Source of the DNA: a virus
Direction: 5' to 3' (one strand)
Virus record (IMG/VR): IMGVR_UViG_3300045988_025866
Location: 1-40,648 of that record
Length of the DNA stretch: 40,648 nt
Shown here: piece after piece, positions 1 through 40,648 of the stretch
Position numbering within the stretch: the stretch's first letter is position 1
Layout of the letters: every line of letters starts with the position of its first letter
Notes under the pieces: generated by a model
The model's input: only the letters and a program-made list of their open reading frames with translations
Database searches by the model: none
What the model was told of the DNA's origin: nothing
Made by a program: the position numbers and the translations under genes

Positions 1-55
1 CCTCTCCTATCCTATCCTCTCCTATCCTATCCTCTCCTATCCTATCCTCTCCTAT
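1..55. repeat. 15-bp tandem repeat CCTCTCCTATCCTAT (3.7 copies), coding (EDRIG)n on the minus strand
   Basis: Direct reading gives (cctct cctat cctat) x3 followed by cctct cctat. Nt 1-49 are identical to nt 40600-40648. Confidence 0.95.
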
Positions 56-454
56 GCAACCATTTGTCTGACATTTGGTTGTCAGTTGGTTGTCAGTTGG
101 TTGCACATCTGACAACCACTGATATTTATTGCCTTCTACCAGTGCTATTTGTTGCATTTCCTCTGCGAATCTAGTGGGTTTCTTTCTATCCTTCCTAATA
201 GAATTGTGTTCTGTCCAATCTGTTATAACTACCACTCCACTGTTAAACAACAGTACATAGTTGCCCTCGATTAGAAGTTTCATGTCTTCTTTCGTTGTGC
301 CAACCAATCGCATGATAGTTTTAGGGTTTCCGACAAAACCATCATCGTCAGCCTCTAGGTTTAAGAAGAAGTATAAAGCCTTTGTTGTAGGAGGTAAGTC
401 AAGAAAATCATCAGTCATTACGACATCTCTACTGAACATCCTTCTATTTGCCAC
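1..454 (-). CDS. Phage replisome organizer / replication initiator, N-terminal part (ORF runs off nt 1 and resumes at the window end)
   Basis: GTG at 454 lies 5 nt after GGAGG (460-464). The translation (M)ANRRMFSRDVVMTDDFLDLPPTTKALYFFLNLEADDDGFVGNPKTIMRLVGTTKEDMKLLIEGNYV shows the Phage_rep_org_N signature. The frame stays open to nt 1 through IGE(DRIGE)n. Confidence 0.85.
   Translation of the reverse strand, partial: MANRRMFSRDVVMTDDFLDLPPTTKALYFFLNLEADDDGFVGNPKTIMRLVGTTKEDMKLLIEGNYVLLFNSGVVVITDWTEHNSIRKDRKKPTRFAEEMQQIALVEGNKYQWLSDVQPTDNQLTTKCQTNGCIGEDRIGEDRIGEDRIGE
63..118. repeat. Iteron cluster, putative phage origin embedded in the replisome organizer gene
   Basis: TTGGTTGTCAG occurs at 75-85 and 86-96, with a partial copy TTGGTTGCA at 97-105. 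An inverted copy CTGACAACC lies at 109-117, and TGTCTGACA lies at 66-73. Confidence 0.6.
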
Positions 455-474
455 TTGTTCCTCCTTTTCTTTTG

Positions 475-545
475 TGTTATAATCAAGTAAATCGTTTTGA
501 TGAACGTTGCACCTTTTGGAGTTTTCCAAGGGTGCTTTTTTTAAT
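475..545 (+). ncRNA. Candidate ~55-nt cis-antisense sRNA (promoter plus intrinsic terminator) opposite the leader of the replisome organizer gene
   Basis: Plus strand carries TTGTTC (455-460), a 17-nt spacer, and TGtTATAAT (475-483). A hairpin GCACC-TTTTGG / CCAA-GGGTGC (509-535) is followed by T7 (536-542). No ORF lies between promoter and terminator. Confidence 0.4.
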
Positions 546-570
546 GCCTACCCTCCCACCGCTGCATGTT

Positions 571-894
571 CTATTGGTTCGCCAAGGATTCTAGGAATGC
601 TTTGATGCCATCTTTCATGGATTCTTCATGCTCCGTGCGTTCAAAGCCCGAGCCGTCAAGCTTAGATACGTTGTATTCGGCTTCTACGATAAGCACTTCG
701 CAGCCAAACACTTCAGCAAGCTTGTCAATGCCAGCTTTTTGTTTTTCGTATGGTTCGATTGGTAGCTGTAGCGCTTTCCAAAGTCGGGAATCAAAAGTCG
801 CTGTAAAAGCTATGTTCCCTTTGTCTTTATAGCTCGTAAGAAAGCTATCCTTTTCGGCGCTGTAAAATACGACTTGTTTGTTATTTTCTTTCAT
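571..894 (-). CDS. Hypothetical protein (107 aa) directly downstream of the adhesin gene
   Basis: ORF with an ATG start. Its start codon lies 3 nt after the adhesin stop. No recognisable motif. Confidence 0.6.
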   Translation of the reverse strand: MKENNKQVVFYSAEKDSFLTSYKDKGNIAFTATFDSRLWKALQLPIEPYEKQKAGIDKLAEVFGCEVLIVEAEYNVSKLDGSGFERTEHEESMKDGIKAFLESLANQ

Positions 895-896
895 GA

Positions 897-2741
897 TTAT
901 TCTTCCTCACCTTCGTTGTACTTCTTAAATCCAAGAGTTAAAGCAGTGATACCTGCTGCAATCACTACCAATCCTAAAGTGCTAGCGACGCCTTCTTTTT
1001 CTCCAGTGTTAGGCAGAACACCACCGTAAACGGCTGTATTTACCGCCTCTTTTGGCTCAGAATCGTTTTTATAAACAACCTCGGTAATTTCTACCTCTTT
1101 CGCTTTCGGAGCGTCTACGGGCTTGCTAGGCGCTTCTTTCGGTGTGCTAGGTTTTTCTGGTGTAGGTTTAGTTGGTTCCTCTGGAATTTCAAGCTCTGGC
1201 AAGTCCAAGATAGGTGCATCATTTGGAACCACTCCACCCTCGAATGGTGGAAGCTCACGTTCTTCTGGAATACCCGGGATGCCACCGTTAAATTCTGGTT
1301 TCTCACGAACTTCTGGGATGCCCGGAATACCACCTTGGAACTCTGGCTTGTCATGTACTGGTGCTTCATTTGGCACTGTGCCGCCGTTCCATTCTGGGAT
1401 TTCCACCTTAGGCGCATCGTTTGGAACCGTACCGATAGGCTCGGTATACTCCGGCAATTCTCTAACTTCTGGAATGCCGGGGATACCACCCTCAAACTCT
1501 GGAATTTCAACTTTTGGAGCTTCACGAGGGATCTCGAATGTTGGTTCGGGTTTATTCTCACCACTGGCATCACCTTTACCACCGACCAAGACGGCACGGC
1601 TAGAAGATGTAGCACCATCATTTTCGGCTTTCAACTCAACCTTGTTGGTTGGGTTGGTTGAATCTTTAACCGCATTGACAAGTTTAGTTTTGTACCAGAT
1701 ATAAACCATACGATCAAGGCGATCCATTTTAATTTCAAACCCGTGGTCTGATTTAGCCATTGACTTGATAAGTTCCATTGCTGACCCTTTATCCGTCCAA
1801 GGTTCAACGCTATCGACATAATTCATTACAAAATAGTCGTCTACAAGCTTTTGATTGTCGCTCATAGTATCGATAAGTGTCACATAGTTTAGGACACGGC
1901 GTGCATAGTTGACACGAATAGTCCAGTCAATCACAGTAGGGTCATCCTTGTCTTGGCTACCCCACTTAGCGACCAATTCATCCTTGCCGATTTCTTGTTC
2001 TTTGCCGATGTTTGCAGTAACGACTGTACCGTTGAAATTAACGGTCACAGGCTTACCTGATTCAACGGCATCCGTCCACTTAGCATCTAACTTCAAGCTC
2101 ATTTGCTTGTTCAATGGGTGGTTTTTGAAGTAGTCATTGAAGATTGTAGTAACTGTTTGGGTTGCTACGTTCGTAGACGCTTTACCAACCACGTTATTCT
2201 CTGGGTTTTTCACATCAAAGTCATAATTTGTTTGGAAAGTGATTTCCTTTGGCAAGTTGAATGTGACTTTATCGCCTTCGTTGATAGCCATATCGTCAGG
2301 GAATTTCACATCCTTGTACTCGACTGTGAAGCCTGAATATTTTCCGTCTCCATTAGATTGGTCGATAGCAACATCTGGATTTGTTACTTGAATATTGTCA
2401 CCTTCTTTTACAAACTCAGTAGGCTGTTTAGGTGTTTCTGCTACTGGTTCAGTGACTGGTGCTGTTTCAGTAGTTGGTGTGCTTGCTACTGGTGTTTCGG
2501 TAACTGGCGCTGTTTCCACTGGTTGCACTGTTTCAGATGGTGTCACGGTCACGTTGCCAGCGTTGTCAGCAGTATAGACATTAGATACAGTAGGTTGATT
2601 ATCTACTACTGGTTGAGCAGTTTCGTCCGCTGATACTGATCCAGCACCGATAAGCAATGCTGTAGCAAGTGCCAATGTGCCGCACAAACCGTATGCTTTA
2701 GTGTTTTTGAAAGATGGTTTTGCAATTACTTGTGTTTTCAT
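897..2741 (-). CDS. LPXTG cell-wall-anchored surface adhesin, MSCRAMM / collagen-binding (Cna-like) type, with Pro-rich repeats
   Basis: ATG at 2741 follows AAGGAG. The signal peptide is MKTQVIAKPSFKNTKAYGLCGTLALATALLIGAGSVSADE. The A-region carries IDWTIRVNY, typical of Cna-type collagen-binding folds. Degenerate repeats read PEF(E/Q/N)GGIPGIPE(V/E)RE. LPNTG (1002-1016) is followed by a hydrophobic helix and the tail KKYNEGEEE. Confidence 0.9.
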   Translation of the reverse strand: MKTQVIAKPSFKNTKAYGLCGTLALATALLIGAGSVSADETAQPVVDNQPTVSNVYTADNAGNVTVTPSETVQPVETAPVTETPVASTPTTETAPVTEPVAETPKQPTEFVKEGDNIQVTNPDVAIDQSNGDGKYSGFTVEYKDVKFPDDMAINEGDKVTFNLPKEITFQTNYDFDVKNPENNVVGKASTNVATQTVTTIFNDYFKNHPLNKQMSLKLDAKWTDAVESGKPVTVNFNGTVVTANIGKEQEIGKDELVAKWGSQDKDDPTVIDWTIRVNYARRVLNYVTLIDTMSDNQKLVDDYFVMNYVDSVEPWTDKGSAMELIKSMAKSDHGFEIKMDRLDRMVYIWYKTKLVNAVKDSTNPTNKVELKAENDGATSSSRAVLVGGKGDASGENKPEPTFEIPREAPKVEIPEFEGGIPGIPEVRELPEYTEPIGTVPNDAPKVEIPEWNGGTVPNEAPVHDKPEFQGGIPGIPEVREKPEFNGGIPGIPEERELPPFEGGVVPNDAPILDLPELEIPEEPTKPTPEKPSTPKEAPSKPVDAPKAKEVEITEVVYKNDSEPKEAVNTAVYGGVLPNTGEKEGVASTLGLVVIAAGITALTLGFKKYNEGEEE

Positions 2742-2797
2742 GGTATAATCTCCTTGGTATAATTTTCTTGCACAGGCCCTTACCTGTGCTTTTTTAG
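2741..2797 (+). promoter_or_regulatory. Two tandem extended -10 boxes plus an intrinsic terminator, antisense to the adhesin translation-initiation region (candidate 26-40-nt antisense RNA)
   Basis: TGGTATAAT occurs at 2741-2749 and 2755-2763 on the plus strand. GCACAGG-ccctta-CCTGTGC (2770-2789) is followed by T6 (2790-2795). Confidence 0.35.
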
Positions 2798-2962
2798 TGC
2801 TCTCAACGTGCACCCATAGCCCCACCGTGTCATGTTTTAATTTTTATTAGACTTGTGAATGGGAAAATTAGGAAAAAAGTAATTTAGTAAAGATTTTTTT
2901 GGGGAAAGGTATAAGTTACACTCCACGGCAGGGCCATGGCTACACGCTGAAAGATAGTAATA

Positions 2963-3118
2963 TTATCGGTTTCCGTATTTTGCTAAGAGGTATTCCTCAC
3001 GTTTTTTGCGAGCTTCATATTTGCGTTCGTTTTCCTCGTATGGTGTCCATACGGGTTCGAAGAAATATTCTGGTTCTTGTTTTTCTTTTACAAATAGCCA
3101 TTTAAGTAGTTTTTTCAT
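2963..3118 (-). CDS. Small hypothetical protein (51 aa), below the ORF-track size cut-off
   Basis: ATG at 3118 is preceded by GAAAGAAAGGAATTAACA. The translation is MKKLLKWLFVKEKQEPEYFFEPVWTPYEENERKYEARKKREEYLLAKYGNR, ending in TAA at 2963-2965. Confidence 0.5.
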   Translation of the reverse strand: MKKLLKWLFVKEKQEPEYFFEPVWTPYEENERKYEARKKREEYLLAKYGNR

Positions 3119-3263
3119 TGTTAATTCCTTTCTTTCCCTAACCGCACTAGAGAACTAGTGAGGATTATTAATATATTTATTTTTAGGAGAGAATTCATAA
3201 TGTCATTTGTTTAGTACTGCTTACGTTCCCTCACTAGCTCACTGTTACGGCTAGGGTGTTATG

Positions 3264-3545
3264 TTAGGCAATTTCTTGCCAGTTATTGTTAAACCAATCT
3301 CTGACTGCATCCCGTGGGTATCTGATTTGTGACCCTCGACCTTTATCGATTTTTGGAAAACCGTCAAGGTTGGTTATTCGTAAAAATTCGGTATAGTTGC
3401 CAATTCCGAGCATTGACTGACACTGTTTAGCAGTTAAAATCATGGGTAGCGTTTCGTCTAAATCGAACGCTTTTGTCTTATCTGCTATCACTGCGGTCAG
3501 CATGCTATCGAACTGGTCAGCTAGTGGTTTGAATGGGTCTGTCAT
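3264..3545 (-). CDS. Excisionase-family / MerR-like HTH DNA-binding protein (93 aa)
   Basis: An internal ATG at 3545 follows GAGGGG and sits just after the stop of the upstream gene (3550). The segment ILTAKQCQSMLGIGNYTEFLRITNLDGFPKIDKGRGSQIRYPRDAVRDWF resembles the Xis/AlpA-type winged helix. Confidence 0.65.
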   Translation of the reverse strand: MTDPFKPLADQFDSMLTAVIADKTKAFDLDETLPMILTAKQCQSMLGIGNYTEFLRITNLDGFPKIDKGRGSQIRYPRDAVRDWFNNNWQEIA

Positions 3546-3549
3546 GGTG

Positions 3550-4086
3550 TTAACCCCTCTCAAGAGCGATAATCTCTTTTTGTTTTGGTGTCTCACGAAT
3601 TTCAAATTTTGTGAAATCGTCGTAAGATAGATTTTCCAAGAATTTGACGGCATTTTTAGCGTCAACATGTTTGATATTGGTGTACTTGGTCACATTGAAA
3701 GCTTTCTTCAAACGTGAGTACATCAAGCGGATAAACTGACCTTTCTTGGATGCGAACAAGTTATCGCTTGGATGTGTTTTCTGTTCTTCAAAGTAGAAAT
3801 CAGCAAACACGCCAGCTTTTTGAAAGACAATGCTCTTGATTTTAGTAGCTTCACCATCATCGATATGGACTTTCTTGTTAACTTCTTCGACAAGCAACTC
3901 AATGTCAGTGAGCTTTTGATTTGTCTTCTTAACGTTTCTGTCCATTTCTTCCTTGATTCCGATAACCTCTTCCAAAAGCTGTTGGTTAACGGTGCTTTGG
4001 GCAACTAGATTCATCGCTTGTTTCTTCTGCATTTCGACTGTTTCAGCGAGCAGATTTTCTTTTTTCTTGTCTTTTTTCTTACTCAT
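3550..4086 (-). CDS. ORF6C-domain protein (antirepressor-associated C-terminal domain)
   Basis: Coiled-coil N-terminus. The C-terminal segment FIRLMYSRLKKAFNVTKYTNIKHVDAKNAVKFLENL matches the ORF6C pattern as I recall it. The start overlaps the upstream gene by 8 nt. Confidence 0.6.
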   Translation of the reverse strand: MSKKKDKKKENLLAETVEMQKKQAMNLVAQSTVNQQLLEEVIGIKEEMDRNVKKTNQKLTDIELLVEEVNKKVHIDDGEATKIKSIVFQKAGVFADFYFEEQKTHPSDNLFASKKGQFIRLMYSRLKKAFNVTKYTNIKHVDAKNAVKFLENLSYDDFTKFEIRETPKQKEIIALERG

Positions 4087-4978
4087 TTATGATTTCTCCT
4101 TCTATGATCGTTCTTCCATTTTCTGGAACGATTTTATTCATTTCCTCTAACCAGTTTTCAGTTAGCGTTAGGATGTCCCTTAATTTCTCAATCTGGGCAT
4201 CCTTGCCAATTCCTTGAATAAGCGTTTTAAATCTGAGTGGTGCCATCTTGTTATCAAAGAAATCTTCGAATTCTGACACTAGGTTACTGAGTGTAAAGAT
4301 GTTAGAAACACTGTTTTCTAGCTTCTCTTTGTCCGCTCGTAAGTGTTCGATAGATTCTTTCAAGGCTAGTGCTTCCGAGGTTTCCTTTTCGAGCATTTCA
4401 TAAGACGCTTCTTTAAGTCGCAAGCTACGTTTGACTGAATCAAGCTCATCCGTTAGGTCTTTATTCTTGCCTAGTAGTTGCTTGTTAAGGTCTTGTGTAG
4501 CTTGGTAATCTTGTGGAATGATTTCCTTTTCGATTACCTTTTCAGTGGTCTTGGTTTGTTTGACACGTTCCAACTCACCCTTGACCGCTTCTAGTGCTTG
4601 GTCTTTGAGTTTGAGACGACGCTTGACCTCTTGCAGTTCTCTGACCGTTGGTGATTCGCCTTGCTCAATCTTTTCAATCTGCTCTTGCTTCTCTTCTTCT
4701 GGAAGTGTTGCGATGAGGTGTAAAGCGGTCGTTCCTAAATGTCGTAACGTTTCGACTTTTGGCAACTCGTCGGCAATCTTTATTGATTTATAAGCAAAAT
4801 CTTTATCAATTCCAATACTTTCATGCCACTCTCTAAATTGTCCGTGTGTTAGGTCGTTTTCTTTAACGTACTTCAACCGTCTTCCAATTTCCCAAATTGA
4901 TTCACCGGCTAATTTTTGGTGGTGCCTTATTTCTAATTCAATTTGAGAAAGGTTGTTCGATAATGCTATTTCGTTCAT
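4079..4978 (-). CDS. DUF3102-like early protein with long coiled-coil C-terminus
   Basis: The N-terminal segment IWEIGRRLKYVKENDLTHGQFREWHESIGIDKDFAYKSIKIADELP fits the DUF3102 pattern (HG.W..W ... A.....A). The remainder is a heptad-rich coiled coil. Confidence 0.6.
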   Translation of the reverse strand: MNEIALSNNLSQIELEIRHHQKLAGESIWEIGRRLKYVKENDLTHGQFREWHESIGIDKDFAYKSIKIADELPKVETLRHLGTTALHLIATLPEEEKQEQIEKIEQGESPTVRELQEVKRRLKLKDQALEAVKGELERVKQTKTTEKVIEKEIIPQDYQATQDLNKQLLGKNKDLTDELDSVKRSLRLKEASYEMLEKETSEALALKESIEHLRADKEKLENSVSNIFTLSNLVSEFEDFFDNKMAPLRFKTLIQGIGKDAQIEKLRDILTLTENWLEEMNKIVPENGRTIIEGEIINE

Positions 4979-4995
4979 TCCTATTCCTTTCCGTT

Positions 4996-5004
4996 TGATA
5001 TAAT
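4996..5004 (+). promoter_or_regulatory. Extended -10 promoter TGATATAAT for the plus-strand gene 5030-5356
   Basis: The sequence gTTTGATATAAT (4993-5004) sits 26 nt upstream of the ATG. The same 11-mer TTTGATATAAT recurs at 5697-5707. Confidence 0.5.
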
Positions 5005-5029
5005 AGTTTTAAAAGAAACGAGGTACTGT

Positions 5030-5356
5030 ATGATTATCATTTCACGAAAAGCTAGAAAATTATTAAAATCATTGCTTGATATCCGAAAATCCCAAGAATC
5101 TCCTCGCATTAAACCTGAACAGTATGAAAAACTGATAGATGAACAAGGCGAACCGCTCGGCGAATTGGTTTACCACAAGTTAGTGATTCAAGACATCGTC
5201 CATGACATCGCCGTTACTGACGAGGGGATTTATTTTTATCAAGCCTACAAAGAACATAATAGATATCTTTGGTTGACTTCATTTTGGTTTCCGCTAGCCG
5301 TTGCTTTCGTGACAACTGCTATCACACTAGCTGTCAATTTTTTATTTTTTAAATAA
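5030..5356 (+). CDS. Hypothetical C-terminally membrane-anchored protein (108 aa), opposite strand to the surrounding early genes
   Basis: RBS is AACGAGG. It has its own extended -10 promoter. The C-terminal TM segment is LWLTSFWFPLAVAFVTTAITLAVNFLFF. Confidence 0.6.
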   Translation: MIIISRKARKLLKSLLDIRKSQESPRIKPEQYEKLIDEQGEPLGELVYHKLVIQDIVHDIAVTDEGIYFYQAYKEHNRYLWLTSFWFPLAVAFVTTAITLAVNFLFFK

Positions 5357-5476
5357 AACCCAAAAAATCAACGTTGCCAGAAATACCCCTATAAGACTTC
5401 CGATAATTGCAAGTGCAACATCGTATCCGTCTAAATTCCACTCAAAGAATTCTTTGAGTTTTTTTAGTGTCTTCAT
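5342..5476 (-). CDS. Small hydrophobic peptide (44 aa), below the ORF-track cut-off
   Basis: ATG at 5476 follows AGAAAGGAGCAAAC. The translation is MKTLKKLKEFFEWNLDGYDVALAIIGSLIGVFLATLIFWVLFKK. Its 3' end overlaps the convergent plus-strand gene by 15 nt. Confidence 0.45.
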   Translation of the reverse strand: MKTLKKLKEFFEWNLDGYDVALAIIGSLIGVFLATLIFWVLFKK

Positions 5477-5681
5477 GTTTGCTCCTTTCTAAATTAGCTT
5501 TATCAGATAATGCTTTTTCCTTTAAAACATTAAGACCGAATGGATCTTCTTTGATTTCCAAGCAGGTTTTTTCAATCTGTTCAGCTTGGTTGATAAGTAT
5601 TTCACGGTCTTTGTTTCTTGCCTTGAGTTCTGCGTCGATAGACTCAAGGCTTTTTGCGATGCGTTCTAATATTTCGTTCAT
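5442..5681 (-). CDS. Hypothetical coiled-coil protein (79 aa)
   Basis: ATG follows GAAAGGA. Charged helical sequence with no recognised motif. Confidence 0.55.
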   Translation of the reverse strand: MNEILERIAKSLESIDAELKARNKDREILINQAEQIEKTCLEIKEDPFGLNVLKEKALSDKANLERSKHEDTKKTQRIL

Positions 5682-5698
5682 AGTATCCTTTCTGAATT

Positions 5699-5707
5699 TG
5701 ATATAAT
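5699..5707 (+). promoter_or_regulatory. Extended -10 promoter TGATATAAT for the plus-strand gene 5740-5955
   Basis: The sequence aTTTGATATAAT (5696-5707) sits 33 nt upstream of the ATG. Confidence 0.5.
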
Positions 5708-5739
5708 TGACTTATCTTTGATGAAAGGAGAGACAAGTC

Positions 5740-5955
5740 ATGATTGAAAAATTTGATGATTTCTTAGAAGCTAAGTATCCAGAAATTCGAAGCGGTATCA
5801 ACGAATCTGTTAGCGAAGCTTTGAAATCACTTGCTGACAACGGTATTGAGTTTGATAGCGAAGTTGTTGCTGTTTCAAGTGCTATCGCATTCAATACAAC
5901 TTGCGAGATTCTAAAGGCTTATGATTCATATGTGCAAGAGCACAAGAATCAATAG
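5740..5955 (+). CDS. Hypothetical acidic protein (71 aa), opposite strand to the early operon
   Basis: Strong RBS AAAGGAGAG, its own promoter and its own intrinsic terminator. Confidence 0.6.
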   Translation: MIEKFDDFLEAKYPEIRSGINESVSEALKSLADNGIEFDSEVVAVSSAIAFNTTCEILKAYDSYVQEHKNQ

Positions 5956-5983
5956 TATTCATTACAATCTCTAAAGCTTTATT

Positions 5984-6015
5984 AGCGTTTACCACTTTTG
6001 GTAGGCGCTTTTTTT
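5984..6015 (+). terminator. Rho-independent terminator of the 5740-5955 gene
   Basis: AGCGTTTACCA-cttt-TGGTAGGCGCT forms an 11-bp stem including two G-U pairs. It is followed by T7 (6009-6015). Confidence 0.7.
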
Positions 6016-6065
6016 GTCCAATATACGGATATCGTTTTGGTTTCATGTTTGTTCCCTTTCTAATC

Positions 6066-6083
6066 TATACGAAATTTCGTATA
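6066..6083. promoter_or_regulatory. Perfect 18-bp palindrome TATACGAAATTTCGTATA, candidate distal operator
   Basis: It lies 17 nt downstream of the cro-like stop. A 14/18 match (tatgctaattttcgtaca, 6337-6354) overlaps the -10 and spacer of the lytic promoter. A weaker copy lies at 6399-6416. Confidence 0.5.
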
Positions 6084-6099
6084 TCTAGGTTAAAAAAAT

Positions 6100-6303
6100 T
6101 TAGGCTTCGACACGTTCGCTGAATAGGTATTCTAATTCATATTCTGGGAAGAATGCCTTCTTGATAGCTACTGTTTCACCAAAACTGAAATCTGTAACAC
6201 CGTTAATCTTGCTACGAACCGTGCGGTAATCAACTTGTAGCAGGTCAGCGATGTCTACTAATGTAACGCCTTTGCTCTTACGAATTTCTTCGATGTTTTT
6301 CAT
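6100..6303 (-). CDS. cro: Cro-like XRE-family HTH regulator (67 aa)
   Basis: HTH segment GVTLVDIADLLQVDYRTVRSKING. RBS is GGAAGGAGGAAG. The gene is divergent from the cI-like gene. Confidence 0.85.
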   Translation of the reverse strand: MKNIEEIRKSKGVTLVDIADLLQVDYRTVRSKINGVTDFSFGETVAIKKAFFPEYELEYLFSERVEA

Positions 6304-6332
6304 TTGCTTCCTCCTTCCTTAAGCTTGATTTA

Positions 6333-6361
6333 AGTATATGCTAATTTTCGTACACTGTCAA
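6333..6361 (-). promoter_or_regulatory. Early lytic promoter (PR-like)
   Basis: On the minus strand: TTGACA (6361-6356), a 17-nt spacer, then TATACT (6338-6333). Confidence 0.7.
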
Positions 6362-6392
6362 CACAAAAGTACGATTTTTTTTACTTTTTTTA

Positions 6393-6421
6393 TTTACCTA
6401 TACAATTTTCTGTGTTAATAT
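6393..6421 (+). promoter_or_regulatory. Lysogeny promoter for the cI operon
   Basis: TTTACC (6393-6398), a 17-nt spacer containing TG at 6413-6414, then TAATAT (6416-6421). Confidence 0.5.
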
Positions 6422-6453
6422 ATATGTAGAAATAAAAATGAGGGTTATAAAAA

Positions 6454-6798
6454 ATGCAGGCTGAAGAAAGAATTAAAGAGCTTATTATAGCTAAATATGG
6501 AAATGTTAGAGCTTTTGCGACAGAAAGCGGCATCTCTTATACTACTGTTCGCTCTATTTTGGAACGTGGTATCATGAACGCAAAAGCTGAGAATGTTTTT
6601 AAGATATGTCATTTATTGGGGATATCACCGGATACTGTCGCAGATTGGGGAGTTTCCACCGAACAACAGACCAACGCCCATGACATAGACAGCATTATTG
6701 ACAACGCCATGATGTTCGATGGTAAACCGCTAACTGATGATGATAAGCGGGCAATCCGGGGCATCATTGCGGGCTACATGAACAGTAAGGAACAGTGA
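6454..6798 (+). CDS. cI: cI-like XRE-family repressor (114 aa)
   Basis: HTH segment NVRAFATESGISYTTVRSILERG. It is divergent from the cro-like gene and is followed by an ImmA-like protease gene. Confidence 0.85.
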   Translation: MQAEERIKELIIAKYGNVRAFATESGISYTTVRSILERGIMNAKAENVFKICHLLGISPDTVADWGVSTEQQTNAHDIDSIIDNAMMFDGKPLTDDDKRAIRGIIAGYMNSKEQ

Positions 6799-6804
6799 GG
6801 TGCT

Positions 6805-7173
6805 ATGACTGAAAACGAATTGCTTGAGCAGTTCAACGTGTCTCTTTGTGAGTTTAGTTCTAACGAGTGGCCTAGAAACGGTTTTATCGACCCTATAAAC
6901 AGGGTGGTCTATATCAATAAGGATTTAGCCCCAGAAATACGTTTGAAGGTCATTTTACATGAATTGGGCCACCTAGAGCACAACTCTAAAGACTATGAGC
7001 GTTTGCGTGAGAAATACGAAGCTCAAGCTAATAGAATTATGATTCACGAGCTACTAAAAAATGAAAACCTAGATGATTTTAACTACGTCCATTTTATGGA
7101 AAAATATAATCTCACCACGATTTGTGATGAGACTTTTGTAAAAGACGAATACTTAAAGATGGTGAGGAATTGA
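6805..7173 (+). CDS. ImmA/IrrE-family zinc metallopeptidase
   Basis: HEXXH motif in ILHELGHLEH. The position immediately after the repressor gene is typical. Confidence 0.8.
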   Translation: MTENELLEQFNVSLCEFSSNEWPRNGFIDPINRVVYINKDLAPEIRLKVILHELGHLEHNSKDYERLREKYEAQANRIMIHELLKNENLDDFNYVHFMEKYNLTTICDETFVKDEYLKMVRN

Positions 7174-7174
7174 T

Positions 7175-7630
7175 ATGAAGCTTTTGAAAAAATACAAATG
7201 GTATATCTTAACAATTATAGTTTTATTCTGTCTTGGCTTAATATTTGTGCCACGGTCTGGGAAGGAACCGAAGGAAACAAAACAGTCAAAAACCGTTAAA
7301 GTAACAAAACATACCACGAAATCAAGTAAACATAGTTCTTCTTCAACTTCAAAAACTTCTAGTAGTTCAAGTTCAGAACAACCGCAACAATCACAAGAAC
7401 AGACGCAAACCGAAGCTTCTCAACCTCAGCAAGAAAAACCTATTGATGGCGTTGGGCCTACGCAATCACAAGTAGACCAAGCAACTGAACAATATGGGTA
7501 TACTCCGGGGTATGGTGGAGTGCCTTCCGATTCTCCTGAAATAGCAAGAGAACAATCAGACCAACAAGCACGCGAAAACTGGCATGACAGTCAAGTTGAG
7601 TGGGCTAAACAACAAGGGCTTATGGATTAA
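7175..7630 (+). CDS. N-terminally membrane-anchored S/T/Q-rich exported protein, candidate superinfection-exclusion factor
   Basis: TM segment WYILTIIVLFCLGLIFV, followed by a low-complexity stretch SSKHSSSSTSKTSSSSSSEQPQQSQEQTQ. It occupies the slot between the repressor and int, where sie genes usually sit. Confidence 0.55.
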   Translation: MKLLKKYKWYILTIIVLFCLGLIFVPRSGKEPKETKQSKTVKVTKHTTKSSKHSSSSTSKTSSSSSSEQPQQSQEQTQTEASQPQQEKPIDGVGPTQSQVDQATEQYGYTPGYGGVPSDSPEIAREQSDQQARENWHDSQVEWAKQQGLMD

Positions 7631-7638
7631 AACAAAAT

Positions 7639-7729
7639 AAAAAAACCAGTCTTTCGACTGGCCAAACTATATCAAGGGAGTGTGTGAGATAAATAGTAAA
7701 ACCCTCACCACCACCCTTTTATTATACCA
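7639..7729 (-). ncRNA. Candidate ~75-nt cis-antisense sRNA opposite the leader of the integrase gene
   Basis: On the minus strand: TGGTATAAT (7729-7721), then a non-coding stretch. The hairpin GGCCAGUC-GAAA-GACUGGUU (7663-7644, its two outer pairs G-U) runs into the U7 tract (7645-7639). On the plus strand the hairpin has no T-tract, so it is a minus-strand terminator although no minus-strand gene reads into it. Confidence 0.4.
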
Positions 7730-7746
7730 TAAAAGAGGACTAAACA

Positions 7747-8808
7747 ATGGCATCATACAGAAAACGAGAAAACGGCTGGGAATATCGGATAAGTTTTAAA
7801 GACCGCCTTGGAAAATATAAACGGAAAGAAAAAGGTGGTTTCCGTACTAAATCTGAAGCTATCAAGGCTGCTGCTGAGATGGAATTAAAATTACAAGAGA
7901 CTATCAATGTTGATGAAGATATCACTCTTTACGCTTATTTCAAGCAGTGGTGCGAGGTTTATAAGAAACCTACGGTATCACTGGTAACTTATAAGGCATA
8001 TATCAACACCCAACGTAAGATAGAATTATTCTTTGGTGATAAGAAACTGAAATCTGTTACTGCCACACAATACCAGCGTGTGCTGAATAGCTACGCTAAA
8101 ACTCACGCTCAAGATACTGTCGAGCGTTTTAATGTGCATGTAAAATCGTGCGTTGAAATGGCAGTGCATGAAGGATACATCAAGCGTAACTTTTGCAAGT
8201 TTGCCAAAATCAATGCAAAGAACAAAGGCCGTGATATTGAAACGAAATTCCTAGAGGTCGAAGAATACGAGCGATTGATCTACGAGACAAGCAAGCATCC
8301 AGAATATGCGTCTTATGCAGCACTCTATATTATCGCTAAAACTGGTATCCGATTCGCTGAGTGTCTAGGTTTAACAGTGGATGATGTCAACCGAGATACT
8401 GGCATGTTGTCGGTCAATAAAACGTGGGACTATAAGAATAATACTGGTTTCTTACCGACAAAAACAAAAAGCAGTATCCGAGAGATACCGCTTGATGATG
8501 AATTTATAAATTTTATTGACCAACTGCCACCTACTGAAGACGGTAGACTACTACCCTCACTATCCAACAATGCAGTTAATAAGACCTTGCGTAAAATTGT
8601 TGGGCGTGAAGTACGTGTCCACTCATTAAGGCACACTTACGCTAGCTATCTGATAGCCCACGATATCGACTTGATTTCTGTGTCGCAAGTTTTAGGGCAT
8701 GAGAATCTAAACATCACACTGGAAGTCTATGCCCACCAATTACAAGAGCAGAAATCACGAAACGATGAAAAGATAAAACAAATTTGGGGCAGATTTGGGG
8801 CAGAATAG
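7747..8808 (+). CDS. int: Tyrosine-recombinase phage integrase
   Basis: 353 aa. The N-terminus shows an SAM-like arm-binding pattern, MASYRKRENGWEYRISFKD. The C-terminal catalytic region contains RFAECLGL, VHSLRHTYAS, LGHENLNITLEVYAH (R..HxxR..Y). Confidence 0.92.
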   Translation: MASYRKRENGWEYRISFKDRLGKYKRKEKGGFRTKSEAIKAAAEMELKLQETINVDEDITLYAYFKQWCEVYKKPTVSLVTYKAYINTQRKIELFFGDKKLKSVTATQYQRVLNSYAKTHAQDTVERFNVHVKSCVEMAVHEGYIKRNFCKFAKINAKNKGRDIETKFLEVEEYERLIYETSKHPEYASYAALYIIAKTGIRFAECLGLTVDDVNRDTGMLSVNKTWDYKNNTGFLPTKTKSSIREIPLDDEFINFIDQLPPTEDGRLLPSLSNNAVNKTLRKIVGREVRVHSLRHTYASYLIAHDIDLISVSQVLGHENLNITLEVYAHQLQEQKSRNDEKIKQIWGRFGAE

Positions 8809-8974
8809 CTTAAACCCGCATGGTTAAAGACTTAAAAATGTCCCCTGCCAACGAAAAGATATAAAATATAAAAATAAATGAAAACTATGAAGACTTGATT
8901 TTACTAGGTTTTTATAGTTTTTATTTTTATTTATTTCCATCTTTTTTAAAAGTTTTGGGGCAAAATTTGGGGCA
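8782..8974. repeat. Candidate attP region: four copies of (A/T)TTTGGGGCA flanking an AT-rich imperfect inverted repeat
   Basis: Copies lie at 8782-8791 and 8793-8802 (inside the int 3' end), and at 8953-8962 and 8965-8974. Spacing within each pair is 11-12 bp. The interval 8866-8936 is AT-rich and contains ataaaaataaatgaaaactat / atagtttttatttttatttat. Confidence 0.45.
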
Positions 8975-9011
8975 AAAAAAGTCGTTTGATAACAGAATAA
9001 AACCAAACGAC
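8974..9011 (-). terminator. Terminator of the attP-proximal moron operon
   Basis: On the minus strand, GTCGTTTG-15 nt-CAAACGAC is followed by T7. Confidence 0.55.
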
Positions 9012-9113
9012 TAGAAACAAATAAAAATGACTATCTATAGTGTACCTCTATTTAGATTAAATGTCTAATGTTATATCAAGGATACACAAAAAGGCTAGGA
9101 TAACCCTAGTCTT

Positions 9114-9488
9114 TTATCGTTCCCAGATTACACCATTGTCGGCATAACCCACATAGTCCACACCGTCAATAGGCTTCATGCCACGGCCTTCAATCAGCAA
9201 GTAGCCGTCTTTGTCCCGCCAAAAGTCGAGCATGTCTGCCACTTCTTCCCAAGATTGCTCTTTCAATTCGTCTGCATACACATCTTGGATAAGCTCTTTG
9301 ATTTCTCTTTCAGTATCAGTCATGAGTGCGTCCCTTCTTTCTGCGATAAGTTCCTCTAGTTCGTTCAAATCCGAACCCGTAGCGTGATTTCTAATGAAGC
9401 TACGAGCGGACGAACGCTTTGATAAGTAATTACGATGCTCTCTGTTCTGCGAGTTCCATTTTTTTGTCGCTTTTGCTTGTGCGTCCAT
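9114..9488 (-). CDS. Hypothetical moron protein (124 aa), basic N-terminus and acidic C-terminus
   Basis: ATG with RBS AAAGGAGTAGCACA. N-terminal segment KKWNSQNREHRNYLSKRSSARSFIRN. No family recognised. Confidence 0.65.
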   Translation of the reverse strand: MDAQAKATKKWNSQNREHRNYLSKRSSARSFIRNHATGSDLNELEELIAERRDALMTDTEREIKELIQDVYADELKEQSWEEVADMLDFWRDKDGYLLIEGRGMKPIDGVDYVGYADNGVIWER

Positions 9489-9505
9489 TGTGCTACTCCT
9501 TTGAA

Positions 9506-9688
9506 TTATCCAATGAAGTCGATTAATTCTTCAAAAGGAGCATCCTCGATGCTTTCGTAATCTGTGAAGTCTTTCATGTATCCTTCCAAATCTTCGAGAA
9601 CTTTTTCTTCAGTAACTTCTTCTTCTCCGTCGTAGTATTTTTTATACTCAGCAACAAGTTCGTTGATTTGTGTTTGTGTTAGTGCCAT
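9506..9688 (-). CDS. Very acidic small protein (60 aa; 19 D/E)
   Basis: Translation is MALTQTQINELVAEYKKYYDGEEEVTEEKVLEDLEGYMKDFTDYESIEDAPFEELIDFIG. It is the first gene behind a perfect consensus promoter. Confidence 0.65.
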   Translation of the reverse strand: MALTQTQINELVAEYKKYYDGEEEVTEEKVLEDLEGYMKDFTDYESIEDAPFEELIDFIG

Positions 9689-9741
9689 TTTATTTTACCT
9701 TGAGAACTTCTTTCGTTCTCCCTTTCCTTATCTTCATTTAC

Positions 9742-9770
9742 ATTATAGTACATATACTATATATTGTCAA
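9742..9770 (-). promoter_or_regulatory. Perfect sigma-70 consensus promoter of the moron operon
   Basis: On the minus strand: TTGACA (9770-9765), exactly 17 nt, then TATAAT (9747-9742). Confidence 0.8.
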
Positions 9771-9804
9771 CACTTTTGATAAAGAAATTTAAGTTTTTTT
9801 GCAA

Positions 9805-9832
9805 AATAAAAAAGCCCGGCATAAAGCCGGGA
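9805..9832 (-). terminator. Intrinsic terminator T1
   Basis: On the minus strand, CCCGGC-uuuau-GCCGGG is followed by TTTTTTATTTT. Confidence 0.7.
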
Positions 9833-9904
9833 CAGTTCAAGAAATTTATCGAAATGACGCCAAGTATTTCATGACTATAGTATCACTTATCTATGAAAAT
9901 CACA

Positions 9905-9941
9905 AATAAAAAAGAGCTATGAGATAACCTCGTAGCTCTTT
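9905..9941 (-). terminator. Intrinsic terminator T2
   Basis: On the minus strand, AAAGAGCTA-13 nt-TAGCTCTTT is followed by TTTTATTT. Confidence 0.65.
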
Positions 9942-9967
9942 GCCTATGATGGACTTATATTATACCA

Positions 9968-9997
9968 AATAAAAAAAGCCCCAGCAAGCGCTGAGGC
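9968..9997 (-). terminator. Intrinsic terminator T3, the first after the endolysin
   Basis: On the minus strand, GCCUCAGC-gcuu-GCUGGGGC forms 8 bp including one G-U pair. It is followed by TTTTTTTATTT. Confidence 0.7.
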
Positions 9998-10084
9998 TCG
10001 ACCACTACCACCATGTTATCCCTACTGTGGTCTGAGGGGAGGTGATATACTCCTTTTCTTTTTTTAGTTTTCGTGGTCTATTAT

Positions 10085-10804
10085 TTACATATCTGTGCAA
10101 TCGTCCAAGTACTGGTCTTCAACCCATTGAGCGCTATCTGGATGGTTGATTCGAGACCAGCCGTTTAGTTTCTCATAAACACGGACTCGTGTGCCTGCTG
10201 GGAGAAATTCCTTGTCTTGGCTATCGATGCGAGGACCAGCTTCAACGTAGTAGTCAGTGGTAAGAGTGCCTTCATAATAAGGCTTGTCTGATTTCTCTAA
10301 ACGGGTATTAACATCTAGTTCACGCTCAAATTCGCTTTGGGCTGGTGCTGGAAGAGGTGTTCCACTCTCACGGAAGACAATTTCACGAGGGCGACCGTTT
10401 AGATCCCAAATGTAATTATAATCATTTTCAGTCACTCCGTCCATGCCGTAGTTGCAGTGGATAGCCGTGCTATCACTAGTCATAATCAATACGTGGCCAA
10501 ACGCACCGAGCGAGCTTGAACCATCACGAGGTGCCCAAATAACGACATCTCCACGTTGCCCATCAAATGTGCCATCTACAGCATCGTAAATCTTCGCATA
10601 ACCAATAGCTGGAAGTGCTTGTTGAAGTGATTCTGTGTTGTTATTTAAGTTGATTTCGAGCGCATAGCTTACCGCTGATGAGCAGTCAAATTCGATGCGT
10701 CCGTCGCCGTCGGCGTCGTTTCCGTAACGGTCACCCATGTCGTAATGTACTGGGATTGATTGTAGATGGTGCATACGTGCAATACTTGACTCAATTTTAC
10801 TCAT
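10085..10804 (-). CDS. Endolysin: Amidase_5 (Pal-like) catalytic domain plus C-terminal SH3b-like wall-binding domain
   Basis: FDCSSAVSYAL, RGDVVIWA, GHVLIM and AIHCNYGMDGVTEND align with the Dp-1 Pal amidase motifs YDCSSS / RGDIFIWG / GHTGMF / IIHCNYAYDGISVND. The C-terminal segment GTRVRVYEKLNGWSRINHPDSAQWVEDQYL is SH3b-like. Confidence 0.85.
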   Translation of the reverse strand: MSKIESSIARMHHLQSIPVHYDMGDRYGNDADGDGRIEFDCSSAVSYALEINLNNNTESLQQALPAIGYAKIYDAVDGTFDGQRGDVVIWAPRDGSSSLGAFGHVLIMTSDSTAIHCNYGMDGVTENDYNYIWDLNGRPREIVFRESGTPLPAPAQSEFERELDVNTRLEKSDKPYYEGTLTTDYYVEAGPRIDSQDKEFLPAGTRVRVYEKLNGWSRINHPDSAQWVEDQYLDDCTDM

Positions 10805-10826
10805 TGTTAATGTCTCCTTTGTTCAG

Positions 10827-11057
10827 TTAATCTTGTTTTGGTTCGTGGTAGCCCAACGCTTGTTCGCTATCTCCAAGACCCTTAGTCGTTGGGTCTGTAA
10901 CGATACCCAAAATTACCAAGATCACAACGAAAGTATTAACACCCTCTTGGATATTGTGTGGAATCTCAAGTCCGAATTGTTGCAACATCAAAAAGATTGC
11001 TGAGATAAGAGCTACCAAAGTAGCTTTGTTTTGCAAACGTAGTTTAAAATTAATCAT
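10827..11057 (-). CDS. Holin, phiLC3 / SPP1 holin family (76 aa)
   Basis: The start is taken at the internal ATG 11057, which overlaps the upstream stop (ATGATTAA). Translation begins MINFKLRLQNKATLVALISAIFLMLQQF and contains DPTTKGLGDSEQALGY, the family hallmark. Confidence 0.8.
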   Translation of the reverse strand: MINFKLRLQNKATLVALISAIFLMLQQFGLEIPHNIQEGVNTFVVILVILGIVTDPTTKGLGDSEQALGYHEPKQD

Positions 11058-11469
11058 TGTCTTCTTCCTCCTCGGTAAGATTAAATTTATCCTTATCAAT
11101 ATTTTTCTTGACAAATCTGTCAATGAAGGGAATTTCAACCCCTAGAGCCGATAAGCTAGCCAAAATACTAGCCCCGTACGCTGATAGCATGGCGAAAATA
11201 AAAGCATCCATAGCACCGCCTAGATTCATGAAAACCATAAACGGATAGGATACCATTACGATAATCAACATAGCCGTGTGGCTAACCAGTCCTTTTCGAA
11301 ACCTACGGCTCGAAAATTCATGAAAAGCCCATGACCTTGAAACGCCCAATACGATATCAGCAACGATAACAAGCATGAGTAGGAACACCCAGAGGTGTTC
11401 GTCTATGCCATGCTCATAGAAATCTTTGACGACTTCAAACACGCCAAAGATGCCATCTGGTTTGTGCAT
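11050..11469 (-). CDS. Holin, Phage_holin_4_1 (TcdE-like) family (139 aa)
   Basis: Three TM segments and a highly charged C-terminus EEEEDND. It lies directly upstream of the second holin and the lysin. Confidence 0.75.
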   Translation of the reverse strand: MHKPDGIFGVFEVVKDFYEHGIDEHLWVFLLMLVIVADIVLGVSRSWAFHEFSSRRFRKGLVSHTAMLIIVMVSYPFMVFMNLGGAMDAFIFAMLSAYGASILASLSALGVEIPFIDRFVKKNIDKDKFNLTEEEEDND

Positions 11470-11514
11470 TTAATGCTCCTTAAAACATTTATTTAACCCC
11501 CATTTTTAAACGCT

Positions 11515-11766
11515 TTACGCCTGTGTAGTATCCGCCAAAATTTCATCCTCTACTTTATAACGCAAGTCACGCAATGCACGTTCGTCTGTACGCATTTCTT
11601 GACGGTGCTTAGCGTAGAGCTCGGCGTTAAGAAGATTTTCTTGGACGCTAGATACCGCATTCTCGTCAATGCTGATGTATGTCTGTTTAACTAGAACTGT
11701 TGTTCCTTCTTCTTCAACGTTGAATTCTGCATTGATTGTGCGTTGTTTTGTAATTTTAAGTGACAT
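11515..11766 (-). CDS. Hypothetical protein between the tail fibre and the lysis cassette (83 aa)
   Basis: ORF with an RBS. No motif recognised. Confidence 0.6.
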   Translation of the reverse strand: MSLKITKQRTINAEFNVEEEGTTVLVKQTYISIDENAVSSVQENLLNAELYAKHRQEMRTDERALRDLRYKVEDEILADTTQA

Positions 11767-11785
11767 GATATTATTTTCCTTTCTT

Positions 11786-13831
11786 TTATTCTTCGACTGC
11801 TGGGTATTCGTCTTCGGTTATGTAAGTGACTGTCCCTGTGTAGACTGCATCTCCAAAACTTGGGTTTGAAAAAAATATATTTCCATTAGATTCAAAATGC
11901 CACACTGCGCATTCTTTGTGTTTGTTTAAATTGTTCTTGTTAGCAACCAAATGCGTTTGCACACAAGGCTTGAACCCGTTTGGAATTTTCTCGCCCAAAT
12001 CCTTGTATTCACCTTCGACGACAGAATAGGTGCCTCTGATTAAACTTAAGGTTACTACGTCCCCTTTCCGAACCACATTAGCTTTGACACCATATCCTAT
12101 CGGGATTTCTTTTTTAACAACGGGTTGGTTGGTTTGCACAAACTCAACCCAATTTCCAACTGTGTCCTGCGTTAGAGTGCGTTTGAAGAACCTACCAGAA
12201 CTTGTTGTCAACGATTGGTGAATACCACCCAGTCCTTCTATTATTTCTAAGAACCCTACTTGTTCTGTAGGTTTAGGCTTGTTGATAGGATAGTTCTTCA
12301 TCGTGCTCATTACCGAGAAGAAACCTGTTGTTCTGTAATCATCAAGGTTCGTGTTGTTGTATTCGATAATCGCAGCACCTTGAACTTCTGTAAGCTGGTG
12401 GTGCTGAATTGGCTTTGAACCTGAATAAATCAATCCATTGACATCGAGTGCTCCATTTTCCCGATATTTACCAATACCAACGCCCTGTTGATCGTAGGAC
12501 ATAATAATTTTATCGGTAGGCACTGTAGTTTGAAATTCCGAGACCGAAAATCTATCCTCTAGTTTCCCTGTGACTATGAACGAAGTATCCGCAGGGTATT
12601 CCTTGCCCAAGTTGGCATTAGAAGCCTTGAACTCAGAAATGCTTGACCATTCACCGCCAGCCTGCCCGTTATCTGCTACAACATTGTTTGTTCCAACTTT
12701 TGTTGTTGTAAATGTCAGCTTCATGGTGTTTTTTTGAACACCGCTGACGCTCAACGGCGCTATTTTAGCAAACCGCTTAATGGTTAGTGTATCTGACTTC
12801 GAGCCACTTCTGGTAACCTCAAATTTTAGTGTTGGGCTGAAATAGAATAAAAATGTTATTTTGACCTCTTTCCAATCAGACCAAATCCCACGAGAATCTT
12901 GAACTCTCCCCCTCAAGGTCATTTGAGTGTCTTTATTTACAGCGACCTCACGGAACACCCCACCGTTCGTTGAAACAGAATTGCTAGCACCAACAATTTC
13001 AGCGTAGTACCCAGCTATCGTAGCTCCATTCTTTGCTTGCGCCCCGTTGAAAACGACCTTCACAAGTGACATTATGGACACGAAGTGTGTTGGCTCTGGA
13101 ATTATCCTTTGAGTCGTTGGATTTGTATCTGTCAAGGTAAACCCAGTGAATGAGGGTTTCATGTTGTCTGTAACAACGCTTGCTGTTAGTGTTGCTGATT
13201 GCGTCTGAATCAATTTGCCGTCTACATAAGTATCAACATATATAGTACCTCGGCCAGTTGTAGCATCCGGTATGTTGTTTGCGAAATCCGCTGGGATTGT
13301 CCACTTAAACGATGTCCCAACATTATCAGCAATTTTACCTTGCTTGTTGCCCCACGCATAGCGTAGCGTGTGCGTAGCACCAGCTAATTTCCTGTCAATA
13401 GTGATATCTACTTGATTGCCAATAAATCCTTCCGAAACGCTAACCGAACTTCCCCTTGGAATAGTTGTCAGTGTTATGTCTTGATTACCAATATCTAGAT
13501 TTCCTGGGCTGTATCCACCCGATCCGTTGAAATGCGCACGCACACCGAAGGCACCAGACCCATCGTCAGCATGGCGGACAGTAATTGTGCGGTCAATCAA
13601 CTGTATCTCTGAATTTCGGTTAAGCATCGCTGGACTACCAGAGTAGTCGATTCGTTGCCCAAAACCATCGACGTACCCAGAACATTGATAACTTGCAAAT
13701 GTCCACCCTTGATTAAGCAATGCCAACCGAATACGGACATCGCTTGTGTTGTTTTGGATATTCTGTCCAACTTGGTCAATCCACAGCCTAATCCGATATC
13801 CACGGTCATTATTTGACCAAAATTCTACCAT
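11786..13831 (-). CDS. Tail fibre / receptor-binding protein (DUF859-type N-terminus, knob-like C-terminus)
   Basis: N-terminal segment NNDRGYRIRLWIDQVGQNIQNNTSDVRIRLALLN is typical of siphovirus DUF859 proteins. It is the last large structural gene before lysis. Confidence 0.7.
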   Translation of the reverse strand: MVEFWSNNDRGYRIRLWIDQVGQNIQNNTSDVRIRLALLNQGWTFASYQCSGYVDGFGQRIDYSGSPAMLNRNSEIQLIDRTITVRHADDGSGAFGVRAHFNGSGGYSPGNLDIGNQDITLTTIPRGSSVSVSEGFIGNQVDITIDRKLAGATHTLRYAWGNKQGKIADNVGTSFKWTIPADFANNIPDATTGRGTIYVDTYVDGKLIQTQSATLTASVVTDNMKPSFTGFTLTDTNPTTQRIIPEPTHFVSIMSLVKVVFNGAQAKNGATIAGYYAEIVGASNSVSTNGGVFREVAVNKDTQMTLRGRVQDSRGIWSDWKEVKITFLFYFSPTLKFEVTRSGSKSDTLTIKRFAKIAPLSVSGVQKNTMKLTFTTTKVGTNNVVADNGQAGGEWSSISEFKASNANLGKEYPADTSFIVTGKLEDRFSVSEFQTTVPTDKIIMSYDQQGVGIGKYRENGALDVNGLIYSGSKPIQHHQLTEVQGAAIIEYNNTNLDDYRTTGFFSVMSTMKNYPINKPKPTEQVGFLEIIEGLGGIHQSLTTSSGRFFKRTLTQDTVGNWVEFVQTNQPVVKKEIPIGYGVKANVVRKGDVVTLSLIRGTYSVVEGEYKDLGEKIPNGFKPCVQTHLVANKNNLNKHKECAVWHFESNGNIFFSNPSFGDAVYTGTVTYITEDEYPAVEE

Positions 13832-13833
13832 GA

Positions 13834-16824
13834 TTAACTACCTCCTACATATCTAATGACATTCCTGTCGGGATTGATGAAATCTTGCTCTTCTCGATAG
13901 CGACCAATCTGAATGGTTTTCGAGAAGATCCCGTTCTCGATGTGGATAACGCCTTGTGAAATATACATCACTTCGTTACCAGCCGAGAACATCGAAATGC
14001 GACCGCTTGGACTGAACAGCATAGAGCTAGAGTTGTCTGTTTTACCAATGACAAGCCCTTCATTTGATGAAGTCATGTAGCTGTCAATGAAGTTCCAGCG
14101 CTCTGACATGTCATCCAGATTGTTCTCTAGCTTCGCTACACGAGCACTGGCATCAACAAGGTTCTTCTCAGCCTGTGCCCGATTAGCATTATTTGCATTC
14201 ACGAAATCTTGGTAGGCTTTGACCCACTGATTAAGTGTGTCAAGGGATGCTTTAGCCTCAAGCTCGGCTTGTACCACAGAATTAACTTCGTTAAGCTTGT
14301 TGAGTTGTGCTTGAGTCAAAACTTGGTCAGCCTTAGAATCAATGTCATCCTGTACATCTTCAATTGCAGGGGTCCAGTCCGTTTTGACTGTTCCTTTTTC
14401 GATTTTTACTTCCCAAACAGACTTGCTAGCTGTTTTGTGATAGGTATTGACACGTAGATGATAGTTTCCTGTCGGTTTGTTCCAAGTAATCAGCGTTCCT
14501 GTAGTTCCTGTTTTTAAATCAGATACAATTTGATAATTTTGGTATTTATCATCAATCAACCAAAGTGTCGCATTATCACTCTCGACATTTGCGTTATGCA
14601 GAGCAGTAAAATTACCGTCCGATTTCGCACTAACAAGGTACTTTTGATCCTGCTCTAAATAGACAGAAGTTTCGTTTTTGTACAAAACGTTATTATCAAA
14701 ATTCGTTGGTTTTCTGTCCGGCTTAAAAGGTCCTTTCGAGCCTTTTAAAAGATTTCGACCACCAACCGAGACACTACCAGCCGTGTCATTCCAAGAGTAA
14801 TCAGCTGGATTAGTGCTATTTGCTTTATCAAAGTTAGTACATATCCCTAGAAAACGCTTGGTGCCGTCTTGCGTCAGACTGAAACCAGTTCGACCATCGG
14901 CGCTATCGGCATAGGCAAAGTGGACGTAAGGCGTTCTTCCATCTGCCCCAGCTTTACCCGGAATGCCATCCCGGCCATCGCTACCCTTCCACTTGCTCCA
15001 GCGGTAATCTTGCGGATTACGGCTATCGGCAGTATTGAAATTTTGATACATACCAATGAATGGTTTGTTAGTGTCTGTTTGACTAAATCCACCACCAGAA
15101 ACGGTGTCAGCGTAGGCAATGTGAGTGTACTGTGTTTTACCATCAGCACCCTTAACGCCGGGAATCCCTTGATCACCCTTCGGGCCTTGCAAGCCTTGAG
15201 GGCCGACAGAACCGGTTAGTCCTTGTGGTCCTTGCAAACCCCTATCACCTTTTTCGCCCCTATCACCTTTCGCACCAGTCTCACCCTTAACGCCTTGTGG
15301 ACCTTGCTCACCTTTATCCCCTTTAGGTCCGGGGTCGCCTTTCGCACCGTTTCTACCGTCTGAGACATTTAAAAAAGTAACTTCTTCCGAAGCTACTTCT
15401 TTATTATCTACCCATGCTGAAACCGTCAACGCTGTTGGTTGGGTGATCTGTGATGCCACCATGTCGTAGGTCATCCCCACGTATTTTATAGCACCGTCAA
15501 TTACGAAACGCCACGTTGCGTTAACGGTTTTATCGCCTTGTTTTAAAACTGGTCGAACAGTCGAGCGACCAATACCATTTTTAAATGCCGTTCCGTTTGT
15601 GGTTGTGATCTCGACACGGTAGGGTAAGGCTTTTGCTGCGATTTCATCAATCCGTTGTTGCAAGTCAGACGATGGCTTGTTCACAATTTTACGGTAATTC
15701 GAAAACACAACTGAGTTATTAAGTGGCATGTCGAAACTAACAACCATTTCAGTGACACGAGCTTCGAGAGCTAACCCACCTCTAAAATTATTATTAATAA
15801 TTTTGACGGTATCACCTAAGTTAATATCCTTGTAGTTTTCAATGAAACTGGATTGGATATCGACGGTGTAGGTCATAAGTGGATAAGCGTACTGCTTGAT
15901 AGTACGCAAGGCGTAACCTTTTAAAGCGTTAACGTCCTTGTATTCTGTCTCGAAGTCCTTGCGTGTCCAGTTATCTGCATTGCCCGGATTCATGGTAGAT
16001 GGGTAACGTTCCCTAGACAGCGGGGCAAACACTAAGCTATTCCCACGTTTTGAGTAAAACTCTACTTGTCCTAACTCATTTTTCTCCTCAAACTCAACAT
16101 CGTTAAGGTTAACACCATCTTGCCCAACAAAATTACCAGCATTGAAAAGTTGCGTTTTGTCGCTAGTGACTTGCACACCTTTCAATTCATTTTGGAAGTA
16201 GAGGACTACATCTCCCCTAACTTTACCAATGCCGTGATGATTTTCGTCTGGTTGCTGGTAGATATCAATGATGAATCGTTTCAAAGTACCATCTCTGTTT
16301 AACTCGGTTCGAAATGCCATTTCAGCATCAAATTTAGTCATCAAGCTTCGTAACTGTGCTAATCGTGTATCTTGTGCTTCAAATTCAACTTTTCGTGTTT
16401 TGTCTGAAACTTCATTAACCCCAATCTCCATGTTTGCAAAACCGAGATAGCCCATATCGTTAAGATACCATGCTATCGTTTGGGCGTTTTCGCTCTTATA
16501 AGGAATAGCACCCTCTTGAGCTAACTCAAGGTTAGTGTTGTTACATGTTACTTGGAAATTATCATCGTTTTCAACAAGTTGCGACACATAAAAAACACGG
16601 TAAGTGTTATCGTAGTAAAACGAAACAAGCATATCATCATTGATATATTTTACATCGTCGTGTAGCTTCCCGTCTACAATTTTAGGAATTATGAAATCGA
16701 ATGTACTAGTTGCGTATTCAAGATAAGTGTGCCATTGACTGTTTGAGTATGACAACATGCCAGGAACGTTATTATTCAACGCGCACACTTTCCGCATGTT
16801 CTTGTCATGAATCCAAATTTGCAT
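13834..16824 (-). CDS. Tail-associated lysin-type baseplate protein (Tal; prophage-tail N-domain) with collagen-like repeats
   Basis: The ATG at 16824 overlaps the Dit stop (TAATG). N-terminus [18 protein letters not shown] shows the Prophage_tail pattern. A run of about 24 GXY triplets, duplicated YxHxAYAD modules and a C-terminal coiled coil are present. Confidence 0.85.
15136..15357 (-). repeat. Collagen-like G-X-Y repeat block (about 24 triplets) inside Tal
   Basis: Translation is [74 protein letters not shown]. Confidence 0.95.
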
Positions 16825-18389
16825 TAAACATAACGCTCCTTCCAAGTAATTTCAATAGTTGGGTCAGTTCTTACCCAACTTGATGTGTAGATGTCGATTT
16901 CAGTTTCACCAGTGCCGATGCTAAATGGCTCGGATAAATAAGTTAACTCATTAGACGCTGGCAAGTTATCAACTAATGTTTTACCTTTGGCCATGTCGAT
17001 TTCAAGGATAGAACCCTTACGGAAACGATTAGGAATATCTTCTTCCTTCTCTACGTGATGCTTTGCGTAAACAAAACTATCCAGATACAAGTGTGTGATC
17101 AACGGCCAATCTTTGATGCCGAAAATACCAATATGGATTTTAGCTGATTTTTTCCCTTTAATCTCTGGCACGGTGAACTTAGGATAAGACCCTTGCCAGT
17201 AAAATTGAAGAACATCATCAAAGCGTTGAACATCCGACCAACCTTGTGGTTCATTGAATGGGTTAGCAGTTGAAACGTGTGTCCCGTAGAAATGTTTTCT
17301 ATCGAGGACTTTATAACCACCTTTGCCATCTCCTGCTAGGAAATTATAATGGCAGTCAAAACCATTAGTGTGTTTGTAAGTTTCTACACCGTAGAGAAAT
17401 ACACCGTTTGCGTCTGTTACAGATATTTTGATGAAACCGAATTGATTTGCAGCACCCAGCCACAATATTTGTCTCCACCAAAAATATTCATACAACGAGC
17501 CTTTTTGACCATTACTATCTGCCGGAATCTCCCATGTTAACGAACTACCTCGTAGGTATTTATCCCCACCACCAGTGTTTGTTAAGGCAATGTGTGGTCT
17601 GCCCCAATTGTTTTCGATAGCAAGAGTGCCATTGAGTGAGTGACTATCATCATTAAAACGCCCTTGATTTTTCGCACCAACCGCAAAACCGTTGGTGATC
17701 CAGTTATTAGAAACATAGTCGAACAGAATTTCAGATTGTTTAGCTGTACGGGTATTGGCTTCATTAGGGTTTCCAATCTCATAGCTTTCGCTAGAAGACT
17801 TCACAATCCCAACCCAGCCATTATCTGAGTTAAATTTCAGCTTAATATCTGGGTAAGTTTCAGCCGTACCAAAGTTCTTCAACGTAGCCTTGTAGTGACC
17901 AGTAGAGACTTTCTTAATACTGCCGTCCTTGGTTTCACCGTCGCTACTTACCAAGGCTTGTGCCTTGTTCTCACCGTAGCTTTTCGGCACATCGAATGTG
18001 ACCGTTACCGTTGCGGTAATCGGTGCCGTGTTCTTATCCACGGTAAGCGACGCTTGACCAGACGGAATAGCTTCCCAAACCTTGTTAGGCTCATCACCGA
18101 AAATTAATGGTTTCGGTTTATCAACATTAAGGTATCCACCTAGCGTTTCAGCAATGGTATTAAAGTAGTCGTAGTTTCCTACCAAGGTAAACGATACTTG
18201 AATTTGCTTAACTGACAAGGTGCTATATAGGAATTGCTGGCCGTAGCGTCTACGCCCTTGGTCTTGATAGTTATTGTTAAAGTTAGATGCCACGTTTTTC
18301 GTGACATCTACTGGAACGGTACGCCCTTGCCCCTCATTGAATAGTTCGGTTAAGTTTTTACCGTCATAAGTTACTGACATTCCTATCAA
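16824..18389 (-). CDS. Distal tail protein (Dit), enlarged form (521 aa)
   Basis: It lies between the TMP and Tal. A TTG start at 18389 sits 9 nt after GGAGG and overlaps the TMP stop (TTGA). The size suggests inserted carbohydrate-binding modules. Confidence 0.75.
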
Positions 18390-21300
18390 ATAATGCTACC
18401 TCCTAACAACGCTTGTCTGCGTTCGTAATCGTTTGTTGCTTTTGTCATAAAGGGTGCTAACCCGTTTGATACACTTCTTCCATCGATAACGTTTCTGATC
18501 TCGATTGGGTTAGAGCCATTGGTTACTAATTGACTTAGCAAACCAATCATGACATCCAACTTATCTTCGAGGACAGAAACACGCTCACGGTCTGAAGCGT
18601 TATCGTGGTTGCCTTGTGGGGCATCACCAGCGAAACGAGCCACTGCTTCAGTAAGCAGTTGCCACGCCCTGCCACGTTTGGCGATATCTGTTGGAATAAC
18701 ATACTCTGGCATATCGCCTTCAGCTAATTCGTAAACACCGTTCTTGTGGACTAGACCACCGTTAGCGTAGCCATAGGCTGCGACACGGTTAAAGGCTGCA
18801 TCCGATGTACCATAACGGTGCTTGATGTAGTTAATCGCAGCAAGCAAGTTATCATAACCATTACGGATGTTATTGTGACCAGCGTGTTTATATGCGTCAA
18901 ACGTTGGTTGAATAGTCTGCATCAAACCAATAGATGGTGTCCCAGCTCTGGCGTTACTATCCCAGTTATTTTGAACATTAGGGTTACCACCAGATTCACG
19001 CTGGATAGTCGCCAAAATTTTAGAAACACGGAAGTCGTTCGGCTCGATTCCATTTGCTTTCAAGGCACGAACAACAGATTCACGCCATCTTGAAACACCC
19101 GTACCTTGAGGTCCATCTTCACCACCACCGGCTGGACTGAGCAACGGACCAAGGGTTTTCTTAATCCAGTCGAACATGCCACCGACTTGACGTTTAATCA
19201 ACGTTTGAAGTGGACTGTTGCGGTCTTTAAGTGGTTTACTATTATCTTCACCACTGCTTCCACTGTCTCGGACACCGAAATCAAGGAAGGTCGCAGCGTT
19301 CGAAATATGTCGTCCGGCATATTGGTGATACTGACCATTGCCACCGTAATTATACTCTTCACCGTCGTAGGTATCACCATGAACGGCTGTGACAAAGTCA
19401 ACGTGGTTGCTTGAAACAGGACCACCAGTGTAGACCGCTACCGTACCCGGTTTAGGTCTACTTAAGTGTGGCACGCTGGCAGATATCCATTGATTACCAT
19501 TACCAAGGTGACTAAACAAACTAGGCTTAATACCAAGGTTAGCCAAACGGCTGGCAACGAAGGATACACATTCACGATAGAAATAACCCCACGGGTCAGC
19601 ACCAGCGTCTTTAGCTTTGTCTTTGAAGCGGTAGTCATCACCTTTGGCACCCATAGCCACCGTGCCTTCATCCATTGAGGCATTGGCCATAGACCAAAGT
19701 TCTTTCCACCAGTTTTTGGCTTCTTCGACTGGTTTCTTATACAATGCGTTACCAAGTGGGTTAAACATACCAGCTAACTTATCAGCATTAGGACTGAATT
19801 TTTTAGCCAATGATCCGACTGGGTCTTTAACGACATCGGTGACAAACTCAATCATTTTCATGAATTTATCGACACCGTTTTTCATTGTGTCCCAAACTGA
19901 GCCAGCCACGTTTGTAGCCGTATCCCAGATTTTAGACCAGAAACCAGTACCTTTGGCAAACGCTCCACGTTCAACGCCCATAAGCATGGCCAGTTCACTA
20001 GCATTGATGACTTCCGAACCAGCCGGCAAGAGATACTCAACGTTTCTGCCTTGTGGCAAGAATGACTTGCCGTTAGGCAAGATTACCATTTCTTGGTTGT
20101 TGGTCTCTGGGCTATCGTAGCCATCATTAAGAGTAGCTAACGTAGGCTTGGTGATTGGGTTACGGTATGAGCTAAACATACCAGTACCGCCAGCAAACTT
20201 AACTTTCGGAATTTTAGAGATAGCCTCTTTACTACCTCCGAAATCAGAAATCAGTTTGTTAATACCATCAATACCAGCATTAGGCAGTGCGATGACAGCA
20301 TTAATACCGTCACCAGCAAGTTTCTTCATGCCGTCCCACATTTCGCCAAAGCCTTTTTTCACGTTATCCCATGTATCTTTGAAGAACTTAGCGATATTGG
20401 TCAATGCGTCGGTAATCAGTTTGGTAATATTAACACCAAATTTTTCTTGCGTTAACGCTCCGATTTCATCCCATTTTTTAGATAGGAATTTCTTAGAGTT
20501 TTCCCAACCGTCAAACCAGTTCTTATTGATACCCTTATGGTTTTTGTCAATATCCTTACCAAGAGCAATCATCGCTTCACTAGCATTGCCCTTGATGTTC
20601 TCCCATGTTTTAGATGCGAATTTCTTGACATTGTCCCACTTTTCGCCCCAGTCTTTCTTAAGGGAGCTCATGTGTTTTTCAACGCCTTTAGCCATATCTT
20701 TGACATGGTCCACTGTGTTATCGACAAACTTCTTAAACTTCTTATTGTGCTTGTAGATCAGAGCAAAAGCTCCAGCGATAGGATTGGCAATAAATAAAAG
20801 GACTTGTTTCCAATCCTTTTTGAAGAAATCAATGATTTTACCAAAGATTTCTTTTGTCACTTTGAAGATTTTTTCAAAGGCTTTCTTGGCAGCCTTAAAC
20901 ATATTATCTACAAACTCTTTGAACTTCTTGTTGTGTTTGTAAAGCAACACCAAGGCTGTGATAGCCGCTGTTACTGCAACCACGATTAAACCAATGGGAT
21001 TCGCTTTCATTGCTACGTTCAATGCCCATTGAACACCAGTCGCAACTTTTTGAGCAGCAGCCATAGCTTTTTGAGCGACAGTCATAGCTATCGTTGAATT
21101 TTTCATCACTTCAATAGCTTTGGCAACTTTCATCACTCCTGAAACTACTTTAGAACCCACGAAGTAAGCAGCAAACAAAGAACCGACTGTTTTAATAGCC
21201 GTCTTATGTTCGGCGATACCACCCAAAGCCTTGGACAGTGATGTTACTGGTGTTTTAGCTTTCTTACCGTTACCAGTCATGAGGTCGAGCGCCCCAGCGA

Positions 21301-23113
21301 CACCTTTAATCATGCCCACTGCGGTTTCCCAAACGCCACTAGCAAAGTCTTTGCCGATACTTAAGACCGAACCTAGACTGTCTTTAACTTCTTTGAAGAA
21401 AGCTACAATTTTAGGGGCATTGTTAGCAATGGTTTTACTAACGTTATCAACGACCTTATTAAGACCGTCCATGAAGCCGTTGAGCTTATCAGTTCCGTTT
21501 CCTAGATTAAAGACTTTAGAAAAAGCATCCATGATAGTCCCTAGACCTTTGGAAACGTGTTCCCCTAAATCTTTAAACTTGGTTTCAGTGTTAGGGTCAG
21601 CAACCCAATTACCAATCTGTTGTAAGAATGGGTTTTTCATTTTATCGATTGGGTCACGGAATGCAGCGACTACTGCAGGCATACGGGATTGGATTGTTCT
21701 TTCAAGACCACCGATAGTGGTTGAGAAGTTAGCCGTCGCATCCTTGTACTTGTCTTGCAACTCAAACAAGGCTTTTTGCGCCATCTCTGCGGTGATCTTA
21801 CCGTCTTTTTGAAGTTCCGCATATTTATCGGCGGTCATGTCTGCAATGCCAAGTTCTTGTGCTGCCACTTCTTTAAGTTGGTTTTTCATTTCAGGAAAGA
21901 CATTGATGATAGACATCATGTCTTGCCCTTGGACCTTACCATTGGCAATCATTTGCGCCCATTGAGTAGCGAAATTCTCAACGGCTGCATCCGTTTGACC
22001 AAAAGCGTCTTGCAAGGTCAAGATGGCTTGCGTTTGTTGCTTGGTCAACTCGGTATTGTGGGTAACGGCATAGAATTTTTGATTCATGCCGTCAACCATT
22101 TCGGTCGAGTTAGCCGCAGCTTGCGCCATTTGATTGGTCATATCGACCATCTTCTTACCTTCTTCGGCGTTGCCGGTAAGTGTTAACCAAGTGGCATTCA
22201 TGGTTTGTTGGTATTTAACGTATTCGGCACTTGATTGGGCGATTTCGTCAAACTTGCCCTTAATAGCTCCCAATGCGTTTTGGAAACCGTTACTAATCAA
22301 ATTAGCGGCAAACGTAGCCCCAAAGATACCTTTTAAGCGTGAGGTTTTCGTTTCAGTCTCACTGACTTCACTTCCTAAGCGTTTAAAGCTATCCTTTAAG
22401 CGTCCAATGAACGTGCTAGAGCGTTGACTTTGTTCAATCTCATCATTCAATCTATCAGCAGCATTACGAGCGTGAGCCAAACTAGTAGCTGTTTCATCCA
22501 AGCGTCTACGCTGAACGAGGTATTCTTCAGAGGTTTTACCAGATTGGCGAGCGACACGCTCAAGCATTTCTTTCTGTTTCTCATACTGCTTATTTAAGTT
22601 AGTAATCGAACCTTTGTATTGCTTGAGTTGCTCTTGTCTAGCTTCATCTTCCTTACCTTCCGCTTTCAAACGCTTGATATAAGCGTCGGAAGTTTCGTTT
22701 TGTAGCTTGTACTCTCTTTGCAATTCAGCAAGCCCAGACCTATGATAGTCCAGACTGTTCTTAGCTTGCCTTTGTTGGTTTTCCAACGATGCCAAGCGGG
22801 TAGTAGCTTGGTCAATCTGTTGTTGGTATTTAAGGTACTGTTCAGCGGTTTCAGCGGTACTACCCTTAAGTTGAGACTGCTCTTGTTTCAGTTTCTCAAT
22901 CTTGTGCTGTTGGTTTTGGATAGCATTGCCCAAACCATCGTACTTAGCTTGTGCTGCTCCCAGATAGTCCCCAGCACTACGCATTTGGCTCTCTTGTGCC
23001 TTCCATGCGTTCGTAGAACTATTGACTAACTGAGTTAACCGCTTAATCGAGTTAGCCGCTTGAAGCGTGTCTAAGGCGATTTCCGTGGACATGGTAGCTT
23101 GTACTTTTGCCAT
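18386..23113 (-). CDS. Tape measure protein (1575 aa) with C-terminal CHAP and lytic-transglycosylase (SLT) domains
   Basis: Coiled-coil N-terminus, TM segments and W/F-rich periodic repeats (YKHNKKFKEFVDN twice). The CHAP region YRECVSFVASRL...NHVDFVTAV lies at about 19270-19650. The SLT region IQRESGGNP...GLMQT lies at about 18760-19100. Confidence 0.92.
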   Translation of the reverse strand: MAKVQATMSTEIALDTLQAANSIKRLTQLVNSSTNAWKAQESQMRSAGDYLGAAQAKYDGLGNAIQNQQHKIEKLKQEQSQLKGSTAETAEQYLKYQQQIDQATTRLASLENQQRQAKNSLDYHRSGLAELQREYKLQNETSDAYIKRLKAEGKEDEARQEQLKQYKGSITNLNKQYEKQKEMLERVARQSGKTSEEYLVQRRRLDETATSLAHARNAADRLNDEIEQSQRSSTFIGRLKDSFKRLGSEVSETETKTSRLKGIFGATFAANLISNGFQNALGAIKGKFDEIAQSSAEYVKYQQTMNATWLTLTGNAEEGKKMVDMTNQMAQAAANSTEMVDGMNQKFYAVTHNTELTKQQTQAILTLQDAFGQTDAAVENFATQWAQMIANGKVQGQDMMSIINVFPEMKNQLKEVAAQELGIADMTADKYAELQKDGKITAEMAQKALFELQDKYKDATANFSTTIGGLERTIQSRMPAVVAAFRDPIDKMKNPFLQQIGNWVADPNTETKFKDLGEHVSKGLGTIMDAFSKVFNLGNGTDKLNGFMDGLNKVVDNVSKTIANNAPKIVAFFKEVKDSLGSVLSIGKDFASGVWETAVGMIKGVAGALDLMTGNGKKAKTPVTSLSKALGGIAEHKTAIKTVGSLFAAYFVGSKVVSGVMKVAKAIEVMKNSTIAMTVAQKAMAAAQKVATGVQWALNVAMKANPIGLIVVAVTAAITALVLLYKHNKKFKEFVDNMFKAAKKAFEKIFKVTKEIFGKIIDFFKKDWKQVLLFIANPIAGAFALIYKHNKKFKKFVDNTVDHVKDMAKGVEKHMSSLKKDWGEKWDNVKKFASKTWENIKGNASEAMIALGKDIDKNHKGINKNWFDGWENSKKFLSKKWDEIGALTQEKFGVNITKLITDALTNIAKFFKDTWDNVKKGFGEMWDGMKKLAGDGINAVIALPNAGIDGINKLISDFGGSKEAISKIPKVKFAGGTGMFSSYRNPITKPTLATLNDGYDSPETNNQEMVILPNGKSFLPQGRNVEYLLPAGSEVINASELAMLMGVERGAFAKGTGFWSKIWDTATNVAGSVWDTMKNGVDKFMKMIEFVTDVVKDPVGSLAKKFSPNADKLAGMFNPLGNALYKKPVEEAKNWWKELWSMANASMDEGTVAMGAKGDDYRFKDKAKDAGADPWGYFYRECVSFVASRLANLGIKPSLFSHLGNGNQWISASVPHLSRPKPGTVAVYTGGPVSSNHVDFVTAVHGDTYDGEEYNYGGNGQYHQYAGRHISNAATFLDFGVRDSGSSGEDNSKPLKDRNSPLQTLIKRQVGGMFDWIKKTLGPLLSPAGGGEDGPQGTGVSRWRESVVRALKANGIEPNDFRVSKILATIQRESGGNPNVQNNWDSNARAGTPSIGLMQTIQPTFDAYKHAGHNNIRNGYDNLLAAINYIKHRYGTSDAAFNRVAAYGYANGGLVHKNGVYELAEGDMPEYVIPTDIAKRGRAWQLLTEAVARFAGDAPQGNHDNASDRERVSVLEDKLDVMIGLLSQLVTNGSNPIEIRNVIDGRSVSNGLAPFMTKATNDYERRQALLGGSII

Positions 23114-23141
23114 GTATTATTTTTCCTCCTTTCCTTAAAAA

Positions 23142-23686
23142 TTAGAGTAAAGATGTTGGGTCAACCATCCTATCTTCTTCCTCTTTGGCATTTAAGATTT
23201 TCATTAGCTCATAATAGTCAGTGTCGTAATACTGATCTAGTGTCCACCCAAAACCTTGGATTGATTTTTTAGCAATGATTTTTAAATCTTCAATGCGATT
23301 TTCTAAATCAAAAATCTGTTCGCCTTTAGATTTTAGTCTTTTGGGTCAATGTCACCAGCAGCATTTTCGAGTTGTTCGTCTGTCAATCCGTACATGTAGC
23401 CCACCAATTTTTCAGAGATTTCTTGTGTGCGGACGTTATCCAAATCAAGCAATTTATCATAGGCTTCATCATCCAAGTCGAGAATAGCACGGATAAAGCT
23501 GAGCATTTCCTTGAGCACAGTATAGCTTGCTTGTGCTTGCTCTTGTGTATCGCTATCTTCCATAGTGTCACTGAGTTTCAACACGGCAAGTTGATACTCG
23601 TGCATACGCAAAACGTTACGGTTGCTTGTAGTCACTTTGAAGGCTTTTTTACTGATTTCTGGGATTTGAATAGTTTTGATTTCCAT
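23142..23686 (-). CDS. Tail assembly chaperone GT fusion made by a -1 programmed frameshift
   Basis: The -1 frame stays open from the slip site to TAA at 23142-23144. It encodes RLKSKGEQIFDLENRIEDLKIIAKKSIQGFGWTLDQYYDTDYYELMKILNAKEEEDRMVDPTSLL. Confidence 0.7.
23333..23686 (-). CDS. Tail assembly chaperone G (117 aa)
   Basis: It lies between the major tail protein and the TMP. It is acidic and ends with a slippery heptamer. Confidence 0.8.
   Translation of the reverse strand: MEIKTIQIPEISKKAFKVTTSNRNVLRMHEYQLAVLKLSDTMEDSDTQEQAQASYTVLKEMLSFIRAILDLDDEAYDKLLDLDNVRTQEISEKLVGYMYGLTDEQLENAAGDIDPKD
23339..23345 (-). promoter_or_regulatory. Slippery heptamer C_CCA_AAA for the G/GT -1 frameshift
   Basis: The minus strand reads gaC CCA AAA gac taa, which fits the X_XXY_YYZ pattern, 2 codons before the G stop. 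Confidence 0.7.
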
Positions 23687-23702
23687 TTATCTTTACTCCT
23701 TT

Positions 23703-23738
23703 AACAAAAATAGAGGTCAGGCCATGAGCCCGACCTCT
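23703..23738 (-). terminator. Hairpin / partial terminator after the major tail gene
   Basis: On the minus strand, AGAGGTC-GGGCTCATGGCCT-GACCTCT is followed by ATTTTTGTT. Confidence 0.55.
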
Positions 23739-23753
23739 TGCGAATTATTTAGA

Positions 23754-24371
23754 TTATCCACCGACTACTGGTGTACCAGTGAGAACATATCCACCGAATA
23801 CTTCTTTGAACATGTTAGCTTTGTCGAAAGTAGATGCTCCAGAATAGTATTTCTTGTAAGGTTCACCGTTGAACGAGATGGCTGACAATGCGTTAAATGT
23901 CATATTGTCGTCTTGGCGAGTTTGGGCAGTATCAGTATCTGTTGCAACGTTTTGAGTTGATTCTTGCATAATGCCGTTAGCGAAACCAAAGAAAACTGAG
24001 TGTTTGCGGTCAAGTGTTTCAGATTCAATCAATACCGCTGTGTGTGGCTTTTCACCGTCCATCACGTAACCACCCTTGCCGTCTGCTTTGAAACCAAGCA
24101 TTTTTTGTTTGATCTCAAAGTCAAGGTTGTTGAAGTCGAATGCGACTGTTGGTGAACCCGGTGCAATCATTACGTCTTGTACTGAGTTGTTCCCAGGTAC
24201 TTTAGTCGCTTGACCTTCCAGGTTAGAAATGTTAGCGGTACGAGTACCAAGCATCTTAGAATCAACTTCGATTACACCGTCTGTTGAAAGGCCGTCAGCA
24301 CCTTTAATTAGTTTTTGGGTTTTAGGGTCAACCAAAGCAAGGCGGACCATTTTCAAACCTACAATTGCCAT
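23754..24371 (-). CDS. Major tail protein (phi13-type)
   Basis: 205 aa. Position and N-terminus MAIVGLKMVRLALVDPKTQKL are typical of siphovirus major tail proteins. Confidence 0.85.
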   Translation of the reverse strand: MAIVGLKMVRLALVDPKTQKLIKGADGLSTDGVIEVDSKMLGTRTANISNLEGQATKVPGNNSVQDVMIAPGSPTVAFDFNNLDFEIKQKMLGFKADGKGGYVMDGEKPHTAVLIESETLDRKHSVFFGFANGIMQESTQNVATDTDTAQTRQDDNMTFNALSAISFNGEPYKKYYSGASTFDKANMFKEVFGGYVLTGTPVVGG

Positions 24372-24389
24372 ATAGTAATTACTCCTTTG

Positions 24390-24761
24390 TTAAATTAATC
24401 TGTCGAGGGCAACAAAAAAGACCGCCGTAATCTGTAATGTATCGGGGTCTATGCTATGTTCTCTCATATCTGTAATTGAGTAGTGTTCTGATTTTAAGAA
24501 CTTCAATAGTTCCATTTCAAAGGCTTCGATATCAAAGTCGATATCAGCCTTGTAGAAAATCTGGACTTCTACTCTATCTGTTTTACTGAAAAAGGTATTG
24601 TTTCCGCTTAAGTCAAGGGATGGATTGCTTTCGGTGAGTAACACAATTGTCTTATCGGTGTTTTCTTCGAGCTCTTTAGGCAAGTTGTTTGCATATACTT
24701 CGCTTATTTCACCAAATTCTTTGCCGTCAATGAGCTCTTTTAGTTTTACGGTTGCTATCAC
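24390..24761 (-). CDS. Tail terminator / tail completion protein
   Basis: Synteny: it follows the HK97 gp10-like gene and precedes the major tail gene. GTG start after AAAGGAGG. Confidence 0.6.
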   Translation of the reverse strand: MIATVKLKELIDGKEFGEISEVYANNLPKELEENTDKTIVLLTESNPSLDLSGNNTFFSKTDRVEVQIFYKADIDFDIEAFEMELLKFLKSEHYSITDMREHSIDPDTLQITAVFFVALDRLI

Positions 24762-24765
24762 TTAA

Positions 24766-25188
24766 TCACTTTCCTCCTTTCTTGCGAATGAGTTTTTCAT
24801 ACTCCGCTTTTTCTGCTAATAGCACTTTCTTTTGAACGTTGCTATCGTTTTGGACATTGGTAACGAAATGATCAGCACGGTATTTCTTAGTGCCGTCATT
24901 TAATCGTCTGGCATTTTGAGCGTGGTAATTATTTTTCCAGCCTACGGTTGCCACACCGTTCTTTCTGCCGTCCGCATTCGTTGATTGGACAGATAAACCG
25001 TCAGCCATGTGTCCATACTTCAAATCTTTTTTGTTTGAGTAGTGTTTCTCACGAGTCACTTCTTCCAACTCTTTTTGAAACACTTTCGCACCAGCGGTTG
25101 TAATTTTAGCTTGTTCCGTTGGTGTGATATCGCCAATACTGGCCACCGTTTCAAGCCAGCCCTCTAGTGCTTTATCAAGCCCTACCAT
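24766..25188 (-). CDS. HK97 gp10-like head-tail joining protein
   Basis: Synteny and size (140 aa). Confidence 0.65.
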   Translation of the reverse strand: MVGLDKALEGWLETVASIGDITPTEQAKITTAGAKVFQKELEEVTREKHYSNKKDLKYGHMADGLSVQSTNADGRKNGVATVGWKNNYHAQNARRLNDGTKKYRADHFVTNVQNDSNVQKKVLLAEKAEYEKLIRKKGGK

Positions 25189-25194
25189 AAGCTA

Positions 25195-25545
25195 TCACCC
25201 AACTTTCTTATGCTTTCTAAGTGTCAGAAAGTCGTAGCGGTTAAGCCCAAAGTTTTCGTTGGGACTGACACGCACAATATCATACTGAGTGCCGTTTAGG
25301 ACGGCCACTTGACCTTCAATCACTTTGGCATTATGGCGAATGACAATAACTCGTGTATCGCTTTCGCCATTTTGCTGGGCTAAATACTCTTGATTGAGTG
25401 TGCGAGTGTGGGGCTTGTAGTGCAATGTAAACTGTTTCACGAATTTCGGCACGCTTACACCCGTAAACTTATTAGGGGTGCTTTGGTATGTACCAAAATC
25501 AGCTTTGAAACGAAAGTCTGAGGGTAAATATCTAACTTTAGGCAT
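25195..25545 (-). CDS. Head closure / head-tail adaptor (SPP1 gp16-like)
   Basis: The segment DTRVIVIRHNAKVIEGQVAVLNGTQYDIVRVSP fits the Phage_H_T_join pattern. Synteny agrees. Confidence 0.7.
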   Translation of the reverse strand: MPKVRYLPSDFRFKADFGTYQSTPNKFTGVSVPKFVKQFTLHYKPHTRTLNQEYLAQQNGESDTRVIVIRHNAKVIEGQVAVLNGTQYDIVRVSPNENFGLNRYDFLTLRKHKKVG

Positions 25546-25859
25546 TAGTCACCTCTTTCTTCACTGTACGTTGCGTATAAGCCCCTTAATTGCCCGATTA
25601 TGCTATTTAAAGTGAGATTAATCGGATAAGTCACTGTGTCAGTCAAAGCGACTCTATAAGTGAAATACGAACTTGTGAGGGCTATTACAGCCGTGTCAAA
25701 CAAAGATTCCACACTGTCAAGGTCGTAGAATTTCGGGTCATTACCGACTGCATTGATAATGTACTGTTGAGCCGATTCAATGTAAGCTGGAATGAGTGCA
25801 GTGTCGTCTGTCTCATCCAGATTGAGGGTCTGCATGATAGTTTCCTTAGATACACTCAT
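25545..25859 (-). CDS. Head-tail connector (gp6-like, Phage_connect_1)
   Basis: N-terminus LNLDETDDTALIPAYIESAQQYIINAVG shows the typical motif. It lies directly after the capsid gene. Confidence 0.75.
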   Translation of the reverse strand: MSVSKETIMQTLNLDETDDTALIPAYIESAQQYIINAVGNDPKFYDLDSVESLFDTAVIALTSSYFTYRVALTDTVTYPINLTLNSIIGQLRGLYATYSEERGD

Positions 25860-25874
25860 TACTTACCTCCTAAA

Positions 25875-27068
25875 TTAAGCTCCCGCTGTAAGATTAGCCT
25901 TTTGGTCAGCAATGGCTTTGAATGACGCTGGCACAAACGCTTCTTCATCAGTTTTAACAACGTCGAAACGGTCAATAACGCGCACTTTAGTCGTATCAGT
26001 TTCAAACGCACCACCACCGATATTTGTTGAAAGTAGTGACAAGTGTTGGCGGTCAAAGAGTGTTACCGCTTGTTTCAAATCGCCAAAGTACAATGGCATA
26101 GCTCCACCAGTGCCATTAGCAAGCCAGCGGTCAGAAACTTCTTTAACTGCAAAACCATCGATTGAGTATCCAGTAGGTGATTTAACGTCACGCTCCATGA
26201 GGTAGTCACCCATAGCATTCTTAACTTTCTTAAGGGCAGTGAATCCAGAAGTGTTAGTCAAGAAGAATGAAGTTTGCTTAATCGCTGGGTCAACTTTAGC
26301 CTCAAGATCAATGATGTCATCCCATTTAGCCAATGTTGGTTTAGTTGGAAGTGTAGCAATCACATCCAAGATAGCTTTGTTTCGTGTTACTACGACTTTT
26401 TTCGCAATCCAACCAGACAACCATGCAAGGATGTTTTCAGCAGAATCAGCAAGCAAGCTGTTAGTTACTGTAGAAATACCAGCATAGCGTTTGATAGTGT
26501 AGCGGATAAGAGACAATTTAGGGTCATCATTAGCACCAATTTGTCCAGCTTCATCATCGATTTTAGAAAGGCCAGTGATTTCAGCCCATTTTTCGTAAAC
26601 ACGAGAACCAGTAAGAGTAGTTACGTTTTCAACGTTAACGTATTCTTGCAATGAGTCGTATTGACGAACCAAAGTATTGATAGCTGTACGAATATCTTGT
26701 GGGATAGTCAAGCCAGCGTCTGAGCCAGAAGCGTCTGTTTTAGAATCAAGCAAGTTTTGGTAACGACCACGAACAAGGTTTTTGAAGTCTGTAATAAAAG
26801 CGTCTTTGGCTTCTTCTTCAGTCTTAGTCAATGGTTGTTTTTCTTCCTCTGACATGTTAGCTACTTCGCTAGCACGAGCTTCAGTGTACTGTTCTTTGAA
26901 CATGTCACGTTTCATTTTAGCAGTGTCACGTTCGTTTTTGATAGCTTGCAATCCTTCAGCAGTAACTGAATCATCAAGCATAGCTACGTTAAGTTTTTCA
27001 TTCAAGTTTTCGACCTTGTCGCCTTGTGCAACCCAAAGGTCATGCAATTCATTTGATGTTTTCATCAA
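25875..27068 (-). CDS. Major capsid protein, HK97 fold, with N-terminal scaffold (delta) domain
   Basis: 397 aa. It has a coiled-coil N-terminus followed by a capsid body, and follows a ClpP-type prohead protease gene. Confidence 0.9.
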   Translation of the reverse strand: MMKTSNELHDLWVAQGDKVENLNEKLNVAMLDDSVTAEGLQAIKNERDTAKMKRDMFKEQYTEARASEVANMSEEEKQPLTKTEEEAKDAFITDFKNLVRGRYQNLLDSKTDASGSDAGLTIPQDIRTAINTLVRQYDSLQEYVNVENVTTLTGSRVYEKWAEITGLSKIDDEAGQIGANDDPKLSLIRYTIKRYAGISTVTNSLLADSAENILAWLSGWIAKKVVVTRNKAILDVIATLPTKPTLAKWDDIIDLEAKVDPAIKQTSFFLTNTSGFTALKKVKNAMGDYLMERDVKSPTGYSIDGFAVKEVSDRWLANGTGGAMPLYFGDLKQAVTLFDRQHLSLLSTNIGGGAFETDTTKVRVIDRFDVVKTDEEAFVPASFKAIADQKANLTAGA

Positions 27069-27079
27069 TCATCTTCCTT

Positions 27080-27748
27080 TCATTTTTCAAGTAAAACAGC
27101 CAATTTCTGCTCACGCAATGAATTGGTCTTAGGTGTCGCAATCATATTCTTAAATTTAGTGATTGCTGATTTGCTTGGTAGTTGATGTACGGCATTCGTA
27201 ACCATGATTTCTTCTTCATCGTTGTCGAAGAACATAATTTCATCCGCAAAGCCTTTATCAACGGCAGTTTTAGCATTAAGCCATGTTTCTTTAGCCATGA
27301 GGTCTAAAAGCTCTGGTTGTTTAAGGCCGGTTTTCATTTCATAAGCCAAAGCAATGGATTCATCAATGCTATTAAGTACCGCTGATTGATGCTCTAGGTC
27401 GTCGCTATTACCGACAATGCCAGTGGATGCCTTGTGAATCATGATATGTGCCGTTGGACTGATACGCACGGTATCACCAGCCATAGAAATGACGCTTGCA
27501 GCACTAGCAGCAAGCCCTTGCACGTTAACCACAATACGCTTGCCACTCGCCTTAAGCATTGTATAGATTTCGCTAGCTGCAAACACATCACCACCATTAG
27601 ACGCTATATTAAGCGTTATTTCTTCGTCTTCATCGTTAGCAATGGCATCTTGTACCAGTTTCGGATAGGTACTAGACATGCCAAAGTATTCGTAGAAAGC
27701 ACCAGCATCATCACTTACAATATCGCCTTTAATGTCAATCTTGCCCAT
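27080..27748 (-). CDS. ClpP-family (S14) prohead protease
   Basis: Motifs NGGDVFAASEIY, GLAASAASVISMAGD (Ser) and MIHKA (His). Confidence 0.88.
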   Translation of the reverse strand: MGKIDIKGDIVSDDAGAFYEYFGMSSTYPKLVQDAIANDEDEEITLNIASNGGDVFAASEIYTMLKASGKRIVVNVQGLAASAASVISMAGDTVRISPTAHIMIHKASTGIVGNSDDLEHQSAVLNSIDESIALAYEMKTGLKQPELLDLMAKETWLNAKTAVDKGFADEIMFFDNDEEEIMVTNAVHQLPSKSAITKFKNMIATPKTNSLREQKLAVLLEK

Positions 27749-28886
27749 TTATCTCACCTCCTTTCAATGTGGTTCGGTTAGGGTTTTTACCCTCTGGCAA
27801 CTCTTTAGGTAGAATTTCAGCTTGTTGCAAAATATACAAGCCTTGATTCTGTGCGAGCGTGCCACTTTTAACCATGCTATTGATACGGCTGATATAATTA
27901 GCACCAGTCGGGTCAACCGCTGGGAAAATATCCGCATCCACATCGCATGAAAGTTTTTGAGACAATTCACTAAGAAACGGTCTTAAGTAGCGTGCGACTG
28001 CTTTAGAGTACACATTTGAGCTCATTTCTAGTGATGATTGTTGGTCACCTTGCCCACCGACAACGTTCTCTGGGATACCGTAGACCTTTGCAAATTGTCC
28101 GGTCGTCCAGTCCGCTTGCTTAAGTAGTTGGGCCACGTTGGACTTGATTTCAAGAGGTGTGAAATCCTCTAAATCATCCAGTACCAACGGACCGCCTTGC
28201 ATTTGCTTCATCGCTTGTCGTGAGCGTGAGACCTTAGTCTTGAAATCGAGCAAGCCACCGCCTTTAATTTTTAAAATACCATTGGCGTTTAGGGCATTCT
28301 TAAGTGAGTTAAGCGTTAGCTTATCACTAGCTTTTTGAATATCCAATTCTCTACCTAGAGCCATCAACGGGCTTACGCTTGTCAAACCACCATCTACAGA
28401 TAGCAGTCTGAAGTGTAAGATGTCGCTTTGTGGTACGTGCTGTTTAGGCGGAATGCGTGGATCATCAAACGTGATGTTGTAATAAAGTCCATTCTGATTA
28501 TCCAATCGGTTGAAAGAGACTTGAGATGGTCTTAAATACTCCCACTTCATATCACGCCCGTTATCATTACGCCATCGATATGCAAAGGCTTCTCCGCCCA
28601 ATAGCATTTGAGCAAAGATAGATTGGTAAAAGTTAAAGCGATTTGCGTTGTTAGACGGGTTATCCACGATACCTTGCATTTGTTTTCGGCTAGTCGTTAG
28701 CTTAGCAGTCGCAAGGTCGTTAGATAACTGACTGATAATAGAGAATAGGTCCGAGTTTTTTAGAGCGGTTTCGGCTGATACCCACTCACTACCATTCAAG
28801 GTAGCTAAAAACTCTGGATCAGTGATATCAAAAAAGCCCCCTTGGTTGCTCGGTGGGCTTTCGGTTGCTAAATTAAATATCGGCAA
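27735..28886 (-). CDS. Portal protein, HK97 family
   Basis: 383 aa. TTG start after GAAAGGAGGTGA. It lies between the terminase and the protease. Confidence 0.88.
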   Translation of the reverse strand: MPIFNLATESPPSNQGGFFDITDPEFLATLNGSEWVSAETALKNSDLFSIISQLSNDLATAKLTTSRKQMQGIVDNPSNNANRFNFYQSIFAQMLLGGEAFAYRWRNDNGRDMKWEYLRPSQVSFNRLDNQNGLYYNITFDDPRIPPKQHVPQSDILHFRLLSVDGGLTSVSPLMALGRELDIQKASDKLTLNSLKNALNANGILKIKGGGLLDFKTKVSRSRQAMKQMQGGPLVLDDLEDFTPLEIKSNVAQLLKQADWTTGQFAKVYGIPENVVGGQGDQQSSLEMSSNVYSKAVARYLRPFLSELSQKLSCDVDADIFPAVDPTGANYISRINSMVKSGTLAQNQGLYILQQAEILPKELPEGKNPNRTTLKGGEINGQD

Positions 28887-28903
28887 TTATTATCACCTCC
28901 TTT

Positions 28904-29083
28904 CTAGCCTTTTTTAGCGGCTAGCTCACTAATCAACCCTGCTAGTACGAATGTAATGGTCATGCTAATGCCAAACCATACATATCCGAGGTTGTAAGTC
29001 GTTAAATTTAGCGAAATCGCAGCTAAAATGAACATAAGAATGTCAAAAATAGCCCAAATTGCCTTAAAAAACTTCAAAATCAT
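28904..29083 (-). CDS. Small two-TM membrane protein (59 aa), below the ORF-track cut-off
   Basis: ATG at 29083 follows AGAGGAG. Translation is MILKFFKAIWAIFDILMFILAAISLNLTTYNLGYVWFGISMTITFVLAGLISELAAKKG. Confidence 0.5.
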   Translation of the reverse strand: MILKFFKAIWAIFDILMFILAAISLNLTTYNLGYVWFGISMTITFVLAGLISELAAKKG

Positions 29084-29086
29084 GTA

Positions 29087-30274
29087 TTAATACTCCTCTA
29101 ATAGCCCACTATCTGGGTTTTTCAGCCAATTTAAAACGGCCTCTTGACTCATGTGTTCGACCTTCCACGTTGGGTTGTTAGTAATAGCGTAGTCTTCAAA
29201 CGCATACATACCATCATAAAATGCGTCGATAAGAGCGTCCACAACGTCGATTTTATAGGTCGATTTCATTTTATCGACTTGAATACCGATGTTATCCTCT
29301 TTAATCACCGCATTTATCAAGGCTTTTCGCATAATCTCATCATCAAGGCGAGTGATATTGCCTTCGATAAATAGCGTTTGAAGGAATTTTGTTGGATCTT
29401 TTAGTTCGCTTGTCCGCTGTCTAATCGGCATGAGTGGGAAACTAGTGTTAGATTCCAAAGCCTTGATAATCTTAGAGACTCCCATCGCATCGTAGCCAAA
29501 GAAAACCACATCAAGCTGATTATCTTCCACATACTCACAAAACCAACGGTACACTTCCTCTGGATTGATTAGTCCTTGTGGATGGCTTGTAATTGTACAA
29601 AAACCTTTTTTCTCAAGCTCACGATAATTGACGCCATCTTGTTTTTCTTTGGCTTCAAGTGAGCCTGCTTGTTGCCACGGAATGAAACTATGCTGTTCTA
29701 TATGCCATTTTTGGCTACCGTCTGCCCCTAGATAAGGATAGACAAAGCCAATTGCGGTGTTGTCGCTAAACATTGAGGCATCAAGCCCAACATAAGCACG
29801 TCTGCCACGTATATCAAAATCAGAAATGACCGAGCGCTCGATGTCTTCCAGCTTTAAGAAGCTGTTTTCATCTTGTTCGCCCCAAAGGTTCATATTCTTG
29901 ATTATAAAATCGTTGATATTTCCAGATAAAAGGTCAGCGTCTCTCTTATCCATAAGACCTTTTAAAAGCGTATCGTGTTCGCTTTCAAGGTCTAATAAGG
30001 GGTTCGACTTGCTCCATGTTTCAGGCATATAAATCTCATCTATGCTATCCTGCGACCAAACGAGGCACAATTGAGTATCACCAGCCCTGTCGTCACGCTC
30101 CATAATCCCTTGCATCATCCGTTCATCGTGTCTTAATGGCGAAGTGGGGTTTGGATAGGCAGTGGAAATTTGAATAAATTGTCGGTTTGGAATTTTAACC
30201 TGCCCAGAAACGATTTTAGAAATGCTCGTTCGGTCTTTCAAATCACCCGACTCATCCATAATCGCATTGGTCAA
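29087..30274 (-). CDS. terL: Terminase large subunit, C-terminal fragment (end of the ATPase plus the nuclease domain)
   Basis: It begins in the Walker B region (AIMDESGDLKD). It contains AYVGLDASMFSDNTA, an RNaseH-like nuclease Asp. There is no independent RBS, and the frame is -1 relative to the upstream fragment. Confidence 0.85.
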   Translation of the reverse strand: MTNAIMDESGDLKDRTSISKIVSGQVKIPNRQFIQISTAYPNPTSPLRHDERMMQGIMERDDRAGDTQLCLVWSQDSIDEIYMPETWSKSNPLLDLESEHDTLLKGLMDKRDADLLSGNINDFIIKNMNLWGEQDENSFLKLEDIERSVISDFDIRGRRAYVGLDASMFSDNTAIGFVYPYLGADGSQKWHIEQHSFIPWQQAGSLEAKEKQDGVNYRELEKKGFCTITSHPQGLINPEEVYRWFCEYVEDNQLDVVFFGYDAMGVSKIIKALESNTSFPLMPIRQRTSELKDPTKFLQTLFIEGNITRLDDEIMRKALINAVIKEDNIGIQVDKMKSTYKIDVVDALIDAFYDGMYAFEDYAITNNPTWKVEHMSQEAVLNWLKNPDSGLLEEY

Positions 30275-30960
30275 GTAAAGTGGAATCCATCATAGTTACC
30301 GCTTTCGGAAGATATAGCCCTTAAAACGTTGTTATTCGTTCTCATAATGACTTGTTCTGACTGGATAGATAAGTCCAACTCTTCAGCTAGAGACTTAAAA
30401 GGTTCTTTGGTGATTATCTGTTTAAGCATATTCTTAATATAGCCCATGAGCTTCATGGTCTGCTTAAAGTTGATTGAGCTTACCAAATAGTCTTGGTTAG
30501 ACAGTCCGAGGCTTTCAAAAAGGAATGAGAAGCACATAGAAATAGCTTGTATGTATGTTTTCCCTTGACTACGACCAACAGATACAATGACCTGTGAAAA
30601 ACGTTTGCCACCCGTTTCATTGCGCCAGCCAAAAGATTGACTAAGTAAAAATTCTTGCCACCCCATAAGTGCTGTAGGCTCACCAGTATCCACATTGGGA
30701 CAGATTTTAGCGAACTTCAAGACCTTGCCGGCTTCAGCTAAATCATAGTGGTAAGGAAAATCAGGCTTCCCTTGATGTCTTAAATCCCGCAAATGCCGTA
30801 AGCAAGCAAGTTGCATCATGTAACCAGCTTGTGTTTTCCCATTCATCACCTCAAAAGCGTATTTAGTCCCTGGGTCTTGATATTTTTCTCTAACTTCCGA
30901 AAAGTCGCTGTCTTGATATATCTTTGTTATTGTTTTATTCGTTATTTGTTTAGTTTCCAC
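30271..30960 (-). CDS. terL: Terminase large subunit, N-terminal fragment (Walker A ATPase)
   Basis: Probable GTG start at about 30960 after AGAAAGGGGGTGAT. Walker A is VGRSQGKT. The fragment ends ...SGNYDGFHFT-TGA at 30271. Confidence 0.85.
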   Translation of the reverse strand: METKQITNKTITKIYQDSDFSEVREKYQDPGTKYAFEVMNGKTQAGYMMQLACLRHLRDLRHQGKPDFPYHYDLAEAGKVLKFAKICPNVDTGEPTALMGWQEFLLSQSFGWRNETGGKRFSQVIVSVGRSQGKTYIQAISMCFSFLFESLGLSNQDYLVSSINFKQTMKLMGYIKNMLKQIITKEPFKSLAEELDLSIQSEQVIMRTNNNVLRAISSESGNYDGFHFT

Positions 30961-30981
30961 TTTTAAAATCACCCCCTTTCT

Positions 30982-31022
30982 AATAAAAAAATAAAAGAGA
31001 TGGGGAAATAAATTCCTCATCT
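30982..31022 (-). terminator. Terminator-like hairpin between terS and terL
   Basis: On the minus strand, AGATGAGGA-atttat-TCCCCATCT forms 9 bp with one A-C mismatch. It is followed by CTTTTATTTTTTT. Confidence 0.35.
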
Positions 31023-31024
31023 TT

Positions 31025-31486
31025 TTAATTATTTAAAAATTCCTGCATCATTTCAGTAGTTGATTTCTCTGGTTTGCTACTATCAGCAATCGTCAGCAAC
31101 TCTGCCCGACCTTTCGGCGTAAGACCTAGTTGCATGGCTATCTGATTCAGCGTAGTTGTTGCATCCTTCATCGTTGCAACCGCTGGATTCTTTTTAAAGC
31201 CAAGCGACTGCTCGCCTAAAATCTCACCGCTTCCCTGCGCCTGTACAAGCTTTTTGATTTCCTGCTGGATGCCGTTTAGCTTGATATCTTCATAAGCCAG
31301 CTTGTAAATTTCGTAGTTAGTGCAGTAGGATTCCACCAAGAATGTATCTATGCGCTCGACCTTGCCTGTTCCTTCTAAAAACGGAACGACTTTGCGCCAA
31401 ACCTCCCTAGCTACCTGTCCTAGATAGTTTGGTGGGTCACTCGGTAAACGCCCTTTATTTTGTTTATAAAATGGATTTTTAACCAA
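31025..31486 (-). CDS. terS: Terminase small subunit, P27 family
   Basis: TTG start at 31486 after GAAGGAGGTGAGG. The segment GRLPSDPPNYLGQVAREVWRKVVPFL...LGLTPKGRAEL fits the Terminase_4 pattern. Confidence 0.8.
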   Translation of the reverse strand: MVKNPFYKQNKGRLPSDPPNYLGQVAREVWRKVVPFLEGTGKVERIDTFLVESYCTNYEIYKLAYEDIKLNGIQQEIKKLVQAQGSGEILGEQSLGFKKNPAVATMKDATTTLNQIAMQLGLTPKGRAELLTIADSSKPEKSTTEMMQEFLNN

Positions 31487-31591
31487 GTTCGCCTCACCTC
31501 CTTCTAGTTCATTTTGACATCCTTTAAAAATCTGAAAAATTGGTCTGCGACATAAAAGAACACCTTGTGGTGGCTCTCCTTGGCACGAGAA

Positions 31592-31604
31592 GGGGGCGGG
31601 GGTC
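31592..31604. other. G/C-rich tract GGGGGCGGGGGTC, candidate cos cleavage region
   Basis: It is the only G/C-rich run in the 180-nt HNH-terS gap. HNH-dependent HK97-like terminases cut at a cos site located there. Confidence 0.35.
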
Positions 31605-31627
31605 AATTTTAAATCGTTCCGAGGGTT

Positions 31628-31636
31628 ATTATACCA
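31628..31636 (-). promoter_or_regulatory. Extended -10 box TGGTATAAT facing terS
   Basis: The minus strand reads aagggTGGTATAATaaccct, 142 nt upstream of the terS start. Confidence 0.4.
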
Positions 31637-31666
31637 CCCTTATTCTAAAATCGTGCTATGGGCTTA

Positions 31667-32185
31667 TTAGAGGGGTTTAACGACGTCCTCTTTTTTGCGG
31701 GCTATTAAATCGGCCCACGATGCCACGGAAAGTCGTAGTTCGGTGTTCTGTTTCGTTCTATTTTGACCAGTACCATAGATTTCTTGTTCCAAGGTACGTT
31801 TCGTATTATCGCAGCTTCTACACGTTGCTACCACGTTGGAAACTTCCGTCCTAAGTTCTGGAGCTATTTCGACGGGTGTTACGTGGTCGCCTATACGAGC
31901 GTCTGGTGTGGTCACACCCAAGGCAAGACAATACTGACATAGATAGTTGTCACGTTCTAACGCAATCTTACGAATAGATGACCAAGTCTTTGAGCGATAG
32001 AATGCGTAGCGTTCCTTACTCTCATCATCTCTGTTCCTTACTCGCTTGTTGTATCTTGTGCGTGAGTATCTCTCTCGCTCTGCTATGTATGCTGCTTCCA
32101 TACTGCTATGCTTACTACAGTAATGTAACGGTCTCTCTGTTAGAGCATGGCAGCCCTCTGCCCTGCATCGTCTGACCATCGGCAT
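31667..32185 (-). CDS. HNH endonuclease (terminase-associated)
   Basis: ATG at 32185 follows GAAAGGAGG. Cys-rich N-terminus. The HNH core is CQYCL...GDHVTPV...NVVATCRSCDNTK. It lies next to terS. Confidence 0.85.
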   Translation of the reverse strand: MPMVRRCRAEGCHALTERPLHYCSKHSSMEAAYIAERERYSRTRYNKRVRNRDDESKERYAFYRSKTWSSIRKIALERDNYLCQYCLALGVTTPDARIGDHVTPVEIAPELRTEVSNVVATCRSCDNTKRTLEQEIYGTGQNRTKQNTELRLSVASWADLIARKKEDVVKPL

Positions 32186-32209
32186 GGGTGTACCTCCTTT
32201 CAATCAGAT

Positions 32210-32241
32210 AAAACAAAAGAAGAACACTCCTGTGTCCTTCT
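32210..32241 (-). terminator. Intrinsic terminator between the late regulator and the packaging genes
   Basis: On the minus strand, AGAAGGACAC-agga-GTGTTCTTCT forms 10 bp with one G-U pair. It is followed by TTTGTTTT, only about 15 nt before the HNH RBS. Confidence 0.65.
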
Positions 32242-32309
32242 GATTCGATAATACTATATTACCACGTTGATAGTATGATGCACTATAGATTGGTATAGAC
32301 CGATGTAGA

Positions 32310-32708
32310 TTAGTCCAAATACTTCTCAGCTTGTCTTAACTTAACGTAGTATGTTGCCTTACTAAAGCCCATGCGGTCACATATCTGCCAGATATCTAGC
32401 TGGTCTATGTACACCATCTGGAGTAGGGAGCGTGCCTCTATATCCCCCACCTCTGCTATTTGACGGCGGAAGGCTCGCTTTTGCTTAATAGCTTCGACAA
32501 GGAAACGTTTCATTTCCTCCCGTTCCGTCATAAGTTCCACATAGACATCATCCTTGCCCTTGCGTTTCCCGCCTTGTACCATGTCAGCTTGCATAGCACC
32601 AGCCGTAACTTTAAGAGCTTGAGATTCTAAGCGTTTAATCTGTTCTGTCTGACTGTCAATGTACCTGTCTAATGCCTTAATCTTTTGCAGCCGTTCCACT
32701 GTTCTCAT
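32310..32708 (-). CDS. Sigma-70 region-4-like late transcription regulator (RinA / ArpU / DUF1492 type)
   Basis: The C-terminal HTH is ARSLLQMVYIDQLDIWQICDRMGFSKATYYVKLRQAEKYL. It lies immediately upstream of the packaging module. Confidence 0.65.
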   Translation of the reverse strand: MRTVERLQKIKALDRYIDSQTEQIKRLESQALKVTAGAMQADMVQGGKRKGKDDVYVELMTEREEMKRFLVEAIKQKRAFRRQIAEVGDIEARSLLQMVYIDQLDIWQICDRMGFSKATYYVKLRQAEKYLD

Positions 32709-32983
32709 AAATTACATTCCTTTATGGTATAATATTATTAATAGCGTTTGAACAGTCCTGGGCATTAGTCTGGGTCTTTTTTGTTTACAAGAATAAAGAA
32801 GGATTAAGTTATCACCTCCCATGCGTTAGATTTAGTCTTGCCACCAGTAATGCAGAGACTAGGGTGAAAAGAAATCAAAAAGGATTCCTCGATTCTAATT
32901 ATTTATTTACTGGGTTTGTTGAGCAAGGTCTGTCAGCTTGCTCGATGTTGAAAAAGTGTCTCTTGGATAGTGTGACAGACTAA

Positions 32984-33023
32984 CAGCCAGTGACGGAATC
33001 GAACCATCTGAACCGTTCTGGCT
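32984..33023 (-). other. tRNA-like minihelix (acceptor stem plus T-arm only), or a tRNA gene remnant
   Basis: The minus strand reads AGCCAG-aacggttca-GATGG-TTCGATT-CCGTC-a-CTGGCT-g. This gives a canonical T-loop GGTTCGATTCC, a 5-bp T-stem and a 6-bp acceptor-like stem. No D-arm or anticodon arm is present. Confidence 0.3.
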
Positions 33024-33729
33024 ACAAACCCATTGCCAATGCCGTGTATAGAGCATGTTTAACGCTGGGTTTCTTACGACCTAATTCGCCTTTAGTGCGA
33101 TATTTGAGAACAATACGATCAATTTCATCGTCTAGTTTTTCAGGCCATTCGTAATTATTTAAGACATATTTGGCAATCTTGCTGAATAGGTCTCTGGAAA
33201 ATAGCCCTTCCATTTGAATGACCTTGAGTGGCGTTAGAACGATACACTCGACATAGCATCGATTGATTGAGTCTTTGATTCTATTAGCTTCTTTCTTATC
33301 GCAGCCTTTAACGTCCATGATGTATTTAGCCATGCTGTTCTTATGAAGGTTGCGTAGTTCTTTCACTTCACCTTGAAATTGCTTAAACAATTCCTCTGGC
33401 AATCCCGCATTAGTGGTATCTACGATTGGTCGAGTGACCTTGCCTCTTGTGTAATTCTTGGCCAGATAATCTTGAAGGTCGTTGAATAATTCATCAGAAA
33501 TAATTCCTTTTAGCTTTTCTGCAGTGTTGGGAGTCATTTTCCAACGCTCAACGACTACATTGTTAAATGCTTGATAAGCAAGACGGGCTTGTAAATCGTC
33601 GCACTGTCTCACCTTTTGGAAAAACTGCTTATAATCTCTCGGATGTGCCTCTTTAAGAGCTGCATGCTCACTGACTAACCTCTGATGAAGTTCTTTGGTC
33701 AGTCCGGAATATTTGTACTTCACGTTCAT
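33022..33729 (-). CDS. Hypothetical protein (235 aa) built from two tandem ~105-aa repeats
   Basis: ATG at 33729 follows GAGAGGTGG and forms an ATGA overlap with the upstream stop. The halves LTKELHQRL...CDDLQARL...TP...GIISDELFNDLQDYLAKNY and LPEELFKQF...CDKKEANRI...TP...GLFSRDLFSKIAKYVLNNY align. Confidence 0.7.
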   Translation of the reverse strand: MNVKYKYSGLTKELHQRLVSEHAALKEAHPRDYKQFFQKVRQCDDLQARLAYQAFNNVVVERWKMTPNTAEKLKGIISDELFNDLQDYLAKNYTRGKVTRPIVDTTNAGLPEELFKQFQGEVKELRNLHKNSMAKYIMDVKGCDKKEANRIKDSINRCYVECIVLTPLKVIQMEGLFSRDLFSKIAKYVLNNYEWPEKLDDEIDRIVLKYRTKGELGRKKPSVKHALYTALAMGL

Positions 33730-33974
33730 GGGTGCCACCTCTCTATCACTTTGTGATCTGTGACATATCCCTCTAACGAGATTTCTATAAGTTCTCCAGA
33801 ACTCCACTCATATCGGCCTTGTTTGACTATAACTGTCGACAGTGTCCGTCTGAACAGCGGGTCCATCCCGCAGACAATAGCCATATCTTTTCTAAAACGT
33901 CCGCGTTCAAAAACCACATCATAGAGTTTTGAGACGTTTTTCATTACTGCTTTTTTTCGCTGCCGCTTGTTCAT
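33726..33974 (-). CDS. Hypothetical protein (82 aa)
   Basis: The ORF is translationally coupled on both sides. Confidence 0.6.
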   Translation of the reverse strand: MNKRQRKKAVMKNVSKLYDVVFERGRFRKDMAIVCGMDPLFRRTLSTVIVKQGRYEWSSGELIEISLEGYVTDHKVIERWHP

Positions 33975-34303
33975 TGACCTCTCCCTCTTAAATAGCTGGG
34001 AATATCATCCCCAACATTTACGCTGTCATACTGTTCCTTGCTGACAAGGAATTTACCGTAAGCTCCACAATCAATAGTGTAGAGATCATTAATTTTCTCT
34101 TTTCCAGTAACTTTGCCGTGCATTTCAGAACCAGCATTATCTACACGATGGATAGTCATTGTTTCAACTCTGCGTGGCACTGTCAGAACATAATATACTG
34201 ACAGCATGTTAACGACCAGACTGACGACTAAGATAGCGCTTGAAATAGTCAAACTATCCGTGTACCACTTTTTAGAGGTCTTCTTCTTTGACGAAAGTTC
34301 CAT
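33971..34303 (-). CDS. Hypothetical N-terminally membrane-anchored protein (110 aa)
   Basis: TM segment LTISSAILVVSLVVNMLSVYYVL. RBS is GGAAGGGAAAG. Confidence 0.6.
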   Translation of the reverse strand: MELSSKKKTSKKWYTDSLTISSAILVVSLVVNMLSVYYVLTVPRRVETMTIHRVDNAGSEMHGKVTGKEKINDLYTIDCGAYGKFLVSKEQYDSVNVGDDIPSYLRGRGQ

Positions 34304-34363
34304 TAATCATCTTTCCCTTCCTGTTTTTAATTTCTTCATACGCAATTCTGTTCTCGTAGATAT

Positions 34364-34555
34364 CTAAGCTTGTTCATCGTGCGTCCTCATGTCTTGATAA
34401 TCTCTAAAACTTTGAAATTTGCTGTATTCAGATATTGTCTGTTCAAGTGATTCTTCCACTAGAGCTGAAAGACTTTTGTAATTTCCGTACTTTTTCAAAG
34501 CTAAGATGTGTGTGAATAGATCACTGGAAATTGTAGCCTGCACTCTCTTGCTCAC
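34364..34555 (-). CDS. Small putative ribbon-helix-helix protein (63 aa)
   Basis: GTG at 34555 follows AAGAGGTGGAG. The N-terminus SKRVQATISSDLFTHILALKK has an RHH-like strand-helix pattern. The ORF track extends it to 34600 via an upstream GTG. Confidence 0.5.
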   Translation of the reverse strand: MSKRVQATISSDLFTHILALKKYGNYKSLSALVEESLEQTISEYSKFQSFRDYQDMRTHDEQA

Positions 34556-34620
34556 CACTCCACCTCTTTCACTTCCACGCCCGGGCAGTCGAATACCCAC
34601 TTATTGAACATCATATCCAT
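34552..34620 (-). pseudogene. Relic 3' end of a DUF1642-like gene (22 codons)
   Basis: Its translation MDMMFNKWVFDCPGVEVKEVEW parallels the C-terminus GFGWVFSCEGVEVKEVE of the intact gene 34978-35475. It ends in a GTGA overlap with the next gene. Confidence 0.5.
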
Positions 34621-34727
34621 AATATCTCCCCTTGCTGCCGATTCCAGTTTTTATTAAAGTTGTCGCCCACGAGGGACTTTTCCCAAAAAACGCACTTGCT
34701 TCTCGTCGTGTTTCAAAAAAATATTTT

Positions 34728-34985
34728 TTAGATTCCATTAATATGATCTACTTGAGGTAAATTGCCTGGATTCGGTATAAAGGCCTTAGCAACTAATCTA
34801 TGAGCTCTAAATGTTTTTTGTTTCCTTTTCCCCTTTGTCCCAACTTGAAGATTTATTAGCACATACCCATGACGTTTCACAATTCTTGACCTTACATTCT
34901 TTTTAGTTAACTTATTCCTAAATTCGCCATTTTCAGACACTTCATAATCCGGTGCTTCTAAAATCGTTTTCCATTCTTCATTCAA
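34728..34985 (-). pseudogene. Truncated HNH homing endonuclease (NUMOD4 plus the start of HNH_3)
   Basis: EEWKTILEAPDYEVSENGEFRN is a NUMOD4 motif. AHRLVAKAFIPNPGNLPQVDHINGI then hits a stop inside the HNH motif. The downstream 127 nt are non-coding. Confidence 0.65.
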
Positions 34986-35475
34986 CTTCTTTAACCTCTA
35001 CTCCTTCACAAGAGAAAACCCAGCCAAAGCCGTTCGCTTCTAGCTCTGTTCTCGTAAAACTTCCACCCTCACTATATTGAGTCCTTGTAAACTGTGGCGT
35101 TAATTCCTCGTTGTTTAAGTAATATTTGCCTAGATATTGCCCTAAACGACCTTTAATTTTAACCGTATATTTAGCCTCTTTATCGACCTCGTAGCCAAAT
35201 TGATGCATGTTTACGAGGACACTAAACGGGCTTACTTTGCCACTAATCAGCCATTTTTGAAAGTCAGTCAAACCGCCACGCTCGTAATTTTCTTCAGATC
35301 GGCAGACCTCTCGATACAGATTTATCTCAAACTCATCCTTATGCCCCTCATACCAATCCGCCACGTACTGTGGCACCACTGGTTTTTTAAAGAACGAATC
35401 ATATAGGTCTTCTGCATACGATACAGAAATATGTCCGATTGTTGATAATTTCTCGATTGCTTCTTGTCTAGTCAT
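34978..35475 (-). CDS. Hypothetical phage protein (165 aa; resembles DUF1642-type streptococcal phage proteins from memory)
   Basis: ORF with ATG start. N-terminus is MTRQEAIEKLSTIGHISVSYAEDLYD. Confidence 0.6.
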   Translation of the reverse strand: MTRQEAIEKLSTIGHISVSYAEDLYDSFFKKPVVPQYVADWYEGHKDEFEINLYREVCRSEENYERGGLTDFQKWLISGKVSPFSVLVNMHQFGYEVDKEAKYTVKIKGRLGQYLGKYYLNNEELTPQFTRTQYSEGGSFTRTELEANGFGWVFSCEGVEVKEVE

Positions 35476-35688
35476 TTAATTCAACTCCTTGTAAACGATT
35501 AATGCTGATGTATGGCAATATGTAGCACTAACACCGCTGTCGGCCACGCTTGAAATATTCGACTGATATTTGATATCAATGATTTTAATTTGTGGATTCT
35601 CTTCGATAAACTCATTAATCAATTCGTCGATGTCTTTGTAATCGGTGAATCCATATTTAACATCTAACCACTTCGTTCTAATCATCAT
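35476..35688 (-). CDS. Hypothetical protein (70 aa)
   Basis: It abuts the downstream gene and overlaps the upstream gene by 4 nt. Confidence 0.55.
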   Translation of the reverse strand: MMIRTKWLDVKYGFTDYKDIDELINEFIEENPQIKIIDIKYQSNISSVADSGVSATYCHTSALIVYKELN

Positions 35689-35888
35689 TTTCCTTCTCCC
35701 AGCAACATCTTTTCTAACTTCTCAATCTCTTTGGACCTTACATAAATTCGATTTGTCCCGTCTGCGAACGGTGTTTTACAAAAAATAATATTAGGACCAA
35801 TAGAGATGTGACCGATATCATCGACGTTTAAAATCGTGTCTATATCACACCCTTGATTGACGTTTGTAACTCTAATAAATTTAGCCAT
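35685..35888 (-). CDS. Hypothetical protein (67 aa)
   Basis: It is coupled to the upstream small ORF by a TAATG overlap. Confidence 0.55.
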   Translation of the reverse strand: MAKFIRVTNVNQGCDIDTILNVDDIGHISIGPNIIFCKTPFADGTNRIYVRSKEIEKLEKMLLGEGK

Positions 35889-36043
35889 TACTGTACCTCC
35901 ACCATTTCCACCTTATATTTTCTTGCATTGCGATATTTCACACCTCGCAAGCGGTGCAATTCGTTGATAGCGTCGTTCTTGTTGCTAAAAATATGCTCGC
36001 TGTCTTCCATGTTGTCGTAATATACGATTACTTTATATTTCAT
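35888..36043 (-). CDS. Small hypothetical protein (51 aa), below the ORF-track cut-off
   Basis: Translation is MKYKVIVYYDNMEDSEHIFSNKNDAINELHRLRGVKYRNARKYKVEMVEVQ. ATGA and TAATG overlaps link it to both neighbours. Confidence 0.5.
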   Translation of the reverse strand: MKYKVIVYYDNMEDSEHIFSNKNDAINELHRLRGVKYRNARKYKVEMVEVQ

Positions 36044-36210
36044 AGCTTTACTAATCTCCTTCCGTTTTCACTGGTTCTACGAGCGTATACCGGCGTGCCA
36101 TAGTAACCAACGGTGCTAGCTGACACACCAAGTTGTTCAGCTATTTCACGCTTAGTTCCCATTGCCAGTAATTCCTCGCCCTTATATAGCGCATACTCTT
36201 TTACTTGCAT
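36040..36210 (-). CDS. Small HTH protein (56 aa), below the ORF-track cut-off
   Basis: Translation is MQVKEYALYKGEELLAMGTKREIAEQLGVSASTVGYYGTPVYARRTSENGRRLVKL. The HTH is TKREIAEQLGVSASTVGYY. It overlaps both neighbours. Confidence 0.5.
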   Translation of the reverse strand: MQVKEYALYKGEELLAMGTKREIAEQLGVSASTVGYYGTPVYARRTSENGRRLVKL

Positions 36211-36437
36211 AATTCCATCATCCTCGTTAGTAATTCTTCATCCGGTAACTGCTCCAGCGTTAAGATACGATTTAACTTCTTGGTATTGATACCTAACTTA
36301 ACGCTGATAAGCTCCATATCCTTACGATTCTCCCAGAACCATCTCGAAAATTCTTGCGTCTGACCTAACACACTGGTATGGTCATAATTGCCGGGTGCAT
36401 ACACACCAACCAACTTATCCTTGTATTTGCTATTCAT
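36201..36437 (-). CDS. Hypothetical protein (78 aa)
   Basis: The ORF overlaps the RusA stop by 4 nt. Confidence 0.55.
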   Translation of the reverse strand: MNSKYKDKLVGVYAPGNYDHTSVLGQTQEFSRWFWENRKDMELISVKLGINTKKLNRILTLEQLPDEELLTRMMELCK

Positions 36438-36895
36438 TCGAGCTCCTTAATTTCAAACTCAATGCGTGGATTAGGACTGTACTTCTTGCGAGCTCTTAAA
36501 TCGCAGACAATACTGTCATCCGTCCAGACGATACCTTTCTTGTCCACTTTGTTGTATCCGGCTTTTGAGATGCTGTCAAATAGTGATTTAACCAGATTAT
36601 CAACGTCTGGAGTTTTTGCATGCCAAAGCTTTTCGGCCATAAACCGCTTAAACTTGTCCCATGTTTTAGCTCTCGCTTTTGGCGTGGGCTTTTTTGAAAT
36701 ATTCAATGGAGCTTTCATGTAAAAGGTGACATCAACCGAGATAGGGCCGTCAAAGAATTGCCCATCATATTCTTGCTCAATAAGTTGTGAGCATTGACGC
36801 CTCCACGCTTTCATCTTTGGGTCTTCATAAGTACCGAATTTGCTGAATCGTGGCCTTGTTTGGGGCTTTGGCTCGATGTTTAAAATCATCTTCAT
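36434..36895 (-). CDS. rusA: RusA-family Holliday junction resolvase
   Basis: The segment TPDVDNLVKSLFDSISKAG...VWTDDSIVCDL matches the RusA catalytic Asp pattern. Confidence 0.8.
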   Translation of the reverse strand: MKMILNIEPKPQTRPRFSKFGTYEDPKMKAWRRQCSQLIEQEYDGQFFDGPISVDVTFYMKAPLNISKKPTPKARAKTWDKFKRFMAEKLWHAKTPDVDNLVKSLFDSISKAGYNKVDKKGIVWTDDSIVCDLRARKKYSPNPRIEFEIKELE

Positions 36896-36903
36896 AAGCT
36901 CAC

Positions 36904-37359
36904 CTAGAATGGCAAATCTGATTCTTGGATATCCATAGGGTTTGAATTACCGAATGGAGCGCCACCTCTTGAATTGTTTGGTGCTTGCTGTTGTGGTTGT
37001 TGGTTGTAACCACCATTAGCATTTCCACCTTCACGCGCTGCACGGCTTTCCAACATTTGGAAGCTCTCAGCGACAACTTCGGTCACATATACACGTTGAC
37101 CTTGTTGATTCTCGTAGCTACGGGTCTGAATGCGTCCAGTAATGCCAATCAATGCGCCTTTTTTAGCCCAGTTAGCCAAATTCTCAGCTTGCTGGCGCCA
37201 GATAACGCAATTGATAAAATCTGTTTCACGTTCACCGTTAGAGTCCTTGAAGTTGCGGTTAACGGCTAGGCTGAAAGATGCAACTGCGATATTGTTTCCT
37301 GTGTATTTTAGTTCTGCGTCTCTTGTTAATCTTCCAACAAGACAGACTGAATTCAACAT
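36904..37359 (-). CDS. ssb: Single-stranded DNA-binding protein
   Basis: ATG at 37359 follows [29 protein letters not shown] is the OB-fold start. A Gln/Gly/Asn-rich linker and the acidic tail DIQESDLPF follow. Confidence 0.93.
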
Positions 37360-37372
37360 AGTTTCTCTCCTT

Positions 37373-38209
37373 TTATTCACGATTTAGTAAATCATCCAAT
37401 GTTAGAACCTCATGCAGTTTTTTCTGTGACTTGCAATAATCACAATGCCCACACTTCTTAGGTTCTTCGTTCCCAAGCATTACTTGATAGGCTCTAGGGG
37501 CGTGTCTAGTGATGTAATCAAGCCCTTCTTCTAGCCATTCTTCCGTTAGCTCAATGATTTCCTTGTCTGGCTGTTTCTCTTTCGATACTGCCACGATAAA
37601 CGGTTTGAATGTTGGATAGTCCATTTGTCGTAGTAGCTCTAAATAAGTCCCTAATTGGACATGGTATTGAAACCCTAGAATGTTGTTGACTGCCGTTGGT
37701 ACTTTAGCATGCAATTCCTCAGACCATTCCTTGGCCCAAATAGATTTCATGGTTTTTAAATCAACCACATAGCCTTTTGAAAAGTTGATACTATCCAACT
37801 TGCCTTTGAATGGCACGTCAGCGATGAATCCAGTGACAATCTTTTCCTTTTCGACTTTATCGCCTTTTTTCCCGTGATAAAGGTTATTAAAGAGTGTGTC
37901 ATCCTTTAGCGTTTCGATAACTTTCTCAGCTAACTTGAAATCCGATAACAATCCATAGGGTTTTCGACTAGAGAACAAGGTTTTTTTATTCTCTTCCTTG
38001 AATTTTTCGTGAGCTTCTTCACTCTCGAAATAGCTATGGACATAGTTGCCAAAGAGCAGAGGCTTTTGATCTCGTTCATCGTCCCAGATACCATCATCGA
38101 TAGCTTTGGCTCTAGCTTCACATTTCATGTATTCCTTGAAACGACTTACAGACATATAGGTTTTGTCAGAGTAATAGTTTTCCTCTGTCAAGATAGTTAA
38201 ATCAGTCAT
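37373..38209 (-). CDS. PD-(D/E)XK exonuclease, Cas4/RecB-like with a 4-Cys cluster
   Basis: Nuclease motif [18 protein letters not shown], then QLGTYLELL. The Cys residues lie in YMKCEARA and in the C-terminal CGHCDYC. The gene is paired with recT. Confidence 0.8.
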
Positions 38210-39035
38210 TTTCTACCTCTTTGATTTTGGTTGAATCACCCTCAAATAAGCTAACTTCTTCGATGATTTCGCCTGTTTCAGCGTCTACGCTTTTATCTGT
38301 TTCAGATTCAGCTTCATCACTCATTAGGTCACCTAAAAGTGTTTGAGTGTCTTCGTTCTGAGGTGTGACATCGATAGGGTCAGTTTTCACTTCCTCAGAT
38401 TGATTGTCTGAGATAAGACCCTCTTGCATTTCTGTCGAGAGTGGGGCGTATTTGCTCAAAATGCTCTTGAGTACGGTTTTTTGAGCCATAGCGTCAAAAT
38501 CTGTTGACCATGGCCCTCTTGCGTAAGTCTTTGAAAAGCGTTTACCGTGTGATTCCGCTTGTTCTTTCGTCCAGAATGTCAGCTTTTTAAAGCCGTTCAC
38601 AAGCTCAAACGTTGCAAAGTAGCCGTAAACTTCATCCTCTGGCTGAGTAAAGTCAATATCCAATGTTTCAAATAGTGGGTCATACGACTTAAACTGTGCT
38701 TTGTAGACCTTACCTGAATTAATGGCTTTAAACTGTCCTGAGCGAATAGCTAACTGGATAAGCCCTTTATATCCAAGTTGAAACTGTGCATCTTGCTTGT
38801 ACGGTACGATGTAAGCAAAACCTAAACTTGGTTCAATCGGCAAGTTCAAGACTGCTGCTTTCATTGCCGCCGTCATGATTGAAGCATTGCTTGCTCTTGC
38901 TAGTAGATTGTTGTTATTAACAATCGATAATAGACTGGCTGTAAATTGTCGTTCGTTCCCATTCAATACTTCTTGGAATTTCTGTTTTACTGCTGGTGTG
39001 TTAAAAAAGTCTTTGTGTGCTAGTTGATTTGTCAT
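38202..39035 (-). CDS. recT: RecT-family single-strand annealing protein
   Basis: The segment SIMTAAMKAAVLNLPIEPSLGFAYIVPYK...QFQLGYKGLIQLAIRSGQF shows the RecT pattern. The C-terminal tail is acidic. Confidence 0.88.
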   Translation of the reverse strand: MTNQLAHKDFFNTPAVKQKFQEVLNGNERQFTASLLSIVNNNNLLARASNASIMTAAMKAAVLNLPIEPSLGFAYIVPYKQDAQFQLGYKGLIQLAIRSGQFKAINSGKVYKAQFKSYDPLFETLDIDFTQPEDEVYGYFATFELVNGFKKLTFWTKEQAESHGKRFSKTYARGPWSTDFDAMAQKTVLKSILSKYAPLSTEMQEGLISDNQSEEVKTDPIDVTPQNEDTQTLLGDLMSDEAESETDKSVDAETGEIIEEVSLFEGDSTKIKEVEND

Positions 39036-39151
39036 GTTGTTCTCCTATTTTTGATTTGTTGTTATTACCCTCTAATTTCGCTCCTAATCAATCCTATTGT
39101 GTGGGTAGCATAATTACACTAGATACACTTTAAAATTGATTACAGACGATT

Positions 39152-39349
39152 TTAGACGTGTTCTCGTGCGTGTTGTTTGAATACTATCTTTGAACAGTAA
39201 CCAAACGCCATATATTCGTTGATTTTTTCGATGAATGAGAATAAATCTAGCTCGTTCATCATTTTTTGTTTATGGCTCTCTGAAAACACAAGCCCATGAA
39301 TACGCTCATAATCTTCAAACAGCTTTAGTTTTACTTCTTCTTCCGTCAT
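39152..39349 (-). CDS. Hypothetical protein (65 aa)
   Basis: ORF with ATG start, located between the loader and recT. Confidence 0.55.
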   Translation of the reverse strand: MTEEEVKLKLFEDYERIHGLVFSESHKQKMMNELDLFSFIEKINEYMAFGYCSKIVFKQHAREHV

Positions 39350-39355
39350 GATTTC

Positions 39356-40198
39356 TTATCTTTCTTGTTTTAGTTGATTAAGCGTGTATCGTTTATCTTC
39401 GATGTCTACTGCCCTGAAAACATTTCCTTCTAGTCCAGTACGTATACGACTTGCGACCCGTTCGCTGTAAAGGTTTGCTATTTCATTATTGCTTAGGTTG
39501 GTTGTGATAACAGTGTTCTTCCGATGGCTTAACACATCAAAGATAAATTCTTCTTCCCATGCTGATTTGGATTGCCCTGAGTTTCCAAGCTTAACGCCTA
39601 AATCATCAAGAAATAAGTAGTCAGCTTCCATAAGCATCCTTGAATAATAACTTTCTTTGCTTTCAAACTTAAAGCTTTCTCGGACTTTTCTTAGAATTTC
39701 TGTGAGATTGACAAATAGCACGCTTTTGGGGTTGCCTTTATCCTTGTAGGTTTCATTCAGTGTTTTAGCCATAGCGACAGTTAAATGAGTCTTACCAACT
39801 CCAGTAGTACCAGTTAGCAACGTGTTTCCTTCGAAGCCATTAAGATATTTCTGTGTTTGCGCTTTGGCAAAATCAAGCATCTGTTTTTCTTGGATTGTCT
39901 TAACAACAAAATTATCAAAGGATGCCGACTTTAACTCTTCAGGAATTGTACTGTCTCTCATGAGTACATCATAAGTTCTTAAGTAGAGGTTGTTTTTCAA
40001 ACTCTCTTTTACCAGTTCTTCTTCTTTTTTGTCTCTTTGTTCTTTGGCGCATTTTGGGCACACTGGAGAGGGTTTGCGTGGTTCGTCTTCTCCTGCAATT
40101 TTAACGGGAATATTGAGTTGCATCATAGGTAGCCCATGAATTGGACACCTCCCGTCTAGCCTTTTCGTGTTTGCGATAATTTCAGCTTGCGTTAGCAT
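39356..40198 (-). CDS. DnaC/IstB-like AAA+ helicase loader with N-terminal zinc ribbon
   Basis: Walker A is GTTGVGKTH and Walker B is YLFLDDLG. The N-terminus carries CPIHG...CPKC. Confidence 0.88.
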   Translation of the reverse strand: MLTQAEIIANTKRLDGRCPIHGLPMMQLNIPVKIAGEDEPRKPSPVCPKCAKEQRDKKEEELVKESLKNNLYLRTYDVLMRDSTIPEELKSASFDNFVVKTIQEKQMLDFAKAQTQKYLNGFEGNTLLTGTTGVGKTHLTVAMAKTLNETYKDKGNPKSVLFVNLTEILRKVRESFKFESKESYYSRMLMEADYLFLDDLGVKLGNSGQSKSAWEEEFIFDVLSHRKNTVITTNLSNNEIANLYSERVASRIRTGLEGNVFRAVDIEDKRYTLNQLKQER

Positions 40199-40234
40199 GT
40201 ATTACCTCTTTTCTAAAATGGGTTTTCGTCTGCC

Positions 40235-40648
40235 CTAGAAGCCCCATTCTTCATTGATTTCTGACTCTGTGTTAGTGTTGGTCTTTTGTTTTTTAGCTTC
40301 ACGGATCGCTTTGCTGTTTCTGACAAGTTCAACCGTCATTAGATTGTCTTGTTTCCAACGGTTAAGGATGGCTTTAATATAGGCAAAATTGGCTTTGCCT
40401 TGATTAACCGCTTCTTTTAGAGCTTCAAGGATAACGTCAGCGTTAAAGTCTTCTAGCATGTACTGCAAATCTTCCATTTGTAATGGTGATAGAGCTTTTC
40501 CTGTTTCTTGCTCAAAAGATTTGTAGAGATTTGCAAAATCTTGATTGAAAGGAGTGGCGGGGGTTGGTTGTTTTTCTTCTCTTACCTCTCCTCTCCTATC
40601 CTCTCCTATCCTATCCTCTCCTATCCTATCCTCTCCTATCCTATCCTC
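40235..40648 (-). CDS. Replisome organizer, C-terminal DnaD/DnaB_2-like part (continuation of 1-454)
   Basis: The frame is open from the window end. It reads EDRIGEDRIGEDRIGEDRRGEVREEKQPTPATPF..FEQETGKALSPLQMEDLQYMLEDFNADVILEALKEAVNQGKANFAYIKAILNRWKQDNL, which matches the DnaD C-terminal domain pattern. The repeat frame is the same as at nt 1-55. Confidence 0.85.
   Translation of the reverse strand, partial: EDRIGEDRIGEDRIGEDRRGEVREEKQPTPATPFNQDFANLYKSFEQETGKALSPLQMEDLQYMLEDFNADVILEALKEAVNQGKANFAYIKAILNRWKQDNLMTVELVRNSKAIREAKKQKTNTNTESEINEEWGF
40585..40648. repeat. Pentamer/15-bp tandem repeat, other side of the window-spanning array
   Basis: The array reads cctct cctct cctat, then (cctct cctat cctat) x3, then cctc. 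The last 49 nt equal nt 1-49. Confidence 0.95.

Follow-up and report, generated by a model that had tools for sequence, protein, structure and literature searches.

A predicted MSCRAMM-like adhesin gene embedded, behind a conserved RNA leader, in the early/replication operon of a temperate Streptococcus salivarius phage

Why would a phage place the gene for a cell-wall adhesin among its early and replication genes, and when would the protein be made? The question is raised by a 40,648-nucleotide stretch of viral DNA (IMG/VR record IMGVR_UViG_3300045988_025866, positions 1 to 40,648; hereafter the window), which belongs to a temperate phage infecting Streptococcus salivarius, a bacterium of the mouth. 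The + strand carries the integrase, cI-like repressor and ImmA-like genes, adjoining the lysis genes, and the window is therefore taken to be a circularly permuted temperate phage genome. GEDRI-coding iterons of the replisome-organizer gene are found at both of its ends. The adhesin gene is on the - strand and has the following parts (coordinates of the window throughout).

897..2741, - strand: adhesin coding sequence, 614 aa (stop codon 897-899)
2628..2741, - strand: signal peptide, aa 1-38, MKTQVIAKPSFKNTKAYGLCGTLALATALLIGAGSVSA / DE (putative cleavage site)
2388..2627, - strand: Thr/Pro/Val-rich N-terminal stalk, aa 39-118 (composition)
1557..2387, - strand: putative ligand-binding A region, aa 119-395, two Ig-like domains (Pfam, AF2, Foldseek)
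1062..1556, - strand: Pro/Glu-rich wall-spanning region with five SIALI-17-type repeats (NCBIfam, TRF, regex)
900..1016, - strand: sorting signal, comprising LPNTG, a hydrophobic helix and the tail KKYNEGEEE (motif and hydrophobicity)

The initial annotation had described a wall-anchored adhesin with a signal peptide, a stalk, an A region containing IDWTIRVNY, Pro-rich repeats, LPNTG, a transmembrane helix and a tail. All of these elements are present, and its coordinates for LPNTG (1002-1016; aa 576-580) are exact. The listing of open reading frames gives a longer form (897..2825, - strand, 642 aa, start GTG); the true start is the ATG at 2741, not the GTG at 2825. A conserved AAGGAG (2750-2755) lies 8 nt before this ATG, which aligns with the start codon in all relatives, and the SD/ATG register is kept in 70 or more of them. 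The signal peptide has a positively charged N-region and a hydrophobic core (aa 19-33; hydrophobic window maximum at aa 19) followed by SVSA/DE, and is almost invariant among 45 homologues. The stalk that follows differs in length between homologues; threonine, valine and proline make up 21%, 17% and 14% of aa 41-118. IDWTIRVNY occupies aa 271-279. In the wall-spanning region, which matches NCBIfam NF043031 (SIALI-17 repeats; E 2.2e-21), a regular expression places PE[FW]xGG repeat cores at aa 414, 449, 466, 482 and 498 (within aa 414-515), and TRF finds a 48-nt period at 1254-1353. The hydrophobic maximum of the sorting signal lies at about aa 584-605, before the charged tail, and relatives keep the LPXTG motif in the variants LPNTG, LPATG, LPETG, LPSTG and LPHTG. 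Pfam Gram_pos_anchor, a family that the initial annotation proposed to search, does not reach E 0.01 on the window copy but does match relatives. With an N-terminal Sec signal peptide and a C-terminal LPXTG/hydrophobic/charged tail, the protein is predicted to be a sortase-type, MSCRAMM-like wall-anchored surface protein, whose anchoring would depend on sortase A. PHROGs holds no family for the adhesin itself, and a literature search covering sources other than the primary YMC-2011 description found no functional description of the gene.

Two tandem DEv-IgG-type domains make up the A region, and both exceed their Pfam gathering scores: Big_8 at aa 144-222 (E 6.8e-12, 45.9 bits, cut-off 22.9) and Collagen_bind at aa 255-374 (E 7.7e-12, 46 bits, cut-off 27.5). 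Cna_B repeats, by contrast, gave no match anywhere in the protein at E 0.01. For aa 112-430, AF2 gives a model of only low to moderate confidence (pLDDT 59.8, pTM 0.38), the available homologues all being at least 65% identical. Its best Foldseek matches in the PDB are Cna, SdrC/D/E/G, ClfB, Cnm, ACE and FnBPA; the A regions of the Cna, Sdr, Clf, Cnm and ACE proteins match at E 5e-10 to 1e-7, with TM-scores of only 0.3-0.4. The 50 matches listed (E 5e-10 to 6e-7) are nearly all two-domain adhesin A regions; one among them is a lipoxygenase/zonadhesin entry. The segment after the second domain (aa 380-395, AVLVGGKGDASG), the putative place of a latch strand for ligand capture by dock-lock-latch or collagen hug, is conserved in homologues and has a pLDDT below 50 in the model. 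PDB searches by sequence, with the single protein or a 45-sequence profile, returned no match to any solved MSCRAMM. The label 'Cna/collagen-binding-like' thus holds at the level of the fold and not at that of sequence or of Cna_B repeats, and Collagen_bind is here a family name, not a demonstrated function. The protein shares with Cna of S. aureus, ACE of Enterococcus faecalis, Cnm of S. mutans, SdrG and ClfB a signal peptide, a two-Ig A region and an LPXTG signal, but at only 10-17% identity; compared with the Cna and Sdr-Clf MSCRAMMs it has a Pro-rich SIALI-17 stalk in place of Cna_B or SD repeats, is encoded by a phage, and is known here from its sequence and predicted fold.

The surroundings of the gene comprise the following features.

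6333..6361, - strand: best candidate early promoter, TTGACA-17-TATACT, divergent from the cI-like gene (consensus scan only)
2963..3118, - strand: 51-aa backbone ORF, phrog_1022, preceding the leader in every relative examined
2742..2962, - strand: conserved structured RNA leader, 221 nt (fold energy, covariation)
571..894, - strand: 107-aa backbone ORF, phrog_2486, beginning 2 nt after the adhesin stop
505..570, - strand: right junction GGTGGGAGGGTAGGCATTAAA, then an A-run and hairpin (513-532), preceding the replisome-organizer RBS
1..454, - strand: replisome-organizer gene, N-terminal part, GTG 454-452 (SW22 'replication protein' match)

Gene order on the - strand confirms that the adhesin lies on the lytic strand between an HTH gene and the replisome organizer, as first proposed. 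The candidate pR (6361-6333) is followed by small ORFs, DUF3102, an ORF6C antirepressor, the HTH gene (3264-3668), the 51-aa ORF, the leader, the adhesin and the 107-aa ORF, and then by the replisome organizer (running over the window end, 454 down to 1) and DnaC-like, RecT, exonuclease, SSB and RusA genes. The idea that the adhesin and its two flanking ORFs form one cassette has to be abandoned, as both ORFs belong to phage backbone families. Members of the 107-aa family occur in adhesin-less pneumococcal, pyogenes and suis phages, the ORF is absent downstream of the adhesin in Javan535, and where the site is empty no other gene separates it from the leader; on the same grounds we rejected it as a dedicated adhesin partner or chaperone.

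A sigma-70 consensus scan found no convincing sense-strand promoter in the leader, and a consensus scan predicted no sense-strand terminator between the candidate pR and the replication genes. Sigma-70 and terminator counts equal the shuffle expectation, and all terminator-like sites are on the + strand, antisense to the operon. These scans are simple consensus matches, which a non-canonical promoter in the ~85-nt leader interior could escape. The adhesin gene, which the initial annotation had compared with morons, is not one in the strict definition, because consensus scans found neither a promoter nor a terminator of its own; the gaps to its neighbours are 2-24 nt. We class it as accessory (cargo) and as lacking a transcription unit of its own. 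The bor and lom genes of lambdoid phages, morons in Hendrix's sense, resemble it as extra host-interaction genes present or absent among otherwise similar phages; it differs from them in its small gaps, its small difference in GC content and the lack of a detected promoter or terminator of its own.

The leader consists of a 5' arm (about 2953-2918), a variable, G-poor interior, a 3' arm (about 2835-2800) and an A-run, followed by a 7-8 bp hairpin (2789-2770) and the SD AAGGAG (2755-2750), and the adhesin gene begins exactly at this SD/ATG. Its long stem (about 25-33 bp) encloses an interior of about 85-100 nt, and its predicted fold energy is -71.7 kcal/mol (z = -6.0). Of its 31 pairs, 11 show compensatory changes, and 99.3% of cells are paired, against 26-42% in slid controls. 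There are 340 G.U cells and 13 A.C cells, which places the structure on the sense strand, although this G.T-tolerant asymmetry does not alone rule out single-stranded DNA. No conserved promoter was visible by eye in the interior across 70 sequences, and a search of Rfam returned only chance matches (E above 3) and no credible family. The 2770-2789 hairpin could terminate antisense transcription only.

Virulent S. thermophilus phages carry the same leader and the same SD/ATG ahead of their replication genes, directly before Gam. Judged by its distribution, the leader is thus a phage backbone element rather than one specific to the adhesin, and it most likely acts on how the early transcript is processed, stabilised or translated. 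Our leading guess is an RNase III-type site. RNase III processing hairpins are familiar from phage early polycistronic mRNAs (the R sites of T7, lambda sib, SP82 early RNA), and the leader resembles them in being a long, strand-specific, covarying stem between early genes of the sense transcript; it differs in its unusually long interior and in having no Rfam family, and its cleavage is putative. An integron attC-like element or single-strand-origin DNA hairpin was discarded, given that there is no matching recombinase and that the leader sits in a transcribed 5' region. So was a Rho-dependent site in the G-poor interior, as streptococci, to our knowledge, generally lack Rho.

Isolated phages, namely YMC-2011, SA-TP2 and Javan534-539, share both the gene and its junction, as do over 200 IMG/VR contigs; relatives are present in 225 IMG/VR stretches. 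The module beyond the junction differs: Gam/Sak4/helicase in YMC-2011, replisome organizer/DnaC/RecT in SA-TP2, AAA_23/AAA_24/helicase in Javan535, and ERF/DUF1351/SSB in integrated prophages with tyrosine or serine integrases. In a census of 99 sampled slots, drawn from IMG/VR contigs carrying one sequence variant of the leader, 87 hold a Cna-type adhesin ORF and 5 a GbpC/Adhesin_P1_N-type head on the same stalk and anchor, so that 92 (about nine in ten) encode a wall-anchored adhesin of either head type; 3 slots are empty, 2 have short or remnant ORFs, and in 2 the first ORF is unclassified. Empty slots occur in L110, L147, L174 and L200, and S. thermophilus phages also lack the adhesin gene. 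Short or remnant ORFs occur in L115 (a 49-aa fusion remnant), L149, L177 (a frameshifted copy) and L207. One GbpC-type locus (L180, with Adhesin_P1_N and GbpC) shows the likeness to the GbpC/antigen I/II family: the slot, stalk and anchor are the same and the head fold is another, the window copy not being of the GbpC type. In SVep1 the slot holds a beta-solenoid protein. The right junction GGTGGGAGGGTAGGCATTAAA also follows the slot in L110, L155 and S. thermophilus phages. Like a moron, then, the adhesin is present in some phages and absent from otherwise homologous ones, and the slot is a variable site at the boundary of the early regulatory genes and the replication module.

Other positions are used as well. 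In S. parasanguinis prophages a gap of 14-21 nt separates the adhesin homologue from the helicase stop, and one of 9-20 nt separates it from the gene that follows (a primase in most); further relatives lie after primase, after DnaC or after RecT/SSB/RusA, all on the early-gene strand. The suggestion that the adhesin could be made from early lytic transcripts is strengthened by the 9-24 nt gaps in S. parasanguinis, by the backbone-leader SD/ATG and by the lack of a predicted sense-strand terminator. Wired as it is into the early/replication operon behind an RNA leader, the adhesin gene is probably expressed on phage activation and is not, on this view, a self-contained lysogenic-conversion gene of the classic type.

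That the locus might be an assembly chimera, or the gene a decaying, functionless passenger, is highly improbable and effectively refuted. The window does end inside a repeat array, and the contig is therefore assembly-derived; truncations or frameshifts affect a small number of relatives (L115, L177, L207, L096, L107). However, the same gene and junction occur in YMC-2011 and SA-TP2, both sequenced from induced particles, and in hundreds of independent contigs, which answers the initial concern that the segment could be chimeric host DNA; the 87 Cna-type slots and a dN/dS of about 0.1 for the adhesin speak equally against decay. Purifying selection on the binding head is strong (dN/dS 0.06-0.09, against 0.2-0.34 for the stalk and signal peptide, with dS saturated; about 0.3 for the N-terminal stalk). 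At 44.6% GC against 41.2% for the genome, the gene is probably not a recent foreign insert; its GC3 (37.6%) is slightly under that of three other genes measured (39-45%).

Classical lysogenic conversion would have the adhesin made in uninduced lysogens, from an unrecognised promoter in the AU-rich leader interior or upstream of the 51-aa ORF. We consider this unlikely, though with a real chance of being correct, and place the same limited trust in its extension, in which the adhesin improves colonisation by the lysogen and early transcripts that read through undergo processing or silencing at the long stem. In its favour, the phage encodes an integrase and a cI-like repressor and is temperate, prophage-borne accessory surface proteins are usually expressed in lysogens, and the conserved head fits the expectation for a host-benefit trait. 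A promoter could hide in the long, AT-rich and variable interior, and a transcript begun in the loop would miss the 5' arm and avoid the stem, a logic like that of lambda sib. Yet the leader showed no conserved sigma-70-like promoter, strictly virulent S. thermophilus phages use the identical leader for their replication genes, and S. parasanguinis prophages leave no intergenic room for a promoter. The anatomy of the gene argues at least as much for early lytic expression as for lysogenic conversion.

Early expression and a surface location would also suit superinfection exclusion or receptor masking, by a logic of the Sie or Llp type: an early wall protein would cover or alter the phage receptor and so shield the lysogen or infected cell, or keep progeny from adsorbing to debris. 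Surface proteins that are phage-encoded and have an exclusion role are reported from this phage group, Ltp of TP-J34 among them (PMC3952083). We nevertheless hold this explanation to be improbable. The head has an adhesin fold, and the slot's alternative cargo likewise bears a head of a classical adhesin type (GbpC/AgI/II-like). The Sie proteins known from these phages are lipoproteins of small size within the lysogeny module, selection on the head is strongly purifying instead of diversifying, and dairy S. thermophilus phages, which face intense superinfection, do not carry the gene.

We therefore lean, without great assurance, towards a phage-borne, Sec-secreted and sortase A-anchored cargo adhesin that occupies a variable slot and is co-expressed with the early/replication genes. 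An early promoter would transcribe it with those genes after induction or infection, and leaky or plasmid-state expression of the operon in lysogens would also yield the protein. Once exported and linked to peptidoglycan, its conserved head would bind some conserved ligand met in the mouth or gut, for example a protein of the host matrix or of saliva or the surface of another cell, and keep cells that carry or produce the phage attached at sites rich in susceptible hosts. A weak point of this cargo-adhesin explanation is that a lytic-phase adhesin would sit on a cell due to lyse, where its benefit is hypothetical; the gene could act mainly through low-level expression in lysogens. More tentatively, a lytic-phase adhesin, a slot for swappable heads and a new RNA element gating or processing the early transcript may all be parts of one arrangement, a combination we regard as quite possible but doubtful as a whole. 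The infected or induced cell would be glued to mucosa, salivary pellicle or neighbouring cells before the burst, Cna-type or GbpC-type heads would be exchanged on a common stalk, and the leader, at the point of entry into the replication module, would be a new RNA element shared across Aliceevansviridae-like phages.

Two phage-encoded precedents bracket the cargo-adhesin explanation. SasX of S. aureus is a short LPXTG surface protein without an MSCRAMM head, encoded by a phiSPbeta-like prophage and treated as lysogen-expressed; it too is a sortase-anchored, colonisation-type surface protein on a temperate phage, but the adhesin described here is embedded in the early/replication operon and near-universal in one phage group. 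PblA and PblB of S. mitis phage SM1 are platelet-binding virion tail proteins that are released by lysis and rebind wall choline. There, too, a phage of an oral streptococcus supplies an adhesin, and production is tied to the lytic programme; the protein in the window differs in being non-structural, with its own signal peptide and LPXTG anchor.

What the analysis adds to the initial annotation is the backbone identity of the flanking ORFs, the RNA leader and the variable slot. S. salivarius ranks among the most abundant bacteria colonising the human mouth and upper gut, and with an adhesin in 92 of the 99 sampled slots and strong purifying selection on its head, these phages likely influence how, or when, their hosts stick to surfaces. 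The adhesin occupies several independent positions in the early/replication operon, in phages of different species, and is therefore a poor fit to the usual prophage cargo with its own promoter and expression in lysogens. This raises the question of adhesive cell-surface remodelling by phages during the productive cycle; if true, a lytic-phase adhesin would raise transmission under constant salivary flow. The leader, conserved in the industrially important S. thermophilus phages, adds an uncharacterised, probably regulatory element to a phage family that has been studied extensively.

The phage in the window is temperate, and all of its lytic genes lie on the − strand. Its lysogeny and lysis genes are as follows:

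6454-6798, + strand: cI-like repressor, adjoining the lysis genes
+ strand, adjoining the lysis genes: ImmA-like protease
7747-8808, + strand: tyrosine integrase
10085-10804: Amidase_5 lysin, a lysis gene
11050-11469: holin, a lysis gene

The − strand reads antirepressor, HTH gene, a 51-aa ORF and then the adhesin gene, followed by a 107-aa ORF, the replisome organizer, a DnaC-like loader, RecT, exonuclease, SSB and RusA. The initial annotation had placed the adhesin on the lytic strand between the HTH gene and the replisome organizer, and this gene order is correct. In a consensus scan only, the best − strand promoter match was 6361-6333, divergent from cI, and no sense-strand terminator-like site was found from this candidate promoter through the replication genes. 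Both ends of the window (1-60 and 40560-40648) fall in one array of 15-nt iterons (AGGAGAGGATAGGAT), which codes for GEDRI repeats in the replisome-organizer gene and is probably the phage origin; the window is thus a circular contig cut inside that repeat. Simply joining the ends shifts the reading frame, so the iteron repeat number is probably mis-assembled.

Two uncharacterised ORFs occupy classical accessory positions. One encodes 124 aa (phrog_2277; 9114-9488, − strand) between the integrase/attP side and the lysin, at a position matched in SA-TP2 by AcrIIA6; the other encodes 108 aa with a hydrophobic C-terminus (phrog_12206; 5030-5356, + strand) in the early region.

The adhesin ORF spans 897-2825 on the − strand in the ORF listing, and its best start is the ATG at 2741, which is preceded by a conserved AAGGAG at 8 nt, aligns with the start across all relatives and gives a product of 614 aa. 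The wall-anchored adhesin elements claimed in the initial annotation are all present in the translation:

hydrophobic core at aa 19-33, then SVSA/DE: signal peptide
aa 39-118: Thr/Val/Pro-rich stalk
non-repetitive region, including IDWTIRVNY
aa 414-515: five PE[FW]xGG-type repeats
between repeats and LPNTG: Pro/Lys-rich wall-spanning stretch
aa 576-580 (nt 1002-1016): LPNTG sorting motif
C-terminus: hydrophobic helix and the charged tail KKYNEGEEE

The predicted adhesin fold was also borne out. Big_8 (aa 144-222) and Collagen_bind (aa 255-374) both exceed their Pfam gathering scores, and the repeats are SIALI-17 by NCBIfam. An AlphaFold model of aa 112-430 (pLDDT 59.8, moderate confidence only) was compared with the PDB using Foldseek, and nearly all of the 50 best matches were two-domain adhesin A regions, among them Cna, SdrC/D/E/G, ClfA/B, Bbp, Cnm, RspB, ACE, FnBPA, UafA, Srr1 and Candida Als3 (E 5e-10 to 6e-7, identity 10-17%). 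By sequence alone, the PDB returned zero matches, and the product is thus a distant MSCRAMM-like protein. The adhesin resembles the MSCRAMMs in the architecture seen in its sequence and model. It differs from Cna in that Cna_B repeats are absent, and is therefore not a typical Cna family member.

Pairwise Nei–Gojobori comparison of 104 distinct coding sequences put dN/dS at 0.06 and 0.09 in the two head domains (aa 119-395), 0.2 for the repeats and anchor, and 0.3 for the signal peptide and stalk; these ratios are approximate, as dS is saturated at about 1-1.5. Neither GC content (44.6% for the adhesin versus 41.2%) nor GC3 shows any sign of a recent foreign origin. Judged from its coding sequences, the gene is functional and old, and a head this well conserved points to a ligand that is itself conserved, not to a target in an arms race.

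The gene is not a chimera with host DNA, since named related phages carry it at the identical junction: YMC-2011, where it is annotated as 'LPXTG cell wall anchor domain-containing protein', SA-TP2, Javan534, 535 and 539, where it is misnamed 'sialidase', and Javan536, where it is listed as hypothetical proteins. Thousands of relatives came up in a protein search, many of them on 38-51 kb contigs, and 225 IMG/VR stretches encode one. The flanking replication modules vary (Gam/Sak4/helicase, replisome organizer/DnaC/RecT, ERF/DUF1351/SSB or AAA_23/AAA_24/helicase), as do the regulators (Ant or DUF3102/ORF6C) and integrases (tyrosine or serine). The 51-aa ORF (2963-3118) and the 107-aa ORF (571-894), initially drawn as flanks of the cassette, are not parts of it: they belong to the backbone families phrog_1022 and phrog_2486, respectively, the latter being found in adhesin-less pneumococcal, S. 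pyogenes, S. suis and other phages. In Javan535, no 107-aa ORF follows the adhesin.

Genomes from the S. salivarius group, S. parasanguinis and S. gingivalis encode relatives of the A region at 67-83% identity. In seven prophage loci from named S. parasanguinis genomes and related MAGs (L104 7732-9362 in S. parasanguinis DD19; L095, L097, L098, L101, L102 and L105), the adhesin has a ResIII/DEAD helicase on one side and a PriCT_2/AAA_25 primase on the other, an insertion point different from that in the S. salivarius phages. Here its ATG follows the helicase stop by 14-21 nt, and its stop precedes the next ORF, the primase in 5 of the 7, by 9-20 nt. Elsewhere it follows a primase (S. gingivalis), a DnaC-like gene, or RecT/DUF1351/SSB/RusA. 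The insertion points thus number five or more, every one of them within the early/replication region and in the orientation of its genes, and at most of them a private promoter or terminator would not fit. This anatomy gives the strongest reason to infer that the protein is produced along with the early genes.

In the window, the 221-nt 'gap' 5′ of the adhesin is a conserved structured element, the leader, arranged as follows:

2742-2962, − strand: whole leader
about 2953-2918 (5′ arm) and about 2835-2800 (3′ arm), − strand: long stem
enclosed by the long stem: variable, G-poor interior of 85-100 nt
after the long stem, − strand: A-run, then a 7-8 bp hairpin (2789-2770), then Shine–Dalgarno sequence (SD) and ATG
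L088 2860-3126 and L089 2890-3127: further copies

It folds at -71.7 kcal/mol (z = -6.0). Across 73 distinct sequences, its 31 pairs are 99.3% paired, versus 26-42% with slid partners; 11 of the pairs show compensatory double changes, and none of 500 shuffles reaches the covariation score. There are 340 G.U cells but only 13 A.C cells, which places selection for the structure on the sense strand. Rfam returned no family. The leader matches 106 phage records, mostly S. thermophilus phages, and is complete, with the same SD and ATG, in the virulent S. thermophilus phages CHPC951 (Brussowvirus) and MM25 (Moineauvirus), where it comes after the small ORF, opens an 11-codon ORF and leads straight into the Gam-like gene that begins the replication module. 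Only 2 of the 19 loci with A-region relatives have it (S. salivarius and one MAG contig). The leader belongs to the phage backbone: it marks the entrance to the replication module in phages ranging from temperate ones of S. salivarius to virulent ones of S. thermophilus. The simplest explanation is that it serves the early transcript in RNA processing, stability or translation, and the leading guess is a site of RNase III type.

One leader (L019, about 5950-5970) keeps the stem of the small hairpin but has its loop in inverted orientation (GGGCCCTAACCC for GGGTTAGGGCCC), which suggests hairpin-mediated inversion and indifference to loop sequence. In the early region (window 1-7000), the T-run of all 8 terminator-like hairpins falls on the + strand and so is antisense to the early operon, and those at 513-532 and 2770-2789 bracket the adhesin and 107-aa ORF; the cause may be a bias in strand composition or true barriers to antisense transcription.

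The position directly after the leader is a slot with variable cargo. Among 99 IMG/VR loci with one leader haplotype and sufficient downstream sequence, the first gene is a Cna-type adhesin in 87, and in 5 it encodes an Adhesin_P1_N + GbpC head carried by the same SIALI-17 stalk and LPNTG anchor; 3 sites are empty, the leader leading directly into the 106-aa backbone ORF (the counterpart of the 107-aa ORF), 2 hold a short or remnant ORF, and 2 hold unclassified ORFs of 239 and 247 aa. Because stalk and anchor are shared, only the head has been swapped in phages with the alternative, antigen I/II V-region-like head (L180 4215-6029; also L125, L133, L194 and L206). In the S. vestibularis phage SVep1 (L087 3424-3999), this leader and its SD precede, instead of an adhesin, a YdcK-type beta-solenoid repeat protein of 191 aa that has no signal peptide. 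The adhesin can also be lost by deletion, as shown by remnants: a 49-aa ORF fusing the N terminus of the 106-aa ORF to the adhesin membrane helix and tail (L115 5118-5267 and L207), and a frameshifted adhesin with a 21-aa start (L177). A conserved right-hand junction (GGTGGGAGGGTAGGCATTAAA; window 505-570, also in L110, L155 and L088) closes the slot before the first replication gene; as a candidate recombination linker it may, together with the leader, offer homology for cargo exchange.

Public phage records already annotate the gene, so a phage-borne LPXTG, collagen-binding-domain protein is not new as annotation; we found no functional or comparative description of it in the literature searched. 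New are the swappable-head slot, the covarying backbone leader and, we infer, the expression logic, in which the gene has been built into the early/replication operon at several sites independently. Lacking a transcription unit of its own, the gene is not a moron in the strict sense. The evidence best supports an accessory adhesin gene that is a fixed part of the early/replication transcript in temperate phages of oral streptococci. Its product would leave the cell through Sec and be attached to the wall by the host's sortase A, and its head would bind a conserved ligand of the niche. Such a role in adhesion fits better than one in exclusion, because the alternative cargo is a classical oral adhesin head (GbpC/AgI/II-like) and because the phages of dairy-adapted S. 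thermophilus keep the leader without any adhesin. S. thermophilus itself has dropped many of its surface proteins, often including sortase. The adhesin may matter in cells that are induced or infected, in lysogens where the operon is leaky or is expressed in a plasmid state, or in both settings; YMC-2011 is reported to persist extrachromosomally.
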